From Pristiophorus japonicus (lineage: Eukaryota): a DNA stretch of 64,000 bases. The position numbers and the translations under genes are program-made. The stretch spans positions 80,538,001 through 80,602,000 of the forward strand of contig NC_091987.1 in the NCBI RefSeq assembly GCF_044704955.1. The letters are read 5' to 3'. Of the stretch, positions 1 through 64,000 are shown in pieces. Position 1 is the stretch's first letter. The number at the start of each line of letters is the position of its first letter. The notes under the pieces are model-generated. The model was not told the origin of the DNA. It was given only the letters and a program-made list of their open reading frames with translations, and made no database searches.

Positions 1-702
1 TTTGAACAGCAGCAGATAATGTGTGATGCACTGATGGGCCTTCCAATCCCACTCACGACAATTGCCCGGAGAATGGAGGAATCCACCTCGAGCATGATGT
101 CACCATGGACCATCAAACGTTCCAAACAAATGATTCTATGCACGCTTTGACCATGATTGTGTAGACTGGATGCCAACATGATTGCCACCTTAAATAGGAG
201 GACTAATACCTTGGCCTTACTGATCTGCTCCAAAATGCTCTCCAGCACAATGGTAGCAGTGAAATGGGACTGGGCATGAGAGGGATGATGGTGAAATGGA
301 AGTGTGGACTCTACTCAAAGCGCTTCCACTTCTCACACGTTGCCTCTCTTTCCCCCCACTCCCCCCAGTCAGTAGCCCACATGCTGCCTCGTCTCTCAAT
401 GGCAGAGTCTGCCCCTGCACAGGTGGGGGTGGAGCAGTCTTTGGCGGGGCCCTCGGACTCCAAAACCCAGAGAATGTTGGTCAAGAGCATCTCAGCAGGG
501 ATCTGAGCAGCCTGCCTCTATCTCTGCTGCAGCCACGGGTTGCACCATGTAGGAAAAGTAAGAGTAAGGCTTTGTAGTTGCACTGGGTGTATGAGAAAAT
601 GTTCAGTTTTTGTATTTTAGATCATATAAATATTCTTTTGCACCACTTTTCAGTCTTGTCCATTCTTGGGTGCTGGGTAGCAAGTTGCTTTTTAACTTGT
701 TT

Positions 703-2088
703 AGAACATAACAAGAAATAGAAGCAGGAATAGGCCATCTGGTCCATTTGAGCCTGCTCCACCATTCAAATAAGATCATGGCTGATCTGATCTTGGCCTC
801 CACTCCACTTCCTGTCCCTCTCCCCATAACTTTTGACTCCCTTATTTTTCAAAAATCTGTCTATCTCCATCTTAAATATATTCAATGACCCAGTCTCCAC
901 AGCTCTCTGGGGTAGAGAACTCCAAAAATTCTCAATCTTCTGAGAGAAGAAATTCTTCCTCCTTTCCATTTTAAATAGGCGACCCCCCCACGAGAGGGAA
1001 CATCAACTCTGCATCTACCCTGTCAAGCCCCCTCAGAATCTTATATGTTTCAATAAGATCACCTCTCATTCTTCTAAACTCCAATGAGTATAGGCCTAAC
1101 CTGCTCGACCTTGCTTCATATAACAACCCCTTCATCTCAGGAATCAACTTCCTGAACTTTCTCTGAACTGCCTCCAATGCAAGTATATCCCTCCTTAAAT
1201 AAGGAGATAAATCCAGTACCCAGTATTCCAGATGTGGTCTTACCAATGCCCAGCACAGTTGTAGCACGCCTACCTTATTTTATACTCCCCTTGGCAATAA
1301 AGGCCAACATTCCATTTGCTTTCCTAATTACTTGCTGTACCAACATGTTAACATTTCAAGTTTCATGTACAAGGATCCCCAGATCCCTCTGCACTGCAGC
1401 ATTTTGTAATCTCTCCCCATTTAAATAATAATTTGCTGCTTTATTTTTCCTACCAAAGTGGATAACCTCACATTTTTCCACAATATACTCCATCTGCCAA
1501 ATTTTTTCCCACTCACTTAGCCTACCTATAGGCTTTGCAGATTCTTTGCATCCTCCTCACAACTTGCTTTCCCACCTATCTTTGTATCATCAGCAAATTT
1601 GGCTGCATTACACTCTGTCCCTTCATCCAAGTCATTAACATAGATTGTAAATAGTTGAGGCCCCAGCACTGATCCCTGTGGCACCCCACTAGTTACAGTT
1701 CGCCTACCTGATAATGACCCATTTATCTCGACTCTGTTTACTGTTAGTTAGCTAATCCTCAAGTCGTGCTAATATATTGCCCTCAACCCCGTGAGCTCTT
1801 ATATTGTGCAGCAACCTTTTATGTGGCACCTTATCGAATGCCTTCTCGAAATCCAAATACACATCATCTACTTTTTTCCCCTTTGTCCACCTACTCATTA
1901 CATCCTCAAAGAACTCCAGCAAATTTGTCAAACATGATTTCCCTTTCATAAAACCATGCTGACTCTGCTTGACTGCATTATGATTTCCTTAATAATGGAC
2001 TCCAACATTTTCCTAATGACAGATGTTAGGCCAACTGGTCTATAGTTTCCTGCTTTCTGTCTCCCTCCTTTCTTAGATAGGGCTGTTG
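703..2088 (-). mobile_element. CR1 LINE, 5'-truncated, degenerate (RT C-terminal part and 3' UTR)
   Basis: ORF fragments KGKSCLTNLLEFFE, YLDFEKAFDKVPH, LVRPHLEY and NFFSQ, plus a CR1-type 3' UTR. Confidence 0.9.
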
Positions 2089-2129
2089 TATGTGCTTGCA
2101 ACATGGATTCACTGATGCAACCTAAGTGA

Positions 2130-4445
2130 GCCTTACATTAATAAGGCCATCCTGGGCAACAATGTAAGCAGCTGGTGGTGCATTGCCCTCATCACCCTGC
2201 TCCTCAGTCTCCTTCCCCTCTGAATTGTCAAAGGAGGATCTTGACCTCTTTGTCTTGTTCCTCCTACACTTCCTAACCTCATTGCTGTGTAATGTTGTGC
2301 AAAGTGCAGCAAAACATGACTATTCTGGAGTCCCTTGCTAGTGTGTACCGAAGGGCAGCTCCAGATCTGTCTAGGCATTAAACGCATCTTCGGCATGCTG
2401 ATGGCTTGTCCAATCATACATCTGGTGATCATATGACATTCATTGTAGCGCTGTTGCGCTTCATTGGTCGAGTTTCACAAGGTGTTATCAGCCAAGTTTG
2501 AATTGGGTATCACTTGTCTCCTAGCAGCTACCCCTTAAGTGTGCTTCCAGGTCCGAAAACATCAGGGAGCTTGGCCTGCTGCAGGACAAAAGCATCATGG
2601 CAGCTCCCTTGGAACCTTGCACACACCTGCAGTAATATCTTTCTGTAGTTGCACACCACAGCTGCATTTTGATGGAGTGGAAGCCCTTGCAGTTGACGAA
2701 TACTCCTGGGTGATCTCAGGGTGGCCTGATTGCCACGTGTGTGCAGTTGATCAGACCCTGTACCTATGGGAAGCCAGCCAGAGCTGCAAACCGAGCACCT
2801 GATCATTCTCACTGGTGTCAGTGAAGGTGAAGTTGACATAATTGCCGGCCCTGGCAAACAAGCTATCTTATGCTGTCACCTGTCTTATGCATTTGTGGGT
2901 CCCTCAACTGGAAGATTCTAAAAATGTCTCAAGCAGAGCCCTGGAAGGATCCAAGGCAAAAATGTTGGGAGGTGGTGACTTTGACAGCCACAGGTGAAGC
3001 GTGGCCACCAGGCATAGCAGGTAGGTCTTCTAGGAGCCTGCAGATGTCAGCCACCACCTGAGACACTGCTATTCAGACATGTCAAGGAAACTGAGCCTCT
3101 GCCTGTAGACCCTGTTTCATGGGTAGTGCATCCCTCTGCTGTTGCCCTCCTGTACAGATACAGTTTTATGTCTGCCCTTGTTGACAGTAGGCTCCCAAGG
3201 TATGGAAAATGGTTCACGTTGTCCAAGGCCTCGTCGTCGATTTTGATAATTGGGGAGCAGTGCTGTGCGGCGGGGGCAGGTTGGTAGAGGACCTTTGTCT
3301 TATGGATGTTTAGTGTAAGGTCCATGCTCTCGTATGCTTCGGCGAAGGTGTTGACGATGGCTTGGAGTTTAGCTTCCGAGTGTGCGCAGACACAGGCGTC
3401 ATTTGCGTACTGTAATTCAATGACCGAGGATGGGACGTCATTGGATCTGGTCTGGAGGCGATGGAGGTTGAACAGTTTCCCGTTTGTTCTGTAGGTTAGC
3501 TCCACTCCAGAGGAAAGCTAACTGAAGGTGTGATGGAGCATTGCAGCAAGGAAGATCAAAAAGAGCGTTGGTGCAATGACACCCTTGCTTGACCTCGGTC
3601 CGAACGTGAATTGGGTCTGTGTCAATGACTAAGTCCAACACCGCCTTCAGGGTACCAGTGCAGCCTTCGGTCACCTGAGGAAGAGTGTGTTGAAGACCAG
3701 GACCTCAAACCTGGCACCAATCTCATGGTCTACAGAGCACTAGTGATACCCGCCCTCCTATATGCCTCAGAGCCATGGACTATGTACAGCAGGCACCTCA
3801 AAGCACTGGAGAAGTACCACCAATGCTGCCTCCGCAAGATCCTGCAAATCCATTGGCAATATAGGCGCACCAATATCAGCGTTCTCGTTGAGGCCACCAT
3901 CCTCAGCATCGAAGCACTGACCACATTCGATCAACTCCGTTGGGCGGGCCACATTGTCCACATGCCAATACGAGACTCCCAAAACAAGCACTCTACTCGG
4001 AGCTCCAACATGGCAAGCGAGCTCCAGGTGGGTAGAGGAAACGCTTCAAGGACACCCTCAAAGCCTCCTTGAAAAAGTGCAACATCCCCACCGACACCTG
4101 GGAATCCCTGGCCCAAGACCGCACAAAGTGGAGGAAAAGCATCCGGGAAGGCACCGAACACCTAGAGTCTATGCCAAGAACAAGCTGAAGCCAAGCACAA
4201 ACAGCGGAAGGAGTGCACGGTAACCCAAGCACCCCACCCCTTCAACCGCCGTCTGCCCCACCTGTGACAGAGACTGTAGATCCCGCACAGGACTCATCAG
4301 CCACATGAGAACTAATTTTTAGTGTGGTAGCAAGTCATCCTGAACTCCGAGTGACTGCCTAAGAAGAACAGTTCTCTGACCAGCAGGTTGCTGGTGCTGC
4401 TGCTAGCCATGTTGCTCCTCATCCGAGTCCTTATCTAAGGCAGTC
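2130..4445 (-). pseudogene. PIF/Harbinger (HARBI1-like DDE) transposase remnant, interrupted by an RTE insertion at 3168-4367
   Basis: Minus-strand fragments RVYRQRLSFLDMSE, INCTHVAIR, VFVNCKGFHSI, QVCARFQGSCHDAFVL, LLGDK and ITRCMIGQAI, with stops and frameshifts. An acidic/Q-rich N-terminus continues beyond 4376. Confidence 0.85.
3168..4367 (+). mobile_element. RTE-clade LINE with inverted 5' segment (3168-3621 minus, 3622-4367 plus)
   Basis: The minus part ends PYLGSLLSTRADI and the plus part resumes IND*VQHRLQ, contiguous as in the RTE copy near 14341. (AAG)n tail. Near-TSD ACAGTTTT (3160-3167) / ACAGTTCT (4368-4375). Confidence 0.85.
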
Positions 4446-4477
4446 AATGTGCTACACATCCTGACGTGATAAAGAAA

Positions 4478-4873
4478 GTCTCGCAAAGCAAGCGCTCTAC
4501 TCGGAACTCCTTCATGGTAAATGAGCCAAGCGTGGGCAGAGGAAACGTTACAAGGACAACCTCAAAGCCTCCCTGATAAAGTGCGGCATCCCCACCGACA
4601 CCTGGGAGTCCCTGGCCAAAGAGCACCTAAGTGGAGGAAGTGCATCCGGGAAGGCGCTGAGCGCCTTGAGTCTCATTGCCGAGTGCATGCAGAAAACAAG
4701 TGCAGGTAGCGGAAGGAATGCACGGCAAACCTGTCCCACCCTCCCTCACCCTCAACGACTGTTTGTCCCACCTGTGGCAGGGACTGTGGCTCTCGTATTG
4801 GACTGTTCACCCACCTAAGGACTCTAAGAGTGGAAGCAAGTCTTCCTCAATTCCGAGGGACTGCCTATGATGA
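4478..4873 (+). mobile_element. RTE LINE 3' fragment
   Basis: GGQRKRYKDNLKASL-type C-terminus, CPTCGRDC zinc-like motif and GGACTGCCTATGATGA end, shared with the other RTE copies. Confidence 0.85.
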
Positions 4874-5126
4874 ATTTTTGAAGTGTAGTCACTGTTATAA
4901 TGTTAATTAGCAGGGGGAGTCTCTGAGGTGGTCGACCAGCTTATTCTTGATGGCGATGTTCTTTTCCTGGTTTGCCTTTCCAGAAGAAGGTGTAACCTCC
5001 ACCTTGTTTTTTGAGCTGTCCTTCCCTTGCCCGCCGGGTCTCGCTTAGGGCGGTGATGTCGCCATCGAAGCACCTAAGTTCCCGGGCAATGATGGCGATG
5101 TGGCATTCCGGTCTGTCATATGAGGG

Positions 5127-6633
5127 TGTAGGGGGTGGTCTCGGGGGTCAGGTTCACTTCTGACCTTCTGAGCGGTTCGAATCGCTCCCACTCCCTGGGT
5201 TCTAGACTTTGGATTTATTTGGCGATGTGAGAAAGTGCAAGATACAACTGGTTTTGGTGCAAAGAACTTTGATTTTATTAAGGACAAGAAAGTACAATGT
5301 CGCAGCTTGTAATCACTCGAATAAAGAACACTTCATCACACATTCAAAGGGGTTACAGAAAATATTACACCACCCACCTCCCAATGCCTAGCTCTGACTA
5401 GGTTAAACTCCAGGGCAGACAGGGATTATGCTCGCCAATCCTTTATGGTCAGCTGTCGGTGGTTCACGATTTCGGGGTTCGCTGGACACTGTAGGTTCTG
5501 CTTGCCGTACCCCGAACGTCGTGGAAGACTTCTTATTGCGTAGTCTTTAGTTGGGTGGCGTCCGCTGATGCGGTAGGGTGCGTATTGGACTTATGGGGTG
5601 AGTACCCACTTCCTTCCGTCAGCAATAGGTTTCAAAAGTCTCTTTAGATAATGTTTCACCTGTTGATAGCTAGGACTACATTGTAGAGTGGAAACTTTCA
5701 AAACTTCGGTTTCTTCTTGAGGAGTCTTGTTTTTGGAATTGGTCGATCGCAGTGTTTTCGATGTTACCACATTGGCTGTGGTCGGTTGTTACCACATTGG
5801 CTGTGGTCGGTTGCTGCCGCAATGGCAATGTCCGAAGTTACTGGGGACTGCTTTCTCTGCCATGGTGATGTTCTTCCTTCTTTATCAATAGCAGGGCAGT
5901 GTGGCCCAGGAGTGTCGTCGAGGCTAGAGAGACTTGTTAAAACTGCTGTGGTGGTGTCTCTCCTTTCTCCCTTCTTGATGCTCTATGATACTATGCATAT
6001 TCCTCGTTGAAACAGGACCCCAGTTATACTTTGGGAGCCGTTCTAATCTTCGCCCCAAATCAGTCCCGATTCTTTGTTTAATTTTTGGCAGGCTTGATAT
6101 CTCCTCGTCATATTTTGGCGGGCCCATTAATGGTAACCTGTCTCAGATGTGTCGATCTTTTGAATTTGTTTCTTGATCGAGAAAAATTAGCTTTGGTATT
6201 TGCAATGTCAGCCTAGGCCTGGGTTTTCCATGTGTGCTGGATGGACCATTATCATTATGTATGCGCTGGTGGGTTTCCTGCTCAGAGTGATGGCTGGTTA
6301 TCTCTGGGTTGATTGTTGCTATGTTAATGTCTCCCGGGGAGAAGGGTTTTCGAGTTTACACAATTTCCCCAGACAATTTGTTTAGCTTCAATAGCCCAGA
6401 CAGCTCCAATACTCAAAACTGGTTTCTTTGAAGGATAGTTATCCTTTAGTACTCAGCCCTTTCCACACGGACCCAATCTGCCTTGTAAAAATACCAAATT
6501 GGATTAAAACTTGTAGTTTCTTCCATGTGCACTTCAGGATCCCAAATTTTCTGGTTGATAGTTCCAAATTAAATTTATTTTCCAATGAATCCAAACACTG
6601 GGGGGGATTGCCCATGAATTTTGCAATCCTACA
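5127..6633 (-). mobile_element. Large solo LTR (1507 bp) of an unidentified LTR retroelement/ERV
   Basis: Termini TGTAGG...CCTACA. 4-bp TSD AGGG (5123-5126, 6634-6637) interrupting the RTE endonuclease frame. Minus-strand AATAAA near 5275-5280. No pol motifs. Confidence 0.72.
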
Positions 6634-6648
6634 AGGGTCCTGATGTTC

Positions 6649-9358
6649 AGAAAGGATAGACAGAAAGGAAAAGGAGGTGGGGTAGCGTTGATGGTTAAAG
6701 AGGAAATTAACGCAATAGTAAGGAAGGACATTAGCTTGGATGATGTGGAATCGGTATGGGTGGAGCTACGGAATACCAAAGGGCAGAAAACGCTAGTGGG
6801 AGTTGTGTACAGACCATCAAACAGTAGTAGTGAGGTTGGGGACAGCATCAAACAAGAAATTGGGGTGCGTGCAATAAAGGTACAGCAGTTATCATGGGCG
6901 ACTTTAATCTACATATAGATTGGGCTAACCAAACTGGTAGCAATGCGGTGGAGGAGGATTTCCTGGAGTGTATTAAGGATGGTTTTCTAGACTAATATGT
7001 TGAAGAACCAACTAGGGAGCTGGCCATCCTAGACTGGGTGATGTGGAATGAGAAAGGACTAATTAGCAATCTTGTGCGAGGTCCCTTGGGGAAAGAGTGA
7101 CCATAATATGGTAGAATTCTTTATGAAGATGGAGAGTGACACAGTTAATTCAGAGACTAGGGTCCTGAACTTAAGGAAAGGTAACTTCGATGGTATGAGA
7201 CGTGAATTGGCTAGAATAGACTGGTGAATGATACTTAAAGGGTTGGCAGTGGATAGGCAATGGCAAACAATTAAAGATCACATGGATGAACTTCAACAAC
7301 TATACATCCCTGTCTGGAGTAAAAATAAAATGTGGAAGATGGCTCAACCGTGGCTAACAAGGGAAATTAAGGATAGTGTTAGATCCAAGGAAGAGGCATA
7401 TAAATTGGCCAGAAAAAGCAGCAAATCTGAGGACTGGGAGAAATTTAGAATTCAGCAGAAGAGGACAAAGGGTTTAATTAGGAGTGGGAAAATAGAGTAT
7501 GAGGGGAAGCTTGCTGGGAACATAAAAACTGACTGCAAAAGCTTCTATAGATATGTAAAGAGAAAAAGATTAGTGAGGACAAACGTAGGTCCCTTTCAGT
7601 CAGATTCAGGTGAATTTATAATGGGGAACAAAGAAATGTCTTCATGAAGGAAGACACAAATAACCTTCTGGAAATTCTAGGGGACGGAGGGTCTAGTGAG
7701 AAGGAGGAACTGAAGGAAATCCTTATTAGGCGTAAAATTGTGTTAGGGAAATTGATGGGATTGAAGGCCGATAAATCCCCGGGGGCTGATGGTCTGCATC
7801 CCAGAGTACTTAAGGAAGTGGCCCTAGAAATAGTGGATGCATTGGTGATCATTTTCCAACAGTCTATCGACTCTGGATCAGTTCCTATGGACTGGAGGGT
7901 TTGCTAATGTAACACCACTTTTTAAAAAACGGAGGGCGAGAGAAAACGGGTAATTATAGACTGGTTAGCCTGACATCAGTAGTGGGGAAAATGTTGGAAT
8001 CAATTACTAAAGATGAAATAGCAGCGCATTTGGAAAGCAGTGACAGGATCGGTCCAAGTCAGCATGGATTTTTGAAAGGGAAATCATGCTTGACAAATCT
8101 TCTAGAATTTTTTGAGGATGTAACTAGTAGAGTGGACAAGGGAGAGCCAGTGGATGTGGTGTATTTGGACTTTCAAAAGGCTTTTGACAAGGTCCCACAC
8201 AAGAAATTGGTGTGCAAAATCAAAGCACATGGTATTGGGGGTAATGTACTCACGTGGATAGAGAACTGGTTGGCAGACAGGAAGCAGAAAGTCGGAATAA
8301 ACGGGTCCTATTCAGAATGGCAGGCCGTGACTAGTGGGGTGCCGCAGGGCTCAGTGCTGGGACCCCAGCTATTTACAATATACATCAATGATTTAGATGA
8401 AGGAATTGAGTGTAATATCTCCAAGTTTGCAGATGACATTAAGCTGGGTGGCGGTGTGAGCTGTGAGGAGGACGCTAAGAGGCTACAGGGTGACTTGGAC
8501 AGGTTAGGTGAGTGGGCAAATGCATGGCAGATGCAGTATAATGTGGATAAATGTGAGGTTATCCAATTTGGTGGCAAAAACACAAAGGCAGAATATTATC
8601 TGAATGGCGGCAGATTAGGAAAAGGGGAGGTGCAATGAGACCTGGGTGTCATGCTTCATCAGTCATTGAAAGTTGGCATGCAGGTGCAGCAGGCGGTGAA
8701 GAAGGCAAATGGTATGTTGGCCTTCATAGCTAGGGGATTTGAGTATAGCAGCAGGGAGGTCTTACTGCAGTTGTACAGGGCCTTGGTGAGGCCTCACCTG
8801 GAATATTGTGTTCAGTTTTGGTTTCCTAATCTAAGGAAGGACGTTCTTGCTATTGAGGGAGTGCAGCGAAGGTTCACCAGACTGATTCCCGGGGTGGCAG
8901 GACTGACATATGAGGAGAGACTGGATCGACTGGGCTTGTATTCACTGGAGTTTAGAAGGATGAGAGGGGATCTCATAGAAACATATAAAATTCTGACGGG
9001 ACTGGACAGGTTAGATGCTGGAAGAATGTTCCCGATGTTGGGAAGTCCAGTACCAGGGGACACAGTCTAAGGATAAGGGATAAGCCATTTAGGACTGAGA
9101 TGAGGAGAAACTGCTTCACTCAGAGAGTTGTTAACCTGTGGAATTCCCTACCGTAGAGAGTTGTTGATGCCAGTTCATTGGATATATTCAAGAGGGAGTT
9201 CGATATGACCCTTACGGCTAAAGGGATCAAGGGGTATGGAGAGAAAGCAGGAAAGGGGTACTGAGATGAATGATCAGCCATGATCTTATTGAATGGTGGT
9301 TCAGGCTCAAAGGGCCAAATGGCCGACTCCTGCACCTATTTTCTATATTTCTATGTTC
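6649..9358 (+). mobile_element. CR1 LINE, 5'-truncated ORF2 (EN+RT), frameshifted
   Basis: KGGGVAL, YRP, GPSQHGF, GVPQGSVLGP and KFADD motifs. (TTCTATRT)n tail. ATGTTC duplicated at 6643-6648 and 9353-9358. Confidence 0.95.
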
Positions 9359-11801
9359 CAGGTCCTGAACTTCATTTTGAAGGATGGAAGATGTCTGTGC
9401 GTGAGTTTTTTTAACGTGGGGTGGCCATTGCACACCGGCTACCACACGGGCTTGGCAGTGCAAGGTCTAGTGGCAAGGGGGTCCAAGACGACTGGAGACC
9501 AGGCATTGCTATGATATGAGCCTAGTTACCTACTGCAGGATGCGAGTCGTAAGTTTGGCACTGAGCAGCGTCCTTCGGTGAGGTGGTGAGAAAACCGAGG
9601 CGTGGCTGAGGGCAGGCATTGGGATGGTCAGAGGTCCACTTTGTGGAAGGAGGACAGGTCATAGTGGCCACAGTCATTGTGCACACCACGTGCTTGACAG
9701 AGACTCCACCATTGAGTCGGGCCAATGACCGGGGGGAGGCCAGAACGTCGCTGGAGGAAGGAAGGCCAAGACTTAGCCGGTAAGAGGAAGGCATGGCCCA
9801 AACCTGTAGTTGGAGCTGTTCAGATGCTCACCGCTGTTGCGATCGCTGGGAATCGGTTGGAGCAGCGAATCGGCCAGTGGGGAGCGAGACGAGAGAATCC
9901 AGTTCGAGGAACTTGGCAGCAGGGAGGTCGATCTGGAAGGTAAGTCATGATTGAGGGATGGGGAATGAGCAGTGGGCCCTTGCAGCACGGTTTTTAGAGG
10001 TGGGAAAATACTTTGGGGCTCTGTCGAAGTGCACCCACTGTTAGGGCCAGGGGGGCATAAACAGTTGCGGGGGGGGGGGGGGGGATGGAGACTGAAGGAG
10101 AGAGAGGTGAAGGATGGCAGCAGATGGACAGTTTAAAGTTTGTTCTGGGAGAGCTCCTGAGGGAGCTGCTATCCTATTTGCCATCTTGGATCCAGATTAG
10201 CGAACGTATCATGACTCTCCGACTCACCCTATCCCGGAACCAGTGCGCCACAGTTATCAGTGCGGGCGCCACAGTTATCAATGCGTACGCCCCAACACTC
10301 GACGCAACAGATGAGGGCAAAGAGGTATTCTACTCCAGCCTCAAACAATCCCTGTCCTGCGTCCCTATGGATGACAAACTGATTCTTGGCGACTTCAGCG
10401 CCAGAGTCAGTAAGGACACAGACCTCTGGGGAGGCGTGATCGGCAGAACGGGGGTAGGGAAAACCAAACTCCAGCGGTACCCTGCTCCTGACAAAATGCC
10501 TAGAACACAACCTTGTCATCATCAATACCTTGTTCCACCAGAGGGACAAATACAAGTCATCGTGGCAACACCCTCACTCGAAGCACTGGTACCTGCTCGA
10601 CTACGTCATCGTTCGAGCGAAGGGTCGCAAGGATGTGCGCATCACTGCCATGACAGGAGCCGATGACTGCTGGATGGACCACTGCCTAATCCGTTCCGTC
10701 ATCAACATTAATATAGCCCCAAACCGATGACGGCAACAGAAGCAATGCCGCTGAATAATCAATGCCAGGGCACTCAAAGACCCAGTTAACAGAGCCTTAT
10801 GCAGTCAGCGCCTCACTGCCAACCTGGTGACTCTTGATGACCCCGAGACGTAGAGTGCCTGTAGCATTTGGTCGGCCCTCCAGGCCACCATAACCAGTGC
10901 CTGCAAAGAGATGCTCATTCACTCAACTCGGAAACAGCAGGCTGGTTTGATGAGAATGACCAGGAGATCCAGGAGCTAATAAACTGTGAGCACAAGGCAT
11001 TTCTGAACCTAAAGCAACAACCCAATTCTGGAGCAGCAAAGCAGCTTCACAGACGGCTGAAGGCCGCGGTCCAACAAAAAACCCGTGACCTAAAGAATAG
11101 ATGGTGGATGGAGAAAGCACAGGAGATTCAGCCATGCCGTGCGAGGATTCTTCACCGGAGTCAAGTCCACCTATGGCCCAAGGCCCCAACCCATTGCTGG
11201 CTAAGAATGGGGAGACCTTCATCAAGGACACCGAAGCAGTCAGGGCTCGCTGGAAGGAGCACTTTGAAGATCTCCTTAACCGAGACTCTGCCTTTGACAC
11301 AAGTGTCCTCGACACCATCTTGCAGCATGCTACCCGCCACCATCTCAGCAAAACCACAGACCTGCATGAGGTAGAAAAGGCCATCCATCAGCTCAAGAAC
11401 AATAATGCATCGGGAGCGGATGGAATCCCCGCTGAGGCACTAAAGCATGGTGGAGAGGCACTATTGTTGCGAATGCGTGACCTCATCTCTCTCATCTGGA
11501 AGGAGGAGTGCATGCCTGGAGATCTCAGCGATGCCGTTATCATAATCATCTGTAAAAAGGGGGACAAGTCCAACTGTGGTAACTACAGAGGAATCTCCCT
11601 GCTGTTGGCCACTGGGAAAGTCATCACTAGAATTCTCCTCAACCATTTTCTGCTGTGGCTGAGGAGTTCCTCCCAGAATCACAGTGTGGATTCCGTCCAC
11701 TACGGGGTACAATGGACATGATCTTCACAGCGCGACAACTGCAAGAGAAATGCAGGGAACAGCACCAACCCTTGTACATGGCCACCTTTGATCTCTCAAA
11801 G

Positions 11802-13804
11802 TGTCATGTATGTATGCTTGGGGTTACTAGCCACCACATGGCGCCACTGTCGGAGGTCACGCGTGTGCAGCCCAGGTATAAAAAGCAAGCCATCATGTAA
11901 TGTAATCACTTTGGGCCTGAATAAAGCAGAGCCAGGTTCGTACCCATGTTAGTTTACAGTATTCAGTCTATCGAGTTATTACATACATAACATTTGGCGA
12001 CGAGGTAACTTACGAACCTTTGCATGCAAAAATGAGCACAATTGGAATTCTGGAGAGAACTGGGCAGATTTTGTAGCTCGCCTGGACCAGTACTTCGTGG
12101 CCAACAAAATGGAGGAACCCACTGACGCAGTTAGGCAGAGGGCGGTCTTCCTCACGGTTTGCGGTCTGAAAATCTATGGACTCAAAGAATCTTCTCTCCC
12201 CTGCAAGTCCAACGGACAAGGACTATGAGGAATTGTGCGCTCTGGTACGTGACCATCTCAAATCAGAAGAAGACATCATCATCTTACGATATCGATTCTA
12301 CTAGCACGTTCGTTCTGAGGGCCAAGATGTGCCGGAATTCATTGCCGACCTAAGACGTCTAGCTGGACCGTGTAAGTTCGAAAACACGTTGGGAGACATG
12401 CCGCAGAACTTCTTTGTAATCGGCATTAACCATGAGCTGATCCTGCGTAAGCTACTGGTGGCGGAGACGCTGGATTTGAGCAAGGCCATCACAATTGCCC
12501 AGGCATGCATGACGATGGACAAAAACTTAAAGCAGATAGCATCGGAAAATCGGAACTTGGCAAGTACTGTAAACAAGATTGTATCATGTTTGGCAAAGGT
12601 GCATATGGCAGGGCCTACTCGACTGCATATGTGAAACCTGTGGCTGCCCAAAGTTGCCAACAGGAATGAATCCAATTTCACCGTGTTGGCGTTGTGGGGT
12701 CAATCATCGGCCTCATCAGTGTCGGTTTAAACAGTAGATTTGTAAAGGCTGTTCGAGACTGGGGCATCTCCAGCGCATGTGTCCGCAACAGAACAAGCGT
12801 GCTGCGACACACCAAGTGGAGGATGATGACCAGTATAGCGCAGATCCGGGTATGCAATTCGAGATACCAGAGAAGGAAGTGTATGGACTGTATTCGTTCC
12901 TAACAAAGAGCCAACTGATAAGTTTCACATTAATCATTAACGGTGTGCCGGTACCGATGGAATTGGCCTGTCATGCATATTGCTTAGTTACAGGACAAGA
13001 TCCCACACGCTTACCGGGGTCCCCCTGCTGAACTATTGATGAAGAGAGGTCTCAAGACCAAGCTCTCTCTTGTCCACCCTGACTTGAACGATCATGTTGA
13101 ATACAGACGTTAAAGTCAGCAGTGATATCATGATCGTGCTGCTGTGTCACGGGACATTTCTGTTAACGATCCTGTACATGTACTAAATTATGGTCAAGGT
13201 CCCAAATGGATCGCCGGTACTGTTACGGCCAAGGAGGGTAACAAAGTGTTTATCATCAACCTCAAGAATGGGCAGACATGCAGGAAACATGTTGATCAGA
13301 TGTTGATAAAGCTGTGGCACATGGATGAATGGGAACAGTCTGAGGAAGACACAATCAGTGACCAACCAACCTACCCTCAGTCATCAGAGGACTCCGATGT
13401 CATAAATGAATCTGGACTTTCAATCCCTGATATGGTCATTGCCACTCCCATCAGATCGGCTACCCAGCCCCCAGTCATAACAGACTCAAAACACTTGCCC
13501 AAGGCTGGAGTTGAACTGAGACGATCAACTCAGGAGCGGAAAGCCCCGGAGCATCTCAATTTGTAAAAAGACTGTTACTAATATCTTAAAAGGGGATATT
13601 GTCATGTATGTATGCTCGGGGTTATTAGCCACCAGGTTGTGCGACTGTCGGAGGTCATTGGGCTGTACGCACGTGTGTGCAGCCCAGGTATAAAAGGCAA
13701 GCCATCATGTAATGTAATCACTTTGGGCCCGAATAAAGCAGAGCCAGGTTTGTACCTGTGTTAGTTTACAGTATTCAGTCTATTGCGTTATTACATACAT
13801 AACA
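11802..13804 (+). mobile_element. Gypsy (Mag-like) LTR retrotransposon, internally deleted; LTRs 11802-11992 and 13600-13804
   Basis: TGTCAT...ATAACA LTR pair and 5-bp TSD CAAAG (11797-11801, 13805-13809). PBS TGGCGACGAGG (11995-12005) matches the tRNA-Ser 3' end. Gag with two CCHC-like knuckles. Protease start is fused to the integrase C-terminus. Confidence 0.93.
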
Positions 13805-15862
13805 CAAAGGCCTTTGACACTGTTAACCGCGAGGGACTATGGAGCGTCCTCCTCCATTTCGGCTCCCCCAAAAAGTTTGTTACCATCCTCTGCCTGCTGT
13901 ATGACAACATGCAAGCCGTAATCCTGACCAATGGATCCACCACAGACCCAATCCAAATCCGGACTGGGATCAAGTAGGGCTGCATCATCGCGCCAATCCT
14001 CTTTTCGATCTTCCTCGCTACAATGCTCCATCTCACGCTCAACAAGCTCCCCGCTGGACTGGAACTAAACTACAGAACCAGCGGGAACCTGTCCAGGCTA
14101 GATTCAAGACCATCCCATCCTCTGTCGTCGAAATACAGTATGCGGACGATGCTTGCATCTGCGCACATCGTCAACATCTTCCCCGAGGTATACGAAAGCA
14201 TAGGCCTTACACTAAACATCCGTAAGACAAAGGTTCTCCACCAACCTGACCCCGCCACACAGCACTGCCCCCCCAGTCATCAAAATCCACGGTGTGGCCT
14301 TGGACAACATGGACCACTTTCCATACCTCGGTAGCCTACTAACAGTAAGGGCAGACATCGACGACGAGGTCCAATACTGCCTCCAGTGCACCAGCGCAGT
14401 CTTTGGTCGGCTGAGGAAGAGAGTGTTAGAAGATCAGGCCCTCAAATCTGGCACCAAGCTTCTGGTCTACAGGGCTGTAGTGATACCCGCCCTCCTGTAT
14501 GGCTCAGAGACATGGACCATATGCAGTACTCACCTCAAATCACTGGAGAAATACCACCAACGATGTCTCCGCAAGATCCTGCAAAGCCCCTGGGAGGACA
14601 AATGCACCAACGTCCGTGTCCTCCATCAGGCCAACATCCCCAGCATTGAAGTATTGACCACACTCAACCAGCTCCATTGGGTGGGCCACATTGTCCGCAT
14701 GCCCGACACGAGACTCCCAAACCAAGAGCTCTACTCGGAACTCCTGCACGGCAGGCGATCCCCAGGTGGGCAAAGGAAACATTTCAAGGACACCCTCAAA
14801 GCCTCCTTGATAAAGTGCAACATCCCACCCACACCTGGGAATCCCTGGCTAAAGACCGCCCTAAGTGGAGGAAGAGCATCCTGGAGGGGGCTGAGCACCT
14901 CGAGTCTCGTTGCCGAGAGCATGCAGAAAACAAGCGCAGACAGCAGAAGGAGCATACGGCAAACCAGACTCCCCACCTACACTTTCCTTAAACCACTGTC
15001 TGTCCCACCTGTGACAGAGACTGTAATTCCCATATTGGACTGTATAGAGTGGAAGCAAGTCTTCCTCAATTTCAAGGGACTGCCTATTATGATGTTAATT
15101 ATCAACCAGCCTCTCCTCAAGTGAAATGTAGAGGTCAGCGTGTTTGAGCTGGCTTCCCAACGCGGTCATTTTCCCTGGCTTTAATCCCCAACCCACACCC
15201 TCTCGCAAAAGTTATATTTTCATCTTTGCAGAGGAAAGTGACACACAACAAACGAGAAAGAACTCGAACAGGAGGAGGCCGGGCAAATTTGCACCTACTG
15301 ACACCCTTGGAAGAGAAGGTCGCTGCTTTGATAGATCCTGCCTGGAGAAAAGCAACCACCACTGCACAAGCTGGACCCACACTTGAGGGAGATGGTAAGT
15401 CCTGCAAATTCCACAGTCTGGCTTTGCTAAATGTTAAATACTGCGAGGGCTAGCCATGCTTCGGTTCATGCGGATGTTTCCATCAGCTATGCTTTGGTTG
15501 ATGCAATGTGCTATCATTCATCATGGTCCTGCAAATCAGCCTTCTACCTGCTATGTGTGAGCCTACTCATGCCACCCACCCTGCCCCCTCCTCTGCTGCT
15601 AATTATTTGTCTGTTCTGTTATATTTTGCAGAACTTGAGGCCAACCCTGACGATGCAGAAGAAGATTCAGACGAGGACGAGCTTGAAGAGAACATCTTCC
15701 AATCCCACCTTCCAGACCAAGAGAATGGGGGGTGGGGGAAAGGGGATGGATGAAGTCCCCACTGTTGTACTCACTTTGGAGGAGGTTCAGGTGCCGCCCA
15801 TTGGGATGCTAGCCCCTTCCCTGAGTTGTGGTTTGAGTGTTATTGGGACATTCCATGGTTTC

Positions 15863-16132
15863 CCACCGTCCGAGGCTGCGGATCCCAGTGGGATGCAGCA
15901 AGGCACACCCAGGGCCCCACAGTCCGAGGCTGCGGGTCCCAGTGGGATGCAGCGAGCCACACCCAGGGCCCCACAGTCCGAGGCTGCGGGTCCCAGTGGG
16001 ATGCAGCGAGCCACACCCAGGGCCCCACAGTCCGAGGCTGCGGGTCCCAGTGGGATGCAGCAAGGCACACCCAGGGTGCCACTATCTGAGGCTACGGGTC
16101 TCACTGGGATGCTGTGAGCCACACCCAGAGTG
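15863..16132 (+). repeat. 54-bp minisatellite x5 (PQSEAAGPSGMQRATPRA) in the Harbinger partner ORF
   Basis: Five in-frame units starting at 15863, 15917, 15971, 16025 and 16079. Confidence 0.95.
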
Positions 16133-16330
16133 AGGAGGGGAAGGAGAGCTCAACTGCGCTCTCCTGAGGTGCAGGACCTAACAGACGAGGTTCAGATGAT
16201 GGCAATGAGTGCGGAGAGGATTGACCTTACCCGATCACTCCTGGACACCATCAGTGGGATGGGTGATGAGGTATCGGGACTGTCGGGAGAAGTAACAACA
16301 CTCTCTGAAACTGAAACCATATTGGTGCAC

Positions 16331-16536
16331 ATGAGGGAGGGAATGTCGTAGGTAGCTGATGCGCTGTCAGTGAACATGAGGAAGGGACTGTCGCAGGTAG
16401 TTGACACATTGTTGCTCAACATGAGGGAGGGCATGTCACAGGTAGGTGAGACACTGGCGGCGAACATAAGGGAGGGAATGTTGGAGGTAGTTGAGACACT
16501 GTCGGGCACATGAGGGAGAGAATTTTGGAGTTAGCT
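16331..16536 (+). repeat. Degenerate 45-bp tandem repeat, about 4.5 copies (MREGMSQVxxxLxxN)
   Basis: ATGAGGGAGGGAATG-like unit starts at 16331, 16376, 16421, 16466 and 16510. Confidence 0.85.
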
Positions 16537-17679
16537 CCAAAACACGCCAAGACCCCGCGCCCATTGACAGAATCAGCTGCCACTCCTACTCCAATGCCCA
16601 GACCAGCCTCTGAAGAGCCCTAAGCCGGGCCTTCAAATTGCCACCTGCCCCCACCCCCCCACCCCCCCATCAACAGGTGCATATTACCCAAGATGTTAGA
16701 AAGAATAAGCTTGGTACCAACCCGAGAAACACTGTGCTACCGCCTGCAGGCAGGGGTGGTGGAGTCACCAAGAACAAGCGTGGCGGGCGGTCTTCGAATA
16801 AGGTGGAGGAGAGATGGGTGCAGCCTTTATTTGCTGCAGTTGTTGTTGTTATTATTGTTACTGTTGTAACTGTTCTTAAATCTAAAGTTTTTTGTAAGTT
16901 ATGTCATTTTACAAGTTTAAAAGTTAGTAAGTAAACTTAAAGTTTTTAAGTGATCTTAAGTGAAAACTTTAAAATTTGATACAAGAATATGTTTATTAAA
17001 GTTAAGTACAATCAAATATTTGTTAAACTTTTGAATAAAATATATTTTAAATTATAACTGAATCATTTCCATTATTTGTTCCATTATTAACACAACTTTT
17101 GAAGTAAACAAGAATTATTTCCATCATTTGTTCCATTAACACAACACAACATTATGGAACAGTTCCAAACAGTAAACATGGTCCATGTGAAATAGTTGCC
17201 ACTGAGCCTTCAGGCAGCAAAGCGTTCATGGATGAGCTGCTGGCGCAAGGCTCGAGCAATCGTTAAAGGGGCATGATGGCCCACTCTCCTCCACCATCGT
17301 GCTCAGTGTTCAGGTAGTTACATGGCTTCCTCGTCCTTGTCCTCCTCCTCATTGTCATCTGCGTCTTCCTCATCATTATCATCAACCACTCTCACCTCAG
17401 GTGGGTCTTCTACTACCAGCTGCTGCTGCTTCATGATGTCTATGTTAAGCAGCATGCAGCACACAACAGTGAACTGACCGACAATCTCAGGGGAGTATAG
17501 CAAGTAGCCTCCGGAATGGTCCAAGCATTGGAAATGCGCAAATCACCAGGGAAAATTGAGCCCTATATATATTTATTAATCTCTCTTTAATTTTTAGGAA
17601 TATTCTTTGACTTTTTCCCTTTTTAATGTACGTCCATGTACATAGTATGTTTAAAAAAAGGCCATGACTAATCATTGAT

Positions 17680-18192
17680 GGCGTGGAAATCCTGGCCTCC
17701 CCGGGTCCGTACTGAGTGTTTACGGACCCGGGAAAGCATCGCAAAAGCCGGTTTTCAGTACACAATGCACATGCACTTGACAGATCTCAGTATATCAGGT
17801 GCGAGGACATTTGCAAAGGCAAGATTGTGGGATTTAACAATATCTTGCCCAGCAAATGTCCTCAAAATTCTTGCGCCTGATAAAAGCAAGCGTATAGCCT
17901 AGTTTTACAGAGTAAGAGTTTAAAAACATACAAAAATATAATAAAATTAAATTTAAAAAAACACATTTTTAAAAACCCTGCCCACTACATTACATTTAAT
18001 TTTAACCATAATTAAAAAAAAATTTTTAAAACTCTGAATTTTTTTTCCTAAGATATTTATTAACTTTAATTTTAATTATGTGAGGTGTGTTTTTTATTTT
18101 TTATTATGTGTTCGGTGTGTTTGTTTTTTTTTCTCATTAATAGCAATGAGAACTTGTAGATACGGGAAGCCTCTGACTGCAATTTCAGCCCC
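17680..18192. mobile_element. Non-autonomous Harbinger-type MITE
   Basis: Imperfect TIRs GGCGTGGAAAT / AATTTCAGCCCC, a subterminal palindrome CCCGGGTCCGTA..TACGGACCCGGG and an AT-rich core. Confidence 0.55.
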
Positions 18193-18315
18193 AATAATAT
18201 AGCAGGCATGTTTAGCAGGATAGGTGCACTAATGATATTGGTATTATGTCTTTAACTCCATTTAGCTACTAATATGGGTTTTTTTGTGAAAATTCTGCCT
18301 TTTGTACACTGATAC

Positions 18316-18525
18316 TGTTATGTATGTAAACCTGTAAATACCATGTCTAACCACCAGAGGGCTTATCCCCTGCAGTCCCAAGAGATCCCACAATCCCTTG
18401 GGAGTACCTGTATATAAGGAGGCCTCACAGGCTGGAGAGGCATTCTGAGATCTGTAATAAAGGACTGCTGTCGCACCTTACTTTGAGCTTGCAGTATCTA
18501 GTCTGACTCTATGCAAGACATAACC
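18316..18525 (+). mobile_element. Gypsy solo LTR inserted in the last coding exon of the HHLA2-like gene
   Basis: TGTTAT...ATAACC (terminal CA mutated to CC). TSD GATAC at 18311-18315 and 18526-18530. Colinear with the 5' LTR at 24158-24369 (AACCACCAGAGGGCTTATCC, AATAAA, TTACTTTGAGCT). Confidence 0.92.
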
Positions 18526-18617
18526 GATACAAGCAGTAATCATTACGAACAGTGCAAGTATTGCAATAATTATTCCAAAATATCGGTGTCTTTGGCTTTC
18601 CTCATGTGGTGCTGAGT
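18478..18617 (-). CDS. HHLA2: HHLA2-like coding exon 5: stalk, transmembrane (YFGIIIAILALFVMITACI) and LTR-derived tail GYVLHRVRLDTASSK*
   Basis: Lies within ORF 18478..18663. Acceptor ctctgttcaaatttcag in phase 1. 19-aa hydrophobic stretch. It is the only TM-like exon I found downstream of IgV2; linkage across the 19.7-kb intron is inferred. Confidence 0.75.
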
Positions 18618-19126
18618 CTGAAATTTGAACAGAGTACATTTTAGAAAACTTCATAGAATTCACACATGCAGTATGTCTGCAAAACTAAAGAAACACAATG
18701 ACTAGGGAATTTAAATAAAAAGAAAAAACTAAAGATTCTGGAATAAAAAGTGGTAAATGGCTGGACACGCACAGCTTAGGTGACTGCCTTTTTGAGGACA
18801 GCTATATTAATACTCTAAAAGAGGAAAAGAGGGTGAGTCATGTACTCCATGAATGATGTTGAAATAGCTAAACATGGTGTCAAATTGGACCTGGGATTCT
18901 TAGAGATTTACTGTGTAACATATCCCACCAATGCAGAACAGCAATCAAAGTAAATAGAATGCTAAACTAAATAGCCAAAACAGTATAATAGAAGTCACAG
19001 GAAGTCACACTCAAACTGTCTAGTGCTCTGGTTAAACCACTCTTTGAGCACTGTCACTAGTTCTGTCCAGTGAATCACATTCAAACACTGGAGGTAGTGC
19101 AGAGAGGAGTCACGAGGCTGATCCCT

Positions 19127-19823
19127 GGGGGTAGAAATTGGCCTCCTTTGCACCTCCCGTTAGCATCTCAGGGTGGGGCGATAATGGGGCACTAACGGCT
19201 TTCCGACTGGACGTGTCAAAAGTACCAATGCCCGCAAACTTCTCTTGCAAATTAACACCACAATCTCCTGCGCTCCGGAGATCATGACGTCATCCGATGC
19301 GCAGCACCCCGTTACCACCCCGGATCCTAAATTTGCTTCCACCCCCTGCAGCATCGCCGGGCATCAATAGCGGCAGCTGCAGGAAGCGTTGTGAGGTCGG
19401 CCGGCTGCTTGGAGAGCGGTACTTAAAGGGATTGGTGGTCAGGTAGGCCAAAAAGAAAATTCTCATCCCTCTCTGCTCGATTTTTAATTTTTCTACTGGC
19501 GTGATTGATCAGCCCTACACTCTGTTAGAGTGGCCTGATCATCGCAGATTGCAGGTACTGAGCAGTTGATTTGGTTCATTACAGTGCCCTCAGCAATGGC
19601 CCTTCCCTTTAAGGGGACATTGTGCAGTGCTTTGTCACTATGATCCCTCTTGCCTCGTTTGGCGCTCCAAGGGAAGTGGTAGCACTTGATTAGCACTCCA
19701 CTTCCATCCTGGAGCGTTAAACCGGATGTTCGTGTCCGCTGGAATTGAGTAGTGCCCGTCGATACTTTTGCACTCCTGCAAAAGCTATCGCCCCAAATGG
19801 GCCACTATGCAATTTCTAAACCC
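19127..19823. mobile_element. Harbinger-type MITE inserted in an old CR1 fragment
   Basis: TIR-like GGGGTAGAAATTG / CAATTTCTAAACCC. The flanking CR1 sequence is continuous across it. Confidence 0.6.
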
Positions 19824-21399
19824 TAGTGTTTGAGGTCTGAGTTATCCATGCTAATATATTAACCCCAACCCCATGAGCTTTTACCTTGTGCAGCAACATT
19901 TTATGTGGCACTTTATCGAATGTCTTCTGGAAATCCAAATACACCACATCCACTGGTTACTCTAATCCACCCTGCTCGTTACATCCTCAAAGAACTCCAG
20001 CAAATTTGGCAAACATGTTACTTTGTTATGAAAACCCCACAGCGCGAAACCTGGTACCAATATACATCCAGTTACTGCCATCTCAGGTCTCAAACACCCC
20101 CATACACCGAATGGCAATTGCAAAGCCAGAGAGAGACAGAATCAGAGAAAGGGAGAGGGAGGTCAGAGTCTGGGGAAACAGAAAACTCCCACCAAATGAT
20201 GTAGATTCAAGCAACTTTTCCTCCATGAAGTAGGTATTTAGGGGAAATATTTTTGGGAGATTTCAAATTGCAGAATAGGCAACTGCATGGATAGGTTTAA
20301 TGATTTTGTTGTGAATTGAGTCATTTGTATGTATGTGTGCTTCCTCTGTAGAGCCCAGTATGAAGAATAAATGTCTGCAATCCTAAACATGCACAATACT
20401 AGCATGACATAACATTTAAAACTGAATAACATCAATCCTACTATGAACCGAGGTAACAAATTATTCAGCACACAAGAACCTCATACAAAGCTAAATGATA
20501 GTGAAACAGCATCATACCAAATTATATAAATTATTAGAGACAAATTCATCCAGACAGTCAAATCTCAGACATTCTTTCCTGATTACGTAGGACCAAAGAA
20601 CACAAATAAAAATTGTACAAAATGTCTCCCAATGGAAAATATTCTGATCTAATGCCAACATTATCAATTCCATAGTTACCAGTGAAATGCTCAATGGAAA
20701 TGACTGCCAGACAAAACAAAAACCACTCACTAAAAGGAATCAGGCAACTGTTATCAGAAACATTCATTATTAACTGTGAAAAGGGGAAAAATGATAAGAA
20801 TACCTCCAACTGTCTGTCTACTTTTCAGATTTTATTTCTCATTTCACAATTAAATGATCATGTTTTCCGTGTTTGAAAAATCAGGAAAGTAAAATCAAGA
20901 ACTACAAATCTAAAAACTGCAAAAGATGCATAATACAGCAGTTGTCCAAAAGATGACGTCATTTGATTTCTCCTGATTATCAGTTATATTACCCCAACAT
21001 GAGTTAGTGTCTTCAACTGAGTAGGGGAAAAATGTGGGGGGGGGGTGTGGAGGGAGATCCTGCCTAACAAATATACATAGAAATAGAATACAAAATTGGG
21101 GGGTTTTAGTTTACAGAAAATAGGGCGCTAATGTTGTAGCTGTCATGATGCATTTCCACTTGTTTAAGTCATGCAACCAGTACTCCCTGGTACTTTTCTT
21201 AAACTACTAATTCTCAGTGTATGTCCTCCATTTAGGTTATTGAATAAAACGTCAGCCACTTCTAAGTTTCTTTGAGTAAGAAAGCTACAAGAAGTACTCT
21301 AAATTACATTAAGACATTCTTCAAGTTAGTTTAATGTCGTCCATCACCTATTATGTAAAATTGAGGATGGATGGTAATTGGTGCTGCTGCCATCTTCCT

Positions 21400-22040
21400 C
21401 TCTGGCCATTGTCTCAGGCTGACACAGACTGTTCACAACCTTGGTGTCCTGAGCAGAGTTTCCAACCCCATATCCTCAGCATCATAAAAACTGCTTACTC
21501 CCACCTCTAACACATCGCCCACCTTCATCTTTACCTTAACACATCTGCTGCTGAAACCTCATTCATACCATGGTCCACTCCAGACTCTATTACTCCAATG
21601 GGCCAGCCTCCCATCCTCCACTCTCTTTACCAAATCTCCACTGCCTGTATCCTATCCCGTATCAAGGTCGTCTCATCCATCACTCTGTCCTTACTGACCT
21701 ACAGCGGTTCACAGACCCCCAGCGCCTTCAGTTTAAAATTCTCACCCTCATGTTTAAATCACTCCATGGCCTTACCCCAGCTTATTTCTGTAACATCTTC
21801 CAGCCCTACAACACCCTTCTCAAATTCATAGTTCCTCTGGACTCTTGTGCATCTCCCTCCTCCCATTTCACCCCTTTGTTGGCAGCCATGTTCTTGAATT
21901 GCCTCCCTAAACCTTTCTGTTTATCCTACTCCCCATTTTCCTTTCAGACCTTCCTTAAAACCTACCCTCTTGACCAGGCTTTTGGTCACTTCTTATTTGG
22001 CTTGGTGTTTGTTTTCCCTTCGGCCTCTGAAGTGTCTTAG
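21400..22040 (+). mobile_element. L2-clade LINE 3' fragment, old
   Basis: VHNLGV, AAETLIH.MV.SRLYYSN, LQFKILTLMFKSLHGLTPAY and FQTFLKTY motifs. Confidence 0.75.
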
Positions 22041-23220
22041 AAACATAGAAATCTACAGAGCAGAAGGAGGCCATTTAGGCCCATTGTGTCCGCGCCGGCC
22101 AACAAAGAGCCACATGACTCTCGGTCAGCAGCCCTGAAGGTTACATATAAACCTATGAACAATGGCGCACAGGTAAAGAGCCAACCAGTCCGTCCCACAC
22201 AATTGCGACACTCCTTGCACCGCAACATTCTACACTCCACCTCAATAGGAGCCATGCAATCTCCTGGGAGAGGCAAAAAAACAGGTAAAAACCCAGGCCA
22301 ATTGGGGAAAGAAATCTGGGAAAATTCCTCTCTGACCCATCCAGGCAATCGAAATAGTCCAGGAGATCACCCAGGCCATATTCGATTCCCTACAGTACTT
22401 ACCATCGTATCTGGCCAGCCAACAAGAGATTATCCAGTTTAATTCCACTTACTAGCTCTAGGTCCGTAACCCTGCAGGTTACAGCACTTCAAGTGCCCAT
22501 CCAAGCATCCAATGTGGTGAAGGTTTCTGCATCCACCACCCTTCCAGGCAGTGAGTTCCAGACCCCCACAACCCTCTGCGTGAAGAAGCCCCCCACCCCT
22601 CAAATCCCCTCTGTACCTTCCACCAACCACCTTAAAACTATGCCCCTCGTAATAGACCCCTCCACCAATACGCGACCAGAACTGTACGCAGTATTCCAGC
22701 TGTGGCCTAACCAGAGTATTATACAATTTAAGCATAACCTCCCTGCTCTTAGCCAATAAAGGCAAGCATTCCATATGCCTTCTTACTCACTTTATCTACC
22801 TGGCCTGCTACTTTCAGGAATCTATGGACAACCACTACAAGGTCCCATTGTTCATCTACACTTCTAAGTAGCCTACAATTTAATGTGTATACCCTTTCCT
22901 TATTAGCCCTCCCCAAGTGCATTACCTCACACTTCTCCGAATTAAATTCCATTTGCCACTGTTCTGCCCACCTGACCATTAGATTGATATCCTCCTGCAA
23001 TCCATGACTTTCCTCTTCATTATCAACCACACAGTCAATTTTACTGTCATCTGTAAACTTCTTAATCAAAGTCCCTATATTCAAATCTAGATCATTGATA
23101 TATATCACAAAAAACCTTTGCTTTCTATCTCTAAGCCAATTTTGGATCCAACTTGCCACTTTGCCCTGAATCCCATTGGCTTTAACCTTCGTGACCAGTC
23201 TACCATGTGGGACCTTATCA
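22040..23220 (-). mobile_element. Old CR1 3' fragment
   Basis: LVRPQLEYCVQFW, WQMEFNSEKCEVMH and IYINDLD motifs. Confidence 0.85.
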
Positions 23221-23529
23221 TGTGATGTTTTTCTTCATTAAAAGCACTATGCAAATGAATGTTATTGTTCAGTTACAAAACAGCCACAGGAGAGCTGAGC
23301 CAAAATAGTTTACATTGGATAAATGCTTGTTACTTGTTGCTAATGGAGTCACAACACAACCTATGTGACCTCCTGAAAATTGGGCTTATGGTCTTTTGTT
23401 TATCAAAAGCTTAAAGCAATATGCACAATAAAGTAAGTAAACAAATTACATATCTTGTTACCAGGTATCACATTTAGAGAATTGTACCTTATAGAACACA
23501 AAAGAAATTGAAGACATCAATCCATTATT

Positions 23530-24082
23530 TCATAGAACCATAAAAATTTACATCACAGAAGGGAGCCATTTGGCCCATCGTATCTGTGCCAGTCAACAAA
23601 GAGCTATCCAGCCTAATCCCACTTTCTAGCTCTTGCTCTGTAGCCTTGTAGGCTATGGAAATTCAATTGCATATCCAAGTACTTTTTAAATGTTATGAGG
23701 GTTTCTGCCTCTGCCACCCTTTCAGGCAGTGAGTTCCAGACACCCACCACCCTCTGGAAGAACATTTTTCTCCTCAAATCCCCTCAAAACCTTCGACCAA
23801 TTACTTTAAATCTATGCCCCCTGGTTATTGACCCCTCTGCTAAGGGAAATAAGTCCTTCCTATCCACTCTATCTAGGCGCCTCATAATTTTATACAACTC
23901 AATTAGGCCTCCACTCAGCCTCCTCTGTTCCAAAGAAAACAACCCCAGCCTATCCAGTCTTTCCTCATAGTTACAATTCTCCAGTCCAGGCAACATCTTT
24001 GTAAATCATCTCTATACCCGCTCTAGTGCAAATACATCTTTTGTGTAAAAGTGGTGACCAGAACTGCTGCAGTACTCTAGCT
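23530..24082 (-). mobile_element. Old CR1 3' fragment
   Basis: YEERLDRLGLFSLEQRRL..TRGH motif and CR1 3' UTR. Confidence 0.85.
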
Positions 24083-24157
24083 TTTATGTCCACTTGAACA
24101 GGCAGATGGGGCCTTGGTTTAATCTCATTTGAAAGATGGATCCTTTGATATTGCAGG

Positions 24158-26880
24158 TGTTATATATTTAAACTTGTATATACCTTGTACAACCACCAGA
24201 GGGCTTATCCTCTGGAGTCCCAAGGGATTCCATAATCCCTTGGGAGCACAGGTACTTAAGGAAGCCTCACAGGCTGAGGAGGCACTCTGGAGATCTGCAA
24301 TAAAAGACTAAGGTCACACTTTACTTTGAGCTCACAGTTTCCAGTCAGACTCTTTATTCATACATAACAACTGGCGACGAGATACAAATGACGAACCCAA
24401 CGATATAGAGTAGAGTGGGCATCCTGGAGAAATTCTTGGAAGTAGATGATTGGGAAACCTTTGTGGGGTGACGAGCTGGAAGGAGAAGCGAACGCTGCCA
24501 AACGAAGGGCAATTCTCTTCACCGTCTGCGGGGCACCACCGTATAGCCTCATGAAAAACCTGCTTGCTCCAGCAAAACCCACGATGATTTGTGCACACTG
24601 GTCCGGGTGCATCTGAACCCGAAGGAAAGCATTCTGATGGCGAGGTACCGGTTCTACACCTACAATAGGTCTGAAGGCCAGGAAGTGGCGAGTTATGTCG
24701 CCGAACTAAGATGCCTTGCAGGACATTGAAATTTAAAGGACATTTGGAGCACATGCTCAGAGACTTTTTCATACTTGGCATTGGCCATGAAATGATACTT
24801 CGCAAACTTTTGACTGTAGAGACCCTAACCTTGAGTAAGGCCATAGCGATAGCCCAGGCATTCACTGCCACCAGTGACAATACTAAGCAAATCTCTCAGC
24901 ACACGAGTGCTACTACAAGTACTGTGAACAAAGTGATGTTGTTTTCAAATCGCAATGTACAGGACAGGCCCCACATTCCTGCAGCTGCACATTCTGCAGA
25001 TGTCTCAGAGTCCACCATCAAGGGTGATGAATCCAAGGCCATTAACACCTTGTTGGCGCTGTGGGGGTGATCATCATTTCCATTCATGCCACTTCAAAAG
25101 GTACATTTGCAAGGGCTGTGGAACAATGGGACACCTCCAACGTATGTGCAGGCGAGCTGCAAATCCTGTTAATCCTGAAAACCACCATGTTGCAGAGGAG
25201 GACAGATCCATGGCGGATCACGATGAACCAGAGCCTCAGACTGAGGAGGCAGAGGTATATGTGGTGCACACATTCACCACAAAGTGTCCCCCGATAACGC
25301 TGAAGGTTGAACTAAATGGACTCCCAGTGTCAATGGAGCTGGACACGGGTGTGAGCCAGTCCATTATGAGCAAAAAGACTTTCGAAAAATTGTGGTGCAG
25401 CAAAGCCTCAAGGCCACTCTTGACTCCAATTCACACAAAACTGAGAACATAAACAAAGGAACTGATTCCTGTAATCGGCAGTGCCACTGTAAAAGTCTCC
25501 TATGATGGAGTGGTGCACAAGCTACCACTCTGGGTGATACCGGGCGATGGTCCCAAGCTGCTCGGAAGGAGCGGGCTGGGAAAGATATGCTGGAACTGGG
25601 ACGACGTCCGAGCGCTCTCATCCGCTGACGACACTTTGTGTGCTCAGGTCTTAAACAAGTTCCCTTCGCTGTTCGAACCATGCATCGGGAAGTTCCAAGG
25701 AGCAAAAGTGCAGATCCACCTAATTCCGGGGGCACGACCCATCCATCGCAAGGCGAGAGCAGTACCGTACATGATGAGAGAAAGGGTAGAGATCGAGCTA
25801 GACTCGCTGCAAAGAGGGAGCATAATTTCGTAGGTCGAATTCAATGAGTGGGCCAGTCCAATTGTTCCTGTCCTCAAGGGAGACGGCACCGTCAGAATCT
25901 GTGGTGATTACAAAGTAACTATCAATCGTTTCTCCCTGCAGGATCAATACCCAGTACCAAAGGCCGATGACCTTTTTGCTACGCTGGTGGGAGGAAAGAT
26001 GTTCACGAAGCTGGACTTGGCCTCAGCCTACATGATGCAGGAGCTGGAGGAATCATTGAAGGCTCTCACCTGCATCAACACATACAAAGGTCTCTTTATT
26101 TATAACAGATGACCATTTGGAATTCGATCAGCGGCGGCGATATTCCAGAGAAACATGGAAAGCTTACTGAAGTCGGTCCCGCGCACGGTGGTCTTCCAGG
26201 ATGACATCTTGGTTACAGGTCGGGACACAAGCGAGCATCTGCAGAATCTGGAGGAGGTTCTTAGTTGACTCAACCATGTGGGGCTCAGGTTAAAATGCTC
26301 GAAGTGCGTTTTCCTAGCGCCTGAAGTGGAGTTCCTGGGCAGAAGAATCGCGGCGGACGGCATCAGGCCCACCGATCCGAAGACGGAGGCAATCGAGAAC
26401 GCACCGAGGCCACAGAACGTGATGGAGCTGCGGTCATTTCTAGGACTCCTGAACTATTTTGGTAACTTCTTACCGGGTCTCAGCACACTGTTAGAAGCAC
26501 TGCACGCTTTACTGCATAAAGGAGACGAATAGGTATGGGCAAAACCCAAGAAAATGCCTTTGTAAAAGCTAGAAAATTGTTATACTCAAACAAATTGCTT
26601 GAGTTGTCTGATCCATGTAAGCGTTTGGTACTAGATTGTGATGCATTGTCAAATGTCATCGGGTGTGTATTGCAACAAACTAATGATTTTGGGAAATTGC
26701 AACCAGTTGCTTATGCATCCAAGAGTCTGTCTAAGGCTGAGAGAGCCTACAGCATGATTGAAAAAGAAGCGTTAGTGTGTGTCTATGGGGTAAAGAAAAT
26801 GCATCAATATCTGTTTGGGCTCAAATTTGAATTGGAAACTTACCATAAGCCACTAATATCCCTGTTTTCCGAGAGTAAAG
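24158..26880 (+). mobile_element. Gypsy (Mag-like) LTR retrotransposon, 3'-truncated: 5' LTR 24158-24369, PBS, gag, protease, RT, part of RNase H
   Basis: PBS TGGCGACGAG at 24372. Knuckles CWRCGGDHHFHSC and CKGCGTMGHLQRMC. Protease ELDTG. RT WASPIVPV, VFQDDILV and LRSFLG. RNase H LDCDA..YSMIEKEAL. Confidence 0.93.
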
Positions 26881-27928
26881 GTTTTCCCTTGATAGCCACG
26901 GTTGAGCCACCTTCCCTTTTTTATTTTTACACCAGACAGGGATGTACAATTGTTGTAGTTCATCCATACGGTCTCTAAATGTCTGCCATTGCCCATCCAC
27001 TGTCAACCCCTTAAGTATCATTCGCCAATCTATCCTAGCCAATTCACGCCTCATACCTTCAAAGTTACCCTTCTTTAAGTTCTGGATCATGGTCTCTGAA
27101 TTAACTGTTTCCTTCTCCATCCTAATGTAGAATTCCACCATATTATGGTCACTCTTCCCCAAGGGGCCTCGCACAACGAGATTGCTAATTAATCCTCTCT
27201 CATTACACAACATCCAGTCAAAGATGGCCTCCCCCCTCGTTGGTTCCTCGACATATTGGTCTAGAAAACCATCCCTTATGCACTCCAGGAAATCCTCCAC
27301 CATATTGCTTCCAGTTTGGTTAGCCCAATCTATATACATATTAAAGTCACCCATGATAACTGCTGCACCTTTATTGCATGCACCCCTAATTTCCTGTTTG
27401 ATGCCCTCCCCAACATCATTACTACTGTTTGGAGGTCTGTACACAACTCCCACTAGTGTTTTCAGCCCTTTGGTATTCCGTAGCTCCACCCATACCGATT
27501 CCACATCATCCAAGCTAAATGTCTTTCCTTACTATTGCATTAATTTCCTCTTTAACCAGCAACTCCACTCCGTCTCCTTTTCCTTTCTGTCTATCTTTCC
27601 TAAATGTTGAATACCCTTGGATGTTGAGTTCCCAGTCTTGGTCATCCTGGAGCCATGTTTCCGTGATGCCAACCACATCGTATCCGTTAACTGCTATCTG
27701 CACAGTTAATTCATCCACCTTATTCCGAATACTCCTCGCATTGAGGCACAGAGCCTTCAGGCTTGCCTTTTTAACACACTTTGACTGTTTAGAATTTTGC
27801 TGTAAAGTGGCCCTTTTTGTTTTTTGCCTTGGGTTTCTCTGCCCTCCCCTTTTACTCATCTCCTTTCTGTCTTTTGCTTCTGTCTCCCTGCATTGGTTCC
27901 CATCCCCCTACTATATTAGTTTAACTCC
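26878..27928 (-). mobile_element. CR1 fragment (ORF2 N-terminal endonuclease), truncated at both ends
   Basis: ORFs 27515..27859 and 26821..27513 (CLNARSIRNK, GITETW, GDFN, SDHN). Confidence 0.93.
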
Positions 27929-28246
27929 TGTATGTATCCCAAATGCCCTCTTATATACTTTATCTACCTGTCCTGTTACCGTCAAGGATCTGTGCATTAG
28001 CACTCCAAGGTCCCTCTGTTCCTCTACACTTCTCTGTGTCCGACCATTTATTGTGTATTCCTTTGCCTTGTTAGCCCTCCCCAAATGCATTACATCCACT
28101 TCTCCAGATTGAATTCCATTTACCACTATTCTGCCCACCTGACCAGTCCATTGGTATCTTCCTGCAGTCAACAGCTTTCTTCTTCATTAACAACCACATG
28201 ACCAATTTTTGTATCATCTGCAAAAATCTTAATCATACCCCCGACA

Positions 28247-31097
28247 TAAGGTGGATGAATTAACTGTGCAAATAGATGTTAACAAATATGATGTGATTGG
28301 GATTACGGAGACGTGGCTCCAGGATGATCAGGACTGGGAACTCAACATCCAGGGGTATTCAACATTCAGGAAAGATAGAATAAAAGGAAAAGGAGGTGGG
28401 GTAGCATTGCTGGTTAAGGAGGAAATTAAGGCAATAGTTCGGAAGGACATTAGCTTGGATGATGTGGAATCTATATGGGTAGAGCTGCAGAACACCAAAG
28501 GGCAAAAAAACGTTAGTGGGAGTTGTGTACAGACCTCCAAACAGTAGTAGTGATGTTGGGGAGGGCATCAAACATGAAATTAGGGGTGCATGCAATAAAG
28601 GTGCAGCAGTTATAATGGGTGACTTTAATATGCACATAGATTGGGTTAACCAAACTGGAAGCAATACGGTGGAGGAGGATTTCCTGGAGTGCATAAGGGA
28701 TGGTTTTTTAGACCAATATGTCGAGGAACCAACTAGGGGGGAGGCCATCTTAGACTGGGTATTGTGTAATGAGAGAGGATTAATTAGTAATCTCGTTGTG
28801 CGAGGCCCCTTGGGGAAGAGTGACCATAATATGGTGGAATTCTGCATTAGGATGGAGAATGAAACAGTTAATTCAGAGACCATGGTCCAGAACTTAAAGA
28901 AGGGTAACTTTGAAGGTATGAGGCATGAATTGGCTAGGATAGCATGGCGAATGTTACTTAAGGGGTTGACTGTGGATGGGCAATGGCAGACATTTAGAGA
29001 CCGCATGGATGAACTACAACAATTGTACATTCCTGTCTGGCGTAAAAATAAAAAAGGGAAGGTGGCTCAACCGTGGCTATCAAGGGAAATCAGGGATAGT
29101 ATTAAAGCCAAGGAAGTGGCATACAAATTGGCCAGAAATAGCAGTGAACCCGGGGACTGGGAGAAATTTAGAACTCAGCAGAGGAGGACAAAGGGTTTGA
29201 TTAGGGCAGGGAAAATGGAGTACGAGAAGAAGCTTGCAGGGAACATTAAGACGGATTGCAAAAGTTTCGATAGATATGTAAAGAGAAAAAGGTTAGTAAA
29301 GACAAACGTAGGTCCCCTGCAGTCAGAATCAGGGGAAGTCATAACGGGGAACAAAGAAATGGCGGACCAATTGAACAAGTACTTTGGTTCGGTATTCACG
29401 AAGGAGGACACGAACAACCTTCCGGATATAAAAGGGGTCGGGGGGTCTAGTAAGGAGGAGGAACTGAGGGAAATCCTTATTAGTCGGGAAATTGTGTTGG
29501 GGAAATTGATGGGATTGAGGGCCGATAAATCCCCAGGGCCTGATGGACTGCATCCCAGAGTACTTAAGGAGGTGGCCTTGGAAATAGTGGATGCATTGAC
29601 AGTCATTTTCCAACATTTCATTGACTCTGAATCAGTTCCTATGGAGTGGAGGGTAGCCAATGTAACCCCACTTTTTAAAAAAGGAGCGAGAGAGATAACA
29701 GGGAATTATAGACCGGTCAGCCTGACATCGGTAGTGGGTAAAATGATGGAATCAATTATTAAGGATGTCATAGCAGTGCATTTGGAAAGAGGTGACATGA
29801 TAGGTCCAAGTCAGCATGGATTTGTGAAAGGGAAATCATGCTTGACAAATCTTCTGGAATTTTTTGAGGATGTTTCCAGTAGAGTGGACAAGGGAGAACC
29901 AGTTGATGTGGTATATTTGGACTTTCAGAAGGCTTTCGACAAGGTCCCACACAAGAGATTAATGTGCAAAGTTAAAGCACATGGGATTGGGGGTAGTGTG
30001 CTGACATGGATTGAGAACTGGTTGTCAGACAGGAAGCAAAGAGTAGGAGTAAATGGGGACTTTTCAGAATGGCAGGCAGTGACTAGTGGGGTACCGCATG
30101 TTCTGTGCTAGAGCCCCAGCTGTTTATACTGTACATTAATGATTTAGACGAGGGGATTAAATGTAGTATCTCCAAATTTGTGGATGACACTAAGTTTGGT
30201 GGCAGTGTGAGCTGCGAGGAGGATGCTATGAGGCTGCAGAGTGACTTGGATAGGTTAGGTGAGTGGGCAAATGCATGGCAGATGAAGTATAATGTGGATA
30301 AATGTGAGGTTATCCACTTTGGTGGTAAAAACAGAGAGACAGACTATTATCTGAATGGTGACAGATTAGGAAAAGGGGAGGTGCAAAGAGACCTGGGTGT
30401 CATGGTACATCAGTCATTGAAGGTTGGCATGCAGGTACAGCAGGCGGTTAAGAAAGCAAATGGCATGTTGGCCTTCATAGCAAGGGGATTTGAGGACAGG
30501 GGCAGGGAGGTGTTGCTACAGTTGTACAGGGCCTTGGTGAGGCCACACCTGGAGTATTGTGTACAGTTTTGGTCTCCTAACCTGAGGAAGGACATTCTTG
30601 CTATTGAGGGAGTGCAGCGAAGGTTCACCAGACTGATTCGAGGGATGGTGGGACTGACCTATCAAGAAAGACTGGATCAACTGGGCTTATATTCACTGGA
30701 GTTCAGAAGAATGAGAGGGGACCTCATAGAAACGTTGGGTTAGACAGGTTAGATGCAGGAAGAATGTTCCCAATGTTGGGGAAGTCCAGAACCAGGGGAC
30801 ACAGTCTAAGGATAAGGGGTAAGCCATTTAGGACCGAGATGAGGAGGAATTTCTTCACCCAGAGAGTGGTGAACCTGTGGAATTCTCTACCACAGAAAGT
30901 TGTTGAGGCTAATTCACTAAATATATTCAAAAAGGAGTTAGATGAAGTCCTTACTACTAGGGGGATCAAGGGGTATGGCGAGAAAGCAGGAATGGGGTAC
31001 TGAAGTTGCATGTTCAGCCATGAACTCAATGAATGGCGGTGCAGGCTAGAAGGGCCGAATGGCCTACTCCTGCACCTATTTTCTATGTTTCTATGTT
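28247..31097 (+). mobile_element. Young CR1, 5'-truncated ORF2
   Basis: 531-aa and 212-aa EN/RT ORFs and (TTCTATGT)n tail. Confidence 0.96.
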
Positions 31098-31154
31098 ACA
31101 TTCATGTCTAAATCATTGATATATACCACAAAAAGCAAGGGACCTAGTACTGAG

Positions 31155-31793
31155 CAGCATCAGTGGATTGCGGCGAAGTTTGGTGTTGCTGTTGATGCTG
31201 CTGGTGTGCCTGGTGATGCCGGTGCTAGGGCTAATCGTGGTGGGATTGTGAGGACCAAGGTGAGAGAGTTTCAAGGGCACCCATGCTGATGGAATAGATG
31301 GCAGGTGAAGTAGAGATGACAGAAGTGATCTGCCAATGGTGGGAGAAGTAATGATGTCAGACTGGATGGAGACTTATCGCATTCTGAATCTGTCGTGGAA
31401 ATGCAGTTTAGAGAAGCTAGTGGCTAAAGGAAGCTATCTGAATCAGCTGGGAGCTTTTAATTGACATTTGAAACCATCAACTCATCAGCTGAAACAATGG
31501 CATGTGACCTCCAGCTTCAACTTCACTGACGAGGTCTAGGCAGAGCAGGAAACCGGTGGGCGACCTGTCAAATTCAAGAAGCTGGGGAAAAGCATTGTTA
31601 ACTAGCTGTAAACAAGCCACTAATGATTTCAAATGCCTCCCCTGCCACTGCATGTCGGGTGTGCTCAGCGCATTTGATAAAGGTGTGTGCCGGCGAGTTG
31701 ACAGTGGGGTCCTGACCCACTGGGGGAAATAAAACCACTCCCACCCGATCCGCCTCCGATCACGCCCTCTGACTACCCGTAAAATTTCCCCCC
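31155..31793 (-). mobile_element. Probable Harbinger terminal fragment (TIR plus Q/H-rich transposase start)
   Basis: AAAATTTCCCCCC end. Minus strand MGAL...HRHHQAHQQHQQQH resembles the Q-rich N-terminus of the Harbinger at 2130-4445. Confidence 0.4.
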
Positions 31794-32099
31794 TAATTTC
31801 GATCCAGTGACTCGAAAATGCATGTGCTGGTCATTGGGTGAGGTTAAAGTGAGGCACAGTAAAAAACGCTGCCAAGGTACTGTCTACCATCCTCACACAT
31901 GAAGAATAACAATTGCATGAGTCTCCAATCTCCTCCCTCTCCAGATCCAGCTTCAGTTTCCCTTTACTTTTTAGACTTGTCATCTGATCAATGTTGCTCC
32001 AACTTCCTCTTTCATGTGAAACCTGTTATGTGATTTATCTATTTAGTTTGGTTACAGCGCTTTCACATATACAAAGGAGAATGAATCAACCCTAGTTTC

Positions 32100-33050
32100 T
32101 AGACAGGCTGGTGAAATAGGCGGACACGTGGCAGATGAAATTTAACGCAGAAAAGAGGATTCCGTAAGCTTTTTTAACTGTTTTCTCAACCTGCCCTGCC
32201 ACCTTCAACAATTTGTGCACACATACCCCCCAGGTTTCTCTGTACCCTTTAGCTTATAGTGCCTCTCCTCATTCTTCATTTTGGTAGGAAGAACGAGGAG
32301 AGGCAGTATAAGCTTAAGGGTACAATCCTAAAGGGGGTGCATGAACAGAGAGACCTGGGATATGTGCACAAATTATTGAAGGTGGCAGGGCAGGTTGAGG
32401 AAGTGGTTAAAAAAGCTTACGGAATCCTGGGCTTTATTAATAGAGGCACAGAGTAAAAAAGCAAGGAAGTTATGATGAGCCGTTATAAAACACTAATTTG
32501 GCCTCAATTGGAGAATTGTGTTCAATTCTGGGCAATGCACTTTAGGAAGGATATGAAGGCCTTAGAGAGGGTACAGAAAAGATTTATAAGGATGTTTCCA
32601 GGGATGAGGGACTTCAGTTACGTGGATAGACTACAGAAGCTGGGGTTGCTCTCCTTAGAGCAGAGAAGGTTGAGAGGAGTTTTGATAGAGATGTTCAGAA
32701 ACATGAGGGGTCTAAACAGAGTAGATAGAGAGAAACTGTTCCCATTTGCAGAAGGGTCGAGATCCAGAGAACACAGATTTAAGGTGATTGGCAAAAGAAC
32801 CAAAGGTGACATGAGGAAAAACTTTTTTATGCAGCGATTGGTTAGGATCTGGATAGCACTGCCTGAAAGGGAGGTGGAGGCAGATTCAACTGTAGCCTTC
32901 AAAAGGGAATCAAATAAGTACCTGAAGGAAAAACATTTGTAGGTCTACAGGGAAAGGGCGGTGGAATGGGACTAGCTGAGGTGCTCTTGCAGAGAGCTGG
33001 CACAGGCTTAATGGGCTGAATGGCCTCCTTCTGTGCTATAACCATTCTAT
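32100..33050 (+). mobile_element. Old CR1 3' fragment with an internal inverted duplication
   Basis: WQMKFNAEK, HFGRKN, QLENCVQFW and NFFMQR motifs. Confidence 0.88.
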
Positions 33051-33458
33051 GGGTCCAACTTTGCCCAACCCTTTTTTTCAGCGCACTTACCTTAAGTGCG
33101 TCGACTTTGCGCGCTGGAAAGGGCGCCAGAAAAAAGTGGCCCCATCCTGGCCGCTCTTCCGAGTCCCCGGAGTCTCGGCGCAGCGTGCATTCTGAAGTGG
33201 GGGGCGAAGCAACAGGCCAGCGCAGAAAACAATGCCGGCACCTGCGCGCATGCGCAGTGAAGTCTGCGCACATGCTCCTGCCCTCCCAGCGTGTCCTGCG
33301 GGCTGTGAGCAGGACCCAATGCTTGCAGCCCCTATCCCAGGCCGAAGGGATGCCCGATTTCGCCGCACCTTAGCCCCAGCCAAGTGGCCTCCTGCACCAG
33401 CCGGCCGGCCCGGGCAAAGTAGGGCTGCAGTTTTATTTTTTATTTATTGGTTGTGCTT

Positions 33459-36400
33459 AGAAACAAAGAAACATAGAAAATAGGTGCAGGAGTAGGCTAT
33501 TCTGCACTTCGAGCCTGCACCACTATTCAATAAGATCATTCCCTCAGTACCCCTTTCCTGCTTTCTTTCCATACTCCTTGATCCCTTTAGCCGTAAGAGC
33601 CATATCAAACTCCCTCTTGAATATATCCAATGAACTGGCATCAACAACTCTCTGCGGTAGGGAATTCCACAGGTTGACAACTCTCTGAGTGAAGAAGTTT
33701 CTCCTCATCTCAGTCCTAAATGGCCTATCCCTTATCCTAAGACTGTGTCCCCTGGTTCTGGACTTCCCCATCATCGGGAACATTCTTCCCGCATCTAACC
33801 TGTCCAGTCCCGTCAGAATCTTGTAAGTTTCTATGAGATCCCCTCTCATCCTTCGAAACCCCAGTGTATAAAGGCCCAGTCGATCCAGTCTCTCCTCATA
33901 TGTCAGTCCTGCCATCCCGGGAATCAGTCTGGTGAACCTTCGCTGCACTCCCTCATTAGAAAGATTAGGAGACCAAAACTGAACACAATATTCCAGGTGA
34001 GGCCTCACCAAGGCCCTGTACAACTGCAGTAAGACCTCCCTGCTCCTATACTCAAATCCCCTAGCTATGAAGGCCAATATACCAGTTGCCTTCTTCACCG
34101 CCTGCTGTACCTGCATGCCAACTTTCAATGACTGATGAACCATGACCCCCAGGTCTCATTGCACCTCCCCCTTTCCTAATCTGCCGCCATTCAGATAATA
34201 TTCTGCCTTTGTGTTTTTGCCCCCAAAGTGGATAACCTCACATTTATTCACATTATACTGCATCTGCCATGCATTTGCCCACTCATCTAACCTGTTCAAG
34301 TCACCCTGCAGCCTCTTAGCGTCCTCCTCACAGCTCACACCGCCATCCAGTTTAGTGTCATTTGCAAACTTGGAGATATTACACTCAATTCCTTCATCTA
34401 AATCATTGATGTATATAGTAAAGAGCTATGGTCCCAGCACTGAGCCCTGCGGCACTCCACAAGTCACTGCCTGCCATTCTGAAAAGGACCTGTTTATCCC
34501 AACTCTCTGCTTCCTGTCTGCCAACCAGTTCTCTATCCAGTACATTACCCCCAATACCATGTGCTTTGATTTTGCACACCAATCTCTTGTGTGGGACCTT
34601 GTCAAAAGCCTTTTGAAAGTCCAAATACACCACATCCACTGGTTCTCCCTTGTCCACTCTACTAGTTACATCCTCAAAAAATTCCAGAAGATTTGTTAAG
34701 CATGATCTCCCTTTCATAAATTCATGCTGACTTGGACCGATCCTGTCACTGCTTTCCAAATGCGCTGCTATTTCATCTTTAATAATTGATTTCAACATTT
34801 TCCCCACTACTGATATCAGGCTAACCGTTCTATAATTACCCGTTTTCTCTCTCCTTCCTTTTTTAAACAGTAGGGTTACATTAGCTACCCTCCAGTCCAT
34901 AGGAACTGATCCAGAGTCGATAGACTGATCACCAATTAGATCATCAATGCATCCAGTATTTCTATAGTCACTTCCTTCAGTACTCTGGGATGTAGACTAT
35001 CAGGCCCCAAGGATTTATCGACCTTCAATCCCATCAATTTCCCTAACACAATTTCACGCTTTATAAGGATATCCTTCAGTTCCTCCTTCTCACTAGACCC
35101 TCGGTCCCCTAGTATTTCCGGAAGGTTATTTGTGTCTTCCTTCGTGAAAACAGAACCAAAGTATTTGTTTAACTGGTAAGCCATTCCTTTGTTCCCCATT
35201 ATAAATTCACCTGAATCTGACTGCAAGGGACCTACGTTTGTTTTCACTAATCTTTTTCTCTTCACATATCTATAGAAGCTTTTGTAGTCAGTTTTTATGT
35301 TCCCTCTCATACTCTATTTTCCTCCTCATAATTAAACTCTTTGTCCTTCTCTGCTGTATTACAAAATTCTCCCAGTCCTCAGGTGTGCTGCTTTTTCTGG
35401 CCAATTATATGCCTCTTCCTTGGATTATCCTTAATTTCCCTTGTTAGCCACGGTTGAGCCATCTTATCTGTTTTATTTTTACTCCAGACAGGGATGTACA
35501 ATTGTTGAAGTTCATCCATGTGATCTTTAAATGTTTGCCATTGCCTATCCACCATCAACCTTTTAAGTATCACTCGCCAGTCTATTCTAGCCAATTCACG
35601 TCTCATACCATCGAAGTTACCTTTCCCCAAGTTCAGGACCCTAGTCTCTGAATTAACTCTGTCACTCTCCATTTTAATAAAGAATTCTACCATATTATGG
35701 TCACTCTTCCCCAAGGGGCCTCGCACAACAAGATTGTTAATTAGTCCTTTCTCATTACACACCACCCAGTCCAGGATGGCCAGCTCTCTAGTTGGTTCCT
35801 CAACATATTGGTCTAGAAAACCATTCCTAATGCACTCCAGGAAATCCTCCTCCACCGCATTGCTACCAGTTTGGTTAGCCCAGTCAATATGTAGATTAAA
35901 GTTGCCCATGATAACTGCTGTACCTTTATTGCACGCATCCCTAATTTCTTGTTTGATGCTGTCCCCATCCTCATCACTATTGTTTGGTGGTCTGTACACA
36001 ACTCCCACTGGCGTTTTCTGCCCTTTGATATTCCGTAGCTCCACCCATACAGATTCCACATCATCCAAGCTAATGTCCTTCCTTACTATTGCATTAATTT
36101 CCTCTTTAACCAGCAACGCCACCCCACCTCCTTTTCCTTTCTGTCTATCCTTCCTAAATGTTGAATACCCCTGGATATTGAGTTCCCAGCCTTGGTCACT
36201 CTGGAGTCATGTCTCCTTGATGCCAATTACATCATATCCGTTAACTGCTATCTGCACAATTAATTCGTCCAGCTTATTACGAATATTCCTCGCATTGAGG
36301 CACAGAGCCTTCAGGCTTGTCTTTTTAACATCCTTTGCCCCTTTAGGATTTTGCTGTAATGTGGCCCTTTTTGCTTTTTGCCTTGGGTTTCTCTGCCCTC

Positions 36401-37010
36401 CACTTTTACTTTTCTTCTTTCTATCTTTTGCTTCTGCCCCCATTCTACTTCCCTCTGTCTCCCTGCATAGGTTCCCATCCCCTTGCCATATTAGTTTAAC
36501 CCCTCCCCAACAGCACTAGCAAACACTCCCCTTAGGACATTGGTTCCGGTCCTGCCTAGGTACAGACCGTCTAGTTTGTACTAATCCCACCTCCCCCAGA
36601 ACCAGTTCCAATGTCCCAGGAATTTGAATCCCTCCCTTCTGCACCAGTCCTCAAGCCACATATTCATCTGAGCTATCCTGTGATTCCTACTCTGACTAGC
36701 ATGTGGCACTGGTAGCAATCCTGAGATTACTACTTTTGAGGTCCTACTTTTTAATTTAGCTCCTAGCTCCATAAATTCGTCTTGTAGGACCTCAACCCAT
36801 TTTTTACCTATATCGTTGGTACCTATATGCACCACGACAACCTCCCCCTTCAAATTGTCCTGCACCCGCTCCGAGACACCCTTAACCCTTGCACCAGGGA
36901 GGCAACATACCATCCTGGAGTCTTGGTTGCGGCCGCAGAAATGTCTATCTATTCCCCTTACTATAGCTCTTCCACTCTTTTTCCTGCCCTCCTGTGCAGC
37001 ACAGCCACCC
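33459..37010 (-). mobile_element. CR1 with 3' half of ORF1 (SGNH esterase) and disrupted ORF2
   Basis: VCCLPGARV, VVHIGTND and WNWFWGRWD (ORF1), EN and RT fragments, and the tail at 33459. Confidence 0.95.
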
Positions 37011-37058
37011 ATGGACTTGGCTGCTGCTGCCCTCCCCTGCTTGAGAGTTTTGATTGCA

Positions 37059-37353
37059 AGGGGGGAGGAGGAGAGTTTTTTTTGGGGGGAAAGAACGAGT
37101 GTATTGGGGGTGGGGGGGTGGAGGTGCACTTGAAGGGGGGGGGAAGAGAAAGAGTGTATTGGGGGAAGGAGGAGAGTTTTGAGGGGGGAGAGAAGAAAGT
37201 GTTTTGTGGGGAGGAGAGTGTTTGGGGGGGAGAAGAGTTTTGCAGGGGGGAGAGAAAGAGTGTTTTTGGGGAGGGGAGAAATAGTGTTTTGTATACCAGC
37301 ATCCCTTTCTCTCTCTCTCGCTACCCCGCCCCCCGCCCCCCCCCCCCCCCCCC
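37059..37353. repeat. Purine-rich low-complexity tract followed by poly-C
   Basis: Repeated GGGGGAGAGAAAGAGTGT-like units, then C-runs at 37324-37353. Confidence 0.8.
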
Positions 37354-38367
37354 GGTGACATTGCGGCCAGCAGAGCTCGCCTTTCTCCGATAGGATTTAC
37401 TTCATTTTTATCAGTATTTTAATTGTTTGACCTTTTCTTTGCAATGTTTGGTGCTTGGTTGTTGAGGTCCGCTCCGGTTCCCTTCCCTCCCCTATCCCTG
37501 CCCTAATGTCTGCCGAATGTGCGCTGCTTTTTCTTCACTGCCCGCAAGGTTTTTCAGAGCTGGCCACATACGCTGACCTAAGTCGATTTGGAGTAAGTTT
37601 TAGCTGGCCAAAGTAGCATAAATGGCCAAAGCTGGCATAAGTGTCTGGGAAAGCCCCCTTTTGAAAAAAAAACGACCTAAAAAAATCATACCTAATTGAC
37701 TTATTCTGGAGCAAATTTTGGGGGGAAAATGGAATTTTTTAACTTACGCCAGAAAAAAACAACTTACTCCAAAAAAATTGATGCAAGTCATGGTCAAAGT
37801 TCGGCCTATTCGAGGCAAATACTGATGAAGTCTTAGAAACCGAATATTAACAAAAGAAATTCAAACAATGATATCCTATATTTGGTAAAAAAAAAAGATC
37901 AGCTCGAAGTCTGACACATTAGTTTGCGCTGATCCGTGAAATTACATTAGTTTCTCATCCATTTTCTCTTCTTCGGGTCACTCACCAGCATTGTGCTTTA
38001 GGTACAGTGGTGACAAGTGACCTGGAAGGCAAGGAGACTTACTTTGGCCTTCCACTCTGTCCTTTCTTTCGAGGAATTGGGTTCAACTTCAGCACAGACT
38101 GATGGAAGGAAAGTCTTTCCTCAATCTGCTTGTTGTAATGCTCGTACCCAGAATGAGTTCCTGGTGGCCATAGCTCTACAGCACAAAACTGCCCACATAT
38201 TGGCACGCTGACCCAGAATGGTTATAAGAATGGTAACTGTAAGAAATTACACTTTTTTGGCGAGAACATTCTCATATTACAACACACAGGGGTTTCAGGT
38301 CAATCAAAGGTTAAAGTATAGTCTAGCAAATTTTAATTTGGAACCACACAAATTATTGGCAGCTTAC

Positions 38368-38679
38368 CTATTTTTAGAATGTAGGTGAATACTTGCATTG
38401 TATCCTTGGCTCTGATTTCACAGGTGTATTCTCCTGCATCTTCCAAAGTTACACGGTGAAATACAAGGGATGAAGATTTCTGGTTGTTTAACATTTCTAA
38501 TTGTTCCTTCGTACAATTTGAGCGTACATCACTATGTTGGTGCATTGATTTACAGATTATCACTAAAAGGGAGGTTTCTGTGTTTCTAAACTTCCATGTA
38601 ATTGTCAAATTTTGATCAATATTGGCGGAATAGTTGCAAGTAATTATGATGGTTTGACTCTCCTTTTCTTTTAGTGTGC
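38368..38679 (-). CDS. HHLA2: HHLA2-like coding exon 4: IgV domain 2 (GTLKEKESQTIIITCNYS...ITWKF...EDAGEYTCEI...YILKI)
   Basis: Extends ORF 38333..38608 upstream to acceptor tatttttaag. V-set C, W and DxGxYxC motifs. Donor G|GTAAGC. 312 nt, phase 1-1. V-C-V order is the HHLA2 architecture. Confidence 0.88.
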
Positions 38680-39139
38680 CTTAAAAATAAAATAAAACAA
38701 AAATATTTCATGTGTAGCATAAAACATGTTACATTATTTTACTTTTTGATTTTTTTTTGTTTTTTTATGTGCTGAGGAATGGACTTTTCCCATTTCAGTA
38801 CTTACCGTCAATATCCCAAACAAAGATTGAGAGTATGCAGGAAACAAGGAAAAGAGGGATACATTGTCAATGTGGGAAAAGTACATTTTTTTCATTTCCA
38901 CACATGGCTAATTTTACTGCCCCAACACTGACTAAATGTGCCCAATTCCAATAAGCCTGACCCATTCGGATTCAGGTCATTTACATGTTGCGGGCGCGTG
39001 TATTACCTGGGTTTGGGTGCACGCCAAAAGGGGATTGGGGAAGTAAATGTACAGCTATAGGCCTTAAAGGCCTCTAGAGTTTTAAAGGCACGCTGTTTTT
39101 TTGGAAGTTCATTAAGGTGCCTGGTAGTAGTGCAGGAAG

Positions 39140-39345
39140 CATGAGGGCACCCTGCATTGATGATGGCAGCATTAAATCTTGCTGCAGGAAATGAATCCGA
39201 GGAAGGAGGTATTATTTTACTAACAACATGGTGTGGAGAGCATTGCAGGAGGTGGTGAACAGCATTAATGGTCGCAACACTGTCCAGATGACGTGGCTGC
39301 AATGCTGGAAAACAATCAGCGACCTCACCGGAAGGGGCAAATAGA
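39140..39345 (+). pseudogene. Degenerate Myb/SANT (Harbinger partner) fragment
   Basis: Translates NSINGRNTVQMTWLQCWKTISDL, matching the RTWxQCRKKxNDL SANT-like motif. Confidence 0.5.
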
Positions 39346-40379
39346 AGCAACATTAGCTAATTTTAATGCACTGCACCAACCATTAGCTTTTCTGTCTTGC
39401 TCATGCATTCCCTTGCTTTCTCTCCACCTTCTGATGGGTGCCTGTGATGCTGCACGGTGCACTCCCAGCACCTCTCTCACCCAGTACCATTTCTTTCAGT
39501 AAAAGGCTGCAGAGGACAAACCACTGCTGACTCCTTCCATGACTAGTATCTGCATGCTGCACATACTTTACTTCACAGCACCTACAGAGACCACCCCGAC
39601 ATATGGGTGTAGAGATAGGCCATGGCAGCGCAGCAGTGCAAGATTTTGCTTTAAAGGAGAAGGCAGCAAATAACAAGAGTGAGAGTGTGGGGGGGAGGAG
39701 GGGGTGATACAGGTGGCACCTTGTATTTTTTAACCCTCCAAATCCAGGGTGGAATTTAGATGAGGTAGGTGGAGTATTTAAAAGCAAGGCCCAGCTGTAG
39801 GATTGGTACAACACTTAAAAAGGTAAACTACAAATGCTATAAACCTAACAAAAAAGCAGAAAATGCTGAAATTACACAGCAGATCAGTCAACATCTGTGA
39901 AGATAAAAGACAAATTATGTAATTTTAAGTGTGACAGGTACTTTGAGACTCCACAGGGGCAATTTTATCATAACTCGCCGTGCAGGAAATCAGGATCAGG
40001 TGGTGCGCTGGGTTTACACCACGCCTAATATTACTCTCCAGTGACTTCAATTAAGAGTAAAATCTGACTGGGTGTAAAACTAGAGCTCCACTCGATCCGG
40101 TCGGTTTACCGACTGGCGTGTTAGGTTAATGTTGTCCTCTACGAGTGTGGTTTGGCCCCTGCCTAACTTGTAAGACTACAGCATTTTTTGTCTCATCTTC
40201 TGCTAATAACTGTGCTTGCAGCTGCTTCAAGATGGCTAAACCTGGGGTTGACCAATTTTTAATGATCCAAAATGCTCTGCGAAGTCAAGGGACTTTCTAA
40301 TGAACTTTTAAAATCACACGGCTGCGAAAAGACATTTCTCACAAGCAGTAAGAGACATCCTTGACTTGTCTACAAACTG

Positions 40380-43300
40380 TGAAGAAAGTTGTAACTATGG
40401 TGATAAGAAATGAAAAGACCTATTTATGGGAAGGATTCGTTTAAGAATATTCCTTTGGTTTAAACTTAGACAATTACGTACATGGTGGGCAAACATCCCA
40501 GGAAAGGGGTATAAAAAAATGGCTGTGAAATGTGAGGTCAGGCCTGCAGTCGAAGTGAATGGTGACCTGCTCAGTTGCTAATGGAATCACGGGGTTAATT
40601 TCCGATCGCAACTCTCACATGAGTGTCTTTTTTTTAATCACTTAGGGAATAGGCAATTTTTAACTGTTAAGAAGTACTTTAATGGGATAGGTTAGTGCGG
40701 GTTAATAATTAGAAATGATTGTGCATTTGTTGCTAACATGATTACGTATATTTCTTTTGATTATTTTTAGTAAAGATAATCCCTGAGATAGGGGGTGAGA
40801 AAAGAACATCCTGAGTCTGTGTTGTTTTTGTCTCACAAGTCTGAACTCTGTAAAGTGTAGAGAAAAGACATAAATCTTACAGGCTAAAACCTGTTTTTAT
40901 TAAGATTAGTCTTTCAGATTGGTGCCTGAACGACAGGGACTTGTGATAGACAAACAATGGATGAGTCAATTACACTGTACATTAATGATTTAGATGAGGG
41001 GATTAAATGTAGTATCTCCAAATTTGCGGATGACACTAAGTTGGGTGGCAGTGTGAGCTGCGAGGAGGATGCTGTGAGGCTGCAGAGAGACTTGGATAGG
41101 TTAGGTGAGTGGGCAAATGCATGGCAGATGAAGTATAATGTGGATAAATGTGAGGTTATCCACTTTGGTGGTAAAAACAGAGAGACAGACTATTATCTGA
41201 ATGGTGACAGATTAGGAAAAGGGGAGGTGCAAAGAGACCTGGGTGTCATGGTACATCAGTCATTGAAGGTTGGCATGCAGGTACAGCAGGCGGTTAAGAA
41301 AGCAAATGGCATGTTGGCCTTCATAGCAAGGGGATTTGAGTACAGCGGCAGGGAGGTGTTGCTACAGTTGTACAGGGCATTGGTGAGGCCACACCTGGAG
41401 TATTGTGTACAGTTTTGGTCTCCTAACCTGAGGAAGGACATTCTTGCTATTGAGGGAGTGCAGCGAAGGTTCACCAGACTGATTCCCGGGATGGCGGGAC
41501 TGACCTATCAAGAAAGACTGGATCAACTGGGCTTGTATTCACTGGAGTTCAGAAGAATGAGAGGGGACCTCATAGAAACATTTAAAATTCTGACGGGGTT
41601 AGACAGGTTAGATGCAGGAAGAATGTTCCCAATGTTGGGGAAGTCCAGAACCAGAGGTCACAGTCTAAGGATAAGGGGTAAGCCTTTTAGGACTGAGATG
41701 CGGAGGAACTTCTTCACCCAGAGAGTGGTGAACCTGTGGAATTCTCTACCACAGAAAGTTGTTGAGGCCAATTCATTAAATATATTCAAAAAGGAGTTAG
41801 ATGAGGTCCTTACTACTAGGGGGATCAAGGGGTATGGCGAGAAAGCAGGAATGGGGTACTGAAGTTGAATGTTCAGCCATGAACTCATTGAATGGCGGTG
41901 CAGGCTAGAAGGGCCGAATGGCCTACTCCTGCACCTATTTTCTATGTTTCTATGTTTCTAAATTATGTGATGAAGAAGTTGCCCCTCAGGGAGGGGTTGG
42001 TGCAGGTCATTGTGGAAAGCGAATACCCGGTGTTAGAAGTTGATTTATGGATGCACGGTTCTATGTGTTGGCCTGGTTTGAAGAAAGCTGTTTTGTTGCT
42101 GGCATATAGAAGGAAGGTTAAGATCTGTGAAGGCATAAAAGATAAGTTACGAACAGAGATTAGTGAGAAAGAGGCGGTAGTAAACCGACTTCTCAAAGAG
42201 CTGGAGGAAGAAAAAGAAAGTAAACGGAAGCTCAAGGAAATGTTTGAAAAGGAGAGGTGGCGTAATAAAGAACAATACTGCGAGAGTCAATGTATTAATA
42301 ATCAGATACATCACACAGAGCAAGCAGTAAGGGATAATGAGGATTACAAAGCTGCTTATAGGGTTATTCAGAAGCAGATTTTTGAGGAACAGAGTATAAA
42401 GGGCGCAAAAGGAAGGTTAAAGAGTTGGAGGATAAGTTACAAATCCAAAGTGGCATTGTGTGTGCACTCAGCCCTTTGTCAGTAGAGGAAGGAGGAGAAA
42501 GTGAAGAAAGTGGTAGTGAATATGATGAAAGGGAAGTGGGAGTAGAACAGGGGCCGGAGAATGACCCACCAGAGAAAGTCCGGCCACCACCTATGGCTCC
42601 GGTGCGTCGTTGATATGGAGGCAGAAATTCTGGCGTCACTAGATTGGGAATTTGTGATTCTGTACAATATGGAAGATTTGAGAAAGATGTCTAGTAACAT
42701 ATAGAACGAGAGATGGAAGGGGATCCCTTTGGGCATTTCCTCAAGGTGGAGCCGGGCCCCAACAAGTCCCCAGTCACTTTTGCTGACTGGTTGTGGCTAA
42801 CTTACAGGGACGCCATGGGTGGGGTAGTAAGGTGAGCAGATCTGAATGGGCAGGCACATAACCTTTGGCTGCATGCCCTGATAGCTAGTAATCTGCCATA
42901 TTTACAAGTAGCTGTCAGACTTTGATCCGGAGTATGAGGGTGAAGGTAACTCAGAGGCCAGGGTTTTGAGGAAAATAACCCTGCATTTTGAGGCGTGTCA
43001 GGTGGACAAGAGGAACACTGGGGTAATGGATAAGTCTAAGAGCAAGATGTATGAGATGAAAGGAGGTGCCCCAAAGAAGTGGCAGCAGGAAGGGTCAAAA
43101 TTATGAGAAAGTGGACAGACTTGTTTTAACTGTGGATAGTGAGGGCACCTTATTAAGGACTGTAAGGAGCCTAAGGAAGGGAAGACTGAAGTTCCACAAT
43201 CAGAAGGACCTCAGCCTAGCACCCCTAATTACGAGGAGTTGCTTAGATATGTGACCACGCGTAGGAAAACAGCAGTGAGGCATCTCAAGGAATGATCCAT

Positions 43301-44150
43301 GTGGTCCATGGGGAGAACCGCAGGAAAACCCAGGCATGAAGGGGCTGCGCCCAGCCCGTATACCTGTGTAACCTTAAAAGATGTTGGAAAAGGTTTCAGT
43401 TTGTATGAAAGTGTGTTTGTGTGGAAGTTTTCCCGACTGTGAATGTTTAGGGAGTTATAGAATTTTTCATTTGGCTGAAAGCCTGTCATTTAAAAAAGGT
43501 GTCTGTATGTTTTTTTTTAGCTCTGCCCACCTTTCTGTATAAAGAGCTGAAAGCCGTTTAACCTTTAGTACTCTTGTCATGGATGTTAGACAAATGCTTA
43601 TGCTGTTAAGTTGGTTAATTGATTTATGTATGTATACACATGTATTATTTGAGAGGTACTTGAGCCATGTTTTTGGTTTTGAATTGATTTGGCCCCTCGA
43701 GTTCATAATCTATTACAGGGGTCAATATTTTCTAAGTTGTGTGAATGCGGTTGTTTAAGAACTAATGAAATTGTATACCCAGAATTGAATTACATCTTAG
43801 GTTAAAAATGCAGGTGACTATAATTCACGCAGTTATGAAATGCACAAAAGACTGTTTGTCCTGTAAAAGATAAACTTCAGACTTGAAGTTAGTTGCTATG
43901 GTGTCTGCTAAAAACAAATGAATTTGACCATTTACAAAGTAATTGGGTTGGAGGAAATAAAAGGCTATATTAGTCTAAGATTCGAAAATTCAAATTGTAA
44001 CAAAGCACAGTCTTTTCAATTTGGTTACTGAAAGTCCAAGACACCCACTCTCTAAGTTTTGACAAGTGAGAAGTAATCAGTAATTATAAATTAAATGTTT
44101 AGTGGAAAGCTAAAAATATGGGAATTGTAAGCATGATATAGGGGGATGCG
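40380..44150 (+). mobile_element. Degenerate ERV/LTR element: putative LTR to 40916, tRNA-Lys-like PBS, gag remnant with CCHC knuckle; interrupted by CR1
   Basis: CTTTCA followed by TGGTGCCTGAACGACAGGGAC at 40920 (compare the Lys3 PBS TGGCGCCCGAACAGGGAC). TATAAA near 40510. Coiled-coil/acidic ORFs at 41960-42613. TCFNCG**GHLIKDC near 43120-43165. Both ends uncertain. Confidence 0.6.
40970..41959 (+). mobile_element. Young CR1 3' fragment (about 1 kb)
   Basis: Open ORF 40957..41862 covering the RT C-terminus. (TTCTATGT)n tail. AATTA duplicated at the flanks. Confidence 0.96.
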
Positions 44151-44354
44151 AAATGGAAGGTGGAATTTTCGACATTTTCCATCACTCTTTGATCTATGTC
44201 GTTACACACCTCCCATATAATCAGAGGGAAGTGTTAACAAACTGTGCAAGAGGCAACAGGTTATGGTTGCAGAAAGGAAGGAGAAAGGGAAAGTTTCTGT
44301 CCTTGTGTGGTGTCCCTTTAAAATGTTTTCTTAATACAATTGTTCTGAATGAAA

Positions 44355-44453
44355 AAGTGGCAAAAGGTCATCGACCTGAAACGTTAATTCTGTTTCTCTC
44401 TCCACAGGTGCTGCCTGACCCGCTGAGTATTTCCAGCATGTTCAGTTTTTATA
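44355..44453 (+). repeat. Short interspersed repeat (GACCTGAAACGTTAA...TGCTGCCTGACC..TGAGTATTTCCAGCA); related minus-strand copies near 39855-39900 and 57050-57100
   Basis: Three similar copies in the window. I recall it as an abundant shark repeat; family not assigned. Confidence 0.55.
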
Positions 44454-44671
44454 TAGCAAGGAAATGTGCTTCAAATTTGACCCTGGGAGTAGAGAAAGAA
44501 AATATACTAGCACCTTCACTTAATTTGACAGAAAGGGAAATATGCTAAAATTCCAAGCACTGTTTAATTATCAACTTATATCCAATTCAAATTAACACCG
44601 ATCCTGTAATGTTTTACATGCCTGTGAAAAGAAATTGTGAGATCTTCTATGGATTATTAATCAATTATTAC

Positions 44672-44965
44672 CTTGCATTTTCCAGGACGCAGTCCATGAC
44701 TGTTGCAACCGTTCATTCTTAATATTACATTTGTAGGTTGTGTTTGACGTTTGATTAATCTTCAAAATGCTTTTAATGTTGTAAAGTTCTTCTGGATCAA
44801 TAGATCCTTCTGACCATGAGTCATTAGTTAGGTCACTCCCGTTCTCATCTTGCCATTGTAATGATGGCTTTGGATAAGCACCAGATGCAGAACAGATAAT
44901 ATTTACACCCTCGGTCACAGCATACAGCATATTCGGGGGATATAGTGCCAAATTCTTACTTTCAG
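44672..44965 (-). CDS. HHLA2: HHLA2-like coding exon 3: IgC domain (ICSASGAYPKPSLQW...YNIKSIL...YKCNIKNERLQQSWTASWKMQ)
   Basis: Lies within ORF 44661..45005. B7-type C domain motif CxxxGxYPxPxxxW. The CxIxNxxLxQxWTxxWxM ending resembles HHLA2 as I recall it. Acceptor ttcctttcag, donor G|GTAATA. 294 nt, phase 1-1. Confidence 0.92.
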
Positions 44966-45215
44966 CTGAAAGGAAATAATAAGATATTATGGAACCAAAA
45001 TTCACTTTATAAAGCTACCCGTTAACACCGGTGCTAGGTACTTCGACAGTAAGCGGCGTCAATGCCACGTCCTGACTTCAGTCGGCTCTTTGGCAGAGGC
45101 GCCAAGAGGCAATGTTGCACCAGCTAACGCCACCCGCATGGTGATGTCATCCAGCGTACAACGCCTCTCTGACGCCTCTGTCGCGATAGTTGCTTTGTAC
45201 GGCTGCCGTAACAGG

Positions 45216-48200
45216 AGGTGGCCATACAGCCTCAAAAAAGTGGTTATAAAAGTGGATTTCGGGTGGAATGGAAGACCAGCAGGAAGAGTAGTGCAAGGAA
45301 GGTAGTGCAGGGGTCCCCTGTGGTCATCCCCCTGCAAAACAGATACACCGCTTTGAGTACTGTTGGGGGGGATGACTCATCAGGGGAGGGCAGTAGCAGC
45401 CAAGTTCATGGCACCGTGGCTGGCTCTGCTGCACAGGAGGGCAGGAAAAAGAGTGGGAGAGCGATAGTGATAGGGGATTCAATGGTAAGGGGAATAGATA
45501 GGCGTTTCTGCGGCCACAACCGAGACTCCAGGATGGTATGTTGCCTCCCTGGTGCAAGGGTCAAGGATGTCTCGGAGCAGGTGCAGGACATTCTGAAAAG
45601 GGAGGGAGAACAGCCAGTTGTCGTGGTGCACAGTGGTGCCAACGACATAGGTAAAAAAAGGATGAGGTCCTACGAAACGAATTTAAGGAGCTAGGAGCTA
45701 AATTAAAAAGTAGGACCTCAAAAGTAGTAATCTCGGGATTGCTACCAGTGCCACGTGCTAGTCAGAGTAGGAATCGCAGGATAGCGCAGATGAATACGTG
45801 GCTTGAGCAGTGGTGCAGCAGGGAGGGATTCAAATTCCTGGGGCATTGGAACCGGTTCTGGGGGAGGTGGGACCAGTACAAACCAGATGGTCTGCACCTG
45901 GGCAGGACCGGAACCAATGTCCTAGGGGGAGTGTTTGCTAGTGCTGTTGGGGAGGAGTTAAACTAATATGGCAGGGGGATGGGAACCAATGCAGAGAGAC
46001 AGAGGGAGGCAAAAGCAAAAGACAGAAAGGAGATGAGGAAAAGTGGAGGGCGGAGAAACCCAAGGCAAAGAACAAAAAGGGCCACTGTACAGCAAAATTA
46101 TAAAAGGACAAAGGGTGTTAAAAAAACAAGCCTGAAGGCTTTGTGTCTTAATGCAAGGAGTATCCGCAATAAGGTGGATGAATTAACTGTGCAAATAGAT
46201 GTTAACAAATATGATGTGATTGGGATTACGGAGACGTGGCTCCAGGATAATCAGGGCTGGGAACTCAACATCCAGGGGTATTCAACATTCAGGAAGGATA
46301 GAATAAAAGGAAAAGGAGGTGGGGTAGCTTTGCTGGTTAAAGAGGAGATTAATGCAATAGTTAGGAAAGACATTAGCTTGGATGATGTGGAATCTATATG
46401 GGTAGAGCTGCAGAACACCAAAGGGCAAAAAACGTTAGTGGGAGTTGTGTACAGACCACCAAACAGTAGAAGTGATGTTGGGGAGGGCATCAAACAGGAA
46501 ATTAGGGGTGCATGCAATAAAGGTGCAGCAGTTATAATGGGTGACTTTAATATGCACATAGATTGGGCTAGCCAAACTGGAAGCAATATGGTGGAGGAGG
46601 ATTTCCTGGAGTGCATAAGGGATGGTTTTCTAGACCAATATGTCGAGGAACCAACTAGGGGGGAGGCCATCTTAGACTGGGTGTTGTGTAATGAGAGAGG
46701 ATTAATTAGCAATTTCATTGAGCGAGGCCCCTTGGGGAAGAGTGACCATAATATGGTGGAATTCTGCATTAGGATGGAGAATGAAACAGTTAATTCAGAG
46801 ACCATGGTCCAGAACTTAAAGAAGGGTAACTTTGAAGGTATGAGGCGTGAATTGGCTAGGATAGATTGGCGAATGATACTTAAGGGGTTGACGGTGGATG
46901 GGCAATGGCAGACATTTAGAGACCGCATGGATGAACTACAACAATTGTACATTCCTGTCTGGCGTAAAAATAAAAAAGGGAAGGTGGCTCAACCGTGGCT
47001 ATCTAGGGAAATCAGGGATAGTATTAAAGCCAAGGAAGTGGCATACAAATTGGCCAGAAATAGCAGCGAACCCGGGGACTGGGAGAAATTTAGAACTCAG
47101 CAGAGGAGGACAAAGGGTTTGATTAGGGCAGGGAAAATGGAGTATGAGAAGAAGCTTGCAGGGAACATTAAGGCAGATTGCAAAAGTTTCTATAGGTATG
47201 TAAAGAGAAAAAGGTTAGTAAAGACAAACGTAGGTCCCCTGCAGTCAGAATCAGGGGAAGTCATAATGGGGAACAAAGAAATGGCAGACCAATTGAACAA
47301 GTGCTTTGGTTCGGTATTCACTAAGGAGGACACAAGCAACCTTCCGGATATAAAAAGGGTCAGAGGGTCGAGTAAGGAGGAGGAACTGAGGGAAATCCTT
47401 ATTAGTCGGGAAATTGTGTTGGGGAAATTGATGGGATTGAAGGCCGATAAATCCCCAGGGCCTGATGAACTGCATCCCAGAGTACTTAAGGAGGTGGCCT
47501 TGGAAATAGCGGATGCATTGACAGTCATTTTCCAACATTCCATTGACTCTGGATCAGTTTCTATCGAGTGGAGGGTAGCCAATGTAACCCCACTTTTTAA
47601 AAAATGAGGGAGAGAGAAAACAGGGAATTATAGACCGGTCAGCCTGACCTCAGTCGTGGGTAAAATGATGGAATCAATTATTAAGGATGTCATAGCAGCG
47701 CATTTGGAAAATGGTGACATGATAGGTCCAAGTCAGCATGGATTTGTGAAAGGGAAATCATGCTTGACAAATCTTCTGGAATTTTTTGAGGATGTTTCCT
47801 GTAAAGTGGACAAAGGAGAACCAGTTGATGTGGTATATTTGGACTTTCAGAAGGCTTTCGACAAGGTCCCACACAAGAGATTAATGTGCAAAGTTAAAGC
47901 ACATGGGATTGGGGGTAGTGTGCTGACGTGGATTGAGAACTGGTTGTCAGACAGGAAGCAAAGAGTAGGAGTAAATGGGTACTTTTCAGAATGGCAGGCA
48001 GTGACTAGTGGGGTACCGCAAGGTTCTGTGCTGGGGCCCCAGCTGTTTACATTGTACATTAATGGTTTAGACGAGGGGATTAAATGTAGTATCTCCAAAT
48101 TTGCGGATGACACTAAGTTGGGTGGCAGTGTGAGCTGCGAGGAGGATGCTATGAGGCTGCAGAGCGACTTGGATAGGTTAGGTGAGTGGGCAAATGCATG

Positions 48201-49031
48201 GCAGATGAAGTATAATGTGGATAAATGTGAGGTTATCCACTTTGGTGGTAAAAACAGAGAGACAGGCTATTATCTGAATGGTGACAGATTAGGAAAAGGG
48301 GAGGTGCAACGAGACCTGGGTGTCATGGTACATCAGTCATTGAAGGTTGGCATGCAGGTACAGCAGGCGGTTAAGAAAGCAAATGACATGTTGGCCTTCA
48401 TAGCGAGGGGATTTGAGTACAGGGGCAGGGAGGTGTTGCTACAGTTGTACAGGGCCTTGGTGAGGCCACAACTGGAGTATTGTGTACAGTTTTGGTCTCC
48501 TAACTTGAGGAAGGACATTCTTGCTATTGAGGGAGTGCAGCGAAGATTCACCAGACTGATTCCCGGGATGGTGGGACTGACATATCAAGAAAGACTGGAT
48601 CAACTGGGCTTGTATTCACTGGAGTTCAGAAGAATGAGAGGGGATCTCATAGAAACGTTTAAAATTCTGACGGGTTTAGACAGGTTAGATGCAGAAAGAA
48701 TGGTCTCAATGTTGGGGAAGTCCAGAACCAGGGGTCACAGTCTAAGGATAAGGGGTAAGCCATTTAGGACCGAGATGAGGAGAAAGTTCTTCACCCAGAG
48801 AGTGGTGAACCTGTGGAATTCTCTACCACAGAAAGTAGTTGAGGCCAATTCACTAAATATATTCAAAAGGGAGTTAGATGAAGTCCTTACTACTCGGGGG
48901 ATCAAGGGGTATGGCGAGAAAGCAGGAATGGGGTACTGAAGTTGCATGTTCAGCCATGAACTCATTGAATGGCGGTGCAGGCTAGAAGGGCTGAATGGCC
49001 TACTCCTGCACCTATTTTCTATGTTGCTATG
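45216..49031 (+). mobile_element. Young near-complete CR1: ORF1 SGNH esterase (frameshifted) plus ORF2 EN-RT broken by a single TGA at 47605-47607
   Basis: RAIVIGDSMVR (GDS esterase motif) and DGLHL. ORFs 45979..47607 and 47656..48939 are in the same frame. CR1 3' UTR and tail. Confidence 0.97.
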
Positions 49032-49086
49032 AAAGGAAGGTAAGTTTTTCATTTTATTTATTTCTGCACGTTTTCATTAGTTTATA

Positions 49087-50236
49087 GGCCCCAAGTTTCC
49101 ACACGCGGCAAAACGGGCGCCCCTCCGAGCTAGGCGCCCGTTTTTCGCGCCGGAAATGGCGCCTGAAAAAAACGCGCTAGTCTCGAGCGCTTTGCAGCTC
49201 GATGTCTGCTTGGCGCGGCGCACAGGGAGCGGAGCCTACCACTCGCGCCGATTTTGTAAGTAGGAGGGGGCGGGTCCAATTTAAATGAGTTTTTATCGTG
49301 CCGGCAACCCTGCGCGTGCACGTTGGAGTGTTCGCGCACGCGCAGTCTGAAAGAAACATTGGCACTCGGCCATTTTAAAAAGTGCTGCAGAAAAAGTGAA
49401 AATTTGTTTATTGAACCCTTGCAAAGGCTTGTATTTTAATTTTCTTGATATTTCTGTGTGTGAGGGTGAGGGAGTGCATTCTGTAATTAAAGATAGACTG
49501 TGATAAACGGGACACATGCACTTGTTTGAGACTATTCAAATTCTTTGTCGCTGTTCAATTTTTAACATTGTTTAATAAAACCACATTGCCCTTCCATGAT
49601 CAGCACTGAGGCTTCTTGCAGCTTTCTCCCCCTGCCGTCCGTCAGGCCCGACGGTAAACGGCTGCCTCAAACACTCAGGCTTCTTGCAGCTTTCTCCCTG
49701 CCTCCCTCCCCCTGCCGTCGGTCAGTCCCGACGGCAAACCGCTGCCTGAAAGGCCTGCCTGAAGCACTTTCACACAGGTAGGAACATGGTTTATTTAATC
49801 TTTTCTTTGCTTATAAATTTTTATTCAGGTTGGATTTATTTGTATAATATTTGTCTAAGTATAACTAAGGATTTATTGTAGAATTTAATGACTTCCCTTC
49901 CCCCCCCCCCCCCCCCACCTCGTTCCCGACGCCTAATTTGTAACCTGCGCCTGATTTTTTAATGTGTAGACAAGGTTTTTTCAAGCCTCCAAAAATCTTC
50001 ACTTGCTCCATTCTAAGTTAGTTTGGAGTATATTTTCACTGTGGAAACTTTCAAATCAGGCGTCAGTGGCCGGACACGCCCCCTTTTGAAAATAAAATTC
50101 TGTTCAAAAGTGAAACTGTTCTACCTGACTAGAACTGCAGAAAACTTAAATGTGGAGAATTCCGATTTCTAAGATACTCCGTTCTCCACCAGTTGCTCCT
50201 AAAAATCAGGAGCTAATCATGTGGAAACTTGGGGCC
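49087..50236. mobile_element. MITE with perfect 17-bp TIRs
   Basis: GGCCCCAAGTTTCCACA ... TGTGGAAACTTGGGGCC, with TA on both flanks and no coding capacity. Confidence 0.88.
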
Positions 50237-50557
50237 TAAGAGTGGGGATGTGTATGCGTGGAACGGAGAAGTTTTAGTTTTATTTTTTCTTCCCATTTTT
50301 TTTCCAGCATGGTGGCAGCCTCCCGTCGGGGAATTCAGTCGGCCTCCTGAGCCGTCACCCGAAGATGAATGTGCAATGCCACTTTTTAGCGCTGCTCTCT
50401 CACCTTTGGACGTGACAAATGAATTTAGGACTTTGAGGTTGCGCCTAACGTCCAGTGCTAAAATCAGTCCTCAGGCGGTGACACCGCCTCAAAAACGGCT
50501 GTGACGAATTTTGACCCCTGATTCTTTATTTAAACCGTTAGCTGCTCAAAATGAATA

Positions 50558-50735
50558 CAAGCAACTCTCGATTATCCGGGTGCCTCGGGGATTGGGCAAT
50601 GCTGGGTAAACGATATCTCCGTTAGAGCGATTGACATTATAAAGTTAAAACCCGATGCCTTCCCGGGCGGAAATTTTAAATCCCGTTACAATGGTTTCCC
50701 GTTGGATCCGTGTGCGGATAATCGAGAACTGCCTG
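50558..50735. mobile_element. Tc1/mariner (pogo/Tigger-like) MITE, 178 bp
   Basis: TA|CAAGCAACTCTCGATTATCCG ... CGGATAATCGAGAACTGCCTG|TA. Confidence 0.85.
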
Positions 50736-50928
50736 TACTATTCATCTTTACACATACTAAAATTAATTAAAGAGGTGTAAAACAGGCTTCCGATTCAGTA
50801 TCACCCATTTTACAATATGGCACAAAGTTAAAATCACACCCACTTCTGAAAAAGTTTTCAGGTACAACTAATTGGTGCCTTTAATGTAAATAAAAAAACA
50901 CATGCTTTACAGGTATATGTATGGATAA

Positions 50929-53468
50929 TAGAAACATAGAAACATAGAAAATAGGTGCAGGAGCAGGCCATTCGGCCCTTCGAGCCTGCACCACCATTCA
51001 ATAAGATCATGGCTGATCATTCCCTCAGTACCCCTTTCCTGCTTTCTCTCCATACCCCTTGATCCCTTTAGCCTTAAGGGCCATATCTAACTCCCTCTTG
51101 AATATATTCAATGAACTGGCATCAACAACTCTCTGCAGCAGGGAATTCCACAGGTTAACAACTCTCTGAGTGAAGAAGTTTCTCCTCATCTCAGTCCTAA
51201 ATGGCCTACCCCTTACCCTAAGACTGTGTCTCCTGGTTCTGAAATTCCCCAACATCAGGAACATTCTTCCCGCATCTAACCTGTCCAGTCCCGTCAGAAT
51301 CTTATATGTTTCTATGAGATCCCCTCTCATCCTTCGAAACTCCAGTGTATAAAGGCCCAGTTGATCCAGTCTCTCCTCATATGTCAGTCCAGCCATCCTG
51401 GGAATCAGTCTGGTGAGCCTTCGTTGCACTCCCTCAATAGTAAGAACATCCTTCCTCAGATTAGGAGACCAAAACTGAACACAATATTCCAGGTGAGGCC
51501 TCACCAAGGCCCTGTACAACTGCAGTAAGACCTCCCTGCTCCTATACTCAAATTCCCTAGCTATGAAGGCCAACATGCCATGACACCCAGGTCTTGTTGC
51601 ACCTCCCCTTTTCCTAATCTGCTGCCATTCAGATAATATTCTGCCTTCGTGTTTTTTCCCCAATATGGATAACCTCACATTTATCCATATTATACAGCAT
51701 CTGCCATGCATTTGCCCACTCACCTAACCTGTCCAAGTCACCCTGCAGCCTTTTAGCCTCCTCCTCACAGCTCACACTGCCACCCAGTTTAGTGTCATCT
51801 GCAAACTTGGAGATATTGCACTCAATTCTTTCATCTAAATCATTAATGTATATTGTAAAGAGCTGGGATCCCAGCACTGAGCCCTACGGCACCCCACTAG
51901 TCACTGCCTGCCATTCGGAAAAGGACCCGTTTATCCCGACTCTCTGCTTCCTGTCTGCCAACCAGTTCTTTATCCACGTCAGGACATTGCCCCCCAATAC
52001 CATGTGCTTTGATTTTGCACACCAATCTTGTGTGGGATCTTGTCAAAAGCCTTTTGAATGTCCAAATACACTACATCCACTGGTTCTCCCTTGTCCACTC
52101 TACTAGTTACATCCTCAAAAACTTCCAGAAGATTTGTCAAGCATGATTTCCCTTTCATAAATCCATGCTGACTTGGACCGATCTTGTCACTGCTTTCCAA
52201 ATGCACTGCTATTTCATCTTCAATAATTGATTCCAACATTTTCCCCACTACTGATGTCAGGGTAACTGGTCTATAATTACCCATTTTCTCTCTCCCTCCT
52301 TTTTTAAAAAGTGGTGTTACATTAGCTACCCTCCAGTCCCGAGTTGACAGACTGTTGGAAAATGATCACCAATGCATCCACTATTTCTATGGCCACTTCC
52401 TTAAGTACTCTGGGATGCAGACTATCAGGCCCCGGGGATTTATCGGCCTTCAATCCCATCAATTTCCCTAACACAATTTCCCGCCTAATAAGGATGTCCT
52501 TCAGTTCCTCCTTCTCACTAGACTCTCGGTCCCCTAGTACTTCTGGAAGGTTATTTGTGTCTTCCTTCGTGAAGACAACCGCAAGTATTTGTTCAACTGG
52601 TCTGCCATTTCTTTGTTCCCCATTATAAATTCACCTGAATCTGACTGCAAGGGACCTACATTTGTCTTCACTAATCTTTTTCTCTTCACATATCTATAGA
52701 AGCTTTTGCAGTCAGTTTTTAATGTTCCCTACAAGCTTCCTCTCATACTCTATTTCCCCCCTCCTAATTAAGCCCTTTGTCCTCCTCTGCTGAATTCTAA
52801 ATTTCTCCCAGTCCTCAGGTTTACTGCTTTTCCTGGCCAATTTATATGCCTCTTCCTTGGATTTAACACTATCCTTAATTTCCCTTGTTAGCCATGGTTG
52901 AGCCACCTTCCCCGTTTTATTTTTACTCCAGACAGTGATGTACAATTGTTGAAGTTCATCCATGTGATCTTTAAATGTTTGCTATTGCCTATCCACCGTC
53001 AACCCTTTAAGTATCCTTTGCCAGTCTATTCTAGTCAATTCATGACTCATACCATTGAAGTTACCTTTCCTTAAGTTCAGGACCTAGTCTCTGAATTAAC
53101 TGTGTCACTCTCCATCTTAATAAAGAATTCTACCATATTATGGTCACTCTTCCCCAAGGGGCCTCGCACAACAAGATTGCTAATTCGTCCTTTCTCATTA
53201 CACATCACCCAGTCTAGGATGGCCTGCCCTCTAGTTGGTTCCTCGACATATTGGTCTAGAAAACCATCCCTAATACACTCCAGGAAATCCTCCTCCACTG
53301 TATTGCTACCAGTTTCGTTAGCCCAATCTATATGTAGATTAAAGTCCCCCATGATAACTGCTGTACCTTTATTGCATGCATCCCTAATTTCTTGTTTGAT
53401 GCTGTCCCCAATCTCACTACTACTGTTTGGTGGTCTGTACACAACTCCCACTAGCGTTTTCTGCCCTT
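50929..53468 (-). mobile_element. CR1, 5'-truncated ORF2
   Basis: EN and RT fragments and an (ACATAGAA)n tail at 50929. Confidence 0.95.
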
Positions 53469-54042
53469 GAACTGAGTTCAAAGAGATAGGGAGGGATAAC
53501 CCAAAGTTTGATCGAAGCAACCCTCCGGGGAGGGGGAGGTGGTAGGTTGGGCAGGTGGGGGGCGGGGGGTGGTGGTGTTAAAGGAAGACAGAGAGGTGGT
53601 GAGGTGGAGGGATTTAAGGAGGGAGAGTAAAAGTTACTCAATCTTCATTTCAATGTTTGCCAGTATATAATGAAAGAACATGGGACATCATTAAATATAA
53701 GAAAAAAAAAGCAAGTTTTGACTTCAATGAAGGCTAGACATTTGTCAGAAATATCTGCAAGTTCTATGCAGAATTCCAATAATTCAGAATATCTCTGAGT
53801 CATCACTATATTCAAGACGATTTACCTGTAAAAGTGTTTGGAAATTCCAGGTTACCAAGAACTTAACTGTCAAATCTGATAATGGTTCAGAGTTTAGTTT
53901 ACCTTACCAGTGAATTATTGTGCGCATATCACTAAGAAGGTGATATTTAAATATGACTAAGAATAACATGCTGGGGTGAGTTACATAACACAAGTGGTTA
54001 TTCATTTGGGAAGCATACTCTGGATTTGTTAGACAATCAAAT

Positions 54043-54876
54043 TAACTAAATAAAAAGTGATGGTGTGGTTTATTTGATTGTAGACTGGGAGTTATTTTGA
54101 TGAAATCAGATTTTGCGATTAGTATGCACAGTACTGCTATGTCATTGTATTCTACCTCAAAAATTACCTTCAACGTTTTTACACAATAGCCTGCAGTTTG
54201 GTGCCACCCCTCATATTTATCCTTCTTATCTTGGATGAAAAGTAATTAGGTGCATTCTTTCGGAAAATATTGAAATTTTGTGTACTTCACTATTGAAAGT
54301 ACCCAGCATGATGTGAGGACACTAAAATTGTCCACAATCTGTAACCTCCTCCAGCCCTGCATTCCTGCTGGCATCCACCAAACTCTATTCTATTATGTGT
54401 TCTAATATTGTTTGGCTTAGTCATCACCCATATTGCTCCCACACTCTGAAATTCTGCTCTAAACCCCTCCACTTTGCTTCAGTCCTACCAGTCTTCAAAA
54501 GCCTCCTTACAATCGGCAGGAATTTCCTCTGGGGTTCACCTGATCGGCTTGCTGAAAGATTGGTGGAAATCCCGGATACACTGTGTAATCAGGGTTTCTG
54601 CTGATCTCCTGCCTAAGTTATGGCACCTAATCAGGAAGCATGCTCAGGATTTGTTAAACAATCACCTTAACTAAATAGAAAGTGAAGGTGCAATCTATTT
54701 GATTTTAGGTAAGGAGTTATTTTGCTGAAATCAGGCTTTGCAATTAATATGCACAGTACTGCTACGTTATCGTACTCGACCTCAAACATGACCTTCAACC
54801 TTTCTACTTGTGGTTTGGTGCTACTCCTCATATTTATCCTTCTTCCTATCTTGGATGCAAATTAATTAAATGCATC
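54043..54876. repeat. Diverged ~210-bp direct duplication (about 54043-54255 and 54668-54876)
   Basis: Shared colinear blocks AACTAAATA.AAAGTGA.GGTG, TGAAATCAG, TATGCACAGTACTGCTA, ACCTTCAAC, CCTCATATTTATCCTTCTT and TATCTTGGATG. Confidence 0.85.
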
Positions 54877-54999
54877 AGGAGAACCCATGAGAACTCTGAT
54901 AAACGCTTACAATAAAATGATTTCACATTCTAATAGTTTCCAAATCACAACTCAATTCACAGGAAATTAATTTTGAATGGAAAATAACATATTTCTGAC

Positions 55000-55326
55000 C
55001 AGCCACTTGTAGCAAGATGTTCCTTTCTTGTTTTCCTTCGGACGTACTGATGTAACATTGGTACTCTCCTTCATCAATCTTGTTAATTCCTGTAAGGTGG
55101 AGGGATGCATTTCCTTTCATTATCTCACTGATAAAAAGCTTTGTTCTTCCTTTGTAGTTTGGATCTTGGTTGGATAGCTGATCTGTCATTCGATAAAAGC
55201 TGTGAACAACAATGGTCTTCTTGGACAGTTTGCGCATCCAGTGAAGCACTATTTCAGACAACTGAGTTGGTCGAAATGTACATGGCAAAACCACATCCTT
55301 GGAAATGACAGCTGTGATGCTCCCAT
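55000..55326 (-). CDS. HHLA2: HHLA2-like coding exon 2: IgV domain 1 (DGSITAVISKDVVLPCTF...VLHW...VVHSFY...YKGRTKLF...GNASLHL...DEGEYQCYI...LLQVA)
   Basis: Lies within ORF 54923..55402. B7/butyrophilin-type V-set motifs (C, W, VHSFY, RTxLF, GNASL, DEGxYxC). Acceptor ttgcttttag, donor G|GTCAGA. 327 nt, phase 1-1. Confidence 0.92.
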
Positions 55327-55743
55327 CTAAAAGCAACAGACTGAAATTAGTTTTTTCTGGTGAAAAGTCTTTAACATTTGTGATCCAATTCCCAAGTTTC
55401 AAAAACCGACCAATGCCTCTTCACCATGAACTGAAGAGTCACCAGCAATAATTTCACACAGAGTGGACCATTATTTTGGGGGTAATGGAACACACTGGCA
55501 TAATAGGGGGCTGTGATTCTAAATGTAGAATTGAATGGATACAGAGAGAGCTGTGAGCTAAGTATGATTCAAAATTATTTGTTGGTGATTGAAAAGTGCA
55601 AAAATATTGCTCTGTGCCAACACCATTTTCACTTATTTTGAATGGTATTTCTGGTCATCTTAATTATCATAGAATCATAAAAATGATAGCACCAAAGGAG
55701 AACACAGCCTATCGTCCCTCTTCAACTAGAACTATCTACTCTG

Positions 55744-56370
55744 GGGGCTGATTTTAATTTGGCCAAGTTGGCGTGAACGAGATACTATCTGCCTAAGAAT
55801 GTGGTTGGTAGACTTACTGTCCCAATACTGCCGACACTGCAGCTGCCGTTATTTTTAAAGGGGCCTACGCTGGGTAGCCAAAGTGCCCACCTAGTTCAGG
55901 CAATAGGCTCTTTCAATATCCAAATCACAGTTAGATGACGTACATTGTATCTCGACTGCCATTTTGGGAATCAACTGGGCAGAGCCAACCCCGTGCATGC
56001 TTCACTTAATTTTGGAGGAACAGCTGAACAGACCCCAAAATATTAAGTTTAAAATTACAGGTATTCTTGTGGTGCCAGAAGGAGAAGAAGTGCTTCTTTG
56101 GGCCCCACAAAAATAATCTTGGCTGCTGCCATCGCAAACTTCCCCTCCCTGAAAGTGCCAAACCTACTCTCAGGACTTATCTTGCTGCCGGTCAGGCAAC
56201 TCCCATCCGTACAATATGGCACTGGCCTGAATCCAGAAAGCTGCATTGAAATGCCCATTAGTTCTATTTCAATGAGGCCCTAGCCAAGAAGTGGCACTGG
56301 CCATTTTGCTATTGGCACAGGCAGGTGGCTGGCATGCTCCGTCGGTTGCCTGAAAGTTAAAATCTACTCC
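55744..56370. mobile_element. Harbinger-type MITE
   Basis: TIR-like GGGGCTGATTTTAATTT / AAAGTTAAAATCTACTCC. Confidence 0.55.
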
Positions 56371-56812
56371 TCTAATTCTATTAAGCCACCCTTTCCTATA
56401 CCTGTTATATCCTTTATGATAAAAGCACTTATCTAATTCACTTTTAAAGGATGTGATAGTTGTTTTTCTAGCAAACCACCAACTGTACCAATAAATTAGA
56501 GGCAATAGACCAAGGATTTTGGAATATGCACTGCCAATGGGCAAGATTTCTCACCATGCTCAATAGTCAATTGTGGTAAAGCACTATTAATAATTGTTCC
56601 AATAATCCTTTGTGTGCAAATAATTCTTCGAATTTCCCCTTTATTTTAGTGAGTTTAAACCCCCTTTTGCCAAAATGCCAATTTTTAGCTATTTACCTTT
56701 TGACGACCATCCATAATTTTGAAAACCTCGATTTGATCCCAATTTAAACTTCAATGTTCTTATAGTTAAAGCCAACATGCAAATATAAAACATCAATAAA
56801 ATGGGATGTCAC

Positions 56813-56870
56813 CTGTATTTAGTAGTTGAACAATTCCGAAAATACTAAAGCAGACTATTCGTAGTAACAT
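56813..56870 (-). CDS. HHLA2: HHLA2/B7-H7-like gene, coding exon 1: signal peptide MLLRIVCFSIFGIVQLLNT + phase-1 G
   Basis: ATG at 56870 (acaaagATG, A at -3) with in-frame upstream stops. 19 mostly hydrophobic codons, then G|GTGACA donor. Phase 1 matches the next exon. Candidate acceptor ttttattgtag would start the exon at 56999. Confidence 0.8.
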
Positions 56871-57154
56871 CTTTGTGCCTCATTCAGTTCACAATAGGTT
56901 GCATCCGAAAGTATCTTCACAAGTAAAGATATATGCAGAGAGAATCTTCATCTTGTTTCTCAGTCGAACAGTCCAGATTATTTCTTAAGAATCATCTTTC
57001 TACAATAAAAAAAAATCCCACATCTAAAAATCCCATAGTCATAGATTATAGAAATAAAAAACGAATATGCTAACAACACTCAGCAGGTCAGGCAGCATCT
57101 TTGTCATAAATCTTAGCAGCTAATGTTCTAAATAAGTTTCATAATACAAAGGTA

Positions 57155-59620
57155 CAAACTGGAAGCAATACGGTGGAGGAGGATTTTCTGGAGTGCATAA
57201 GGGATGGTTTTTTAGACCAATATGTCGAGGAACCAACTAGGGGGGAGGCCATCTTAGACTGGGTGTTATGTAATGAGAGAGGATTAATTAGCAATCTCGT
57301 TGTGCGAGGCCCCTTGGGGAAGAGTGACCATAATATGGTGGAATTCTGCATTGGGATGGAGAATGAAACCGTTAATTCAGAGACCATGGTCCAGAACTAA
57401 AAGAAGGCTAACTTTGAAGGTATGAGGCGTGAATTGGCTGGGATGGATTGGCGAATGATACTTAAGGGGTTGACTGTGGATGGGCAATGGCAGACATTTA
57501 GAGACCGCATGGATGAACTAAAACAATTGTACATTCCTGTCTGGCATAGAAATAAAAAAGGGAAGGTGGCTCAACCGTGGCTATCAAGGGAAATCAGGGA
57601 TAGTATTAAAGCCAAGGAAGTGGCATACAAATTGGCCAGAAATAGCAGCGAACCTGGGGACTGGGAGAAATTTAGAACTCAGCAGAGGAGGACAAAGGGT
57701 TTGATTAGGGCAGGGAAAATGGAGTATGAGAAGAAGCTTGCAGGGAACATTAAAACGGATTGCAAAAGTTTCTATAGATATGTAAAGAGAAAAAGGTTAG
57801 TAAAGACAAACGTAGGTCCCCTGCAGTCAGAATCAAGGGAAGTCATAACGGGGAACAAAGAAATGGCGGACCAATTGAACAAGTACTTTGGTTCGGTATT
57901 CACGAAGGAGGACACGAACAACCTTCCGGTTATAAAAGGGGTCGGGGGGTCTAGTAAGGAGGAGGAACTGAGGGAAATCCTTATTAGCCGGGAAATTGTG
58001 TTGGGGAAATTGATGGGATTGAAGGCCGATAAATCCCCAGGGCCTGATGGACTGCATCCCAGAGTACTTAAGGAGGTGGCCTTGGAAATAGTGGATGCGT
58101 TGACAGTCATTTTCCAACATTCCATTGACTCTGGATCAGTTCCTATGGAGTGGAGGGTAGCCAATGTAACCCCACTTTTTAAAAAAGGAGGGAGAGAGAA
58201 AACAGGGAATTATTGACCGGTCAGCCTGACATCGGTAGTGGGTAAAATGATGGAATCAATTATTAAGGATGTCATAGCAGTGCATTTGGAAAGAGGTGAC
58301 ATGATAGGTCCAAGTCAGCATGGATTTGTGAAAGGGAAATCATGCTTGACAAATCTTCTGGAATTTTTTGAGGATGTTTCCAGTAGAGTGGATAAGGGAG
58401 AACCAGTTGATGTGGTATATTTGGACTTTCAGAAGGCGTTCGACAAGGTCCCACACAAGAGATTGATGTGCAAAGTTAGAGCACATGGGATTGGGGGTAG
58501 TGTACTGACATGGATTGAGAACTGGTTGTCAGACAGGAAGCAAAGAGTAGGAGTAAATGGGTACTTTTCAGAATGGCAGGCAGTGACTAGTGGGGTACCG
58601 CAAGGTTCTGTGCTGGGGCCCCAGCTGTTTACACTGTACATTAATGATTTAGATGAGGGGATTAAATGTAGTATCTCCAAATTTGCGGATGACACTAAGT
58701 TGGGTGGCAGTGTGAGCTGCGAGGAGGATGCTGTGAGGCTGCAGAGCGACTTGGATAGGTTAGGTGAGTGGGCAAATGCATGGCAGATGAAGTATAATGT
58801 GGATAAATGTGAGGTTATCCACTTTGGTGGTAAAAACAGAGAGACAGACTATTATCTGAATGGTGACAGATTAGGAAAAGGGGAGGTGCAAAGAGACCTG
58901 GGTGTCATGGTACATCAGTCATTGAAGGTTGGCATGCAGGTGCAGCAGGCGGTTAAGAAAGCAAATGGCATGTTGGCCTTCATAGCAAGGGGATTTGAGT
59001 ACAGGGGCAGGGAGGTGTTGCTACAGTTGTACAGGGCATTGGTGAGGCCACACCTGGAGTATTGTGTACAGTTTTGGTCTCCTAACCTGAGGAAGGACAT
59101 TCTTGCTATTGAGGGAGTGCAGCGAAGGTTCACCAGACTGATTCCCGGGATGGCGGGACTGACCTATCAAGAAAGACTGGATCAACTGGGCTTGTATTCA
59201 CTGGAGTTCAGAAGAATGAGAGGGGACCTCATAGAAACATTTAAAATTCTGACTGGGTTAGACAGGTTAGATGCAGGAAGAATGTTCCCAATGTTGGGGA
59301 AGTCCAGAACCAGAGGTCACAGTCTAAGGATAAGGGGTAAGCCATTTAGGACCGAGATGCGGAGGAACTTCTTCACCCAGAGAGTGGTGAACCTGTGGAA
59401 TTCTCTACCACAGAAAGTTGTTGAGGCCAATTCACTAAAAATATTCAAAAAGGAGTTAGATGAGGTCCTTACTACTAGGGGGATCAAGGGGTATGGCGAG
59501 AAAGCAGGAATGGGGTACTGAAGTTGAATGTTCAGCCATGAACTCATTGAATGGCGGTGCAGGCTAGAAGGGCCGAATGGCCTACTCCTGCACCTATTTT
59601 CTATGTTTCTATGTTTCTAT
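57155..59620 (+). mobile_element. Young CR1, 5'-truncated ORF2
   Basis: ORFs 57173..57400, 57422..58216 and 58238..59521 are in one frame with two stops. (TTCTATGT)n tail. Confidence 0.96.
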
Positions 59621-61786
59621 GACATATCTAAGGAGATTAAGCTAGCATGTGATGCCTCTCCGTATGGAGTTGGGGCAGTGATCTCTCATGTATTACATAA
59701 TGGAGAGGAGAGACTAATTGCTTTTGCTTCACGCACTCTCAGTGCCAGTGAGCGTAATTATGCGCAAATCGAAAGGAAAGCGTTAGCATTAGTGTTGGGG
59801 GTCAAGAAGTTCCACAAATACTTGTATGGTTGTAAGTTTACCATCGTTACGGACCATAAGCCCCTGACAGCAATCCTCCATCCAAAGTCCCCAGTTCCAA
59901 CATTAGCTGCAGCCCGAATGCAGAATGGGCTTTGATTTTGTCAGCATATACATATGATATTGAATACAGATGATCAGCTTATTACAGTAATGCTGATGCT
60001 ATGTCTAGATTGCCTTTCCCATCACAAGTTACACCCGATAGGGAAGAAGTGTTCTCTTTTTCATACATTGATGAACTGCCAGTCACAGCTGAAGAGATTG
60101 GTAGAGCAACCAAATGTGACCCAGTGATGTCAAAAGTGTATGATTATATTGCAAATAGATGGCCAAACCAGGTAACAGACACAGATATTCATCCATTTTT
60201 CATTCATAGGAATGAATTATCAGTCGATAAAGATTGTATCATGTGGAGTGCAAGAGTGGTTATACCAAATAAATTCAGGTCCAAATTATTAGGAGACCTC
60301 CATGACCAGCACCTGGGAATGTGCTTGACCAAGAGTTTTGCATGCAGTTACTTATGATGGCCAGGCCTTGATAAAGATATAGAGTACATTGTAAGTCAGT
60401 GTACGACATGTCAATCGGTAAGCAAGCAACCACCATCAGTACCATTACAGTCATGGAAATGGCCTTCCAGGGTGTGGCAAAGGCTACATATTGATTTTGC
60501 TGAGTTAGAAGGACAACATTTGTTCATTGTGATTGATAGCCATTCGAAGTGGGTCGAGGTGTTGCCAATGTGGAAAATAACAACAATTAAAATAGACATT
60601 TTGCGAAGTTTATTTTCTTCATTTGGCTTCCCAGACAAAATTCTTTCTGATAATGGACCACAATTTCGTTCAGAAGAATTTGCACAGTTCATGAGCAAAA
60701 ATAGGGTGAAACATACCAAGGTTCCACCATACCACCCTGCTTCAAATGGTGCAGCAGAGCGCACTGTACAAATTGTAAAACGCGTCCTCATCAAACAAAT
60801 GTTGATCCAAATCCAAAGAAACGACAGTTGTCATTGGATCACAAATTGGCTAATTTTCTAATTACGTATCATAATACTTCTCATACAACTACTGGTAGAA
60901 CACCAGCAGAGTTGTTTCTCAAACGACAGCCACGAACCAGATTCTCGTTGTTGAAACCAAATTGGGCACAGTCCATAGAAGAGACACAATTAAGACAGAA
61001 AGAGAATCATGATAGAGGTAGAGTAAAAGAGAGAAGTGTGAAATTAAATCAGAAGGTGAGAGTGAAGAACCATCACCATAAATAGTTAAAGTGGTTACTA
61101 GGAAGTGTGATGAAGATATGTGGTCCTCGCACATATTTGGTCAAGATGTTTGATAATTGACAGGTTAGGTTTGTTCACATTGATCCTATTTTACCTACAG
61201 ACATGGAAGGAGTTGAAGGTGGGAATGATTCAATTATTTCTGACTCATCAGATAGTTTTGATACACCAGTAGCATATCCTACATCTAATGTACTGGAAAC
61301 AAATCCAAGAGAAAATCAGAATTTAAGTCTGAGTCCGAGTCAGGAAAACAAACAGTCTGAAGTTAGTGAGTTCAGATGGAAATCAAGGGCATCCCTTGGA
61401 GGAAAACTTTCCTCAGGATCAGCCTCGAATGAGTTTAAATTTGACACCATGTTTGGAAGGTTCTGTTCGAGAGCGAAGGTATCCTCTTCGAAACAGAAAA
61501 CTAGTGGTTAAACTTAATTTGTGAATATGGCAAAATAAATCCATATCCTTTATGTATAACCATGCAAGTTATGTATGATGATTGTTGTTATAATAACTTC
61601 TTCATTAGGGAGGGAGAAGTGTGATGTCTGTAGCTCCACACTGTGGACGTATTGTGTTACTGCAACTAGAGTGTTTAATAAACAGACAGGTCACCTGACA
61701 AGAAGCAGGAAGCTTCCACAGGCTTCTGGAGGATCTGCCATTTTAAAAGACTTGTGTGAAGTGTGCTCTCTTGGAAATACTACACA
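59621..61786 (+). mobile_element. Gypsy 3' part: RNase H, integrase, PPT and 3' LTR (61620-61786)
   Basis: [20 protein letters not shown] (HHCC), RLHIDFA, LSDNGPQF and PYHPASNGAAER motifs. PPT AGGGAGGGAGAAG, then TGTG...CACA. Confidence 0.93.
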
Positions 61787-62235
61787 AGGGTATACATATC
61801 AGGAAAGGATGAACAGGCTCAGTCCCTTTTCTCCTGAAAAAAGGCTGAGGGGTGACCTAATAAAAGTCTTTAAAATTATAAAAGGTTTTGATAGATTGGA
61901 TACAGAGAGAATCTTTCCACTTGTGGGGAAGAGCATAACCAGAGGCCATCAATATAAGATAGTCACCAAGAAATCTAATAGGGAATTCGGAAGAAACTTC
62001 TTTACCCAAAGAGTGGTGAGAATGTGGAACTCGCTACCACAGTGAGTGGTTGAAGCAACTAGTATATGCATTTAAGAGGAGGCTAGACAAGCATATGAGG
62101 GAGAAGGGAATAGAGGGTTTTGCTGATAGATTTAGATGAGGAAAGACTGGGAGGAGGCTTGAAGTGGAGCATAAACACCGGCATGGACTGGTTGGGCTGA
62201 ATGGCCTGTTTCTGTGCCGTATAGCCTATGTAATC
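61787..62235 (+). mobile_element. Old CR1 3' fragment (target of the Gypsy insertion)
   Basis: GYTYQERMNRL..RLRGDLIKVFKI..NFFTQRVV starts immediately after the LTR. Confidence 0.88.
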
Positions 62236-63079
62236 CTCTTTCATGTGGCTCGGAGTCAGATTTTTTTAGATAATGCTACTGTGAAGCTCTTTAGGACGTT
62301 TTGCTATGTTAAAGATGCTGTATAAATGCAAGTCGTGACATACTGAGGGCAATTTTCACATTCACCACTTGGGTGCTAAATTGGCCAAGTGGATCATTCG
62401 TCTGTTATGATTTACATTTCTATCGATATCAGCGCAATAGAAATACAATCAGAGTTGTTCGATTTGAATGCACAAATATGATCAAACCTGATCATAAGAT
62501 ACCCCCTCAAAAGTGAGTTTAAAAAGAATGAAAGTTTGTGTTTGCCCCCATTTTCTTCTGTGCCTTATGATGTGGAGGCATTTGTTATTAAGATTCAGTA
62601 TAGCAAACATCAGAACTGAACTCTGCCCCTCTCGATCTAGTCTCTTAGTAAAATGTGACAACCCTTGGTAAAAGAATGTGAGAGTAGTTGTCAGATCAAA
62701 TAGCTTATAAAATCACAGTTTGTGCAAAAGCAGAGTTTTGCAACATGTGTGCTACGACACTTCAGATTGTAAAATACAAAGCACTGCAGATCAGCTGATT
62801 ACCATTTTGCTCTCTAGTAACACATGCTCCCGAAAAAGGCAAAACAAGCAAACAAAGCCAGAATACCTACAGGATATTTTAGTGACAGCGACGTTTGGCT
62901 GAGATGCCTATACAAGAGGTCAATGGAATATACATTTTGAATTCTCACCATACCGTATTATTATCAGTTGACACTGCTGCAAGTATCAAAGGCTGTGTGG
63001 ACACAAAGGTTGTACAAACTCCAGTGGGTTAGGCATTAACTGAATCACAGCAAAACTGAAGTTTGAAATTACTTTAAGT

Positions 63080-63763
63080 GGGAGAAGTTCAGGTCGTTTG
63101 TGCCTCCCTTTAATGCCCCCCAGCGCAAATGATTTTTCGCCCGGGTGCAGTGCTGCTAACGACTCCCACTAAACTAAGCGAGAGTTTAGTGATGGCGGTA
63201 ACCAGTAGTGCCCTGCTCCGCTGCGCCGGCAATGACAATGTCATCACCGTGTGCAGCGACCCGTTTTTGCCCTGGAATGAAAATTGGATATTGCCCCCTG
63301 AAGCTGCGCGGGCGATGCCAGAGACAGCTTCAGGGGTGCATACCAGGCTGTAGGCTGCTCGTGGGGTGTTAACTTAAAGGGAAGTGTTGGCCAATTGCAT
63401 GAAAAATCCTCCGATTTTTTTCCCGTTGACACTTCAAACATGGGGCCCATGCCGCAATTGTGCAGCCCAGCACTCCGCTGATGCCACGGCACCCCGCTCC
63501 CCGGTGGTCCAGCCAGAAACCCGCAGAGTCGGCAGCTTGGCCCTCCCCTTTAATGAAGGGGAGGGCCCCCGCGTAGCGCTGCGCTCCTCTCCTTTCCCTT
63601 CGCCCCGTTCGCGTCCCATGGAGTGCGTTATTTTGTGCTCCACTGGCTCTCGGGGGCAGTCACCCCAATATCGCAAGTGGGGCGGGACTTCTGTGCTTGG
63701 TGCATGAACTCCCCCCTCGGTGCTGTTACCACCCCCAAACAGGGCACTACATAATTTCTCCCT
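63080..63763. mobile_element. Probable Harbinger-type MITE
   Basis: GC/CpG-rich block bounded by GGGAGAAGTT / AATTTCTCCC, with internal motifs like the MITE at 19127. Confidence 0.5.
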
Positions 63764-64000
63764 CTAAATCTTTAGAAATACATGGCATAAAACAAGTGTG
63801 TCCTGAAGATAAAATGGAGCATGATGAGTAATGTCTCTGAATGCCAAGTCCAAAGCTATCAGATCAATAACAGGATATGACCGAGGCTTTACTGATATTG
63901 AAAATTTATCAAAAATGTTAATAACCATAATAATTATTGTCTCTATCTCACAGGGCATTGAAGAAAGCTGAACAACTGATGTTTAATTTTCTGACCTCCT

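Follow-up and report, generated by a model that had tools for sequence, protein, structure and literature searches.

Where does the reading frame of a membrane-anchored immune ligand end when a retrotransposon has landed between its transmembrane codons and its stop? This question is raised by a locus of the shark Pristiophorus japonicus, analyzed here in a stretch of 64,000 nucleotides of contig NC_091987.1 (the window). A first-pass annotation had proposed that a long terminal repeat (LTR) supplies the cytoplasmic tail and the stop codon of a B7-family, HHLA2-like ligand. The reading that we favor, at a probability of about 60%, is that the mRNA reads into an antisense solo LTR, that the predicted last 15 residues of the protein are LTR derived, and that this swap was tolerated rather than selected. 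The features on which the analysis is based are listed in Table 1.

Table 1. Positions of the exons, of the insertion, and of associated sequence features in the window
Feature	Position	Strand	Remark
Leader (signal peptide) exon MLLRIVCFSIFGIVQLLNT, phase 1	56813..56870	-	Best scanned ATG...GT candidate, score 54 versus 12 for the next
IgV1 exon	55000..55326	-	83% identical to Cetorhinus P0001; single copy
IgC exon (C2-set, butyrophilin/CD80-like)	44672..44965	-	Single copy
IgV2 exon	38368..38679	-	Donor GTAAGC at 38367
Host part of last coding exon (stalk and transmembrane helix)	18526..18617	-	Single copy in genome
Target-site duplication, right copy GATAC	18526..18530	+	Within last two host codons
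Solo LTR, Ty3/Gypsy-type family	18316..18525	+	Element sense; antisense to gene
2-bp deletion and adjacent substitution site	18510..18513	-	Sets copy apart from family; opens frame beyond codon 10
LTR-derived codons GYVLHRVRLDTASSK and TAA stop	18478..18525	-	Predicted present C terminus
Donor-like AAA/GTAAGG, phase 2	18476..18484	-	Overlaps stop; family-wide
Target-site duplication, left copy	18311..18315	+	With LTR end makes two AG acceptors, ahead of 18314 and of 18308, both weak and both in old-tail frame
Pre-insertion tail SVQKAEFSQKNPY-TAG	18269..18310	-	Frame still open; predicted to lie in present 3' UTR
Second interspersed repeat, unrelated to LTR (ends approximate)	17680..18197	.	First AATAAA hexamers past stop (18105, 18098)

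Exon structure and identity of the host gene

Five exons (leader-IgV-IgC-IgV-TM) with compatible phases and AG/GT ends form an open frame of 376 aa that is not interrupted by any stop. The upstream exons had all been described as open, which we found to be the case, and the leader exon, which showed 63% identity to the leader of the basking shark orthologue P0001, was identified in addition. For the IgV1 exon, the next best match in the genome was at 47%.

The gene encodes an IgV-IgC-IgV ectodomain and a single transmembrane (TM) segment, and this V-C-V build is that of HHLA2 according to PMC10173190. CIP2A exons were located at C11:80.457-80.499 Mb, in convergent orientation and ~57 kb from the stop of the gene. 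In mammals, CIP2A neighbors Hhla2, the block being described in PMC4467842 as CIP2A (KIAA1524)/MYH15/IFT57. Linkage to IFT57 was not seen in the shark, where IFT57 sits on C5 (211.82-211.87 Mb) and not beside the HHLA2-like gene on C11. When the whole ectodomain was used in BLAST, the top six of 15 non-chondrichthyan rows were named HHLA2 (122 to 142 bits), whereas the rows named CD276 scored no more than 116 bits. The skate orthologue is named HHLA2, and that of the basking shark is named VTCN1-like. The IgV1 domain alone had its best scores to B7-H4 and B7-H3 among the solved structures. On the basis of the architecture, the CIP2A neighbor, and the ectodomain scores, the gene is most likely HHLA2/B7-H7, present in a single copy beside CIP2A. 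The HHLA2-like identity given at first pass is thereby retained, with a tree that does not split HHLA2 off from B7-H3 and B7-H4 (such a split in 0% of bootstrap trees).

Although the basking shark protein (P0001; Cetorhinus XP_078416700.1) carries the label VTCN1-like, its domain order is V-C-V and it clusters with the skate HHLA2 and the window protein; it is likely a misnamed HHLA2.

Several other elements were observed in the window. Broken gag-pol-like frames of LTR retrotransposons are present at 24335-26529 (last intron), 11953-13563 (downstream), and 59528-60858 (upstream of the gene). LINE-like endonuclease/RT open frames of up to 546 codons (28483-30108, 45967-48936, and 57110-59518) lie in or near the introns, in every case on the other strand from the gene. 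In addition, a short tandem array of ~57-base units occupies positions 15754-16149 and gives repeated peptides in several frames.

The insertion and the reading frame across it

Directly after the codons for ITACI, a 210-base solo LTR, which starts with TGTTATG and ends with CATAACC, lies between two exact copies of GATAC. Every coordinate that had been given for it was recovered, and so was the frame that had been read through it. On the minus strand, the last exon reads SAPHEESQRHRYFGIIIAILALFVMITACI from the AG before 18617 and then enters the LTR, giving ...ITACI-GYVLHRVRLDTASSK-TAA with the stop at 18480-18478. In silico deletion of the LTR and one duplication yielded ...ITACISVQKAEFSQKNPY-TAG, the tail portion of which is ...ITACI-SVQKAEFSQKNPY-TAG, the same pre-insertion tail as had been proposed. 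The basis of this empty-site reading is the duplication together with protein alignments.

Both LTR junctions were found with 0 differences in the public DNA run X1 (2 records, only one of which has at least 31 letters on either side). Since these junctions are present and the TM exon occurs once in the genome, an assembly artifact is unlikely, an argument that bears on assembly error and not on fixation. An assembly-specific allele had been named as a possible objection; no empty-site joint skipping the LTR was detected in run X1, which represents one sample, perhaps the assembly's own animal, with contigs that drop rare alleles. Among public RNA runs, none was listed for positions 18140-18640, and three small runs (X5, X6, and X7) covered the LTR family and other repeats without reaching the TM exon; neither outcome speaks for or against expression.

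A search of the shark's own genome (5.9 Gb) gave 2,650 first-look LTR candidates. Forty were scored, 39 of them being non-self matches at 92% to 96%, and the family has >2,300 copies. The window LTR starts with TG, and 8 of its 10 terminal bases are complementary. Its last base is altered, the terminal CA having been changed to CC as annotated: CA is present in 26 of the 27 other copies, and the window base is present in 0 of 27. From 30 LTR loci, L023 and L030 were left out because of uncertain ends. Among the remaining 28 clear-ended copies, a primer-binding-site-like word comes after 17, a purine tract stands before 7, and 4 look solo. The two LTR copies of element L031 are 4.4 kb apart and enclose protease, RVT_1, RT_RNaseH, and rve domains in this order, the protease match being weak and below the cutoff. 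Duplications of 5 bp with 0 or 1 mismatch were found in 9 of 10 paired elements. By its domain order, the family is of the Ty3/Gypsy type, in agreement with the first-pass assignment, although the order alone excludes only Copia. The RT_RNaseH/RT_RNaseH_2 matches in the element fit Gypsy, and its length of ~4.6 kb presumably does so as well.

By eye, the broken frame at 24335-26529 looks similar to the interior of L031. The LTR family was also observed in a second organism (run X5, organism B), in 96 contigs, 19 of which matched at ≥99%; the family therefore predates or crosses the species boundary.

An orthologue search returned four orthologues among 119 candidates; a repeat recovered these four, and a further search added a fifth, P0031. 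The last coding exon could be compared by counting the residues after the last Ig strand: 40 in the basking shark, 41 and 42 in the skate and a close relative, ~40 in P0031, and 35 in the catshark, the sequence of which is possibly incomplete. The gene studied here has 44 such residues in its old form and 46 in its new form. For the P0002 cluster (12 members) and for P0031, the whole multi-exon frame was found on Logan contigs of 1.5 to 5.9 kb, suggesting that these are likely spliced transcripts. The TM exon is the last coding exon in the relatives also, ending 35 to 42 residues into the region. Because all five cartilaginous-fish clusters end there, the default model has the frame continuing into the LTR. 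Past the best helix, the orthologues have short tails of 0 to 9 residues that are mutually unrelated, and the LTR-encoded tail of the window gene was present in 0 of the 5 orthologue clusters. A likeness between SQR in the skate and SQK in the old tail, seen by eye without gaps, was dropped because the MAFFT placement differed between two alignments.

Instead of being read through, the LTR could be mostly spliced out, as the main form or beside read-through, from the donor at 18482/18481 to an acceptor at the LTR end or the duplication. Such a 167-nt GT...AG intron would give the product ...DTASS-NI-SVQKAEFSQKNPY, which combines LTR residues with the old tail. The donor, which had been pointed out as overlapping the stop, matches 7 of 9 consensus positions, the 2-bp deletion lets translation reach it, and the two acceptors are in frame with an old tail that is still open. 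However, the donor 9-mer is unmodified family sequence (22 of 26 copies), and the acceptors have only 9 pyrimidines in 18 positions, whereas nearer ones in other frames have up to 13 of 18. One AG in three would be in frame by chance, and a 39-nt old tail would stay open 81% to 89% of the time under neutrality. We therefore consider splicing within the LTR unlikely and retain read-through as the preferred reading.

As for 3' end formation, neither AATAAA nor ATTAAA is present on the gene strand of the LTR. The second repeat begins ~70 bases past the old stop and contains the first such hexamers downstream, and its family copies carry AATAAA too; a transposon may thus have supplied the poly(A) signal as well. 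This repeat had 3,820 first-look candidates at ~90% identity, with an end word that is repeated inverted in the copies.

Age and remodeling of the predicted LTR-derived tail

The LTR had been suggested to extend the TM helix and to add a basic stop-transfer patch. This part of the proposal was not upheld. The best 19-mer helix has a hydropathy of 2.83 in the old form and 2.80 in the new form, and the old tail has 2 basic residues and the present tail 3; with an equally hydrophobic helix and 2 basic residues in the old tail, no stop-transfer rescue was needed. Moreover, the patch depends on the deletion and on one substitution that at least 25 of the 27 other copies lack. Inspection of the two tails by eye revealed no NPxY, YxxPhi, dileucine, or KKxx motif in complete form; the new tail has RxR near the membrane.

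When the family is read in the gene frame, the stop falls at codon 10 in 23 of the 27 other copies, and 13 of the 27 read exactly CYVLNKESD. Compared with the column yardstick, the window copy has 8 substitutions and one 2-bp deletion. The deletion shifted the frame past the family stop, and the present basic tail of 15 residues requires the deletion and two substitutions. Five of the six orientation and phase readings of the LTR meet a stop within 25 codons in 22 to 27 of 27 copies, so a short tail is a chance outcome.

The 2-bp deletion near the right end of the LTR was observed in 17 apparently unrelated copies (L042-L068; window included), against 2,376 exact long-form matches and 10 long-form matches with a substitution, or in ~0.7% of ~2,400 pattern matches. 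A short-form subfamily, in which the deletion would have been inherited from the source element, was considered and rejected. The short-form copies (12 aligned of the 16 others) are 92.7% alike mutually and 94.0% alike to long-form copies, a comparison that is biased because the long-form set was chosen by likeness to the window copy, and they share just 1 of the 8 substitutions of the window copy. As the short-form copies form no subfamily, the deletion likely arose at the HHLA2-like locus after the insertion. The two substitutions likely arose at this locus too. The recurrence of the deletion in 16 other unrelated copies suggests a mutable spot.

Did selection shape these changes? In a true exaptation, the LTR tail would have been fixed or reshaped by selection, a net-acidic tail of 9 residues becoming a basic one of 15 that anchors or traffics better or loses a palmitoylation-type cysteine. 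The deletion is rare, with the window copy standing outside any short-form subfamily, and the flank of the present best helix has 3 K+R and 1 D+E. Three of the nine LTR changes fall within the first 15 bases, all of them protein changing. Their binomial clustering gave a P value of 0.02 for these 15 bases, a span chosen post hoc, but values of 0.12 over the first-read 30 bases and of 0.34 over the present coding stretch of 48 bases (3 events against 6 in the 162 others). Enrichment was not significant in any prechosen window; the clustering is a faint hint of selection and not evidence for it. None of the three changes is synonymous, leaving no measure of constraint, the deletion also sits at the mutable spot noted above, and the tails of relatives vary freely. 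Exaptation thus appears very unlikely. The earlier claim of a tail swapped by LTR exaptation holds for the swap itself at the DNA level, but its selected use is not supported, given the short and unrelated tails of the relatives. A more elaborate version, in which selection remodeled the antisense LTR within 15 bases and retention or splicing of the 167 bases switches between the new tail and the new-plus-ancestral tail, is the least probable of the readings considered here.

The swap would instead have been tolerated in an old insertion. The 8 substitutions in 210 bases correspond to 3.8% divergence from the column yardstick. The 5'-3' LTR divergence is 4.2% to 8.1% in 9 of 10 paired elements, or 3.2% per LTR, the pair L092/L091 (28%, badly cut) having been left out. 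Judged by these values, the insertion is old, at about 3% to 4% divergence. In the epaulette shark, the mutation rate is 7e-10 per generation and the effective population size is near 710,000 (PMC10587355). With this rate from another shark, the insertion would be tens of millions of generations old, compared with a few million for a neutral polymorphism. Its age is thus far above the lifetime of such a polymorphism, and the insertion is likely fixed in the species.

Alternatively, the insertion could be an accident, irrelevant or slightly harmful, and the gene could be silent, in decay, or polymorphic for the insertion, with little protein carrying the LTR tail being made. HHLA2 is absent in mouse and rat (PMC10173190), and some sharks lack its receptor CD28H (PMC11599192), indicating that the pathway can be lost. 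Neutral-decay simulations are relevant here. At the measured family rates, the upstream part of the gene (1,083 coding bases plus its splice sites) stayed intact in 1.5% of cases. Laxer rates gave a frame survival of 4% to 12%, and two hand-set runs gave 5% and 18%, so the most lenient settings keep the frame intact in 12% to 18%, which favors an accident. However, the gene has five intact exons with canonical splice ends, its IgV1 remains as close to the basking shark as listed in Table 1, and the end branch of the V-C region is short (0.12, compared with 0.16 and 0.25 in relatives). The 1.5% survival and the age of the LTR, which speaks against polymorphism, point in the same direction. The gene probably stayed functional under purifying selection, and an accident in a failing gene is distinctly unlikely.

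The events that we favor would have occurred in the following order. A full-length element would have inserted antisense at GATAC, an orientation generally tolerated for elements inside genes according to PMC1794541. Since an element placed in this way would have carried neither AATAAA nor ATTAAA on the gene strand and would have closed the frame early, within the last exon, a membrane-anchored protein with all three Ig domains would still have been made. LTR-LTR recombination would then have left the solo LTR, and the allele would have become fixed. Finally, the 2-bp deletion and two substitutions would have turned a tail of ~9 residues into a basic one of 15. The ectodomain would continue to act as a B7 ligand, the tail serving mainly as a membrane anchor.

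Comparison with known systems and significance

The shark case works like the capture of a last coding exon by a transposable element, a known process to which it adds one more clean example. Alu sequences are present in the principal coding exons of human ZNF101, ZNF91, ZNF394, TTF1, and ZNF669 (PMC6924539). There also, a retroelement in an existing last coding exon gives the C-terminal residues and sometimes the stop, and the same paper reports little evidence of selection on such additions. In contrast to the Alu cases, the shark gene has an antisense Gypsy-type solo LTR, encodes a membrane immune ligand, and keeps its displaced tail intact behind the insertion. IL-13Ralpha1-LOR1a is likewise an immune membrane protein in which LTR-type sequence takes the place of the 3' UTR and of some of the cytoplasmic tail. 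That form, as described in PMC7617988, uses a facultative, spliced alternative last exon and has a shown effect on signaling through a motif-bearing tail, whereas the shark insertion is in the predicted constitutive exon of a short-tailed ligand.

A further likeness is to HHLA2 itself. Polyadenylation of primate HHLA2, a gene named for the LTR, in a HERV-H LTR was reportedly described by Mager et al. in 1999. According to PMC9035628, this LTR supplies the polyadenylation signal, and the human tail has 49 aa with "no recognizable motif"; the shark tail has at most 15 aa. The two genes would have taken up an LTR at the 3' end independently, so HHLA2 would have acquired one there twice. In primates, the LTR is retroviral and gives a poly(A) signal in the 3' UTR, whereas the antisense shark LTR gives codons and a stop and carries no such signal on the gene strand. 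Among the papers listed in our literature searches, there was no account of the shark LTR-HHLA2 case and nothing specific on reverse signaling by HHLA2.

Because of the duplication, the displaced tail, and the >2,300 sister copies, three tail states (old, family type, and present) can be compared, which makes the importance of the cytoplasmic tail of a B7 ligand directly testable. If selective remodeling with a splice switch were true, the 3' end of HHLA2 would have been captured by an LTR for a second time, independently of the primate HERV-H case. Selection or alternative splicing of the tail would make the locus a rare instance of a checkpoint ligand with a tail switch built from an LTR. 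If the swap was neutral, the HHLA2 tail in cartilaginous fish would be only an anchor.
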